Source of the DNA: Octopus vulgaris
Taxonomy: Eukaryota
DNA: 64,000 nt
Direction: 5' to 3'
Assembly: GCA_951406725.2 (NCBI GenBank)
Contig: OX597828.1
Span: forward strand, 30,752,001 to 30,816,000
Positions 1 to 64,000 of this stretch are shown piece after piece. The stretch's first letter is position 1. The number at the start of each line of letters is the position of its first letter. A program made the translations under genes and the position numbers. The notes beneath the pieces were generated by a model. It was not told the DNA's origin and searched no databases. It worked only from the letters and a program-made list of their open reading frames with translations.

Positions 1-56
1 AGTAATAATCGAATGTAGCAAATTTGTTTTTTGATCAACACATTCTCCATTTCCTG

Positions 57-90
<34 letters not shown>

Positions 91-119
91 TATATATGAA
101 TATATATATGCTATATATG

Positions 120-154
<35 letters not shown>

Positions 155-335
155 ATTAGAGAAAAAACACGATTATGTAATTCAAACAAAGGTAGACATA
201 AACCAAATCATAAAGAAAAAATAAAATATATTATAAAATATGTAACTAGATCACAAAAATTACAAAAAGCGAATAAACAATATATAATACTAAATTTAAT
301 TTTTTGCTGTAAGTTTGGAGTTATACTCCCTATCA

Positions 336-337
<2 letters not shown>

Positions 338-420
<83 letters not shown>

Positions 421-430
421 CATTATTATA
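338..430. repeat. (ATT)n microsatellite
   Basis: Direct reading; source of the poly-Ile ORF 208..531. Confidence 0.95.
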
Positions 431-438
431 TATATATA

Positions 439-550
439 TGTATACAAATAATAAGAGGAGGGATATAATATCCATGCAGATATGTAGTTAATGCTGTATA
501 CAAATAATAAGAGGAGGGATATAATATCCATGCAGATATGTAGTTAATGC
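439..550. repeat. Perfect 56-bp tandem duplication
   Basis: tgtatacaaataataagaggagggatataatatccatgcagatatgtagttaatgc at 439-494 and 495-550. Confidence 0.9.
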
Positions 551-677
551 GATCGAAGCACGAGTCGGACAATTATTATGAATAAACTAACTGGAAAGAA
601 ACAGAAAGTTTGAATGTTCAATTTCTTCATTCTCCTATTTATCAATATGCATATAAGTATGTATTAATGTACATACA

Positions 678-745
<68 letters not shown>

Positions 746-869
746 TATATATATTTATAGGTATATGTGTGTATGTATATATGTGTATGTGCGTGCGCGC
801 GTGGATATGTAAGTGTGCTGTTTGTGTGCATAATATATATATATATTTTGGGAAGTTTAAACAAGATTT

Positions 870-1300
870 CACAACGTATGAAATATGCAAAACAAAAATA
901 TAAATGAGAAACAGATATATCGGATGCTTGTGAAAAAAAACAAAACAATAACGATAACAATCTTCTTGAAGATATCTAGCGAAAAAATGTTTAGAAGCAA
1001 CGTCAGGTAAAATACGTAGGGGAAATTTCATTGGATATTAAAGAAAAAAAAATGATATACTGCAAAGAAGTACACAAATCAACGTTGAGACTATCAGATC
1101 TATTTATTCCCTCGAAAATATATGTTCGTCTGCTCGAAATACAAATTTGGTGTTGCAAATTATACAATAGTTAGAGTTTGCGTCCGTACAAGATGGGATG
1201 TCAAAATATGATTGTAATTTTTTTGTGCTGGTAGTTCTTTTTTCCTAATAAGTTGGTATACGGAGCCATGGCAACACCGTTACCTTCTAAGAGATAGAAA
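870..1300 (-). pseudogene. Possible decayed Cys-loop receptor-like remnant
   Basis: Minus-strand pieces EGNGVAMAPYTNL, FPLRIL, LDIFKKIVIVIVLFF in LBD-M1-M2 order; weak. Confidence 0.22.
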
Positions 1301-1759
1301 TACAGTTTAAATGCGATTGAAATGTGATGTTAAGTATGTGATTTGATGAATTACAACAATATGATTGAGTTTATTTACACTCTGGCAGAATACTTTCAAT
1401 ATATGTAAAATTGACTTCCTCTGACTCGTTTGTTTTTACCTACAATTATTTAACTTTTACGGAACAAAGACTATAACAGAAATAAGACAACCTGTGCAAG
1501 CTATTATTTCACTTGACGAATATTTACTCTGAAATACTTTGGACGGAAAACGTATGGGAAATTCAAAAAGCTCTCTTTGTGTTCATAGATTGATATATTA
1601 CAATAATGTAAATACAATTAATTTTTGGTACACATGTTTTTCATCTTTTACTGGTTTCATTCACAAACTGATACTGTGCTGGTAACACATTTTTTACTGT
1701 GATTGGTTTCTTTTTTCTGCATTGTTTCCAGGTAAGTAGCAAGTTAATGCAGCTAACTT

Positions 1760-2530
1760 CTTTGTTTCTCATTCCCCGAAGTGGACTCATCCAGTATTAC
1801 ACATAAAATTTATCTAAACCCTCTTTGCAAATCTCTACATTGACGCCTCACTTGGGTTGTTTAGTAGAATGTGGTAGCAGTGTAGGCCCTTGAAGCCTAA
1901 GATTTTCCAGAAGTGGCACACTATTCCAGATGGAGAAGACGTCATCTTTGTTACTAGGCATTTGTCTCAATTTCGGTGATTGATATAGCTTTCAATTCTG
2001 AAGTTGAGAGCAAGACATACCAGGATCTTCCATATATATATCACTGCATATATTTTGATTTGTGTCTCTGAGAAGTTCATTGCGCTTCTGCCAGTAACTC
2101 ATCTGTTGCACTAAGTCAGTCTTCACTATGTAGAATCCAGCCAGTAACTCGTCTGTTCAGTGTTACCATCTTGACAATATGCATATTCCGAGGTCGTAAA
2201 CCGACTCTGACTCTGAGACTGAATTACCCATATTTACTGCATATTCCGCTTGAATTCCGTAGGCCGATACTATATTGATTGATACCTCTCGGCACTGGAC
2301 TGAATGTTTTCATAACCGCAATTGCATTGTACATTCCAGTGCTTCAGCTTTTTTTATGATTTAATCAGAACCATTGACCTCCTTCTTCTGTATCTTCAGC
2401 ACAGCAGGTGAGCTTGTCTCAGAGACTCCACCAGGACTTCTTAGTTTAAATGCTGTAGTAGTTGGGTTGTACAGATTGTCTCTGGTCATCTGACCTGTTG
2501 AACGTTTCCATGCAACTTTCTTCTGGAAAT
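1760..2530 (-). mobile_element. CR1/L2-type LINE ORF2 C-terminal remnant
   Basis: Minus strand reads YAVIYIWKILVCLALNF and a LRLQGP-like segment, homologous to the LINE ends at 3690-4125 and 46953-47384. Confidence 0.65.
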
Positions 2531-2543
2531 TTGTGTATGAGTA

Positions 2544-2625
<82 letters not shown>

Positions 2626-2874
2626 CACTGACGTGTATGATCAGCCATCTTGTATTTTCTTTTCCTGTTGTATGTGTTTTATTTACGCATTCGTATACAT
2701 CTATGTGTGTCTATGTTTAGTAAGTGCGTGTAGGTGTTGTGTGGGGGGAGTGTCTGTATTAATTGTATCCACTGGTTATACACGTTCGTTTTATTTGTTT
2801 TTATTTGCTTTGTTCCTACTTTTTTATACCTACTTAGTTTTTCTATTCGCATATGTATACATGTATGTATATTA

Positions 2875-2940
<66 letters not shown>

Positions 2941-3011
2941 TATATATATAGATATAGATATATTGTGTGCAACTGTGTTTATTTGTGTGTGCGTGTGTGT
3001 GTGACTGATCG

Positions 3012-3376
3012 TTCATTTGTAATTTTATATTTCGTGACGGTTTTTTTGCCCCAACAAATCTCGCACTATATAATCATTCATACGAAGAGAAATTATGTTG
3101 AGAAGATCTTTACTAGACAACAAAATATAGTGTCTTTCAACGTCTTGCTAGTCTGGCCAGGCTCACGTTCTTAAGAAATACAACAATATGTATTTTAGCA
3201 CACGATTTCAAAACAGGAATGTGGTAAGCAAATACATAAAAGGAAGTATGCAGTTTTCGAATACATTCAGTATGTTTTCTGGGAAAACACACTGGGAAAT
3301 GACGTTTGTTTCTGAGAAACGTTGTCATATTTAAATCGAAAAGGAATCTCTCGTCCGGAAAAATCATAATTTCTAT
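3012..3376 (+). repeat. Left arm of ~370-bp inverted repeat (partner 5024-5414)
   Basis: 3047-3251 is the exact reverse complement of 5158-5362; flanking parts align but are diverged. Confidence 0.95.
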
Positions 3377-3404
3377 TAAATATATATGTAGGGAGAAATC
3401 ACGA

Positions 3405-3560
3405 AAAAAACAAAAGACGAAGACAGGTGGTGTTGAAAGCAAACAAATGTATTAGTATAACGCTCGGGAATTGAAAAAAGCCCTTTACGTTTCGAGCCTA
3501 CGCTGTTCCACAGAAAGGAACTCAGAAAGTAACAAGGAGAGAAACAAGGAGAGAAAAAAT
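3405..3560 (-). repeat. Dispersed repeat end with hammerhead-like motif (second copy 18720-18815)
   Basis: Shared acgctcgggaa...tttacgtttcgagccta-ct-tt-ca-agaaaggaa between the two loci. Confidence 0.7.
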
Positions 3561-3684
3561 GTGTGTAGTAGCTATACATACATATATGTGTGTCTTTTTG
3601 TGTGTGTGTGTGTGTGTGTGTATAATTGCAGCGTGGAAGGTATTTATAAGCCATTTAAGATCCACAAAAACCCTTAGATTCACT

Positions 3685-4125
3685 TTTCTTTCTCTAGTTT
3701 CAGTTCAGATTTGCGGCCATGCTGAAGCACCGCCGTTTTGCTACACTGTTATTACAAAGATCTTCCTCTAATATGTGGCACTTGGTGAAGAATGGAGTTT
3801 GATATAGCTACCCTCATTTGCACCTCTTGCCATGAGGTAGGTTCATATGGTACTCTCGACAGGAAGAGGTCCAGCTTTGATTTAAAACACCTACATCTAC
3901 TTTGTGCACGTCCCTCAGACACTTTTGGAGAATATTAAAAATCTGTGGGCCATTGAAACCAAGGCTGTTGCAGTAACTGGTTCTGAAGCGTGATGGCATT
4001 GCTGGTACCTTTGGCAGTATGCAGTGTCGTCCCGTTCTGGCACTGGTGTAGCTTTCAAGCCAAACTTTGGCACAATTCTTTCCAGGATCTTCAGGATATA
4101 TATTACTGCATACCTCTCCCGTAAA
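3685..4125 (-). mobile_element. CR1/L2-type LINE 3' end
   Basis: ORFs RERYAVIYILKILERIVPKFG and SRFRTSYCNSLGFNGPQIFNILQKCLRDVHKVDVGV, then 3' tail ggcggtgcttcagcatggccgc. Confidence 0.85.
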
Positions 4126-4235
4126 ACTGGGGTCACAAACAACATGCCGTATTAATACTGAGCAAAACAGGATTTATTTCACCAAATGTCTCTTGTAAAA
4201 TAGCCTGACGGTTGCATCACAACCAACAACTAATG

Positions 4236-4280
4236 CTTCACAGCCAGATGTAAGGACGGGTCGAAACGATCGTTGTGAAG
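4236..4280 (+). ncRNA. Degenerate type-I hammerhead-like motif
   Basis: 9-bp stem I CTTCACAGC/GTTGTGAAG enclosing CAGATGT...GAC-GG-GTC-GAAAC-GATC; followed by AATAAA at 4281. Confidence 0.45.
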
Positions 4281-4321
4281 AATAAAGATTTCACATTTTC
4301 TGTTTTTCCATATCTATCTCT

Positions 4322-4384
<63 letters not shown>

Positions 4385-4400
4385 TAATATATATGTCTGT

Positions 4401-4700
4401 AGAGGCACATGGCGTACTGATTAGAGCAACGGACTTGCGGTCGAGGTATCGCGGGTTTGAACCTCAGACCGGGCGATGTATGTGTTTATGAGCGAAACAC
4501 CTAAGGTCCACATGGCTCCGGCACAATGTAATGGCGAACGTATGCTGACTCTTTCACCACAAATTTCTTAACTCTTTCCTACTGAATCTTTCAGCTCAAC
4601 TGCAATGAACAGGAGTCCCGTCTAGGCGGGGTACCTATACGCCAAGGAAACCGGGAAACCGGCACTTATAAGCCAGGCGTGGCTCGAGAAGTAACAAACG
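4401..4700 (+). mobile_element. tRNA-derived SINE (family A)
   Basis: A-box-like TGGCGTACTGA and B-box-like GGTTTGAACC head; GC-richer body ending ggaaaccgggaaaccggc...gctcgagaagtaacaaac. Confidence 0.75.
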
Positions 4701-4760
4701 ACTGTTACTTCTAAACGATGAAACAAACAACAACAACAAAAACAATATATATATGTATAT

Positions 4761-4814
<54 letters not shown>

Positions 4815-4817
<3 letters not shown>

Positions 4818-5000
4818 GGAGTAAACACATAAATGTGAAACAAGGTGGAAAAAAGAGTACTCAAATACCAGTGGTAGAGTAATATGGTTTATTTAAAGCA
4901 GCAGAAAATTCAACAAAATCTAGCAAAAACTGTCTGATGAACGGCAACGAGAAACTCAGAGTAACAGATTTTGTTGAATTTTCTGCTGCTTTAAATAAAG
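4815..5000. mobile_element. Inverted pair of PLE-type terminal fragments containing a hammerhead
   Basis: Perfect 34-bp inverted repeat 4888-4921/4966-4999 around an HHR core. Confidence 0.6.
4929..4962 (+). ncRNA. Minimal type-I hammerhead ribozyme motif
   Basis: ACTGT-CTGATGA(4934-4940)-ACG GCAA CGA-GAAA-CTC-AGAGT: intact core, GNRA-capped stem II with one mismatch, stem I with one mismatch. Confidence 0.6.
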
Positions 5001-5023
5001 TATATATAAATATATATATATAT

Positions 5024-5414
5024 TAGAAATTATGATCTTTCTAGACGCTTTCCCTTTCGATTTAAAAGGGTTAGCGTTTCTCAGAAACAAACGTCATTTC
5101 CCAATATGTTTTCCCAGTGTGTTTTCCCAGAAAACATACTGAATGTACTTGAAAACAGCATACTTCCTTTTATGTATTTGCTTACCACATTCCTGTTTTG
5201 AAATCGTGTGCTAAAATACATATTGTTGTATTTCTTAAGAACGTGAGCCTGGCCAGACTAGCAAGACGTTGAAAGACACTATATTTTGTTGTCTAGTAAA
5301 GATCTTCTCAACATAATTTCTCTTCGTATGAATGATTATATAGTGCGAGATTTGTTGGGGCAGAAAAAAATTAAGAAAATAAAATAAGCGCCTCCGAAAT
5401 ATAAAATTACACAT
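5024..5414 (-). repeat. Right arm of inverted repeat (partner 3012-3376)
   Basis: See left arm; the same peptide QQISHYIIIHTKRNYVEK appears in ORFs on opposite strands. Confidence 0.95.
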
Positions 5415-5467
5415 GCACGGACAGCCCCGCCCCACACACTATATATATATTTATATATATATGTATG

Positions 5468-5514
<47 letters not shown>

Positions 5515-5520
<6 letters not shown>

Positions 5521-5656
5521 AAACGTTGAGTATAGAGCAAACATTAAATCTGGGTCAACGATTTTACACACATCGCCACTCCTCAGTGGTGTTGCGTTCG
5601 TGTGTAAAGTCATTGACCCAAATTTAACGTTTGTTCTATATCCAATGCTTCTTTAT
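5515..5656. repeat. Imperfect ~140-bp palindrome
   Basis: ataaagaaacgttgagtatagagcaaacattaaatctgggtcaacgattttacacac pairs with gtgtgtaaagtcattgacccaaatttaacgtttgttctatatccaatgcttctttat. Confidence 0.85.
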
Positions 5657-5740
5657 CTTCGTCTCATTTATATTCGATCACTTCTTTTGCAGTCCTATAA
5701 ACCCCTTTGTTTCTATAAGAAGGGACAAATACTATTCTTG

Positions 5741-5794
<54 letters not shown>

Positions 5795-5916
5795 AAAAAT
5801 ATACTTAATCATTGTTATATGTTTTATCTTATATTTAATCTTTCTATAATATGTCATTTTTCTTAATGATATAATTTAATTTTTCATTATTGATTGATAA
5901 AAGGTGGATTTTTTTC

Positions 5917-5993
<77 letters not shown>

Positions 5994-6016
5994 TTTATGA
6001 AATATCATATTCCCTC

Positions 6017-6083
<67 letters not shown>

Positions 6084-6094
6084 ATATACATACA

Positions 6095-6495
6095 CTCTTT
6101 TCTCTTTACTTGTTTCAGTCATTTGACTGCGGCCATGCTGGAGCACTGCCTTTAATCGAGCAACTCTACCCCGGGACTTATTCTTTTTGTAAGCCCAGTA
6201 CTTATTTTATCGTTCTCTTTTGCCGAACCGTTAGGTAACGGGGACATAAAAACACCAGCATCGCTTGTCAAGCAATGCTAGTGGGACAAACACAGACACA
6301 CAAACACACACATGCATACATATACATATATGCGACGGGCTTCTTTTCAGTTTCCGTCTACCAAATCCACTCACAAGGCTTTGGTCGGCCCGAGGCCATA
6401 GTTGAATACGTTTGGCCAAGATGCCACACAGTGGGACTGATCCCGGAACCATGTGGTTGTTAAACAAGCTACTTACCACACAGCCACTCCTGCGC
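6095..6495 (-). mobile_element. Octopus-type tRNA-derived SINE (family B), full length
   Basis: Minus strand gcgcaggagtggctgtgtggtaagtagcttg...ggttccgggatcagtcccac head, internal microsatellite, tail ctccagcatggccgcagtcaaatgactgaaacaagtaaag; homologous copy at 55231-55720. Confidence 0.9.
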
Positions 6496-6611
<116 letters not shown>

Positions 6612-7049
6612 AGTAGTTCATAATTTTATTCAATAAACAGAGACATAATCAATTCAATCAGCTTTATTTAGCTTTTTGTTTCAGTTGTTATCGAAAAGAA
6701 ATTTCAGGAAGCATTATTCGAGAGCGTAAAGTAAAATTGTTAGCATTAAATGGGCCCTATTGAGTATGTAATGTGATAATGTAATGTGCTATTAATTTAG
6801 AGAAATATATTAATTATTAAAAAATGAAAAACAGATAGAATGCAAATAGATAATTTTGATTATTGCCAATGAAAATATTGCCAATGAAAATTAATGATTT
6901 GAAAATTTGACTTTGAGTTTCATCCATTTGATAAAGACAGTACCAGTTAAGTACTGGGTCCTTGCAATCGGCTTAAACCCCCACCCGAAATTGTTGTCCT
7001 TGCGGCAAATTTTAAATCATCATATATATATATATAAAGAATAAGTTAT

Positions 7050-7490
7050 ATCGAGTGAAGGAATTTCATCATTTTTGGCGAGTAGCAATTGTTGCATTAT
7101 GTGATTGCATCGAAAGCTTCTCATTGTAGGCAAAACGTAGCAAGAGAGCGAAAGCCAGATCGAAAGTCCATAAAACAGATTTCTAGCTCTGATTAAACAG
7201 TCAGTGTTATCGTAAAAATCTACGTTGTGTCCTAACTAATGTTCGGTACAAATGTTGCGTCCATCAATAGCTAAAAATACATACATTAATATACATATGT
7301 AAAAGATATAAAGAAGCAACATTCATAGAAAATTTTTGGAAGAATACGTATATATATGAATTGAAATATCTGCATTGTCGACTTGTTTCACTTATGCTAA
7401 TCATGATTAAATATTTGGTGATAACGTTATAATTTCATGTTATGATTTTTTATGCTCTCTTAGTAGCAGGAAAGATAATTTGTAAATAAA
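7050..7490 (+). pseudogene. Possible decayed Cys-loop receptor-like remnant
   Basis: VISSEGISSF, LCDCIESFSL*AK (Cys-loop-like), later NVIISC..FLCSL / AGKII; weak. Confidence 0.28.
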
Positions 7491-7639
7491 TTGGGAAACA
7501 AAATATTTTCGAGGACGTAATCAATGAAGGCTATTATTAAAAACAGGCGAGTTAATTACCATATTGTCGGAAGATGAACTCATTTTTGTAGATTAAATAT
7601 ATATATGTTATGTACTAAAGTAATTATATCGTCCAATAC

Positions 7640-7925
7640 TGGTTGTATATTCATATTGAATTGCTGTTGATATTTTTCAATAAATGTAGTTTCTTTATCT
7701 AAGAGTTTTACAGAAGGTATTCCAGTGTATTTGTATATAGGAAAAACTTTCGAAGTCTTTTTGAAGATTCCCCGCGCATCTGTCTATGTGTTCGCTTAAC
7801 GTTATCTGTTGTTCTATGCCTGTGAAAGTATTTAAAGCTTCAATGAACTTTTTTTTTGTTTTCTTGATGCGTCCTGGTGTTTCTTCTTGATGGTTTTTTC
7901 AACCAGAATTTGATTGCTTCCATTC
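7640..7925 (-). mobile_element. Penelope-like fragment (RT piece fused to endonuclease C-terminus)
   Basis: Minus strand MEAIKFWLK..EETPGRIK..FIEAL joined to QITLSEHIDRCAG...FPIYK...TTFIEKYQ. Confidence 0.7.
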
Positions 7926-7939
7926 TACCGTCATGGGAG

Positions 7940-9150
7940 AATCCAATTCCTTAGACCACTTTCTTAACATAGTACTGAAACCCCTTCTGAAACATATCAA
8001 AAGTTTTATTAGAAACGATCTAGATATGCTACACAGCCTCCCCCAAACAATAAATTAAGCGGCAGTTTTGATATACTTTAATGGTACGAACATGTATGTT
8101 GATATCCCACATGAATGTGTATGGAATAGAAGAAATCGCCTTCTTATTTGAAAACTTTCCACAATGGAAACCAGGGCGCATCAACAAAGAATTTATAATT
8201 GAAGCATAAAACTGTATTCCCCAGAACAATAATTTCTTATTTGACACTAATTTCTATCAACGAATTTACGTGATTGCGACGGGATATAAAGTAGCCCCTG
8301 GTCTTGCGTACCTAGTAATGGGGGGGATAGAATTAATTATATCAAATATCACTACAAAAATACTGATACTCATTTTACCAACATCCAAGAGACAATTGAA
8401 AATAATATATCTATGATTGATTTGGAATGAAAGTATTGATAAACTATTCGACTTTAAAGCACTAATCAGCAGTATCAATCATAATGTATAATGTAATACA
8501 GTAAAGGAAGTCATCGATTTCATGATACTTTAAGAAATAATCGTCAACGACCAAGTTAATAATCTGACTATTATAAACCCAGTTACTCGAAGTAATGAGT
8601 ATATTTAACTTATAATACTCGAAACACATTAAAATTAACATCTCATTAAATTTAGCGAATTGGATTTGCACAAATGTGTCAGATAAATGTGACCGGGACC
8701 TACGGCTTCATGAATTCAAACTATTCAAGCAGAGAGACATTATTCATCTTCTTTAATAGGTGATGAAATGAAACGTGTCAAGAGTCTCGATATCCAGATA
8801 CTAAAAGGAGTCAAACGAAATAACACACCCCATTTTAAAATACTACTCTATAATTCTACCCACAACTCTAGAAATAATGACATATATCACACTATTATTT
8901 ACAATTTAGATATTAGGAAACCTAAGGCGAAGCAAATTCTCCGCACATACAAATTAATCTGAAGTAAAAAGGGACAGGGACAGCCAAATTCACTAAACTG
9001 ACGAGTGCATAATTATATTGAACGACAAGCGAACAAAAGTTATGGAACACTCTTACACACGCGAAGGTTCAGAATTGCATTTTAAACTAGAAAAAACATT
9101 CAAAATTAAGACTACGATTAACTCTGCATCGGAAACAATGTGATTATTGC
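7940..9150 (+). mobile_element. Penelope-like element RT remnant
   Basis: LDHFLNIVLKPLLKHIKSFIRNDLDML..NMYVDIPH..NNNFLFDTNFYQRIYVIATGYKVAPGLAYLVMG..IWNESIDKL..NLANWICTNVSDK; many stops and frameshifts. Confidence 0.85.
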
Positions 9151-9601
9151 TTGTCTTTTTATATCATCTTTTTCTGTCTATCCGCTGTGATTTTGAATTC
9201 AATTTAAAGTATATTCATTGATTGGACATATCAAACCTTTATGCCAGCCGTTGCCATTAGTTACTTAATGGAAATTCTTTATATCAAATATGAAAAGTCT
9301 CCATACTCAAATCACAGTATCACTTAAATAAATATCATGCACTAAGGACACCCACTGCTCTATGGGAGACGCAGGACCTGGCAGTGATAATGAAGGACAA
9401 GGACCTTTTGAGAGAACTCGTCCATGGATCTAGTAAATTTTCCCGCGCTAAATAAATAGATAGAGAGAGAGAGATAGACAGAAGAGAGAGAGAGAGAGAG
9501 AGAAAGAGAGTATTCAAACTACAAAAAAGAGCCGTTAGATGTTGAATGATTCACCACAAAAGATACATTAAATATATCTATGTGCATAGTTCAGACTGCA
9601 A

Positions 9602-10862
9602 CTAGGTTGTCAAGAAAGTACATACGGAATTTTTAAATTTTGATTTTAAATGACGTATTTTCAATTAAAGTTTCGTTAAATTACTTTGACTTTATATATC
9701 ATTTTAAAGCCCGTTTTCGTTCTATCTAATCGTGTTGCTCTTTTTCCTTTTGAATAATTAGGTCATTTTTTTTGAATGTTGAATACAACATGGAAAAAAA
9801 GCAAATTCGCACAATGTTCTTATTCCAGTTAAAGCTAGGCCGAAAAGCTGCTGAAACAGCTCGCGATATCAACGATGCGTTTTTCCCAGTGACCACTAAT
9901 GAACGTACAGCACAACGGTGGTTCAAGTAATTTTGTAGCGGAGACGAGAGTCGTTGAGATGATAAGCGTAGTTGTCGGCCATCGGATGTTGACAACGATC
10001 AACTAAGAACCTTAGTCGAAGGCAATCGGCGGACAACCGTTCGGGAGCTTGCTTCTGAATTAGACGTAACGTACACGACAATTTCCAACCACTTGAAAGA
10101 GATAGGAAATGGGTGCCGCACGAATTGAACGACAACCAAAAGAAACGCCATTTTGAAGTGTCGTCTTCCCTTCTTTTACGCAAGAAGAGCGACCCATTTC
10201 TCGACAGGATTGTGCCTTGAGATGAAATATGGATTCTTTACGAAAACCGACGACGCTCAGCTGAGTGGTCAGATGCCGACGAAGCTCCACAGCACTACCG
10301 GAAACCAAAGTGGTACCAAAAGAATGTCATTGTGATTGGTAGTCTGCAGCCGGTGTCATCCATCACAGATTTTTGTATCCAGGCGAAATTATTACGGCAG
10401 AGTAGTACTCCCAGCAAACGGATGAAATGCATAAGAAACTCCGACAACGACAGCCAGCATTGGTCAATAGAAAAGGACCAATTCATCTCCGCGACAACGC
10501 TCGGCCGCACGACGCACAACTAACCCTGCAGAAGTTGAACGAATTTGGCGACGAAACTTTGCCTCATCCGCCATACTCACCGACCTCTCGCCTACCGACT
10601 ACTACTTTTTTAAGCATCTCGAAAACTTCCTGCATGACAAATGCTTCAAAAACCAAGACGATGTCAAACACGCCTTCACCGACTTCATCGCCACCAGAAA
10701 GCAGGATTTTTACGCTACTGGCATAAATAAACTTGTTTCGCGTTAGCAAATGTGTGTTGATTCTGATGGTGTTTATTTCGATTAAAAAAGTTCCGTTTGA
10801 GACGAGATATGTGCATCTGAATTTAAAGGTTAAAAATCACAAGTACTTTATTGACAACCTAA
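9602..10862 (+). mobile_element. Full-length mariner transposon (Hsmar1/cecropia-like), inactive
   Basis: TIRs taggttgtcaagaaagtac / gtactttattgacaacctaa plus TA; ~1.26 kb. Confidence 0.93.
9790..10785 (+). pseudogene. Mariner transposase pseudogene
   Basis: MEKKQIRTMFLFQLKLGRKAAETARDIN..KWVPHEL..FLDRIVP*DEIWILY..RDNARPH..LPHPPYSP; stops and frameshifts. Confidence 0.93.
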
Positions 10863-10910
10863 TACATATCCTCATCGTAGCAAACATATCCTCATCAGCA
10901 TAACACCCAC

Positions 10911-11700
10911 GTGGTCATCACGTTTATCTTCATCATAAGCATCTCCAAACAAAACACTTTTTCCATTGTTTTTTGCGAGTCAAAACTGTTTCAATATTTT
11001 GGGAGGAATAAATGCAAATATACGCAGACACAAGTGTTTATGATTTTGTTACATTTGTATTGGGGCTTATGCGTCATTCTGTTACGTTATATACGCTTTG
11101 TATATGTACTTGAAAATAGTAAATACATATGCTGTTCTGTATTTCCCATGGATAATGATCTGGCTTGAATAATTATGAAACTTAATTAATTACACTTGTT
11201 TGAACTGTTATCATGCGACAATGCACCTGTCATGTTTCATACCAAATATTCCATATTTCAATCGTAAAATGGGAACGCTACCAAATAAATAGTATATTGC
11301 CTATTACATCATATATATTTATATGTTATACTACAATTGCTTGGAAACAAACCAAGTTTATGTATATCATGGTGAATGATCAGCAATTAAACAAGTTAAT
11401 ATATATCTGCTGTTTGTACATAATTCAATATCTTTATCACGAATATACTGAAATATTTGCTTAAAGCTATTCCTCTGTAACCGTAACAGATGTATTTAAA
11501 CGTTATTACCGAATATATTCAAATATATATCTAATAGTTTTTGTTTGAACACTACGTGTAAAATTGCATGAAAAAAGTTATATTATGTTGTTTATTAGAT
11601 TAACTGTGGAAGATGCTGTTTCCTTCCAGTATTTGTAGTACATTTATTTATCTCTCTTCACATGCGTCTCATTTTTTTTTTCAAATTTCGAATTGTATTC
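10911..11700 (+). pseudogene. Decayed intronless Cys-loop (nAChR-like) receptor remnant
   Basis: Hydrophobic N-terminus, ESKLFQYF, DNDLA*(W), LHLFELLSCDN, NGNA, YCLLHHIY, TLLPNIF (M1), LIVFV*..HEKSY (pre-M2) in expected order. Confidence 0.45.
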
Positions 11701-11774
11701 AGCAGTTTTGTTTTCCTCTTACGTCTTCACGGACTCAATTAAATAATTACAAATCAAGAAAGCGTTAGTTTATA

Positions 11775-12520
11775 ATGGTTTCTCCATAACAGTAAAGTCT
11801 TGGCTATATATCTAATAATATTTAGTCACGTACAAAATTCTTTATTCGTTATATCATCGAAAGAATTATAAATGTAATTGCTGAATGGACGAAAATATCA
11901 ACATTTCTGCTGCGCATAAATTTCTCTCAGTAGCTTAACGTTTTGCTGCCCTCTTTACAGTTTAGGCAGATTCTCTTATATAAACCAGTATAGGAATAAC
12001 CTGCACAATTTTCAATTAATATTTCTATCCCTGAAGTTATAGTTATATCACCATGTTTCCCGTCGCAACTACCTTCCTGACCGCGTCTTCAGCTGATTTA
12101 GTCTGAGCTTCCCATTAGACAGTTTTGCTGTAGTAAGGGATATAAAACTCTGATGGTTTCCCTTCCTTTCAATACTATTCTGAAGAAATACCCTCTCGGA
12201 CTCGTTAGATATTCTACTCTCCACGCTATTTCAATATTTCTGTCAATATTTGTTTTCCAAATAAGGCAAGTATCGCTGATGCCGATAACCATAACAGTCT
12301 TTGGAGTGTGTTTTGTTAGTAATATAAGCTATAATTAATGAGAAAGCAGATTTCCCAAATTCAAAATTATGAGAAACTGAACCACGAAGTAAATAAATAA
12401 AAGTAATGCGATTCACATTAAGGGAATTAAAGATTACAAATACACTTATTCTGGAATAATATTTTGGTGAAATATTTTGTTTCGTTGAACTTTTATCTCT
12501 GAATTGTCGCTTCTCTGGAA
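11775..12520 (+). pseudogene. Decayed intronless Cys-loop (nAChR-like) receptor remnant
   Basis: Signal-like VLAIYLIIFSH, KNYK, V*ADSLI* (WxDxLxW), ISIPEVIV, MFPVATTFLTASSADLV / FPLD (12109-12120), HAISIFLSIFVFQIRQVSLMP (M2), LE*YFGEIFCFV (M4-like). Confidence 0.55.
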
Positions 12521-12659
12521 AAAAAACATATAACATTCAGTGGTACGATGTAAGACAATGGCTTCTTTTGCTAAAAATTTTCAGAAAATTACTTCATACA
12601 GACATTGATGAGTGATTAGAGTTTCTAAAATAGAAGAGGCTTGCGTAATCGGTTTGTTC

Positions 12660-12960
12660 AGTAAATATTTTGTCGATATCATTTAGACAGAAAAACAATT
12701 ACCATTCAAGTGATTGGCCTATTTAATGTAACTATATTTGATACTGTAAAGCGTAAAATCCTAGATAATGTTTCCTGGTGTCACCTATTATAGCCCATTT
12801 ATTGAATGTTTCTTGAAGCCTCTTGAATACATATTAGAGTTGAACGATGTGCTGTAATACTACTGTCTCAACAGATTTGTGATTGTAAGCCCATGCTATT
12901 GTTTGCATAACTATACACATTCATTATATTTGCAAATATTTCTATTTTCAGTCTTCCTTT
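12660..12960 (+). pseudogene. Possible decayed Cys-loop receptor-like remnant
   Basis: YHSSDWPI, TVKRK, LL*PIY*MFL, VERCAVILLS; weak. Confidence 0.3.
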
Positions 12961-13029
12961 ATGGAAGAATATGGTGTCTATCAAAGATACACGACGCTGT
13001 CATTGGAACATAAGTAACACATATTATCA

Positions 13030-13870
13030 CATTTTGAACTTGAAACAAAATCACGCATAATTTTAATTTTCAGGTTATATATTGCCTGAGTAACTTGCGT
13101 GTTATGCGCTTGATTTCCATATTGTCATTTACTCACAAACCCAACTGCACCAATTATTATCGTTATAAAAGAAAAGCATTTTATAATCTGGATGTATAAC
13201 CTTAAGTTTCAACGTCGTTGTACGTAGTAATTCTCTTATATTTTAATGTTCGAAATGATATTCACATTAGCAAGACACCTTACAAATTTAGCATAGAATC
13301 ATTTCACCTACAAAGGGATTGTGGATTACATTGGCATACGTAGCAGTTTCTCTCCCTGATAAGCAGACAGTGGACTTTTGTAACAGAAATGATAGGGTGC
13401 TTAATACCAAAATAAACAGAATTACATAAATAATATATCCTTGGTATATTCCCATTCGAATACTTATAAAATCAATAATGATTGTTCCACACACATTTGT
13501 GAGAGTGAAGATTGTTGCCAAGGTCATTGAACACCTCTCAAATGCCACAACTAAAGTAGGTTGTAACCTTAGCAACTGCAGAAATTGTAACAGTCATGGC
13601 CGCGGATAAAGCTGAGCGCTTCCCTATGAACTTGACATACTGTATTGCTTATTTTGGATAGCACATATTAGTACATCAGGACTTGCTGAATATACCACTC
13701 TCTGTCCCCAACGACATTATCCATTCGTTCATGTTAGCAGGTGGTAGAGGCTTTGATGTAAATGTTCCATAAATAATCCCCCTACTGATATTTATGCATG
13801 CATTTACTGACAATAGAATTATGTTAACTCTTCCAAGTGCAGTCTTTGCAACAGATGTTACCGACAAACT
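13030..13870 (-). mobile_element. R4/Dong/NeSL-type (RLE) LINE remnant, RT segment joined to endonuclease
   Basis: IRMGIYQGYIIYVILFILVLSTLSFLLQK..VIHNPFV followed by VRCLANVNIISNIK..LKVIHPDY..ITIIIGAVGFV. Confidence 0.8.
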
Positions 13871-13899
13871 TTTGTTGCTATGGGAATTACTAGCTTAAG

Positions 13900-15560
13900 G
13901 TATTTCGGGCAGCTACTGATCTCATGCGTGTTACATACAGAAATTCGACATAATCCTTCCTCTCGGTTGCATCTTGGGACTCAAAGGGTTTCAGTGTCTC
14001 TTTTGTTTGTAAGTGTTTTTGTCGCAATCACTGCCGGATTGGCAACACATGAGCTTTGAAATGTGATATGATGTCGCACTCACGGGTCTCGGAAGGGCTG
14101 CATTTCATCTCGATATTAGTATCATCTTCAAGTCTTGAGGACGCGTACCCGTGCATGACATTTTGTTTGGCATGCTGAACGTTTCACATCCGGTCAATTA
14201 GTTCAGCTATGATTGAGTTGTACGGCACTTCGTCGGTAAGAGAGTACTTCCATGTCAGTTCACTGGAAACACGTAGCATGCTGTTCTCTTCGCTTTCCTT
14301 CACTTGGTTATATATTTATTTTTGCTGGTGTCAGCGTGTGATGTCTATGGCAGACTATTGTATATTCAAAATCTTGTCGCACTTATCTTGGGCCTCTAAC
14401 TCATTCCTCAGTATTTGGTAAACACTGTCATTATCAATATTTCTGTGCAAGTATCTTGCTGATCTCTGCATATTTCGGTTTTCAATGTTAATAAAATGGA
14501 TTTCATCAACAGGCAATGCAACTAGTCCAGATGCTGATATCAGAACTAGTACTGTTAATACATTGCAGAATATTATCGCGTTGTAAGAGGAATGTTATGA
14601 TTGTCATAATTACTAAATCTGGTCGAAGTTCATCCTACGCATGATATATTTTCAAAGCCTATCTGTAGCTGTCATCGTGTGCAACAAGAAGATAGAGGGA
14701 TATTTGATGCAAAAGTCGGTATTTACCTAACTCCATCTGTGTTTCTGCCTTGCAACAATATTAGCATAGAATCAGATTACCTACAATGGGACTACGGATT
14801 ACATTGCAATATGTAGCTGTTGCTCTCCCTGATAAGCAGACAGTGGACGTTTGTAACAGCAATGATAAGGTGTTTAATACCAAAATAATCAGAATTACAT
14901 AAATAATATACCCTTGGTATATTCCCATTCGAATACTTATAATATCAATAATGATTGTTCCACACTCATGTTTGAGAGTGAAGATTGATGCCCAGGCCAT
15001 TAAAATCCTCTCAATCACATCATCGAAAGTAGCTGGTAACTTTAGCAACTGCAGAAATTGTAGCAGTCATGACCGCGGATAAAGCTGACGCTTCCCTACG
15101 AACGGACATACTGTGGTGTTTACATTGGATAGCACAGATTAGTATATCAAGATTTGCTCGATATATCATTAATTCTTCTTCGTTTCACCTGCGTACTATT
15201 CAGTCACCCGTGTTTTTACTAACATTAATCGTAGAAGTTTTGGTTGAATAATCTTATGTAAAGTCTGTAGACAAGCAATTGGCCTATAGATTTCTGGTTT
15301 CATGTTCATTAGCCCGTGTAATGCAGAATCCACCAATGTAGTCTTAAATATTAGTAACAAGTTCGTATATGATGTTATTAATAGATCAGTAATTAGCATC
15401 TTACGATCCCGTATGTTCTCTAGCAACGACGTCAACAATTTCAAACACAGGAGTATTTGTTTGTTTCCCCTCATTCATCATGAAAACAAGGTATCGCACA
15501 AGGGTAGTTTAGAAAATTTCTTCCCAGTTTCACACTGTAGTTAAAAACGTTCTTTAGCTG
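13900..15560 (-). mobile_element. R4/Dong/NeSL-type (RLE) LINE remnant
   Basis: IYRPIACLQTLHKI, IRMGIYQG..VLNTLSLLLQ, VDEIHFINIENR..LHRNIDNDSVY, and zinc-knuckle-like KCSPSETRECDIISHF. Confidence 0.8.
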
Positions 15561-16239
15561 AATTTACTTCACCGAAGTCGTTGTCGAATCTGTTGCTTAT
15601 GCACAGATATGGGTGTTTTGAGATGACAGTAATAGTTTCTTTACATTATGTTCATCCTCCCTTAAGGCAAAGAAGAGAAGATTGGACAAGTTGGACAAGC
15701 AATTACTATCTGAGACATTCATCATATTTGCAATGGAAATTGCTTATACCTGAAGCTGACTTTCTGTAAAATACTTTTGGTTTTGATGAGATCTTCACCA
15801 CTTATTTTTCTAGAGCCGATAACAGAGTGACTACGTATTTTACATTAAGTCATATAAGTCTTAAATTAAACGAACGTGACAAGTAATGCGAGAAAACATA
15901 TCATTCAAAATAAGTACCTTACTTTTGTCTTATTTCATTTTCTTTTGATATTCATGCTAATCCAGTTGTTATCAATTACATCCTTGATCGTTCAAACGAG
16001 GTTGCAAGTAAGGTAAAGAAGATTTAGTAATGTGAGATTTTTAACAATAGGCTGGTAAATGAAAAATAAATGCTTCACTTGTTTAGAACAGATAAATGCA
16101 CTTGTTACATTTTTATCCGCAGCAGTAGTTGTCATAATTGTAGAAAAATGACATTAAAAAGTACGTTCAAATTTGTCCGCTAGGGGCCATCCTTATCCAA
16201 GGCCATTTTATAAGCATGTACGTATGGATATATGTATGT

Positions 16240-16530
<291 letters not shown>

Positions 16531-16539
16531 AACGCAGTA

Positions 16540-16700
16540 ATTTTGCAAAGACAACTTCGGAAATCAGATACATACTCTTTGCAAGACAGAAGGAAAGTGA
16601 GCAGAAAGCCTCTCCAAGTATTCCATGTACATCTCAAATTGCTGCTGTCACCCTCGTGCATATACAGTGGCTTATAAAATTTTCCCACAATTCAAACTCT
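16540..16700 (-). pseudogene. Possible Cys-loop receptor M1-M2 remnant
   Basis: FYKPLY then LGE / [14 protein letters not shown] in ORF 16167..16688. Confidence 0.3.
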
Positions 16701-16889
16701 ACTCCTTAGCATTATAAAAGGGGAATATCAGCTGTAAGAAGTCCCTTAGATTAATGGCACAGAGTACTCAACTGTAATTTGAGGAGTACAGCATTTGCTT
16801 GCAACGTTTTCCCGTCCCCTACAGGTATATTTACTGGATTTCCCAAACTGTCTTTACATCCTTCCTGCGTTCGAGAGATTCATTATATA

Positions 16890-17077
<188 letters not shown>

Positions 17078-17259
17078 AATATATTAAAGATTAGTGTTTC
17101 ACTGTTCGGTCAAGGCTATACCGGCGTTACTCGGGATTAAAGTGGATTAGTGTTTCACTTGCTTCGGTCATGTAAGTGCGGTATACATGTATATACACAT
17201 ATATACGTAGTTCTCCAATGTTATTGATGCATACATACAGACACACAAACTCAGTTTTT

Positions 17260-17356
<97 letters not shown>

Positions 17357-17439
17357 TTATATATATATATATGTGTGTGTGTGTGTATGTGTGTGTATGT
17401 GTGGATGTATGTATATATGTATATGCATCTATGTATTTA

Positions 17440-17850
17440 TTCTTATACAAGGATGTCGTTGAAAGTGACTTCGAAATTTCGATCAGCTAACTCACCGTCG
17501 GACTACTTTGCATTGCAGTTAGTTTTGTGTGTAGATTCCAGTTGGGTAGTAAGTAGGCTTTTATTGAGAGGTGCTGTGGAAAACAATTTATGGAGAAAAT
17601 TTGGGATTATGTTATCGATTGAGATATATATTCCTGAATGTAGAACCATGTAAACAAGTTTTCAGGCAATGTTTAGCAGAAGATCTGCAAATCTATGGCA
17701 GGCCTCAAAGTATATATTAAGATACACAAAGATCAGAACTTAACTGCAGCTCTTAGTGGTCCAAATCGGATATGCAATCTATGTGGTTTAAAAAGCCACA
17801 TGAGTTCATTCAGAGTCTGAGATTCCTAACAGATGGCGACACTGAGCAAT
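17440..17850 (+). mobile_element. RTE-type LINE 3' remnant with C2H2-like tail
   Basis: YKDVVESDF..., CKSMAGLKVYIKIHK...ICNLCGLKSHM. Confidence 0.55.
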
Positions 17851-17899
17851 CATGTTTTTTCACGCCTTTTTACCATAAGAGATATTTTTCTTCACACTA

Positions 17900-18200
17900 A
17901 CTGTAGTGTATTTGCCTTTAGCAGTTGAAATATGTGACAAACATATTTTAAATATAAAGTGCTTTCCGGTATGATTATACTTGTCTTTGTTCCTGTTGAC
18001 TCACATCAAACTGAAAATATATTTTCTCATCTTGCCAGGCTTTAATTTTGCGTTAGTACTACGCATTCAGATAATCTCAAACTTTTGTTGTTATTGCCAT
18101 GACAATAAACTATGCATCACTTCAATGCTGCATAGACAGGCGATGTGATAGAAATATTATTGATCTGGGTATTGTTGGGTTTAATCCTATTCCTTTAATA
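17900..18200 (+). pseudogene. Cys-loop receptor M1-M2-M3 remnant
   Basis: In one frame from 17980: LVFVPVDSHQTENIFSHLARL*FCVSTTHSDNL, resembling LVF.LPVDSGEKI...SDNLP; duplicated at 20114-20308. Confidence 0.5.
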
Positions 18201-19274
18201 TTTCGGTCAAATGTACAAATACCCGAATTTAAGATTTAGTAATTGGATATGTTAACTTTTTCACTAAACAACATAGGTAAGTGATACTTTTAGGCTGGTC
18301 ATGTCTTTATGGTATTTCCTGTTTTCCCTTGTAAGATTGGGGTCACGCATACCAGGTCTCTGCTATTATATTAATATATTTGTTTCTCTTGAGTTTTGAT
18401 GATCACGCAAGTATTTGAGTAGAGATTGTATATGTTTATATGTTTCTCCCCAGGTGTTCCCTAGGTCAAAATTTGAGCTGCAAGCTATCATCGTGTATTT
18501 CGTATATATGTGTTTGTGTAACCATACCAAAATCTTGACAATCACACATTGAAACACATTAAAATCCCCGACAGCTACAAATACTGGACCAGAAGGCGAA
18601 CAGCTAAAAATACCAAGGACGCCAAAATTCGTGTTACAGGACAGATTCCCCGGGTTAAAACTTGAGTTGGTGCTTATCTCCTTTTATTTCATATTCACCG
18701 CCTTCAAAATATAGGACCCGATTATGCAGGTGTATTAGTTTGACGCTCGGGAAAGTGAGAAAGTCTTTTACGTTTCGAGCCTATACTCTTCAGTAGAAAG
18801 GAATAAGAGACAAACATATGAAATTTTCACGTTTATTTCAAATATTTATGAGCCAAACGAGATGGGTCCTTTTTTACGAGTTAGTCAAACTATGGAGCGT
18901 AGTCCCGAATGGAACTTTTATCAAATAATATAGAAGCACATATATGTGTGTGTATGTGTGTGTGAGTGCGTGTGTTTGTGCCCATATGTATGTGGGGTAG
19001 TTGGATATACGTATATATAAGGAAAACAAGACAAGGTAGAAAATGCTAAAATATTTTTATGAAGAATATTTTAGTACCGGTTCTAGTCTTTGTGAATTAT
19101 CAATTTTGAGTAACGTATGAAAAACAACTAACGCGTGAGAAAATGAAATGATATGCTTCTTAAAAATATTTCCACTGTTTGCAAATGCAAGTGATATTTT
19201 CCTTTTTACTGTCTGCATCTCCTTTTTACTCTTCTTTGTATGTATGTAGAAATCATTAAATCTTTCAATCTTTA

Positions 19275-19800
19275 TATCGTTTTGGCTTCAAAAATGAGGT
19301 AATGCTGGGGCACGACATTTGTGTGTGCCACACCATTGTTTGAAACCTCCTCTAATGAGTGGCATTTGGTAAGTTAGGGAGTTTGATGCGGTTACCCTCT
19401 TCTGTATTTCCTGTCCGTGAGCTTAGCTCATCTGGAACCTTTAGAGGCGATCCAGTTTTGCATAGCTAGCAAGGGTGGTTATCAGAGCAGCTGAGGGTAT
19501 GTTTGAGAGGGCCAATATCAACAGCGGTGGGCCTCAGACAGTGCCCTGTGGAATACCACTTACTATTTGTGTTTCATTATAGGGGCTCCGTTAGTCACCA
19601 CTGCCTGACGTCTGCCATTGAGAAAGTCGTGCAGCCACTCTCCATGTTTTCCAACTATGTCGAGGAAACGGCATATGCATATATACAAGACCAGTCTAAG
19701 ACTTGTGCTAAATCTATCTTCCTTTCCTCACATCAATTATTATCACAGCTGATACTGTGAAAGTTCTGACGTCGATCCTTGGAGAATGAATATATCCCAG
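19275..19800 (-). mobile_element. CR1/L2-type LINE remnant (RT fused to 3' end by deletion)
   Basis: LDIVGKHGEWLHDFLNGRRQAVVTNGA..SGIPQGTV..TTLASYA, then sequence matching the 3' end at 3760-3860. Confidence 0.8.
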
Positions 19801-20049
19801 CTGTGGATGACACCAGCTAGCCAAAACTGTGACTATATTTTACCCAAAACATTGACATACACTCACTTGTTTCAAAATTACAGACACTAACACACACACA
19901 CACACACAAAAAACACACATACATGCATAGAGACACACACACATACAAACATACATACATGAATGCACGTCCACACACACACATGTTTGTATACAGTGTT
20001 TGAACTGGTGTACTGATATTGTATATTAAGAATAAAGAGGTAGTCAGAA

Positions 20050-20450
20050 CTTGGGATAATTCTTTAATAGCGCTTTCGTTCGTATAACCGAACTCTTCAA
20101 GATCAATTAATACACATATTTTATTCATGAATGCGTGTTTTCCGGTAGGATTATACTCGACGTTGTTCCTGTTTACTCGCATCAAACTGAAAATATATTT
20201 TATCATCTTGCCAGGCTCTAATTTTGCGTTAGTACTACGCATACAGATAATCTCAAACGTTTGTTGTTATTGCTATGACAATAAAAATATTACTTCAATA
20301 CTGCATAGTCACGTTCTGTCTCAATTGAACTTAATCAGTAGCCTACGTTATAACCTCATCGGAAAAATATAGAAAATATTATTTGACAAAGATTTGCTTA
20401 CAGTTTTCTTTAAATATCGTGTTTGTTTTGGTGCAACTGTTTATCCTGAA
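20050..20450 (+). pseudogene. Cys-loop receptor TM-region remnant (duplicate of 17941-18135)
   Basis: FMNACFPVGLYSTL, VVPVYSHQTENIF; ~195-bp direct repeat with the 18-kb copy. Confidence 0.45.
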
Positions 20451-20603
20451 AATAAAAAAACAACAGCTGAGGATATGTTGCAAGTCGGCTTTAAGTAAGT
20501 TAATCTTTAAATCTATTCTACGGTTCGTTGTTTGCTGACAAAACACTGAAATATTAATTGAAAGATTATGCAGCGCAGTTTCCATTCAGAATCTCACATA
20601 CTG

Positions 20604-20653
<50 letters not shown>

Positions 20654-20754
20654 CATATACATATGTATATGTATATTTATACATATATAGATATATATAT
20701 GTGTGTGTATACATATATACACCTATATATGTAGATGTAGATATATAGATATAG

Positions 20755-20785
<31 letters not shown>

Positions 20786-20820
20786 TTAAAGTATGTATGT
20801 ACGCGTGTGTCTATGTATGG

Positions 20821-20899
<79 letters not shown>

Positions 20900-21258
20900 T
20901 ATATAGTACATTTAAGTTTCATTTAAATTAGCCACTTAAATTGAAGCACCTTTTTAGGCCAAAGTAACATACATAGCCTACAATATTAAGACAAGATCAA
21001 ACTTGAATCATAAGTGCCGCCCATACGATATCCTTGCAGTGTTTTCGGATAAAAAGCTCCAGCCTAGAGGAGAAATCCACTCTTAGCTATTCGAACATGT
21101 ACATTGCATTAGAAATACTGTGTATAAGATTTACGAAGCATACCTTCCAGGGCAGGTGACTGAAATGTAATTGAGTTACAAGGAAGAGGTGTCAAACAAT
21201 TACGTTGTTGGAAACGGCCGTAATGAATTGACACCTGTAATTCGTTGTTACAGAATTA

Positions 21259-22540
21259 TCAGTTCATCCCATAAGTTGTGAGCGAGTTTACCTTTTCTTA
21301 AAATTGAATGAAATTTAATAGTATTTTAGAATGTATAATGGAATTTAAAATTATTTTTATGCATTTGTGTAACATTTAAAATAATTAAATATTATTTTAC
21401 AGAATACCAGAAATAAAATTTCTTTCATTAAAGCCCTTTCTAACATGGAAGTATCCAGAGAGCATTTGAGGCACATAATGCTTTATGAGTAGAAAAAAAA
21501 GGAAACTCAGCAGCCGAAGCGACTCGAAATATACACTCAGTTTATGGGAAAGAATGCTTGAATGAAAGAACTTGCAGAAGGTGGCTTGCAAAGTTCAGAA
21601 GTGGAGATTTCAGTCTTGAAGCCTAAGATCGAACAGGATGTCCAGTTGAGTTTAATGATAAGCTCCTTCAGGCATTACTTGAAGAAAATTCTGCATTATC
21701 AGTTAAAGAATTGGCAATAAAGCTTACTTATAGCCATACAACTGTTCATCGTCATCTTCATCAACTTGGAAAGGTTCCTAAAATTGGAAAATGTCTGCTT
21801 CATGAATGGTCCGTAAAGAACCGCAAATCGCGAGTTGACATCTGCTCTTCTCTGCATTCTGGCGAAATCATTTCATCCTTTTTCGATAGGTTTTTGACTG
21901 CTGACGAAACATGGATCTTCTATCGAAATGTTAAACGCCATAAACAGTAGCTTAATAAAAGGGGGAAAAGCTCAACCACATCCGAGATGGGAACTTCATG
22001 GGAAGAAGTTCTACTCTTTATCTGGTAGGATTGCAAAGGAGTAACTAATTTTGAATTGTTACCACCTAATGCAACAATCAATGCTCAAGACTACTATCAG
22101 CAATTAGAGTGTTTCAAGCAGGTTTTGAAGTAAAAAGATCCGCTTTAGTGAATCGAAAAGGAGTGATGTTTCATCAGGACAATGCGCGACATCACACTGC
22201 AAAGATCACATCACAGAGATCGAAAAGCTAGGCTGGGAAAAAAATCTTCATCCACTTTTTTCTCCCGACTTTGCTCTTTCAGACTACCATTTCTTTCGTA
22301 GTTTACAGAAACATTTGGGGAACATAAATCTCGCAAGCCAGGAGGAGGTCGAAACTAACATTTCAGAGTTCTTTGCTTTGAAACCAAAAGAGTTTTACAT
22401 TGATGTGATTAAAAAGCTTGTAAACTGATGGAAGTCATAGATAATCAGGAAAAATATATTCATGATTAGATTTCATTTAAATATAACATTTGATAAGCTG
22501 TTTTCTTTATTCAATATTCGGACAGAAGTTACGAGATGAC

Positions 22541-22544
<4 letters not shown>
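21259..22544 (+). mobile_element. Full-length mariner transposon (mellifera-like), inactive
   Basis: TA-tcagttcatcccataagttgtgagcga ... tcggacagaagttacgagatgacctga-TA TIRs; ~1.29 kb. Confidence 0.93.
21445..22469 (+). pseudogene. Mariner transposase pseudogene
   Basis: MEVSREHLRHIMLYE..GNSAAEATRNI..LTADETWIFY..HQDNARHH..FSPDFALSDYHFF; stops and frameshifts. Confidence 0.93.
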
Positions 22545-22621
<77 letters not shown>

Positions 22622-23084
22622 GTATGTATATGAATGTATGTATATACATATTACTTGTATTTTGAATATCACTTGGTACATTTACTGACCATGTGATTTT
22701 AAATACTCTAGTTTGTCACAAATAATTGCTGAAACATCTTCATTAGTTTACATGTTATTGGTACGTTTCAACGAATGTGTTATAAAATATTGCATTAATT
22801 TTCTATGTTGCATTTATGCAAATGTTAAACTCTATGACTAAAATAAAACCCACCAAGAACATCCCAAACGAATAAAAAATGCTGTCCGATCTTATAGCAA
22901 CAATAATTAATTCTGATTCCGCTTTAACGTTAATGAATAATTTAATTAATACGTTGATGTTCTAGTTCAATTAACAAACATCTATATGGTATAGCAGAAT
23001 ACATTATCTTTTGGACACTTAAATGAGACTAATTATTGCTTATAATATGTAAGATAAATATTATTATATTTGAAATATGTTAAA

Positions 23085-23460
23085 GAACTCTCTGCGTCGC
23101 CATCTGCAGAACCAGATATAGACTGAGTATTTCTATACGATATCATGAAAGCATTGATAATTTCCTTTGAGATATCGTTTGAAAGAAGTATATTTTCCAT
23201 TTTCCTTGTTTCAAATGTCCAAGAAATATTAATAAATAGAACTGCTTTCAGTTCCCTCCCATGCACTACTTCATTAAATCTTCGCACTGTAAGAGTATGG
23301 GCGAGGTTCTTAAAAATACACTCTTGTTTTCACCTCAATATTTTTTTCGACCACCGGTTGCATACGATGGAGTAGCGTGGCATTGTAAAATTTGGAAGAC
23401 AGGGCTGAGACTAATATCCCTGTAGTTCTTGATTCTACAGGCAACTATCTTCTATGAAAA
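23085..23460 (-). mobile_element. RTE-type LINE RT remnant
   Basis: RRFNEVVHGRELKAVLFINIS..KMENILLSNDISKEIINAFMISYRNT..SADGDAE. Confidence 0.75.
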
Positions 23461-23684
23461 CGGAAGAATGCCTCCTTTAACAAATTTCTCTAAGCGGTTG
23501 TGATGGAATTTCGCTTTACATAGTCGAGAAAGAATGTCAATAAATATCCATACTTTTCCATACTTCAGTTGGAATTCCGATCAAATCATCTGCCTTCCTT
23601 TTTTTCAACGATAATATGACAGCTTATACATAAAAATACTCCAAGTTTTATGTTAAGTTTATGATGAATGATCCTTCTAATTTC

Positions 23685-24527
23685 AATGTTGGCACCTTAC
23701 CTGTCCATTATAAGTCTGGATTATTTTTTACGCACCTCTGTATGTGTAATGACAGGCAAAGCGTCAACTCTTCAGCAAGCCAGAAGCAGGCGTTTTCCAA
23801 CTGTGACTATCACAGATGCTGATTATGCTGATGAATTGGTTCTACTACATGAAGTTTGTAATGCAGATTCTCACTTCAACCTCCTTGAAAATGAAGCTGA
23901 AAGCTGAAAAACGTTGAAAAAGTTTGAGGAATTCACATGTCTTGGAAATAAAATGGCAAACAAATATCTGTCTGCAAATGGTGTCAGAATTAGCAAAGCG
24001 TGGGGAGCTTTAAATAATAAGTTATCAGTAGTCAGGAAATCTAAGCTTCCATTAAATTTGAAACGTAATATATTTCACTCATCTGTGCATTCAGTGTTAT
24101 ATTGATGTACAATATGGATTCCAACGACTTACCATGAAAAGAAAATCGAAGGAACTTATATAAGAGGCCTTAGAGCTGCTCTGGACATCTCCTCGAGACA
24201 ACACCCTACGAAATAAGCTCTCGATGGTAATTTGTCACGTATATCATATGTCATCAGAGGAAGAAGAACAAGATTCACCGGACATTGCTAGAGAGAAAAG
24301 AATGAGATCCTCAGCGACGTTTTTCTCTGAGAGCTGGAGCATGGCTAAACAAATGCTGGTAGACCAGATCGAACCCACATAAAGCAACTGTGAGAGGACT
24401 CGGAGCACACGTAAGAAGACCTAACAACACGTGCAATAGTGGACCACACTGACCGGATAGAACGATTCACGGCGATCCATGCAATAAGTACTATCGGATG
24501 ATGATGATGATGATGACGATGATGTAT
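23685..24527 (+). mobile_element. RTE-type LINE 3' part with (GAT)n tail
   Basis: LAPYLSIISLDYFLRTS..ARSRRFPTVTITDADYADELVLL..RISKAWGAL..RRTRFTGHC..GRPDRTHIKQL; ends atcggatgatgatgatg. Confidence 0.9.
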
Positions 24528-24639
24528 TTGAATTGCTAGTAAAACACACCTTAACAACTTAATATTATTTCACTAACACCAATGTGTCTATTTTACAAAT
24601 CTAATGTGTATTAACTCGATGGCTTATTTTAGATGGTAA

Positions 24640-25360
24640 TCTGTGGGAAGTTGTTGCTGGTGTATAGCGTCTTCACGTTTCTGTATCACCTGCGAGACTT
24701 TTGATGCATCTGCATAACCTATAATCGTGGTTTTTGTGCAGTCCCAGAACATTGCCTTGCAGAATATCCTCGCGTGTCATTCGAGTGGCCCCATTGGCTA
24801 CTACTGCTTGACTTCTATTTTCCAGAAAGTCATGCAGCCATCGTCTGAATATTCCGACTATGCCGAGATCATGCAGTTTGTGATATATCATTCCATTATT
24901 GACATTATCGAAAGCTTCCGCAAAGTAGAGATATATTACATCCACATTTGAGTGGTTAATCAGCTGTTTCAGCACCCAATCATAGTCTTGTAAGAGCTGA
25001 ATCAGGCAGCTTCTTCCTGGTCGGAAACCATGTTGTGTGTCAGTCAGCAAGTCATTTCCCTCAAGGAAGTTGATTAGTTTTCTTTTGAGTTTGCTGTTGT
25101 GCGAGTTCAAAGAGGTACGTTTGTAGCTTTTGGCCTCTGTTTTGCTATCACCATTATGGATGGGACATATTTTCCTTTTCTTCAGCTTGCTTGGAAGTTT
25201 GCCGGCTACAAGGAATCTCTGGAAGAGAGACTGCAGTGGTTTTTTTACGACTCGCTTACATGATTGTAGAAGGATTACTGGGAATCAATCGGGCGAGTAG
25301 CTGAGTTCGAATTCATCGCATGTGTAGACCTTATTACATCATCATTTACATTACTGTAAT
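24640..25360 (-). mobile_element. CR1/L2-type LINE RT remnant
   Basis: KPLQSLFQRFL..ICPIHNG.., LINFLEGNDLLTDTQHGFRPGRSCLIQLL..VDVIYLYFAEAFDNV..WLHDFLENRSQAVVANG. Confidence 0.9.
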
Positions 25361-25577
25361 CAATCATCGCAGACTGTAATCAATCATCGTATATATATAT
25401 ATATATATATATATATACGAGTGAGGGACAAACGGAAGAAAGGAAATCCATAAATATTTTGTGGGTTACATGTATGGATAAAAATGGCTTGATTCAAATT
25501 CAAAATGGCAGACGACTAGCATCACGCTTGAAACGCAGGAGTATCAACGTATTTGAAGCTATTTCGATCCATATATT

Positions 25578-25684
<107 letters not shown>

Positions 25685-26184
25685 TCTACTACACTGTCTC
25701 ACGTGACCAGCCAGCTACTACTGCCTTTTCGCATCAAGTAGTCAGTGTGGCAACACGTATTTGTTTGTGTCCGTTGCCTTCAGGCACTTTTTCCACAGCC
25801 AACCCTATACTTAACTCGTCCTGTCGAAAGACGCTTGTCCTGACGTCCTGGTTTTGTTATTACTGTTTTTACGTATTTTGTATTCTTATTCGTGCTATCT
25901 TTATTGTTTTTACGTATTTTTGATTTTTTTTTCGAGTAACATCGTCCGTTTTCCGTCACTCTGTTGTATACTTTCGAGGCTTTCTTCCAAGGAATCTAAT
26001 GCGATTGGCTTAGATTTCCCTTGGTGGCTGCCCAGATCGGAGTAATCTCAAGATTAATCAGCCGAAATTGCGAAGATGATCTGGTTCTTGACTGATGACT
26101 GAGAGCTTCGAAAGTCCCGTCTGTGTTTTTTTGTCGTCTTCTAAATGGTTTACGTTCTTGTCCCAGCTTGTGTATTTTTTAAAC

Positions 26185-26288
<104 letters not shown>

Positions 26289-26389
26289 CTGTGTGTGCGT
26301 GTATATATATAAACACATAGAAACACACTATGTGCATATATTTGTATGAATCGAGGGTTGTTTATTACCTTTACGATTTACTTCTCAAC

Positions 26390-26700
26390 GATAGTTTTGC
26401 CGGCCTGAAATATATAACTCAAGACGTTCACAATATGTGACAGGCACAAAATCTCAACCAAGATTCATCTGCTTGTCGTGTAGACGTACCCCAATGTCGC
26501 TTCTGTTTCTGTAACAGTGTTCCGTGATTTCTTCAAATAACATAAACACAAGAAGGCATGTATTGAGGACGCTTGACGAAATAAAGAAAGCTATTATCGG
26601 TATTTGTTCGAATCATAATATTCCTTATTAATCCTACAGTTAGCCCTTTCCAATTTCTTATGCGATAATGCTGTTTCAATGTACTCGTTTTTACATTTTC
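26390..26700 (+). pseudogene. Decayed Cys-loop receptor remnant
   Basis: CRPEIYNS (26398; WxPEI..NS), SACRVDVPQCRF (26468; Cys-loop start), QCSV, ISYAIMLF (26653; M2). Confidence 0.5.
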
Positions 26701-27477
26701 ATTACAAATTTATATTTCAACGCGTACACGATAATATCATTCATGTGAGACTTTATAGAAATAAAGTCTGAAGATATCTTTCGATCGAGGAAGAAATATT
26801 TTTCTATGTTAATATAAGAACGTGATACATAGAGGCGATACATGCAAAAATAGGCTTTATACAATTGTTGCTAGAAAAATATTAAATATATTACGTTCCT
26901 AAAATATATTTTAGGATAAAAACAAATTACAAATTGGAAAGTTGTTTTGTGTGAATGTTTGTATGTGTTTCTCTTTCTGTTCAATATAAAAGGAGAAATT
27001 AAATTTCACTTGAATTTTAGATTTCTATATTACGTTTATGTAAAATTCCTGCTTTCATATTGAGTTACCATTCGATATATTTACTTTTTTTTATACAGTG
27101 TGAAACGGATTACGTGCATATTTTTTTCATTATAAGTGAATATCTCTGAAAATTTACTTGTGAAATGCTGTATACAGTTGCCATAATACACAAGTATATT
27201 CCCCACAGGACATACATACATGTGTGGGTGTGTTAGATTTCACTTACGCATTGTGAGATTAATGAACTAGTGTAGAAAACAAAATATGTTTCAGAACAAA
27301 GTGTTAAACGAGTATAGAAGGGTAACAAGAAAAATGACTGACACAAGAAAAACGATGGGTAACTTATACATTCCATTAGTTTACAGTTGTTTCTGTTGTA
27401 AAATGCAGGGAAATCGCAGTTGAATGCCTGAACCGCAGAAACACCAGTAAGCTAATAAAGTTCATGACATAACCATA

Positions 27478-27512
<35 letters not shown>

Positions 27513-27651
27513 TAAATAGATAGATAGAACAGACAGATAGATAATGCCGTAAACTAGAAAAACAATCACAACTCGCGTGGAAATAAAGTTTTCCTTTATT
27601 TTATATCAATGGTCTCCTGTAAGTCGAACTGTCGTGTACAAAATAACTACC

Positions 27652-27739
<88 letters not shown>

Positions 27740-27779
27740 AAAAAGAAGTTTGAAAACGCCACTATATTAGATAAATTTT

Positions 27780-27960
27780 AACTTTACATGTTTCGGTTCT
27801 TGAAAAAACGAACCTTATGAAAAAAATTTATTATAAAAAGTATAATGGAACAGTTCATAATCGTTACATATATTCAATAGAATCCATGTTCTTGAAAAGA
27901 CGAACCTTATCAAATATATTATAAAGAGTATAATAGAAAAAATCCATAGTCGTTCCTTAC
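27780..27960 (-). repeat. ~92-bp tandem repeat with hammerhead-like fold (PLE-type end)
   Basis: gttcttgaaaa..cgaaccttat..ttataaa.agtataat at 27796 and 27888; minus strand GGTTC/GAACC-GAAAC-ATGTA. Confidence 0.5.
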
Positions 27961-28759
27961 TGTTTTGTCGAGTGTAGTGGAGAAGTTCATTATAGATTTC
28001 TTGCTGGTATCAAAAGGAACCGCTTTTGTGTTACCTTGTGTTCCAATGGAAGCAACAGTAGTGATTCTTGGTCGTCGTCTGTTGGTCGTAATTTTGGTAA
28101 CCTTGGTGGTGGTTGGGGTTATATCAGCTAATCTGTGGCTGTGACAGCAGAAGTAGCCGTAGTAAAGGGCTGTTGATCGTAGTAGCAACAGTGGTCGGTT
28201 CTCTGGCACTGTTCACTGACGTCACTTGGAATTATGTTTTTTTAAATTTCTACCTATTTCTTATTCTAGAGATCAATACCTAACGCTCTGGTGCCTTTCT
28301 GTTAAATACCAACCTTTATGATCTCATCCAGTGCATGAGAAATAGCAGCCAAATCTTCCTATCACAATCTTAATTACAGATAATTGATATAACATAGCCC
28401 TACTTTGATTCGGACGAAAGTAAAACGTCCGACGTTCGCAGCTGGAGGCCATCTGGTCATCAGTTGCTTTATTAGTAATGACTTCGAGTAAATAAACATT
28501 TATTACTCATATATCAATAATAGATTGAATATGCAACAATCGGTTTTCTGACAGAAGTTTACATTTATATAAAGCTGACAACTTTGACATTTCACAATCA
28601 CCTCCGCTAAGTGTTATTTCATTAAGAATATCCTATTGATTAAGTCGATTAAGTCATGTTACCAATATATTGACAATTCTATTCGTTTTGAAATACTGTA
28701 TTTGTTTGGGTCGATATTTTCATTTGGAGAAAATTATCATCTTCGTGTGATTTTCCTGT

Positions 28760-29300
28760 TCTCGTTACACTGCTATCACAAAGATAACTTATTTAGACAT
28801 ACTGTGAATAACGGCTGAATAGATGCCCCTACAAGACTAACCAGAATGAAATATGCGTACTCTGTGAGTGATGAGCAGCACAGTGCGAAGCACCATAATT
28901 TTGGTTGCATCATTTAAATGAAATGAAAATAGGTATGATTATTCAGAAAGAGTCTCCTCACTTCGTATGCCATATGTACTTGGTAAGGACCCTTTCATAG
29001 AAGCAGGTTGTGTGAGAAATTCATAACTGAACATTTTAAAAAGATTCTGCAAAAAGAAATTATGATGATACAAGTGGCAATAACTTGCTATCACCAAAGA
29101 TTTCTTTGGCAAATGTTGCAATGCTTTGATATTGTCTGGTATGTTGCATCTCTATAGATTATAGAAAGTGATATTATCGGAACATATGTAAAAGAAACGA
29201 GCTGTTGAAATAATTAGGTTTCGTGGTGTTTCGAATGCTTCTTACTAAATTATATATGTCGAAAGCTATGCAGCTCATCCTGACAATAGTGATTTCCATG
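28760..29300 (-). pseudogene. Decayed Cys-loop receptor remnant
   Basis: IPDNI, VIATCIIIISF, RRLFL / IIIPIFISF (M1), DATKIMVLRTVLL / SLTEY (M2 TVLLSLTVY-like). Confidence 0.4.
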
Positions 29301-30129
29301 CGTTTACGTCCAGTCGCGAGAATCTTATGCAAGTCATACGAATTGACATGTCCTCTACTCTATCATAATTGACTTTCATTTAGGGTACGCATGACAACTT
29401 TGATACCACATTACTTGGAATATGTTTTTAGAGGTACAAATGATTCATGAGGAAGAACTAGTGATTGTAAAACAAAATATTCACACAAATAAATACTGAT
29501 CGAATATAACTGATAATCATCCGGTGTTTCATCCTTCATTCTGCATCAAGAATACATTGTGTGCCTCCCTAATCCAAAATTCACTTCGCAAAACTACCTG
29601 TATTTATTTCAAAATACAAGTAGTTCACTATTGGATTTTTATTTTTTAATTTTTTATATACATTTACATACCTTTCTGTGAAAATTTTCAATGCATAACA
29701 TTCCTGAAATGACTCTCACCCCTACCCCTGCATTATGTAATTTTAAATTCTTTGAGTTAAAGAAAAACGCATCCTTTATACACCAAAATTTCCCATCTGA
29801 AATACCTCTCTCAAAATAACACTGAACATTTTATTTTAGTCTTTGCCTGCTACAGACAGAAAACAATTCTCTAAAATATAGTTCCATTTTCGAGAGGAAA
29901 AAATTTTTTCTGTGCAAATTTAGTCGAATAAAAAATTAAACTTTTCTGTATGTAATTAAAGCGCACAAGCTTCATAAGTTTAAATGTATTTAATATATAC
30001 ATGTATGTATAAATTTACCGTTGATTATATTGAGCTAGCAGGGAAAATATAATGTGAATCCAAATCTAACAGGTAGAAATGTTTATATACAGATTTATAT
30101 ATATGTGTGTGTAAAGTGGTATTTTCTTA

Positions 30130-30930
30130 TTGTATAAATACAAATGTAACCGACCTCATGAAGACATTTTCCCGCGGCGGTATTGACTTGCATCACAAGA
30201 AAATAAAGCTATCTACTTCCTCTTCAACTGAAAGCCGAAAAGGAAATGAGTTTGAATAGAAATTGACTTATGTGATAGAAAGATTAGATTGTCCACAAGA
30301 TACCACTTATTAGATTAAATAATTTTTGCCTTAAATAAACACATGGCATGACACTTTGTATTGAGATGTGCGAATGAAATAATTCATGTAATACGATTAA
30401 CTATATTCTAATGTCAGAATGAATGTCAGCTTTTTGTAAAAGGAAATCTAACATGAACGATTATGCGATCTCATTGCATCTAACATGATTTGACCATATC
30501 TTCATACAGTTGACTCCTTGGTGTTGATAGTTTATACGTCAGACACCGGCCAACACCTATGTATGTAAGTATGTATGTATGTATGTATGTATGTATGTAT
30601 ATGTATGTATGTATGTATGTACGTACGTATGTATGTATGTATGTATGTATGTATGTATGTATGCATGTATGTATGAATGTATGTGTGTCTGTGTGTCTGT
30701 GTGTATGTATGTATAAAGGATGTTCAGCCTACGTATTTTTTTCAGAAATAGCATGATGCATCGGTGAACATTCAGAAGGGTGACATCTCATAGATATTAA
30801 AGAAGTTAACTGACATAAAAGGTGTAAAGCTATTTGAGTATTGGATAAGAGTTACGTGTATCACGATGATTCACGTCGGGTATCAGCATGCTTATATCAA
30901 CAACATGTTGACATTGAAAAGAAAGGTGTA
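30130..30930 (+). pseudogene. Decayed Cys-loop receptor ligand-binding domain, split by a microsatellite
   Basis: WHDTLY*D (30344), YSNVRMNVSFL*KEI*, DLIASN, LLGVDSLYVR (30514), [TATG repeat], CSAYVFF..*CIGE (30721), YINNMLTLKRK (to 30925). Confidence 0.6.
30558..30715. repeat. (TATG)n/(TG)n microsatellite
   Basis: Direct reading. Confidence 0.95.
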
Positions 30931-31204
30931 AGCCATGTCGTGGACAATTGCAACGTAAATAACGAATATGTGACCATCGGGAATGCGGCATCTCCAGCGA
31001 AGATGATTCCAAGCTGCCTCACACCTTCATCGTGGTCTGAGATTCAATGGAGACATATATGTGAAGTTGCAGGTGACTTTGAGCAAAGCTTGACTGGAGG
31101 TGGCTGCTGCTGGTGGGCCGTATGCATGGCAGTAGAATTCAGCTGATTTCACCCATATCTTCTATGTTTGCAGTGGTAGTTTATGCATCACAGAAAGGTC
31201 AACA

Positions 31205-31329
<125 letters not shown>

Positions 31330-31389
31330 GTATGCATACATGTACGTGTATATGTATCTATGTTTGTTTGTACGTATTTATGTAGATGT

Positions 31390-31720
31390 AAAATGTCACA
31401 TCTAGTTGTTGGTGAATTCCCGCGACCTCATCTGCTTTCAAATTCTCCCCATTCTAATATCATTCTTTACTCTGTATGACTCGCGGTTAACAAGGAGACC
31501 ATCCGCTCCCCTTCCAGCACCAACGCCAAGTTGGTGGCAGAGTTCGAGTAGGTGTTCAGAGATCTCGGAAATAAAGTTAAGAATGCAAGCACAAGGCCAC
31601 AAAGAGACCTGAGTGCATGGTGGTAGCTGAGTGTGGCTTCTTTGAGTATATTGTATTCTCTTAACTATAATCAAATCGATATTTAATTTTTTTTTTAAAT
31701 TTTAAGTTTAATTTAAAACA
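31390..31720 (+). mobile_element. Tc1/mariner (maT/DD37D-like) transposase C-terminal fragment
   Basis: [52 protein letters not shown]. Confidence 0.55.
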
Positions 31721-32970
31721 TTTTTCAAACATGCTTTCATTTGCGAATGGGATATGGATATGATATTGTTTTCTTCTTCAGTTACGTAACTTCTCAATTT
31801 AAGCCTAAACACATTTATCTACCCGAGCAGATACTGTTGTAGCTTTCGCTTATGGTTCGGATTACGGCTAACCGCTTCGATTAGTATCTAACGACCATGA
31901 CTATTAGGTGTTGTGACTTTGTCAGTTCCTCCGATGAGTAATTCCGTGTTAGTTTCCCTGGATGGTATTAATATCTAGATTGTATATTAGAAATAATTAT
32001 AACGAAATAGAATATGGAGACTGGTACATCCTCAACATATATTACCGTTTATTTTACAATGTCATTTTATGGTTATGACGACCATAAATTTTTATGGTTA
32101 TGACGACCTACACGTATTTCCAGTGCACCCAGTATGGGCATTTGCATATGCAACCGGGCATAATATTCTGTATAGATTCGTTCGGGGTTTCCTAAATAGC
32201 CTGGCCCCAAGCGAGCTAAAATCAGTTAGTTATTTATTGGTTAGTGTTCCGGGAGAGGGGATGTTGTTTTTCACCTGAAATCTGATCTGTTTGTAAACTT
32301 GTATGGTTCGCCTTAGCTTCACACCAGTTACTGGCCAAAGCAAGGATTCTGTCTAATTGGCTTATTGTATTAGATAGTTACTTAATAAGCTTATTTTCAA
32401 GTATAGTTCTTCTAATGTATTTTTATCTAAGACGATTCACTTTCCTGTTATTTATTCAGATAGTTTTGTGGGTGTGTTATTTATTGAGATGTTTGCCATG
32501 ACTTAATGTTTGCTGTCCTGTTTAACAATTATATATCCGCTGCATCGGAAATCTGTAATGGCTCCATAACTACCATATCGACTTTATCCTTGGAGCGTCA
32601 GTAATCCGTTACATACGTGACCGTTTAGATCACCTGTGAACTAAACCCCCATACTTTGTACGTATATATATATATATATAAATAAATTAATTAATTAATA
32701 AAATAATATATAAATATAAAAATATACATACATACATATATATATATATATATTTTGTATATATATATAAAATTTATTGGTTTAAATTATTTAAATAATC
32801 TTTTATTTTTAACTAAATTAATTTTATGTATTGGCTTATGTTTTTCACTGTTTGATTTGTCTAATAGTGGTTTTATCTCTAATTTAATATAATATAATAC
32901 AATATATTTATACTATAAAATTGGATTTAATCCTAAATCTAATTTTTCCCTGTAAGTTTGAAGTTATTCC

Positions 32971-33042
<72 letters not shown>

Positions 33043-33462
33043 TACTAGCAGTTAAGCCCGGTTTCACCCGATCTGTTTCGATGATATGGGTGTGATCGTT
33101 TTCGGTTAGGTATAATCTATAACAGCGTTTCTCAACCTCATCATTTCGGGTCCCCTGTTTCGATTGGATGTCATAGAGTAACACTCAGTTAGAATAATTA
33201 ATGAAGCTATGGATAAGAACTGGAAGTAAAAATGATGTCAGTTACTCACATCCTCCCACACTCACCCCACCACACAAACTAACTAACGTATACCCACGCA
33301 CGCGCACAACAACACATATAGGCAAACACACACGGACATAAATGTCTGACTTAGTGCCGTTTTGGTAATCTAAATGGCATTATGTACATCAACTGACATA
33401 ATTAAAAACATTCACTAGTAATTGGTTTTGTGGTTGAAACAAAGAGCGGTTATTATGTTATA

Positions 33463-33664
33463 CTTTTACTTGTTTCCGGCACTTGACTGCGGCCATGCTG
33501 GAGCACCACCTTTACTCGCAGAATTCGACTCTATGAATTATTCTTATTAAGCCTAGTGCTTCTTCCGTCGGTCTTTTTGCCGAATCGTGAGGTCACGGGA
33601 ACCTAAACACACTACATCGGTTGTCACGTGATGGTGGGGCGATAACCACTAACACACACACTAA

Positions 33665-33665
<1 letters not shown>
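33463..33665 (-). mobile_element. SINE family B, 3' portion
   Basis: ttttacttgtttccggcacttgactgcggccatgctggagcaccaccttta... aligns with 6095-6300. Confidence 0.85.
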
Positions 33666-33741
<76 letters not shown>

Positions 33742-34359
33742 GTCTGTCTGTCTGTCTGTCTATTTCTGAGTGAGAGATATACAGTAACAGTACCGGATAG
33801 TAATGTTTATATGTCAACACGATGTGGCAGTTGTATAAAGGACGATGTTACCGTTGTTTTCACCCTAGGAAATCATCTTCTCCAGCTGACTATCTACACA
33901 CATATATATTCATGTATGTATATCAAGTATATCGTACATTATTCTACTTTTGAAGCAGCCGTATTGCATGTATTTGTTACATTAATTATACATTATTATT
34001 ATTTTTAATTGAATGTATGTTATCATTGGTTCTTGGTGTCTCGAATACGCAGATCATTATTCTATATCTGCAAGTTTACAGTGGAGCGATGTATTCAATC
34101 CATACACCTTAATTTTTATAACGATTTCTGACTGGATAGTATAAACAATTCCGTAAGATTTATTTATGAATGGGAAAGAATTTGCAACGATAATGCTGTT
34201 ATATTCTCTAACTTTATGTACAATAAATTTTACTACGCTTTACCTATCAAGGATGATTATATGGCTGTTCAAACATGCTATATATCGTTGACTTAATACA
34301 ATGAAGGTATTTACGTGATATGGTCTCTCTCACTCAAATGCAGCACACTACAAATATGG

Positions 34360-34840
34360 AAAGACTATAATTTCTTTATAAAAATGTTAAAGGTGTCCCG
34401 CTGGAGGATAAATTTCCTACTGACTTGAAACTAATTCCAAATCTAAACGATGTTATTTGTCACATGGACAACAGAAATATAACTCAAATCAAGTATGTGA
34501 AAAATAAATCAATATGCTATTCTAAATATTGTGGTCTGCAGAAATTATCGTATTACTTGCATGGACAGTTAACTTTAACAACATTTCCAACCAATATTTT
34601 GCTATATTTTAGTCTGTCCGACATTTTAGCTATCCAACAGACAAATTGGTTGTATTTTATGATGTGGACCTTGTACGCGATATAACATGCTATAAAACAT
34701 AATTTGAAATCCTTTAGAACATAACGAACATGATCCGAGTTAATCAGTAAGATATTGACATTAACATTATTATCGGTTCATTAAGAAGTGAAATATTTGG
34801 AATACATTTCCTATCATAATTTTCCTCACATTGTGAATAT
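34360..34840 (+). pseudogene. Decayed Cys-loop receptor remnant
   Basis: YKNVKGVPLEDKFPTDLKLIPNLNDVI, VTWTTEI*, LWSAEIIV, HGQLTLTTFPTNILLYFSLSDIL / SYPTDK, NTFPIIIFLTL (M1). Confidence 0.5.
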
Positions 34841-34939
34841 AAGCATGATCAAGACGAGAATTCACAAACAATAAGCAATAATAAACGCCTATACATACCC
34901 ACATAGGGACGCTAATTTATGGAGTGAATATTTCTTGAC

Positions 34940-35290
34940 GAAGGTCCAACGTAGCTGATATATCGTCTATACAAAAGTATATAATTTCTTATAAAATATA
35001 TCATATGCAATGCTGTGGTTCTGGTTAATAATTCTGTCAAGAAGTATATGACGCTAAGATACCTGCAAACAAACCCTACATAAGTTGAGTGTGACATCAT
35101 CCAAAGTGTTATGCATTACAAGGAAGTCAGAATATATTGAGATTACTTTCGGTCGAAGTTGTCCCAGGCCATGTCTAATTTAATAGGACCACCTGGAAGG
35201 GATACACAGTTAGCTTTTGGGCACCAAGCAATGGCTTTTATGTGTACCGTACGTTAATTCTCACACTCAAATAATCGAGTGAAAGATTAT
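34940..35290 (-). pseudogene. Decayed Cys-loop receptor remnant
   Basis: One frame: DYLSVRINVRYT*KPLLGAQKLTVYPFQVVLLN*TW, then YFLTELL..RYISY. Confidence 0.45.
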
Positions 35291-36733
35291 AAATGTTCGG
35301 CATTTGCTAGTACACAAAAAGGAAAGAAAAACATGACTTTCTATAATATGTAGTTTGAAATCTCTGTAACAAGATTTAATCTTAATTACAAGTATTTAAT
35401 GTGTCTAAATTATACATGTTATGGCATATTCGAATTGCCATAGTGAATATTGTATACCGTTATATCCATTGCTCATTCAAGATATATATTTTCCTATTTA
35501 TTCATAGCGAGATTGATTAACATTTATCAACACCCTTCTATTGAACTGTAAAACTCTTACTGAATCATACACTCATATTGGTGTGTGTCTCATGGGGTCA
35601 CAGAGGAAAAATTGTCAACATAGTTTGCTAGTCAAATATAAAAATATACGTTATTTGTACCAAGTTCTCTGCGCTTCAAAAATCCCGCTGATGTCAAGTT
35701 TGCATTTTTCCATTCCGCGGAACGATAAAAACAAATGTATAAATTTAAGGCTATAGCGTCTTCGTGAAATATTCATTTTCAGTTCTTCTGCAATAGATTT
35801 GCATATCTTATGTTAAACTCCAAATCCCTATGCTTTCTTGAATTCTGTTACGTTTTATATAATGCAACACATTTCTTGCTCAGAAACACTTAATAAGTTG
35901 TCAGTAGAACCATTGTTGTTTCGTTCTTGTCGCTACATTGAATACAAACAGCTTTCTACACAATTCTGCAAGTCTGTCAGGATTGTATCAGCCAGATGAC
36001 AACGGCCGTTACCTAATTATAAATATAATTAGTTTCACGATATTATAGAATCAATAGGTTATCACCAACTGTGATTTATTTCTAAAAATATTCTGACTGA
36101 ATGAGGAAGCAAAATGAATGGATATTTATGAATATTTATAGTTATCGAAAGTACTTCATTAGGAAAATCAATCACCTGAATTTATGGAATAACGCAAATC
36201 AATTTAAAATTAAATCTCACTGAAATAACAGCAATCTTTTGCTTAATGAAGAAAAATTAAAAACATAATGTAGATTAATTGCATACGTAATGATATTTTG
36301 AAGCGAAGGACAAACTGAAAATGTGATACACATGAAGAATTGTAGTCACTTCCTATTTACTCCGGTTTTAAAATGAAAAGCATTTAATACATTGATAAAG
36401 ATTGGACAATGCACCTCTCAGTGTCTAATATATTTAAGTAAACGTGATTTGGTTAGAGGAATGACTTGTTTAAAATCAATACTAACTATATATATATATA
36501 CTCTGTTGGGCTTGGCGTAAATTTATATATTATATTTAAAAGATATTAATAATTCATACTTACACACGTACGTTTTTGCATTTAATTACATTTTCAGCTT
36601 ACGAATGTGACGAACTATTCATTAAACAACTGCATATCGAATGATATTAACAAGTTGGACAGTGTTAACACCAAAGGTGTTGGTGATAAGCCCAGCAACG
36701 TATTAGGGCAACTACTCAATTGATTAAAGTGAT

Positions 36734-36773
<40 letters not shown>

Positions 36774-36776
<3 letters not shown>

Positions 36777-37671
36777 AGGTCTGTTCAATAAGTATAAGTA
36801 TCTCGAAAGTTGCCATAGTAACGAAGCTAAAGCACGCACAATAAAACCGCTTGCCAATGATTGACCATGAACTGTGTTGTGTATGCTCACTAAGATGTAA
36901 CTTTCTAGCTCACTTTCGTTGTTTACAGCAGTGCTGTGAAGAAAGATGTGTAGCGGGTGATTGTCGCATTGACCATGGCAGAGATAGCTGTCATGACGTT
37001 ATCTGTTCAGAAGCTTACGCATATTTGCAGAAAGAGCGTAGAGATGGATGCATGAGTCGTACACAAGTGTGCGTGTAGTTCAGACGTTTCCAAGAGGCGC
37101 CGAAAAAATGTTGGTATTGACGAACGTTCTGGGAAACCTGCTACCAGCAGAACTGAGAAAAAATATCGTAGGTGTGCGTGCATCTGTGAGGGGAAATCGT
37201 AGAATTAGCATCTGTGGGTTATGAGAGTGTATACTTTTGTTTCGGTTCAGTCTTTTATCACTGACGATTTGGGTATGAGACTCGCGTCTGCCAAGTTTGT
37301 GCCAAAACTGCATTCAGCTGATGAAAATACATTAGTATTTCAGTTGTACAAGTTCTCCTCGATTGTGTCGAGAACGATGAAAACGTTTTGAAAACTTTGC
37401 CTAGGCTTGTGAGCAACCATCGCCAACCTTTTGGCAAACTTCTATGCAGATTATCTGCTCAGCTTTCTCTGTCATAGTCAATGCGACTATCACACGTTAC
37501 ACACCTTCATTCCAAGCACTGTGGTAAACAACGTAAGTGAGCTAGAATGTTAAAACACTTAGTGCCCATGCACACCAGAGTTCAAGATCAATCCGTGCCA
37601 AGCTTTCTCATTCTGCGTGCTTTAGCTTCGTTACTATGCCAACGGTCCGTATACTTATGGGCCAGACAAGG
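36774..37671 (+). mobile_element. Mariner (irritans-like) derivative with long inverted arms
   Basis: Left ~215 bp is mirrored at the right end; interior encodes only the transposase N-terminus (MSRTQV..FRRFQE..DERSGKPATSRTEKNI..LGMRLASAKFVPKL); TA-rich flanks. Confidence 0.88.
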
Positions 37672-37739
37672 TATATAGATATATATAATTGTGTGTGTGT
37701 ATGTTTGTGTGTGTGTGCGTGTGTGCGCGTGTATGTATG

Positions 37740-37921
<182 letters not shown>

Positions 37922-37923
37922 GG

Positions 37924-37959
<36 letters not shown>

Positions 37960-38779
37960 GAGGTGTGTGTATGTACGTGTGTTTGTAAGACTAATTCCCA
38001 GTATTTAAAACTAAATACTGGGAATTCGTAAACGGTATATAGCATTTATAAACCATGTGGAGATCGACTGTTGACCATCCTAATGATATCCCCTATCCTA
38101 TCTAAGCACTATCCTTACATTTTACATCGTATGTATTAGAAATTAAGTTTCAGTCATTTGCTGAACTAGGGTAAACAGAATGAAAATAGTCAAATGTCTC
38201 TGAAATTAACTTTTTCCCACTGCTACACATGGCAGAATTCCCTTTGTTGTGTTTGTTATACAAAAACATAACGCAAAACATCTCTATTGCTTTAACACAT
38301 ACTCAATAGCCTACTGTTCAATGGCAACATATGTCTAAATTTCGTGTTTGTTTCTATCTTTGTGAATTTATCCGTAAAATCAGATCCAGTACGAACAGCA
38401 CAACCACAGTACCACTGGTAACAGAAAAAAAACACACACTCACAAAAAGAACAGCGATACAGAGAAGCTCCGTTCACCACCTTCACCCATTTATATAAAA
38501 AAGAAAACAAAGAGTAAATTAATTGATAATATTAAACAACAAATTCTATTTCAAAGCAAACTATTTAGAAAAGGGAACGGCTTGAAAGTCTATATAACAT
38601 TAAGACGTATATTTTAAGCGACGACTTTTGAAGAAACACAAATATTAAATCCCCGTGTAATGTTGAAATCTTCCACACAAGGCTAGACACAACATGCTTA
38701 TACGGTCTTCTCGAGAAAAAAAAACGCCCATATTAAGTGGACAAATTCAACTGGCCTCCTTCAAAGCAAATCTGAGCTG

Positions 38780-38960
38780 GTGTTAAGACCAACATGGCGT
38801 ATATCCATGTTGCCAGTTCTTCTTTTGTCCATCACACAATTCCTTCGCAGTGACGTACCATGCATACCGTCCAAGCGTTGATGTCTCTAATCAGGTTCCC
38901 ATCATTCAGTTTGGATCTACATGGCTTTTTTACACAAAGTTCATGACATTGTTTAATTTG
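38780..38960 (-). mobile_element. R4/Dong-type LINE fragment
   Basis: RSKLNDGNLIRDINAWTVCMVRHCEGIV*WTKEEL. Confidence 0.7.
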
Positions 38961-40045
38961 GTAAACATTTAGGAAATGTACTTTGGAAAGTGTTATATTT
39001 GAGCTGTATAGACATGCATTGTATAACACGCACGCATATATATATATATATATATATGTTTACATATATGAATGTGTATGTATGCATGTATATATATATG
39101 TATGTGCGTGTGTGTGTCTCTATGTCTGTGTGTGCGTTTGTGTGCCTGTGTGCGCATGCATGCGTATGTATGTAAATCACATGTTTTAACTGGCATTTGA
39201 ACGCTACAGTTATGAATGTAGGGAAAATATGAATGAAAGGACGGAAAGTCACAGACAACAGCCTGTGTAATGTCTTACATAGGATGATTAATAATCGAAT
39301 GTTTTGAGAAAGGATATCATTTTCTTCGCAGGTGAAAGGCAAATATCAACATACTGCTTGGCTCGGGCAGGATCGCAAAAACTGAAATATGGAAGAGCGT
39401 CAAAGGAGCAAGTTTACCGCATCGTCCTTCACACTGGTTAACAAAGAACGCATAGGTATCGTATTGGAAACATGTATTGCAATCCTCACATAATACCAGT
39501 ACTGCAACATGTTCTCGGAGGGGTAAGATGGCAGTATAAATGGTGCGTGTCCGGAAACCCCAAAGTCGATCCAACTATGGATAACAGATATGCACTGTGA
39601 AAAAAAACAGCTGAAAATTGGGAAATCCCAGAATAAGATGGTTTGGTAATATGCATAAACATAATTGTGTGCATTTGGAAAGCCAAACGGAAAATCTAAT
39701 AACGATTGCTTCTCTAGGATCCATGGAGGGGATTCCTTGTGGCTACCCTTCAAGAAATAGTAGGCAAAGAAGATTTTTCTAATCAATGACTGTAATTAAG
39801 AAAGATTTTAAAGAAATTTGTGGTTACAAACAATTGTATACTAGAGTTCTATATTTAAGACATGAGGAAGTATGTACATTATTTACAATATTTACATTTG
39901 ACAGATATTTGTTCTCATCTTCTTTGCTGTCAACACAACGTTTCGGCTGATATACCCTCCAGCCTTCATGAGATGTCTTGAGGAAATTTAGAAACCTGGG
40001 TTCTCATTCCTAAGCTATTTTTCGATTTTATTATTACTATTATTA

Positions 40046-40160
<115 letters not shown>

Positions 40161-41473
40161 AACTCACAAGGATGTTATTGCATTACGACCTGCAGAATTC
40201 TTAATGCAGAATTCCACCTACTTGGTGGAATTGGTCAAATATACCCCCAATCAATCCAACCAGATGGTGAGTCTCAACTGCAGAACGGTGATTCAAGAAT
40301 AACTAGTGACAGACACAATTCTAAAAGAACATACTAGTATATCAATAAGAAACTTGATGGAAATGTTGACCCTCTGTACAGAAACTACCTATTTCATTAT
40401 GAACACTGTTATATATCGACAAGGAGAGGGTTTAGCTATGGGCTCGCCATTATCACCGATAATAGCCAATGTATGCATAGAATACTTTGAGAATTTAGCT
40501 TTAGGATCCACCCCATTTAAACCAACCCTATGACTGCGATATGTTGATGACATCTTTATACACTGGCCCCACCAGGAAGATTTCCACGTGCTGTTACATC
40601 ATGTGAACTCAATAAAGACATCCATAAAGTTCTCAATGTAAAAGGAAAAAGAAAATCAGCTAGCATTCCTGGACGTGTTAATAACACGCAACAAGTATGG
40701 ATTCAGGATATCCGTATACTGCAAGCCGACCTTCACTGGACGATACCTGAACTTCAACTCCCACCATCCATACAGTGTAAAGAGAGGGATTGCTCAGTGA
40801 CTAAAACATCGAGCAAAGAGTATAAGCAGCGATCGTGATATACACCACGAAGAAGTGATGAAGGTCAGTAACTATATATTAAGCAACAGCTACCCCAAAA
40901 GCATACTCTCCACTTCAATTATAAGGAAAAGAGGGGACGAAACCGATAAAAAGAGGGGATGAAACCGATAAATTGTCTATAGTCTGTCTACCCTATGTGA
41001 AAAGCCTCTCCGTAAAGATACAACAGATATGCAGCCCATAAGACATAAGAACAGTATTCAAGAGTAAAACAACACTTCGCAAATATCTCATTCGGGTAAA
41101 ACTACCAACAGAAGACAATATGACCAAAGGCTGCGTGTACTCCATCCCATGCAACTGTGATAGGCTATACAAAGGCGAAACATGCCGCCCCCTCAAAATA
41201 AGGGTAGACAAATACTGGAAAGCTGTGACACGAGGAGATATTGATAAATCGGGTATAGTTGATCATGTATGAAAAAATGTAGACCACCTCCCCTGTGGGA
41301 TGAAGTTAAAATAATGGACAGAGAACACCACTGGAAATATGAAAACTAAAAGAAGCAGCACATATGCAAGGATAGAACAACCTCCTAAGCAGACCGAATG
41401 CAGATATGAATAGCATATGGGAACCAGTAATAAAGGATAGGAAAATATTAGATTTATAAGCCCCCAAAAATCA

Positions 41474-41545
41474 CGCATATGGCGTAGTGGTTAAGAGCGC
41501 GGGCTCCTAACTCCAAGATTCATAGTTCAATTCCAAGTAGTGACA
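41474..41545 (+). promoter_or_regulatory. tRNA-like segment with Pol III A and B boxes inside the PLE 3' region
   Basis: A box TGGCGTAGTGG 41480-41490, B box GTTCAATTCC 41525-41534; second copy on minus strand at 63890-63951. Confidence 0.65.
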
Positions 41546-41654
<109 letters not shown>

Positions 41655-41713
41655 CAACAACAACAACATCGAAAATACCTTAGGAATAAGAACCCTGATT
41701 CGAAATTTCCCCA

Positions 41714-41760
41714 AGACATGTGATGAAGGCTCGAGGGTATACGAGCCGAAACGTTGTGTT
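41714..41760 (+). ncRNA. PLE-associated minimal type-I hammerhead (core C->G variant)
   Basis: AGACAT-GTGATGA-A-GGCTCG AGGGTATA CGAGCC-GAAA-CGTT-GTGTT; homologues on minus strand at ~39932-39978 and ~62374-62420, and plus strand from 63972. Confidence 0.7.
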
Positions 41761-42797
41761 AACAACAAGCAAGATGAGGACACATACCCGTCAATTGTAA
41801 ATAATGTACATTTCTATAACATAAACTACTTAGGTAGCGCAGTGAAATATCATTCAAATGAAATCCTACCACCTTGAGATGTCATGGCATATTCATTTCG
41901 GCATTGTGTTTTAAAAGAAAGTGCAGACGAGCACTAAGTTGTCTTTGTAACGGGTTTCCATATTGAATTTTGATCAACGGTGAGACAAGAATTACAACAA
42001 CACAAAAACACATTTGATATAATAATTTGACATATACGACGTCCAGGCTGTTGCAAAAGATGTACACTCTATGAAATCGACACTAGTATATTACTGTGAC
42101 TACATATATCAACTTTAGATTGATACAAAATGAAAACTGAAGCCCTAGAGAAATTGGAACTCAAAATGTAAAATAAAGTAAACTGAATGTCACAAAGAAT
42201 TTTTGTTACTCACCACCTATGAGTAAATCTAAAAATATTGAAAATACATAATCAATCAAAAATCAAAAGTTTATAAATACAGTACATTAAGAATAAAAAA
42301 AAAATCCTTCACATGAGAGAAAGAATCATTGATCTATGCTATACTTAGATATTTATTTTGTTTTCTATTTTCCTTATCACTTAGAATTATTAAAGCAAGA
42401 TGCATTTGTCTTAGAAACGGAGACAAATGTCTTAGGCTTGAAGTGAAGAACTCCGACAAGATTTCTAGAATTACGTCAAAACGGCACCAGAGAGAATGGT
42501 CGTAACTTAATGTCTGTGGAATGACAGATTATTCTTTGATTTCTTCTTTTCTTATATGTTACACTTCTCCCTCTATTTTCTTTATTTTCTATTCTGTGCG
42601 TGCTTTTAAGACATTTTAAATTTCGAAATAACAAGTAAATAAAAATCGTGCAAAGGAAAATGTCTTAAATATATATGTATTCACATTTTATGGAAAGACA
42701 TATTTAGTTGCCACAAATAGTTATCTAACTGTTTACTCTATAGTTACTGCTATTGCTTTTGCTACTACATTATACACAGAAATACTCAAGAACACTC

Positions 42798-42832
<35 letters not shown>

Positions 42833-43419
42833 CAATTATATGTGTGTATGTGAGAGTTTATGTGAGCATATATATAATCGTGTATATATATATGAATGTT
42901 CATATACATAAACCTTTGTGTATACACGCGATACATAAGTAAGCGTATATTTCAATATATGAATATAAGTTTTATAAATGTATGAATAAAGAGGTGCATA
43001 TGTATCTTTACTAAAGTATATGGTACAATGTATATATATATATATATATATATATATTGCAGACGCATTTCGGAGTATAAATGTATAAGATAGTATATAG
43101 ATTATATGTTTATCCATCTGTCTCTATAGCAATGCACATGAAAGTATATACTTTAAACCATGCGTTTGTATGTCTGTGTATATGTGAATTTGCCTGCATA
43201 TATGCATTACTCTGTCAGCAGGAGTAGTTAAAAGGCTAAAATGCACAGAATTGTTTCTATATATATTTTCACCTAAAATGTATAAAACTATATTTTTACC
43301 TGTTTAAATACGAAAAGCTTAACCAGACGCACATTTCCGTTGCTATACCATTTTATTGAAGAATGCATCGAAATTTATCGTTATTCAATTTTCCCTTTTT
43401 ATCCGTTCCAATGTTTTGC

Positions 43420-43800
43420 CTTATATTTCTGCATTATTAATTATAGGAAAAGACATGCTTCTTTTTGAAATTTTTTTATGGTAATCAATATTGCTTTTAT
43501 CGATGTGAACAAATTTTCCGTTAATTTTTCTCCTGCATTTTTTATATAATTGGCATTGGATTATAAAAATCTTTAAGGGCATTAGTATTTTAAAAATGTA
43601 ATGATGGTGTACAAAAGTGAAATGCAACATGGGTCTTCCTCTGGGTAAACAAATTTACGCACTTCCTCAAAATTACCCTTATGATAATCCTTGGAACAAT
43701 GCTGAACGTCACGGCAACGAGATCGAGGAATTGTATTTTACGATCTCTAACAAATGAAAGTGCCATCTAGCAGGTAGAATCGCATATTTGTCCATTACTC
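43420..43800 (-). pseudogene. Decayed Cys-loop receptor remnant
   Basis: VSTSNGQICDSTC*MALSF, PMLHFTFVH, YIFKILMPLKIFII (M1), NAGEKLT (pre-M2), SMSFPII. Confidence 0.5.
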
Positions 43801-44739
43801 GTACTCACAGAAGCATACATACAAAATGTGTCGTCGATATAGAATGTTTTTTGCTATGTCGTACGTAACGAACGCGCAAACGCACACATACACTCACAGA
43901 CAAATATACGCACATATAAAAGATGTGACGTCATCGTCGTCTAGGTATAAAATATCGTTTATTATTATTGCATATAAAGATTTCTTAAATAAAATGTTAT
44001 GTTGTTTTAATCCAAATGATAATAAAAATTACGTGTTGACACTCGCGGGGTCTAATACTATTACCATGTAAAATTTGATTTGATTTGGTCGACTCGTTTG
44101 AGAATGCATAGGGAACTGACAGACAGATAGACAGACAGACAAAGACCATTATATATAGGGAGATAATTGTCCCACACATGTCGGACAATTATTATGAAGA
44201 AATCAACTATAATTAAACAGGAAGTTTGACTATTCTAATTCTTCGTCCTTCTTATCAATTATTGTACTACACACACACACGCAGATTTTTTGTATACGAA
44301 TATTGTTTGTTCCTGAAAACGTTCTAGGGTTATAATGTATTGCGTGACGAAAGCTTATAGTTAGTTACAAAATCCCAGTGCTTGCAATTTGTTTTTGAAA
44401 TGATATTAGAAAGTCAAATAATTTCATTATGGTATTAATAAACTTAGCAAATAGCTAATTATGATATCTTTAGGGATGCTTTCTTAATATTCAAGTAAGA
44501 AATATATACTGTGATTTCTGTACAAATGAAATTCCGTGTCATTGTACAGTTATCTATCAACTGCCAATATATGTGTATCGATGTTCTAAATTTCAGTATA
44601 TTTGTTTATATTCTAGAGCGTTCTTTAATGCTAAACATACAATCCGAAAACAGCTGTGGAAATGTGACCTGTCTGTCCTCATTATTTGTATCTGTAATTT
44701 TGACATATTGCACATTAACTATTATCACTGAATGAATAC

Positions 44740-45500
44740 TTTATCTAGTAAACGTTATAACCTTCGCTTACCGCTAAATTAATTTGACGAGTCGCAATGC
44801 CGCAATCGCGTCATTCTTCATAAAGGTCACGAAACAATGATTGCTTCTATAATTATTATATGATCAAATGAGAAAAGATCAGAGTTTATATAGTTAGATT
44901 AACATAATGAAATTATATTAGTTGTTATATAAACCAGTTTGAAACTTCTGAATATTGTAAAGATAATCAGCGAACAAGTGAATTGCTATTCCACACGGTG
45001 AAGATTGATACATAAATATATCATTATTGAACTTGGAAATATAGTATGGCATTTTGAATTTCCTTCTCAATAGTAAATATCAAATATAATACTTTTTCTG
45101 TTAGTATTGCTAGAGCTGTGCCTTTAAGCTACATTAGAAATTGTGACTCGTTCCATATCAGGCACTCAACGAGTTTTGTCTCAGTAGTAAGAGAATCGTT
45201 TCCCTTGACACAAACACTTTTGGTAGAACATTGTACTTACGCCATTGCATTTACCAGAAAGCCCCATCAGTTTACAAAAATAGGTAGCGGCTTCATGGTA
45301 TTTTTTAAAGAATCAAGCACAGATGCCATCTCACTTTCGCAATCGAATATTCCTGCGATGTACATTGAGTATCCAATTCTTTTCAAAATTCGGTAATATT
45401 TGCAGTTTGGGGAAGTTGCAAGTATTCTATTAGTAGCGATCATTTGTACAAATTCTACTGGAATTTTGATTCCTTGTTTTTTCACTCATAGTTCTTACAT
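44740..45500 (+). pseudogene. Decayed Cys-loop receptor remnant
   Basis: KRYNLRLPLN, III*SNEK, then in ORF 45118..45396 TYAIAFTRKPHQF, MVFFKESSTDAISLS, followed by VASILLVAIICTNSTGILI (M3-like). Confidence 0.5.
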
Positions 45501-45616
45501 ATAAAAAGGCAAACGCATTAGAACTAATATTTACACATTTCACCAAGGTCATAACACACACACACACATAATCGCACGCACACATACATATATATATATA
45601 TATATATGTAATGCTG

Positions 45617-45657
<41 letters not shown>

Positions 45658-45739
45658 ATTCCAGGACAGTCAATGGCTACTTGATGGCCACCACTGACAT
45701 GAAGCACTGATGTCACGTCAGTATTCATTATAATCATTA

Positions 45740-47480
45740 GGAGACTGTTATAACTCAGTTACAGAACTAAATTTCCTTTCCTGAGAGATACCGTGGCATG
45801 CAATCAAGCCTTATGCATACCACTCACTAAAATACCCCTAAAATTCGACATCGTAGATATAGATATACATGTACAAAGTATGTTGTTTTGCGAAGTGACC
45901 GAAAAGAAGGGATTCATGGTGGACTTGCAATGTATGTGCTTGAAAACTTCACATCCCAGATTCTTTTGTCAAACCGACACTAGTTGTTCATATAATACGA
46001 CTCTATATATTGATATGAACTATTTATCGCCCACAAGATGCTCTAAATGGCACTGGCCAATTCGAAGAATGCCTTGCTATATTAGAAGCACTAATGGAAA
46101 GAGAAGAACACACCAGTGTGCTTCTCATAGGAGACTTCATCTTCCCAACGTAGAATGGCCTGTGAGCCTTTCCCTTTCAGAAGTAATGCAATGTGAACGT
46201 AGGCAGGTGGCATACCTGTCGAAACTCATCAACAACTTCTACATGGAAATTGTAATACTCCGAGTTACTAGGGCAAACAATATAATTGATCTCTGCTTCA
46301 GAAACAATATGTTATTTAATACTAGCAGTAGATGAGTTAGACGCAATCTCAGCTACTGTCTCGACGGGCTCATAACACTCCTTCTCTAATCATGCAAGCG
46401 AAGCCTTGCAAAACGAGTGCAGCTTCTTTTTCATAGCATCCTTGTAGGTGATAAGCTCCCATGAACATTGAAAGAGGGAATCTTATACCCTATACATAAG
46501 TAGGAAGCAGAGCGGATGCTATAAATGATAGAAATATCGCCCTAACATCATACATAAGCAGTCTTGGAACGAACAGCCTGAAGGAAGATGCTGAATGACA
46601 CACAGTTTTCGACAAGAGAGAAGGTGCTTGATACAGCTCCTGCAACACTACTACTGGGTGTTAAGGTAGCTGCTGAAATACTCAAATGTTGACATGAATA
46701 ATCTCGACTTTGCAAATGCCTTTGATAAATTCAACCAAGATATGTCACAGGTTATGTAATCTCGACATAGTAGGAAACATTGTGGAGTGGCTACTTGACT
46801 TTCTAAAAGATAGAAATCTGGTAGTAATCGCCAACGGTGTACCGCCAAGGAAACGCAAATAATGAGTGGTGTATCACAAGGAATTGACTTAGGGTCGTAG
46901 CTATTCACAGTGGCCCTCACAGACATAGTCACCACATAGTGTAAAATTTACCATGCGAGTCGAAGCAATCCAGCGAAGCTACACAAAGAAGATCGTTTCA
47001 ATGCAACATGTCAGCTATTGGGAGAAACTGAAAAAGTTAAGACCCTATTCTCTAGACCGAATGCTGGAAAGTTATGCGGTCATACACATCTGGAAAATCG
47101 TTGAAAAACTTGTAACAAACTTTGGCATTGACGTTTTCAAAAAGAACGGAATGGGACGCCACTGCATAGTACGCTCAATGCTAACATTGCCATCAGACAA
47201 TAGGCCCAGATACAGAAGCTTGGGTTCCAAGGGCCCACAGCTCTCCAATATTACCTTTAAGAGCCTGAGAGGTCTACATGAGATGGATGTAGGCGTCTTC
47301 AAAACAAAAGTGGATGTCCTTGTGTTGAGAGTTCTATATGAACCTAACACCTGGCAAGAAACACAGATAAATGAGCGACATTAAAGAATCTCATTCCTCA
47401 AATGTCACATATCAAGTAACATTGGGGCCCCAGCATGGCCACAGCTTTCGAGCCGAGGACTTTAATAAAAACAAAATAGC
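45740..47480 (+). mobile_element. CR1/L2-type LINE, internally deleted (APE + RT + C-terminus + 3' tail)
   Basis: GDFIFP / NVEW, VTRANNIIDLCFRNN (APE); NVDMNNLDFANAFDK, EWLLDFLKDR, SGVSQG (RT); VEAIQRSYTKKI..YWEKLKKL..YAVIHIWKI; tail ccccagcatggccacagc. Confidence 0.88.
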
Positions 47481-47684
47481 AGTACACACACACACACACA
47501 CACACACACATAAGTATTTAACGTCACTGGTTTTGTTTCATTTGAATAAACAAATGGCTATGCCTTTAAAGCATGCAAAATATTTGCAGATCATATCTAG
47601 TAGTGCAATTTCCATAGAAGTGGCATGTACTCAAAAATACAGGTCATTCAAGAGTATTAAGACTCATTATACGGCTTTATAATC

Positions 47685-48170
47685 AATGCTTAATTATTAA
47701 GATGAAAGTAATTTTATTTGAAGACGAACTGATCTTCCCACTCTCCAAATTTATACAACGCTGAAGAACACGGTAAAAATTCACATAAGCTTCCTTTTGG
47801 TTTCTAGCTTCAATACTCCGTTCAGGGTTTCTTCCCTCATTGCGTACTTCATTCATATGTTTGCATTTGTAAATCAAATATTCAGAAATTTTTAAATTGG
47901 AATTTATTAAAACTTTAGTGAAGAACGTAACATTATTCAATTGCTAAGGCACAATGTACTTTACTAATATGAAAAGATATAAATCTAATGTCAAACAGTT
48001 ATTCAAACTATTTTCTCAGCGGTATAATATATATGGTAGGCGAAAGAGCTCGTTCGGATTTTGTGCAGATGAAGCACCGCCACGACCTCTAATAAGCTGC
48101 TAACTTTAGTCGGTCCCCTGTGTAATTCCCCATGCAGATTGAGCACCTCATGTGTATTTCACAAAAACTT
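47685..48170 (-). pseudogene. Decayed Cys-loop receptor remnant
   Basis: HEVLNLHGEL, NELFRLPYIL..ENS, NNVTFF, INLESGKISSSSNKITFILII. Confidence 0.45.
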
Positions 48171-49969
48171 TGCGTAAGAGCCTATTACTGCTGCAGTTCT
48201 TAAATATCTACATTGCAAGTATATTTGTAACACCTCTAATTAAGTGAATACCAATTTGAATTTGGAGGAAGATATGCCATTGTATATTTAATAAATCATT
48301 ACTACCTGTAATCAGGTATGTAATATATGTTAACTATAAATCACTACATGATGATGACTAAGGTTAATTTATTATATCAACAAACACCTAATTAATGCTA
48401 ATTAGATATCCACTGATTCATGTTAGTGTATAGTTACCTTAAAATTCTGCTTCGTGGATTGTAGGGATTGCTAGTTTCAGACAAAATGTCATGCGGTACT
48501 TAGCTATACTTCGTTAATAACTGGGCTCAAATTTCGAGGAATTCAAAATTGTTCTCATACTCCAAGAACCGGAAAATAAAATATCATTTATGAAAATCAA
48601 CCGAAAGAGTTGACATATCTTTTGTAAAAACTTGCAACCCGGTGTATTTATCAGAAATAATGACTTGATGTATTTTATCGATATTAAATTATTTGAAACA
48701 GTACAGCCCACCATGATTCATTAAAACGTTTAGGTTTAAATCTTAATATTCTGAGTTCAAGACACATCGAGTAGTATTATGTTCCCTGGATGGGATAATC
48801 AAAACTTTACCAGTCTTTACCAGTGACGAACTGTCGTGAATCCCGTGCTCTAACATGATATGAATAAGCGTTCCTCCCCAACAACTGAAATTAATTTGCT
48901 ATTTCATTTGCGAAATTCAAAACTGCGCATAGTATTAAATTAAATTCATGCATTAAAGTAAAAAAAAAACCAACAATTCTACCATACGTTCCAACTAAAT
49001 TGATTGATATCACACGAATTTGTAATTTTGGGTTAAATTGAACTATAAAATTAATAGTTTTCATTTTATTATTTATGCAACATAAAAAGGGTTAAAATGA
49101 ACAGTTGTTAACTCATTGATGCTTTATGCACGGAAACATTACACTAAACATTTAATAGGTAGATTTATATAACTTTTCTGGTTGCCTTTGTGTTATATTC
49201 GGCATATTCGCATTCCTTTTATCTCTGCAACCAGGATTGTGAGTTTCTGTAATATATTCCGAAATATAATTATTCCTAATTTAAGTATAAATCATATGTA
49301 ATTAAACATCACAGATGCAATCATAGAGAATTAGCTGAAGCGTGAAGACGAGTGTAAATATTCCCGTTTGGTATTCTCGTATATTTCATAAGTGATACTT
49401 CACTTACAATACAACATGAAAGAAATACGATGCATGTCAATTCCCATATATTCTACTCAATTTGTGGACACTCGTGCGTTTGAAATTCTAATGCTTATAA
49501 TAACTTTATATAGGATCTAATCTAATTAGATTTTCAATCAAATCAAACAGATAACTATTATGCATATAATTACGTTGAATAACTTCTAGAATGGCATGTT
49601 AAATGTAATGCAATAAAATATGATTCTAACATATCAGTATATCCGATCTATAACAAATGTACAAAAGTCAGGAACAAAATCATCTCTTAGGCTTTGCATA
49701 TATTTTAAATAGTTGCTTCTGGTCAACTCGGGTCGATTTTACTTAATTCTCAGCTTATTCTTTTTATGACCATGACGGCTTATTTCAAGTATAGTACACA
49801 TATGTCTACATAATACAATCTATCCATCATATTTGCTTTCATAGAAACAGCATTATGTGATGTAATAACTAATTAACTACTATTTTGTATCGAGAAAATA
49901 CATAATGCCTTCCTGGATCGATTTTCTTATATATATATATATACATATATATACTGGTAAATTGCAAGG

Positions 49970-50760
49970 GACTTATGTACCTCTAGCTAAGAATATAAAC
50001 CAGATTTAGTCATTTACAGAGGTAGAATATCAAATGCAAATTTTCTCAATGTTTCTTAGATCTAAATAGAGACATCCACTGATGATAGGGAAAATAAACA
50101 TACCTTGTTTCTTTTTTTTTTGTTTAAATATACATTAGAAAATTGAATGTTTCCTATCGGTGCATTTGGGCATCACAGAACACCACCAATGAAGGTAACA
50201 ATTTTTTCCAGAACATATTTCAAGGCAAATTGGCACTTAAAAGAACAAATGCAAAACTATGCTACAACAATAAAATGATGAAAGAAAATTCGTAGCATGA
50301 TCGTGTGTAATCACGTGTATATTTCCCCATCGTTGTGTATCTATATAATCTGTAGATTACAGCTGACGCTTACATTAGGCACAATAACCAAAATACGAAA
50401 TATTTCTCGATTTCATCAGTACCAAAATGAGTTTTCTTTTCCGCTACGGTATTGACCACGGTAGAGGATTGACACCGCAATCGCTTACATTAGGCTTTGT
50501 ATGATTTCCTTGCTAAATACTTCGCTGACGTTCGAATCTAGATGTCACACAATCTCATATAACTGAATTAAGTTTAAATATAGAAATGCATGATACATAT
50601 AACTACTTGAAAGGTGATTTTCAAGAATGATTAGTAATTATCAGAAAATTAAATGTATATCCTGTAGACTTGGCATCGCAGTTGTAGCCCATGCGAAAGT
50701 GATAGATACACATTTGGAACATTTCCGCCATATTAATACTCAGGATGTGCTGTGTACAAT
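49970..50760 (+). pseudogene. Decayed Cys-loop receptor remnant
   Basis: SFTEVEYQMQIFSMFLRSK*RHPLMIG (50010-50090), TNEGNNFFQNIF, YFPIVVYLYNL*ITADA (M1), EIFLDFISTKM (M2 end), AKVID (pre-M4). Confidence 0.55.
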
Positions 50761-50939
50761 CTAGAGAATATTACCTGAGTTTTATGAAGCAGAGCTAACA
50801 TATGACTTTTACAGACAACCTATCCACCTACCGAAGGTCATCTACATAAAGTTTTCATCGCCAGAGGAAACTGATAATGCAGACAAATTGAACATCTTAA
50901 CACTTTAAGATGCCTTTACAATATATGGCAACGTAACAT

Positions 50940-51115
<176 letters not shown>

Positions 51116-51357
51116 TAACTGTCTTATTTTCGTTGTGGTCATTATAAAAGCATCGTTAGTAATTGCATTTAATGTTCCATGTAAGATGGTGACAACGTAG
51201 AATCGTGTTATAGTTAGGAAAATGTTATGTATACGGAATATAAATATTGCCAGTTACGAAACAAATAGAAACATAAAGCCAGTGTTTCTTTACAAATATT
51301 TTTATTTACAAAAGAGAAACAGAATAAATTATTTGTGACAAATGTTATTCTAGAAGA

Positions 51358-51452
<95 letters not shown>

Positions 51453-51528
51453 TATATGTATATATATATATAGTAATACATGTATATATATATATATATA
51501 TATTCATATATGTATATATATATATATG

Positions 51529-51583
<55 letters not shown>

Positions 51584-51590
51584 GTATATA

Positions 51591-51644
<54 letters not shown>

Positions 51645-52144
51645 CATACGCATATGTATTTGTATAATTGTATGTGTGCGTGTGTGTACGTGTGGCTCTT
51701 TGTGTGTATATATATGCGTGTCTGCACACGTATATGTATACATATGTATAAATACACATACACATATATATGCGTGTATATATATATATTTACACCTGTA
51801 TACACAGATACATATATAAATATTTATATATTTAAGCATATACATATATGCATGTGTCATATGTCGACATACACATATACACATATGTATATGTTCATAT
51901 ATTCTTTCAGTTGTAAATAGACACACTTTCATTTATCATTGTTATATCATGTCACTTCCTTTTCCAAAAGCTGAATATTTGTTGCAATTACCATTGTCGT
52001 TTTCTTTCCTTGCGTAAATTTTTCTGTATATTCTCCTCTTAAACGTGACACTATTTGTCTTCATCTAAAACCTGGCAAACTTATTTCATTATATCTTGCA
52101 CCTGCTTCTTAGTTTGTTTCAATTCAAAACATGAATATATACAC

Positions 52145-52410
52145 AACTACCTGCCTCTCCACTAACCTACGTACGTACGTACGTACCTACCTACCTGCGT
52201 GCCTGACGATCAGCCGACCTGCTGGAGTACGTACGTATGTCTGTCCGCCTGGCTGCCTACCTATCTATAAACCTAGCCACCTACCTGCCTGTCTGCCTGC
52301 CTGTCAGGCGGCCGTCCTGCTTGAGTACTTACCTCCTATCAACACACCTGCCAGCCTGCCTGCCTACCTATCTACAGACCTACCTACCTACTTTCATACC
52401 AGCATACCTG
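52145..52410. repeat. Degenerate (CCTA/CCTG/CGTA)n tetranucleotide tract
   Basis: Direct reading. Confidence 0.8.
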
Positions 52411-52766
52411 AGCTTCCTATCTTTGTTCAAAACCTGCACCTTCCACAAAGGAAAAAATTGAATGATTAAATGTAGAAGAGAAATTATGTTTACATTTATA
52501 CATATGTATATACATTTTTTCGGCTGATACAGGTTAGAGTTTGTGCAAGTGCGATGCATACGTCCATTTTAGCGTGTGATTATAGACGTAATGTTTTGAG
52601 GTAGGAAGAACTAGTGTTAAAGGTGTGGTGGTTGTAAACCAACCTGTAATATTCTTACAAAATCATTCAGAGATATGCTTCATGGGTAAAATAACCAAAT
52701 GAACCCTTTAAATGAACATTACAAGGCATATACATACATGCATATACATATGCACATACATACATA

Positions 52767-52827
<61 letters not shown>

Positions 52828-52832
<5 letters not shown>

Positions 52833-53482
52833 TTATAATTAAGGGCTAAAGAAGGTTATTCTAAAGCCAATACACTGATTTATCCACTTATAATCCACTC
52901 GTTACAGGAAAATTGAACTGAAAGCGGGCAACTAACCTTTAGAAAATTTTAATTTCGTTATCTCTATATTGAATCAATTTCGGAATTAATCCCTATAAAG
53001 GATACATTCTTCTTCAGTAGAGCTTACGAGGAATATGTATAAAATACTCACTGTGATCATGGAAAAAGCAGCAGCTAAAAACACAACTACATTTAAGTAC
53101 ATCATTTATATCTAAAAATAAACATTCCTTGGTCAGTCTCAGAACAACGCGTTGACCTATCGCCGCTACATATTGTAATGGTTACCGCTCCCCTTGTAAC
53201 GAGCAGTGAGTTTACTACTAACAATATAGGATGAAGTCCCTTTCTCTACAGAAAAGGATTCCATCAAAAAGCGTGGCAGTATATTAAAAAAAACCTTTAC
53301 GGTTGAAGTATAAACATCTTATAATTAAGGGCTAAAGAAGGTTATTCTAAAGCCAATACACTGATTTATCCACTTATAATCCACTTGTTACAGGAAAACT
53401 GATCTGAAAGCCGGCAAATAACTTTTAGAAAATTTAAATTTCGTTATCTCTATATTGAATCAATTTCGGAATTAATCCTTAT
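52828..53482 (-). mobile_element. Head-to-tail 486-bp-period element with hammerhead (retrozyme-like or PLE pLTR tandem)
   Basis: Direct repeats 52828-52996 and 53314-53482, flanked on both sides by (TA)n; no ORF. Confidence 0.7.
52962..53022 (-). ncRNA. Type-I hammerhead ribozyme
   Basis: Minus strand CTCTA-CTGAAGA-[A GAAT gt ATCCTT tat AGGGAT ta ATTC C]-GAAA-TTG ATT CAA-TA|TAGAG: stems I, II, III and core all present; the 10.1-11.1 pair is A.C. Confidence 0.8.
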
Positions 53483-53759
53483 ATATATATATAGTATTGT
53501 TATAATGTTAATATTTTTTTTAATGCTATGTTTGTTCAAATGCGGTCACAGGAATTTATTTATGGCTAATTGTCTAACAGATTATATATCCACATACAGG
53601 TATAACGTTTTCACAACCACAGAGGAGTTTCTTTGTCACCATGTAAAGCAAACTAGGCATTTACGCAGCAAAGCTGTATTATTATTATGGAGATATACAC
53701 AGCCATAGACCTTTATGAATTAAATATTCATCACTGAAGAATTACACGTCGTTTGCTTT

Positions 53760-53995
53760 CAAAGAGAATAACGGCTTGCAATTAGTTTTGTGTGGAGGAA
53801 TTCGCACAGGATTATAGGTTTCTGTGTACTTGAAATGAGAAGGACAGAGCTAATTCGTTCTTGCTCCAGAAACATTAATATCATCGATATAGTAAATAAA
53901 AAAACAAAAAAACTCGCGTAGAACGAAATTGTGTCGTGTTTCATTTGTGTGTCAGAATATGTTATAGCATCGCAAATGACTTCGTATTGCATATT
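53760..53995 (-). pseudogene. Decayed Cys-loop receptor remnant
   Basis: ORF 53759..53992: EVICDAITYSDTQ (Cys-loop-like), SFFVFLFTISMILMF (M1), ERISS, IILCEFLHT. Confidence 0.45.
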
Positions 53996-55230
53996 TCAGC
54001 ATGTCCTCCTTGTTACCATTTATTAACTATTAATAATTTATAAAAATACTATTTAGCTTTACTATAAAAATTAGATTTAGGTGTTATACTCTATGTTCCA
54101 TATCTATGTGATAAGCAATATCATCAAGTTTAGTGTTTTATTTTCTTCAAGAAAATCCTGAAAATTATATATGCCCTCACTCCAGAAAAAAGCAATATTT
54201 ATGGCAATTAACAGTATAAAATTAGTGTTAATTTAGTCGCGATAATTTTCATAAACGTTCTTGCGATGTAAACGTAAATTAGTTAATTTATTCTGCACTT
54301 CTACCGTTTCGGCTATTTAGATGTAGCGAGCATTCATTTTTCAACATTCCAGTGTAACGTCACTGCAACACGGAAACAATTTGTTTTTTAACAACTTTTC
54401 TGTCCATCTGCGAGTGTCGATAAAGAGAATAACCTCGTTAATTTCTTCTGTTGGTAAATATCTATGAAATGTAGTCTGCATGAATTTTGTTTACTCCGGT
54501 GGTTGTAGTTACTTATATACACATTAATAAAATTCGGATAGAATTCATCACTTCTGTTCAATTTCCATAATACATGTGTATGGCGTAGGAACGCAGTTTA
54601 AGCACCTAATTAACAGCACAGAGGTCAAAATTGGTTTTCCATGATCTTATAATAATTCTGCTTGTTACTCCTTTACTTAGCACGTCCATAACGCTTTCAC
54701 GTGATTAGTTGAAGAGAGGAAAGGTATATGAGGGATGGAGGTGGAGTAGGAATGACAAGGGCATGGAAATGGTGAGGAGACATGTGGGAAGGAAAGGTGG
54801 GAGGGTGCTGGGGTGGTCAGTGAAATGTATGATTTTATATTTGAACCTAGTTTTTCTCGTCCATTACTTAGCCCGTCTGTAACGCTTTCACGTGATTAGT
54901 TGAAAGGAAAGGCAAATAAAACAAAGAAAAAGAAGAGGGAGAAGAGGGTAAGGTGGTGAGTGAGAGGGAACAGAGAGAGAGAGAGAGTGCTGTATATTAA
55001 TTCTATAAAACTGTGAGTGTAAAGTGTATATACAAGGTGCATTATTGAATCGTTGTATTCCAATTTCCTTAAAATTTTCAATTATTAACAGATGAACGAC
55101 TGTTTTTTGATACAAACACAACATAGGGTACGCTTTCAGGATTTTGGCATAAAGCATTTTTTTAGAAATAATCTATAAGTTACTCAGTAATTCCATGCAA
55201 TTTTCACGAGTCCCGCTAGTTTGAAATACA

Positions 55231-55720
<490 letters not shown>

Positions 55721-55842
55721 ATAAAATTTCTTCATAAATATATAACATATCACCAGCCAGAAAATTAACAGAGATGATAACCTATAGAGACAAGAAATAA
55801 ATTAAGTATAGACCAGTGACAGAAAACGAGAGACAGAGGGAG

Positions 55843-55917
<75 letters not shown>

Positions 55918-55925
55918 GAGAGAGA
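55843..55925. repeat. (GATA)n microsatellite
   Basis: Direct reading. Confidence 0.95.
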
Positions 55926-56469
55926 GGGGGTGGGGTGTGGGGTGGGGTGTGGCGGGGAGAAAGTGAGTGTCAGACAGACGGTAAGACAGACAACGTTTTA
56001 ATTAAAACGTTTTAATTAATCATAAAAATGTATTATATATGTATACTTATAAAGGCGGCTAAATTTGATGCTTTGAATAAGTAGAAAATAAAAAACAGTA
56101 TCGCATTTAGAAATAAGGTATTTAAGAAAATCAAGAACTAATAATTAGATTATGACTGGGAAATAACGAGGTAATGGTTTACCTCATTTTCCAGTACGAC
56201 TTCAAGAGGACGCTGGAAATTTACGCATGCGTTTCGCTCTGTATCTCTCGGAAGAACTGCAGCAAACTTCCTGTTTTTAGCCCCCATCCCGGCCTTAGTA
56301 CTGCAAGCAGAGTGCTAGGTGTGCTTCTCAAAGCACCCCACTGAGCCAGGGAAATCGGGTGAGTAGAATTTGTGGCTTCTGATTCGAAGAAAATTTCCAA
56401 CAACCACTTCTAACACATCTTACAGACATCGCTGTGTTTACAGAGTATTGATCAGTTGTGAGGATACAG

Positions 56470-56545
56470 TTCTATATTTGAGAGACGAGGGATTATGTAC
56501 ATTAATCACGGATATTTGCTCTCATTTTCTTTGTTGTTAACACAG
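56470..56545 (-). mobile_element. Fragment of the PLE pLTR family seen at 39846/62289
   Basis: ttctatatttgagagacgagggattatgtacatta...ttgttgttaacaca. Confidence 0.75.
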
Positions 56546-56974
56546 GCGACTTCGGAATCTGCTGCAACTCTTCTGGACAGTCTTGTTGTTGTTAAATAAA
56601 GTCTCCTTGTTTAAGGTGGGGAATCCTTGCCTTCAATTCATCTCTGCTGACCCCAAGAGTGTGGGGCTTCTTTTGCCTCCTTATCATCTGCCAAATATAT
56701 TTACAGACCTGTAGAATTTGGTCTATCCACCCAGCTGCTTCGCTTCCTCCTACTATTCCCTTCAACTCTCACGTATTTATGATTATCTCAAATACTAGGT
56801 AAAAGATGAAACTAAACATTCGAAAATGCCGAACGGTAGTAGTAGCAAAGGCGGTTGTTTTAAATAAATAACGGTTATATTGTCGCCGTGGATACAAAGG
56901 TTATCCACAACTATACAGATCAAAGCACTATTGGTGGTAAATAATGATGAGCAATGCTGTAATAGCAATGTTAA

Positions 56975-57385
56975 AGTAACTGTCGGCATTATAAAATCAA
57001 AATTTCTGACAAATGGTACAAGCACCACCCTGAGACTGTAAATGGAGAAAATGTACTTTGAGACTTCCCAGTATGTACAGATCGGACCATGAAAGCAAAT
57101 ACACCAGATATTGTTGTTAAAGACAAAAACAATAACGTCTGTTTATCGAGTGACATGAGCATGCCCTATGACTATAATATCTCGGCAAAAGAATTTGATA
57201 AGCTCAGAAAATATAAATATTTGCTTATCGAATTCGAAAAGATGTGGCGTCTCAAGACGTACGTTTAGGAGAACAGGAACTGAAAATTATTCTAAAATGA
57301 TTTGTGGCTTACCATCAATGCAGGAAATGCAAAGATTGTCTCAAATGGTATGTCATACATATTGAGAAGTACGTTGTCGCTGTAA
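56975..57385 (+). mobile_element. R4/Dong-type LINE restriction-like endonuclease remnant
   Basis: CRHYKIKISDKWYKHHPETV..L*DFPVCTDRTMKANTPDIVVKDK..DMSMPYDYNISAKEFDKLRKYK..IEFEKMW. Confidence 0.88.
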
Positions 57386-57641
57386 ATTTTATTTCCTTTT
57401 CCTCACCTTTATTCTATTTGTTTCTTTTCTATTATTATCATAAATACATGAGGGTTGAAGTGAATAGTAGCAGGAAGAGAAGGAGCTAGGTTGGTAGGCC
57501 AAATTCCAAAGATGTGTAAATAATTTCAATGGGCCTTTGCATTCCTGTGCGATAAGGAGACAAAAGTAGCCTCACATTATATATAAATATATTGATTTTC
57601 ACATCGTTGCATTTTTGAATTTCTGAATTATTATATATACA

Positions 57642-57712
57642 TTTCTTTATTGCCCACAAGGGGCTAAACAAAGAGGGGACAAACAAGGACAGACAAAGGG
57701 ATTAAGTCGATA
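57642..57712 (-). mobile_element. SINE family C, 3' fragment
   Basis: tttctttattgcccacaaggggctaaacaaagaggggacaaacaaggacagacaaagggattaagtcga. Confidence 0.85.
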
Positions 57713-57949
57713 TATATATATATATATATATATACGCACACACGCAAACACACGTATACACACACACACATACATACACACACACATATATGTATATATG
57801 AGTGTGCCTGCGTGTACGTATGTATGCATTTATAGTGTATGGGTGCGTGTGTTGTATGTGTATGCGTGCTTGTGTGTATGTGAGTGTGTGCATAAAGTAC
57901 GTGTGGATGCTTGCGTTGAATTCTTGTTCTTAGTATATGCACTTATATA

Positions 57950-58195
57950 TTTCTTTAGTACCCACAAGGGGCTAAACACAGAGGGGACAAACAAGGACAG
58001 ACACACGGATTAAGTCAATTACATCGACCCCTGTGCATAACTGGTACTTAATTTATCGATACTTAATTTATCGACCCCGAAAGTATGAAAGGCAAAGTCG
58101 ACCTCGGCGGAATTTGAACTCAGAACGTAACGGCAGACGAAATTCGGCAACGCATTTCGCCTGGCGTGCTAACATTTCTGCCAGCTCGCCGCCTT
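57950..58195 (-). mobile_element. tRNA-derived SINE family C, full length
   Basis: Reverse complement of the 60720-60959 copy; ~23-bp TSD 57927-57949/58198-58220. Confidence 0.92.
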
Positions 58196-58223
58196 TCTTC
58201 TTAGTATAAGTACTTATATAATA

Positions 58224-58430
58224 CATTTGTTTATTGCCCACAAAGGGCTAAACATAGAGGGGACAAACAAGGACAGACAAAGGGATTAAGTCGAAACTGG
58301 TACTTTATTTATCGACCCCGAGAGGATGAAAGGCAAAGTTGACCTTGGCGGAATTTGAACTCAGAACGTAACGACAGACGAAATACCGCTAAGCATTTCG
58401 TCCGGCGTGCTAATGTTTCTGCCAGCTCGC
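58224..58430 (-). mobile_element. SINE family C, second adjacent copy
   Basis: TSD ataagtacttatata 58206-58220/58431-58445. Confidence 0.92.
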
Positions 58431-58749
58431 ATAAGTACTTATATATACGCATTTCGGAATCACGCACAAATTACCCTTGCGAGTATACACAAACATTTTA
58501 TTTGGGAAGGCACACTTTATATTTTCCCTGTTAATATGCAAATGACTTGAGGTTGGATGAACTTTTCTTTTCCAGAAACAATTTTCAAACTAAAATCATT
58601 TATAAATATTTATTTATTGATTTAATGCAGAGCCGTTGTGTCGTGGCTGGCTCGAAGTGAAGTCTATATTTTGATAAAAAATATTTTGAAAATATTTTGT
58701 AGCGGTATCAAGTACAAAATGTAAGAGACATTTCAGTTGTCTGCATAAG

Positions 58750-59497
58750 ACTTAAGCGCCCGTTATACCAGTCAGATATGAATAATTAATGAAATACAGC
58801 TGAATATCCACACGTTTTTATGTCACCCAAAGACGTTCAGAATAAATGCAAGAATTTTGACTTATTTTTTTTCGTACTCTATCATTATATTTGCATTAAT
58901 TCTGTTACTAAGTCGCAGTTTAGTTTCCTGATGAGGTAGGTTTTTCCTCAGAGTTAGTTTTCTTCCATCACATATTCACTGTTATAAGAGAGTAATATGT
59001 GATTTCATGGAATTTCAGTTGTCTTTTCTATAAAATCAATCGTGCGGCTAATCTATTTTTCCTCGTTGGCCCATCAGTAATATGCTTTTGTTGCATCTAA
59101 CTCATTCAGTACTCAGAACACTTGTAATCACTTGGTCAGACCTTGGAATCTTACACACAGACAATCGATTACTGTTATTATCTTATTTTTCCTGAAGTCT
59201 CACGCCAGAAACTAAATGAATAATGATAATTTTTTTGCCCAAATTATTTCTTCTAGTGACTTGAACAATCTGGTTTTCATTTTTCTTCTTAGACTAAAAG
59301 TTCTACTTTTCGATGATCTCATTTTCGTCATTTTCTCTCTATCTTTTGGAATCTTTCCGATTGGCTTATTGATTTATATTGGTGCAACTGTAGAGATCCA
59401 TGCAGAAAAAATCGTATTATGCCACGTTTGCGCTGATAAACTATATTTTATATCATTATTCCATATCACTTGCTTATTTTCCATATTTCATTTCTAA
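58750..59497 (+). pseudogene. Decayed Cys-loop receptor remnant
   Basis: RPLYQSD, FPDEVGFSSELV, FS*SLTPETK*IMIIFLPKLFLL / LNNLVFIF (M1), D*KFYFSMISFSSFSLYLL (M2), ADKLYFISLFHITCLFSIF* (M4 + stop). Confidence 0.55.
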
Positions 59498-59924
59498 ACG
59501 TTTTTTCTTTCGTCGTTCATTTTCAACAAAATTCAGCCATAGCTCATCACTTGTAATATTTTTTAAAAATGTATAATTCCTGGTTTGTATGCGTATGTTT
59601 GCTAATAAACTTATGTATGGAAATGGAAATGAACACAAGAACAATAGAACATGCCTATACAGAAACGCGTTTTTTTCCAAATTTCATATTTATATGGTAA
59701 ATTCTGAAACCTTATTTCGGGGATGTAAATGTAAATATTCGAAAACATACTGGTTCATAGCGCCGAGACTCAAATTTCAGGTACACTTTCAAATTTCTCT
59801 GAAACGAGATGCCAAAAACGCAACTGCGTTGACTGCTGTGAATGGCAGTCCCAAACAATAGTCCTGAAAACCGAAATGCAATTTGAACCGCGTTCCAGGC
59901 ATTCGTAATTTGGATGCATCAGGT

Positions 59925-60713
59925 ATGACCTGATTGTCAGCAGCATAAAGAGAACAGGTTATCTGCCGATTGCACACAGGGCAGCGTGCCCTGGTTGTTG
60001 CGAAAGCTTACAATGTCCACGTTAGCACCATCTCTCGCCTGCAACAGCAATACAAAAACACCAACATCACTGCAAACCGAGCCCTCAGGGGATGCCCCGG
60101 GGAGACCATGCCCAGGTGAAGACTGCTTCATCCACCTGTGACACCTCAGCTCTCGAGACAATTGGCACTAGACAGCGACCCATCAGCGACGACATGGTAC
60201 GACGTCGACTGGCCGCTAAGAACCTGCATTGCCGTCGTCCTGCGCGTGGGCCTGTCCTCACAGCTCGCAAAAGTGCAAAAGGCCTGAATCAGAGGATTGT
60301 GGCGCCATACGTTCTAAAATGTTGGTGCAGGCATAGGAAATGACATCACAGCGCAGCGCTACGATTACCAGATACTAAACCCTCACATCCTGCCCTTCTT
60401 CACGCATCAACATAGCCACATGTTCCAGCAGAACAATGCTCCCTCCAAACGGTCAGGTTACCATGGACGTCCTGGCTCTTAGTCCGTGGTTGGCTCTCAG
60501 ACCGTGTTTGAATCCAATTGAACACCTATGGGAGGAAATCCAGATACGGCTGAACCAGGTGGTCCCAAGGCAGACAACTCATGTGGAACTGGAAGCAGCT
60601 TTCCTCAGGGGCGGGCACAGGTGACAATGGCGTTTGTGAACCGCTTCGTGGACTCCATGTACCGACGGTGTACGGCCATTTTGAATACCCAGGGATGGCA
60701 TACACGGTATTAA
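59925..60713 (+). pseudogene. Tc1-like transposase pseudogene (element 3' end at ~61160)
   Basis: MT*LSAA*REQVICRL..VAKAYNVHVSTISRL, VRRRLAAKNLHCRRPARGPVLT, MFQQNNAP, LNPIEHLWEEI, DSMYRRCTAILNTQGWHTRY*. Confidence 0.9.
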
Positions 60714-60719
60714 CCCTGT

Positions 60720-60959
60720 TAATCACAGGCGGCGAGCTGCCAGAAACGTTAGCGTGCCGGGCGAAATGCTTAGCGGTATTTCGTCTACCGCTACGATCTG
60801 AGTTCAAATTCCACCGCGGTCGACTTTGCCTTTTATCCTTTCGGGGTCGATAAATTAAGTACCAGTTACGCACTGGAGTCGATGTAATTGACTTAATACC
60901 TATGTCTGTCCTTGTTTGTCCCCTCTATGTTTAGCCCCTTGTGGGTAATAAGGAAATAT
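60720..60959 (+). mobile_element. SINE family C inserted in the Tc1-like element
   Basis: ggcggcgagctgccagaaacgttagc..gagttcaaattcc..gtcgactttgccttttatcctttcggggtcgataaattaagtaccag; 13-bp TSD gtattaaccctgt 60707-60719/60960-60972. Confidence 0.93.
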
Positions 60960-61354
60960 GTATTAACCCTGTCACACCCTACAATCTCGATGTGCTGGAT
61001 CCGCCCACTGCCAGAACACATGACAACGACCCATAGACTTTGGTCAAAGTGCTTCCAAGAAATTGACTTTAACGGATTTATCAAAACTTGTCTCTGACAT
61101 GATGAAGTTTAAACGTATTTCACAGTCACACAGGTCTCACATATCTTTTGCGGTTCAGCGTAAATGTATATATTTAGGAAACAGTTAAGATTTTTATACG
61201 ATTACCTAGTTTATGTATGTCAATTCTTTAGCTATTTAGATGTTTGTAGGGAAGGTATGTAAATATATGATTATAGAAGTGTGAATGTAATTTTACCTAT
61301 CTTGATGCAGTTAGAAACTTCATATATTTTCATCTTTCACTGCCACCTTATGTT

Positions 61355-61900
61355 CTACGCATCACCAAAATGGCCCATGGAGTTCCATTCTTCTATCGCT
61401 AGTAAGTTCAGAAAAATGCACAGCGCCATTACTCTACCAGCAACCTCTAAATTTAATGTGACAATTACGTTTATGTCCAATCTGAAGGTCTTGGCGGGTA
61501 ATAACCGCAACAAAATGTAGGAAATAAATGAATTTAAGATAGCCGAGAACAAGACTGGAAATATAAAACCAGTTACAATACGAAAGCTACAAACTGAATA
61601 CATGGAAATATCCATTGCCCTATTTGATTATCATGGCTGTAATTCAAATTCATTTTAGATATTACAATGGGCGCTTCATTTCTGCAAAGTTGTTTCTGTC
61701 CAAGTGGTTTGGTTTCAATTTCTTGTAAAAAGTAAATATTTTAAAGTAATTCTTTTCGAATAGTGCAATGGATTAATGCTAAACTGATGATTAATAGTAA
61801 AGTTTCTGCATAGTATCATATATCCAAGATGGTCACACCTAAGAAAGACATTTTAAGTTTGTAGATACATGTATCTTATTATATATGTTAGATACATACA
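61355..61900 (-). pseudogene. Decayed Cys-loop receptor remnant
   Basis: IYNKI, TILDI*YYAETF, PLGQKQLC, LNYSHDNQIGQW / DIS, FIFPVLFSAILNSFI (M1), MALCIFLNLL. Confidence 0.4.
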
Positions 61901-62466
61901 GAAAAAACACAGCTGTATAACTGACAAATGGTTTGTAATCTGTGGAGATTAAAGCAATTCAATTCATTTATTTATCTATCGCACCAATAAATAAATAAAT
62001 AAATAAATACATGGGAGCCAGAGTATACGGTGTGTCTCGTGCTGCAAGGCAATTTCCTTTCAATTCAGACTGGTCAGAAAATACGGTCCTCATCGCTGAA
62101 GACGTGGCAATGCTGAATATCTGTAATAAATATAGTCCTCGATGCTGAAATTATATGGTATTCTCTGAGCCGGGCTGGGTCTGAGGATATGTTTCTTTAT
62201 TTTAGTCAAATAACAACAACAAAAGCAATTGCGAGAATTTTAGTTCGGAACCATGTAATTGAAAATTTCAGAATTTTATGATATTCAGTTCTATATTTAA
62301 GAGATGAACAATTATGTACATTATTAACATTATCTACATTTCACAGATATTTCTCCTCATCTTGTTTGTTGTTAACACAACATTTCGGCTGATATACCCT
62401 CCAGTCTTCTTCAGGTGTCCTGGGGAAATTTCGAACCTGGGTTCTCATTCCTAAGGTATTTTTCGA

Positions 62467-62529
<63 letters not shown>

Positions 62530-62546
62530 CATCATCATCATCATCA

Positions 62547-62578
<32 letters not shown>

Positions 62579-63190
62579 GAGTGAGAGAGCAGTGCATGCC
62601 ATCAAAGTGACACTGGGGTAAAATATACGAAGCCCAATATACCCATCATGACTACCCGTCTGATAAAGGTACACCAGGCACATGCACCACAACCATATGT
62701 GCGCGACATGGTGATCTCATATCAAGATAAACAGCACATGACCTTGCAGGTGGGGCCCAGTTAGAATTTTCTTCAGATCGAGTAAACCATCCCGCTCAAA
62801 AGGTCCCTGAATAAGGGTTGTTTAAGGACGCTGAACGAAACACCCATGTTTCCAGAGGTGAATTATTCAAACCCCAAAGAATCCTTCTCAACACATGGCT
62901 ATGATGCTCCCCCACTACTTCTGCTCGTGATCAGAGATGCACATATCGTCAGCCACTAAGGGACATGCTCAACTGGTTAAGGTCAAACAACTGACAAGCA
63001 AATCTGTGGTATTGAGCAGAATATTTGCTGTAGCCCATCTTTTATACCAAGACAAAACAATGTACATGATAACACTTCCAATCAGTTAAGATCAGAAGCC
63101 ATGAGAGCCACTGCCTGGTACTGCATCAGGGCATTTACTGCATCAGGGCATTTATACTGCATTAGGGCATTTACCACATCAGGGCATTTT
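62579..63190. mobile_element. ~600-bp non-coding element inserted in (ATT)n, copy 1
   Basis: gagtgagagagcagtgcatgcc...gccactgcctggtactgcatcagggcatt; flanked by ATT repeats; terminal 17-19-mer repeated four times. Confidence 0.85.
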
Positions 63191-63201
63191 ATTATTATTA
63201 A

Positions 63202-63247
<46 letters not shown>

Positions 63248-63831
63248 GAGTGAGAGAGTAGTTCATGCCATCAAAGTGACATTGGGGTAAAATATACGAA
63301 GCCCAATATACCCATCATGACTACCCGTCTGATAAGGGTACACCAGGCACATGCATCACAACCATATGTGCGCAACATGGCGATCTCATATCAAGATAAA
63401 CAGCACATGACCTTGCAGGTGGGGCCCAATTAGAATTTTCTTCAGGTTGAGTAGCCCATCCTGCTCAAACGGTCCCTGAATAAGGGTTGCTTTAGGATGT
63501 TGAAAGAACCACCCATGTTTCCAGAGGTGAATTATTCAAACCCCAAAGAATCCCTCTCAACACATGGCCATGATGCTCCCCCACTACTTCTGCTCGTGAT
63601 CAGAGATGCACATATCGTCAGCCACTAAGGGACATGCTCAACTGGTTAAGGCCAAACAACTGACAAGCAAATCTGTGGTATTGAGCAGAATATTTGCTGT
63701 AGCCCATCTTTTATACCAAGACAAAACAATGTACATGATAACACTTCCAATCAGTTAAGATCAGAAGCCATGAAAGCCACTGTCTGGTACTGCATCGGGG
63801 CAGGGCCACTGTCTGGTACTGCATCGGGGCA

Positions 63832-63832
<1 letters not shown>
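63248..63832. mobile_element. ~600-bp non-coding element inserted in (ATT)n, copy 2
   Basis: Colinear and highly similar to copy 1; terminal ~28-mer duplicated. Confidence 0.85.
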
Positions 63833-63891
<59 letters not shown>

Positions 63892-64000
63892 GAGGTCACT
63901 GCTTGGAATCGACCTCAGAATCTTGGGGATAGTAGCGACTACGCCATATGCCCAGGTGCGAAATTTCCCCAAGACACCTGATGCAGTCTGGAGGGTATAT

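Follow-up and report, generated by a model that had tools for sequence, protein, structure and literature searches.

Within the 64,000-nt stretch of the Octopus vulgaris genome analyzed here (the window), the minus strand from 53315 to 52830 was found to hold a complete 486-bp unit, numbered below from q1 (53315) to q486 (52830). Its 3′ end coincides with the commoner of the two fixed ends of the family to which it belongs; the second, q100-103 (53213..53216, minus strand), is internal and unused in this copy. Directly upstream, head-to-tail on the same strand, lies a 5′-truncated copy comprising the last 165–168 nt of the unit (53483-53316, q319/324-486), which begins inside a hammerhead stem II (about 53479-53483) with TATA microhomology at its 5′ junction. 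The partial and full copies are 95% identical (8 differences in 168 nt), with a direct-repeat spacing of exactly 486 bp. The truncated copy retains only the 3′ half of a second hammerhead (53448..53479, minus strand), namely the 3′ strand of stem II, GAAA, stem III, the site 53453/53452 and the 3′ strand of stem I. Sequence inspection located a (TA)n target tract at the 3′ end of the element (52756..52828) and (TA)7 at its 5′ junction (53480..53493). The repeat spacing, the interruption within stem II, the (TA)n at both ends and the equivalent predicted cleavage sites at 53453/53452 and 52967/52966, all described in the initial annotation, were recovered. The unit has a GC content of 34% and contains no ORF of at least 100 aa. 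Since the window copy, of just 1.35 units, possesses only one complete ribozyme, it is probably a dead end.

Elsewhere in the window, a loose regular expression identified two more putative hammerhead-like motifs unrelated to the unit, at 4934 (plus strand) and 62414 (minus strand), the latter near (TTA)n arrays. A reverse transcriptase (RT) fragment at 24676-25284 (minus strand; RVT_1, E 1e-5, below the curated cut-off) showed no match to pieces of Penelope-like elements (PLEs), and a repeat at 55238-55400, extremely abundant in all four sequencing runs compared, is probably a SINE.

The hammerhead motif and its 10.1-11.1 pair

The type I hammerhead ribozyme (HHR) motif occupies 52962..53022 on the minus strand. 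Direct reading of 53022-52962 agreed with the initial annotation of a complete HHR having CUGAAGA (53017-53011), GAAA, an AUA triplet and three stems, and placed A10.1 at 53010 and C11.1 at 52982. Stem I (CUCUA/UAGAG) is lengthened by UCGU/ACGA across a 3 × 3 internal loop, and with this distal extension, identified from sequence and folding, the motif spans 52955..53029 (minus strand). Stem II consists of GAAU/AUUC, an internal loop and 5 further pairs, and the palindromic stem III (AUUG/CAAU around AUU) adjoins the AUA triplet. By sequence and the hammerhead consensus, self-cleavage is predicted at 52966..52967 (q349/350, minus strand).

An Rfam search of the window returned no family at gathering score and, at E ≤ 10, microsatellite-driven miRNA matches alone; the Rfam hammerhead models gave no match to the motif at E ≤ 10. 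The isolated 61-mer folded no better than its shuffles (z = −1.08), and in the 75-nt extended motif the hammerhead fold reached −13.1 kcal/mol versus −15.9 for the MFE structure, which keeps stems I and II. The core-intact motif with the stem III of this unit occurs 546 times genome-wide, against 0 for a reversed-pattern control, and C3, G5, A6, G8 and A9 of the core are 96–100% fixed within the family while the free position N7 varies (A78/C14/T4/G1); the window motif is therefore not a chance occurrence. A 21-mer from the 3′ half of the ribozyme has 363 exact matches in the genome (control, 0). Covariation was weak to modest, with two-sided change at 1 pair and a paired fraction that 53 of 500 shuffles reached. 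Conservation of 95% in the hammerhead versus 63–66% in the remainder is a circular comparison, the loci having been chosen by the motif.

While G10.1-C11.1 has been termed highly conserved (PMC4209133), position 10.1 was A in 91, C in 8 and G in none of 99 family segments. The suspicion raised in the initial annotation, that the A·C might impair this copy, hence did not stand as decay of the window copy: A10.1·C11.1 is the state of the family, and any impairment would belong to a subfamily that spread nonetheless. G10.1 is present in 282 of the 546 core-intact motifs, which form separate branches, and distant subfamilies keep G-C. It is suggestive only that these branches look older than A10.1: the median arm-versus-arm mismatch was 6.7% for the G class (n = 9) versus 3.2% for the A class (n = 30; p = 0.006), with p = 0.08 among pattern-sampled loci only and some noisy self-hits, and nearest-neighbor distances agreed (0.093 versus 0.017), the A class being oversampled.

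Insertion anatomy of the dispersed family

DNA searches of the octopus's own genome yielded 682–1320 first-look candidates, the best copies being 91–99% identical and spread over many chromosomes. Subfamilies range from 94% down to about 65–75% identity with units of 483–501 bp, and close family segments differ from their majority by 1.7% on average (n = 79 segments). As observed directly, the family is dispersed, protein-free and present in hundreds of copies.

The insertion anatomy was likewise read directly, from 124 loci comprising 90 best hits, 30 pattern hits on C1 and 4 hand-picked multimers; removal of 5 distant loci and of duplicates left 83 distinct insertions, a sampling biased to best hits (90/124). 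The 3′ ends fell at q486 in 46 insertions, at q100-105 in 34 and elsewhere in 3, so that 80 of the 83 end at one of two fixed sites 100 nt apart, and most of the distant G-class copies have these two ends as well. In 81 of 83, (TA)4 lay within 25 nt of the 3′ end. The circularly permuted ends anticipated in the initial annotation were accordingly borne out at the 5′ side, where ends are scattered, and contradicted at the 3′ side. An inverted 5′ arm was present in 45 of 83 insertions, its outer end adjoining (TA)n in 39; this arm overlaps the direct arm and, among the 36 cases open to classification, uses the opposite end class in 35. Direct arms measured 170–906 nt except for one that reached 1269 nt; a single insertion (1/83) was longer than two units, and long arrays, typical of published retrozymes, were absent from the 83 sampled. 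No poly(A) tail was found on family copies, and a flank match of at least 12 nt, as expected of target-site duplications, occurred in only 2 of 83, one of them convincing (L124). At this locus, at least 24 nt of flank is repeated on both sides of the insertion, possibly a long target-site duplication.

Relationship to Penelope-like elements

The hallmarks of PLEs, namely 5′ truncation, partial tandems, an inverted 5′ copy, a one-sided tail and a (TA)n target (PMC8557442), are all displayed by the family, and it is solely from this footprint, which the initial annotation had overlooked, that a Penelope-type partner enzyme is suggested. These traits, together with an HHR near the end, are those of the endonuclease-bearing (EN+) PLEs Neptune and Naiad (PMC8557442; PMC4209133). 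The octopus unit differs from these elements, as described there, in having no ORF, in that the repeat is the whole element, in its tail of 100 nt versus 30–40 nt, and in an HHR with long stems I–III, not of the minimal PLE type; it also has no homology to the two Neptune-type families examined.

That the unit is self-contained was observed directly: 72 of the 75 segments reaching q1 run on into q486 of their own unit, which identifies the unit as the whole element and not a pseudo-LTR (pLTR). PLE protein matches were confined to 5 distinct loci in 154 records with 1.5-kb flanks, contiguous at L117 alone, and the family's repeat is not continuous with an RT plus GIY-YIG ORF. The copies are thus not always pLTRs of an ORF-bearing PLE, in line with the absence of linked ORFs that the initial annotation proposed as a check. 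L117/L126 bring together a distant relative of the unit and an old endonuclease fragment of Neptune type. A pLTR reading of this junction was rejected, the relative being interpreted as a nested insertion joined by 4-nt microhomology: L127, a duplicate of this locus, has the upstream flank in common but an ordinary Neptune 3′ end, and the 3′ end of the other aligned Neptune copies is unrelated to the unit. L125/L126 and L127 (G000:C1, about 40 kb apart) represent an inverted duplicate of the Neptune fragment and its flank, one of which carries the nested G-class relative.

A protein search of the genome further revealed a young element whose RT and GIY-YIG frames are open; its 10 copies are 92–99% alike (L186-L197, e.g., G000:C2:99404500-99413500). 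It has an open 492-aa RT-EN frame and a microsatellite-rich 3′ region. The nearest clusters of its ORF are HTH_animal/RVT_1/GIY-YIG, and a CxxxxxxxC linker, YIG and CCHH motifs were read. Pfam and PDB sequence searches gave this ORF no name; the element is labeled Neptune on account of the linker motif, as described in PMC8557442. It carries a type I HHR of its own, in which 10.1-11.1 is U·U; the two ends of the element that abut TA, separated by about 74 nt, are used on opposite strands in the fold-back copies L190, L193 and L195. Sequence shared with the unit was found in 0 of 12 young PLE regions and at 1 of 30 old PLE loci, that one being a nested insertion, and both Neptune-type families, the old (1) and the young (2), were accordingly rejected as sequence partners; 150 of 17565 endonuclease candidates were scored in this search. 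The young element thus serves as a positive control for the footprint and is a plausible, unproven helper.

Template and origin of the insertions

Only 2 of 128 5′ ends fell at q346-354, around the predicted cut site, and of 16 loci chosen by 3′ end only, 12 read through this site and 0 stopped there. An accumulation of 5′ ends there was therefore rejected, and with it a linear cut monomer read a single time as the template. Within one insertion, the tandem arms were directly seen to share subfamily markers, with 189 concordant versus 33 discordant (106 versus 32 without L121), a pattern also expected from template jumping or a homogenized tandem master; between different loci, the corresponding numbers were 5826 and 75931. 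Sharing was lower between direct and inverted arms (76:38). A lineage that keeps both arms alike would have to pass a one-unit stage. Together with the lack of a pile-up, the shared markers favor a single-unit template that was likely read more than once, of which a circle, the template in the models of PMC4209133 and PMC7229834, would be the simplest form. The proposal in the initial annotation, a self-contained, HHR-bearing repeat family that is non-coding and was copied from a template of more than one unit, gains support from these markers and from the 72/75 segments that wrap onto their own unit.

Two loci, L015 and L035, have direct and inverted arms that differ at 4–5 subfamily markers, which suggests that a single event drew on two RNA templates. 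At L121 (G000:C3:155178800-155180100), a 2.6-unit array has many private variants common to its copies, including U4C in the core; its two full copies are identical over 472 sites and the partial one differs at 3 of 287, as might arise from a rolling read or a local duplication.

All 11 circular monomers folded were predicted to be more stable than their shuffles (z −2.3 to −6.9, 30 shuffles each), and their opposite strand also scored z −0.9 to −4.9. Assembled contigs from presumed-RNA runs cover the unit; strand, ends, level and circularity are not readable from contigs, and because a circle junction equals a tandem junction, they weigh neither for nor against a circle. A contig of a related but different unit, in the presumed-RNA runs X5 and X10 (two studies), matches over window 53135-53182 and 52934-52989, and its subfamily is absent among the sampled loci.

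Taken together, we consider it probable, at roughly two chances in three, that the family is a dispersed, protein-free 486-bp non-LTR retrozyme with a predicted hammerhead and that a Penelope-like enzyme, probably of Neptune type, reverse-transcribed it into TA microsatellites. The template would be a one-unit RNA, most likely circular, that was read more than once. We infer that source loci would be transcribed and cut to monomers by two whole same-strand ribozymes; these are present in 11 of the 83 sampled insertions, which could act as sources and which alone reach the at least two consecutive complete HHR units that Li et al. term active (bioRxiv 10.64898/2026.07.22.740005), the window copy having one. 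A host ligase would close the monomers, and a borrowed RT/GIY-YIG protein would nick (TA)n and prime at q486 or q100-103, both of which end in a TA-compatible dinucleotide. The RT would circle the unit through the cut site and stop at random, leaving 0.3–2.6 units; the inverted arm, in roughly one event of two, would come from priming by the opposite target strand at the alternative site. In vitro cleavage has been reported for only 1 of 9 Xenopus retrozymes (PMC7229834; bioRxiv 10.64898/2026.07.22.740005).

The same PLE-mobilized, non-autonomous element might instead spread without a circle, the A·C ribozyme being weak or vestigial in this subfamily and the tandem arms arising from uncut linear tandem transcripts or from end-to-end RT jumping on one linear RNA. 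The non-canonical pair in all family segments, the short arrays, the U4C core change in all three L121 copies and the crossing of the cut site by arms in 78 of 83 insertions, a selection-biased count, would suit such a route. We nonetheless regard it as rather unlikely, given that N7 differs between subfamilies whereas the core positions remain fixed, and that an axolotl retrozyme with U·U at 10.1-11.1 still cleaves, if weakly, and forms circles (PMC7229834; bioRxiv 10.64898/2026.07.22.740005). Linear tandems would moreover be expected to shorten with each 5′-truncated generation, and markers common to both arms would be unexpected without a one-unit stage.

It is very improbable that the unit is a pLTR or the 3′ end of an ORF-bearing PLE and its copies truncated remains. 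An ancestral pLTR origin stays likely, as vertebrate retrozymes were derived from pLTRs in bioRxiv 10.64898/2026.07.22.740005, and one distant relative (L117/L126) adjoins a Neptune endonuclease fragment; against this stand the wrapping onto the own unit, the scarcity of contiguous PLE protein matches and the ordinary Neptune end of L127 and the other aligned copies. We give as little credence to a satellite or minisatellite whose spread and duplication took place as DNA, or to a SINE mobilized by a conventional LINE. The identity of the L121 full copies is compatible with local duplication, but the end statistics largely refute these readings: the copies are dispersed, end at fixed 3′ sites, are truncated at random on the 5′ side and have inverted arms that overlap the direct one, while poly(A) tails are missing and flank matches rare. 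The Dolichopoda pDo500 HHR satellite (PMC2837043) also has a unit of about 500 bp with an HHR more conserved than the rest, but it is described as a satellite array of about 5% of its genome, whereas the octopus family is dispersed.

Returning to the retrozyme reading, one type I HHR per unit, a short non-coding head-to-tail unit devoid of LTR, PBS, PPT and ORF, and a stable, self-paired circular monomer, as modeled, would place the family among retrozymes. Metazoan non-LTR retrozymes (PMC7229834; bioRxiv 10.64898/2026.07.22.740005) share the low-GC unit, the structured monomer and the presence of PLEs in the same genome. The unit is longer than the 170–400 nt of tested retrozyme circRNAs, yet inside the 51–972 bp range of Li et al. 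Unlike the metazoan retrozymes as reported there, the octopus family, known here from DNA, occurs mostly as dispersed copies of 0.3–1.9 units rather than arrays and has a non-canonical 10.1-11.1 pair; its two fixed TA-primed ends and inverted arms are not described in the available text of these two sources. A literature search found no cephalopod retrozyme, although supplements or repeat libraries may hold the family, and the main text of the octopus repeat annotation PMC13282606, as available, makes no mention of "ribozyme" or "hammerhead".

Non-LTR retrozymes and their proposed PLE dependence are already published (PMC7229834; bioRxiv 10.64898/2026.07.22.740005); the octopus family adds to this a Penelope footprint, quantified on an element that lacks an ORF, in support of the as yet unproven model of PLE mobilization. 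We tentatively raise the possibility, well short of even odds, that the replacement of G10.1-C11.1 by A·C and C·C in younger subfamilies, and the U·U carried by the young Neptune-type element, reflect a benefit of slowed cleavage, which would leave the circle closed for long enough to be copied. The circle would present two fixed priming sites, 100 nt from each other and each serving one target strand, and these would sometimes lie on different RNA molecules (L015, L035). If this were true, the family would be a genomic record of a Penelope RT making tandem and inverted insertions from a ribozyme-made circle. With its naturally occurring G-C, C·C and A·C versions of a single ribozyme, the family offers material for asking whether weaker cleavage favors spread.
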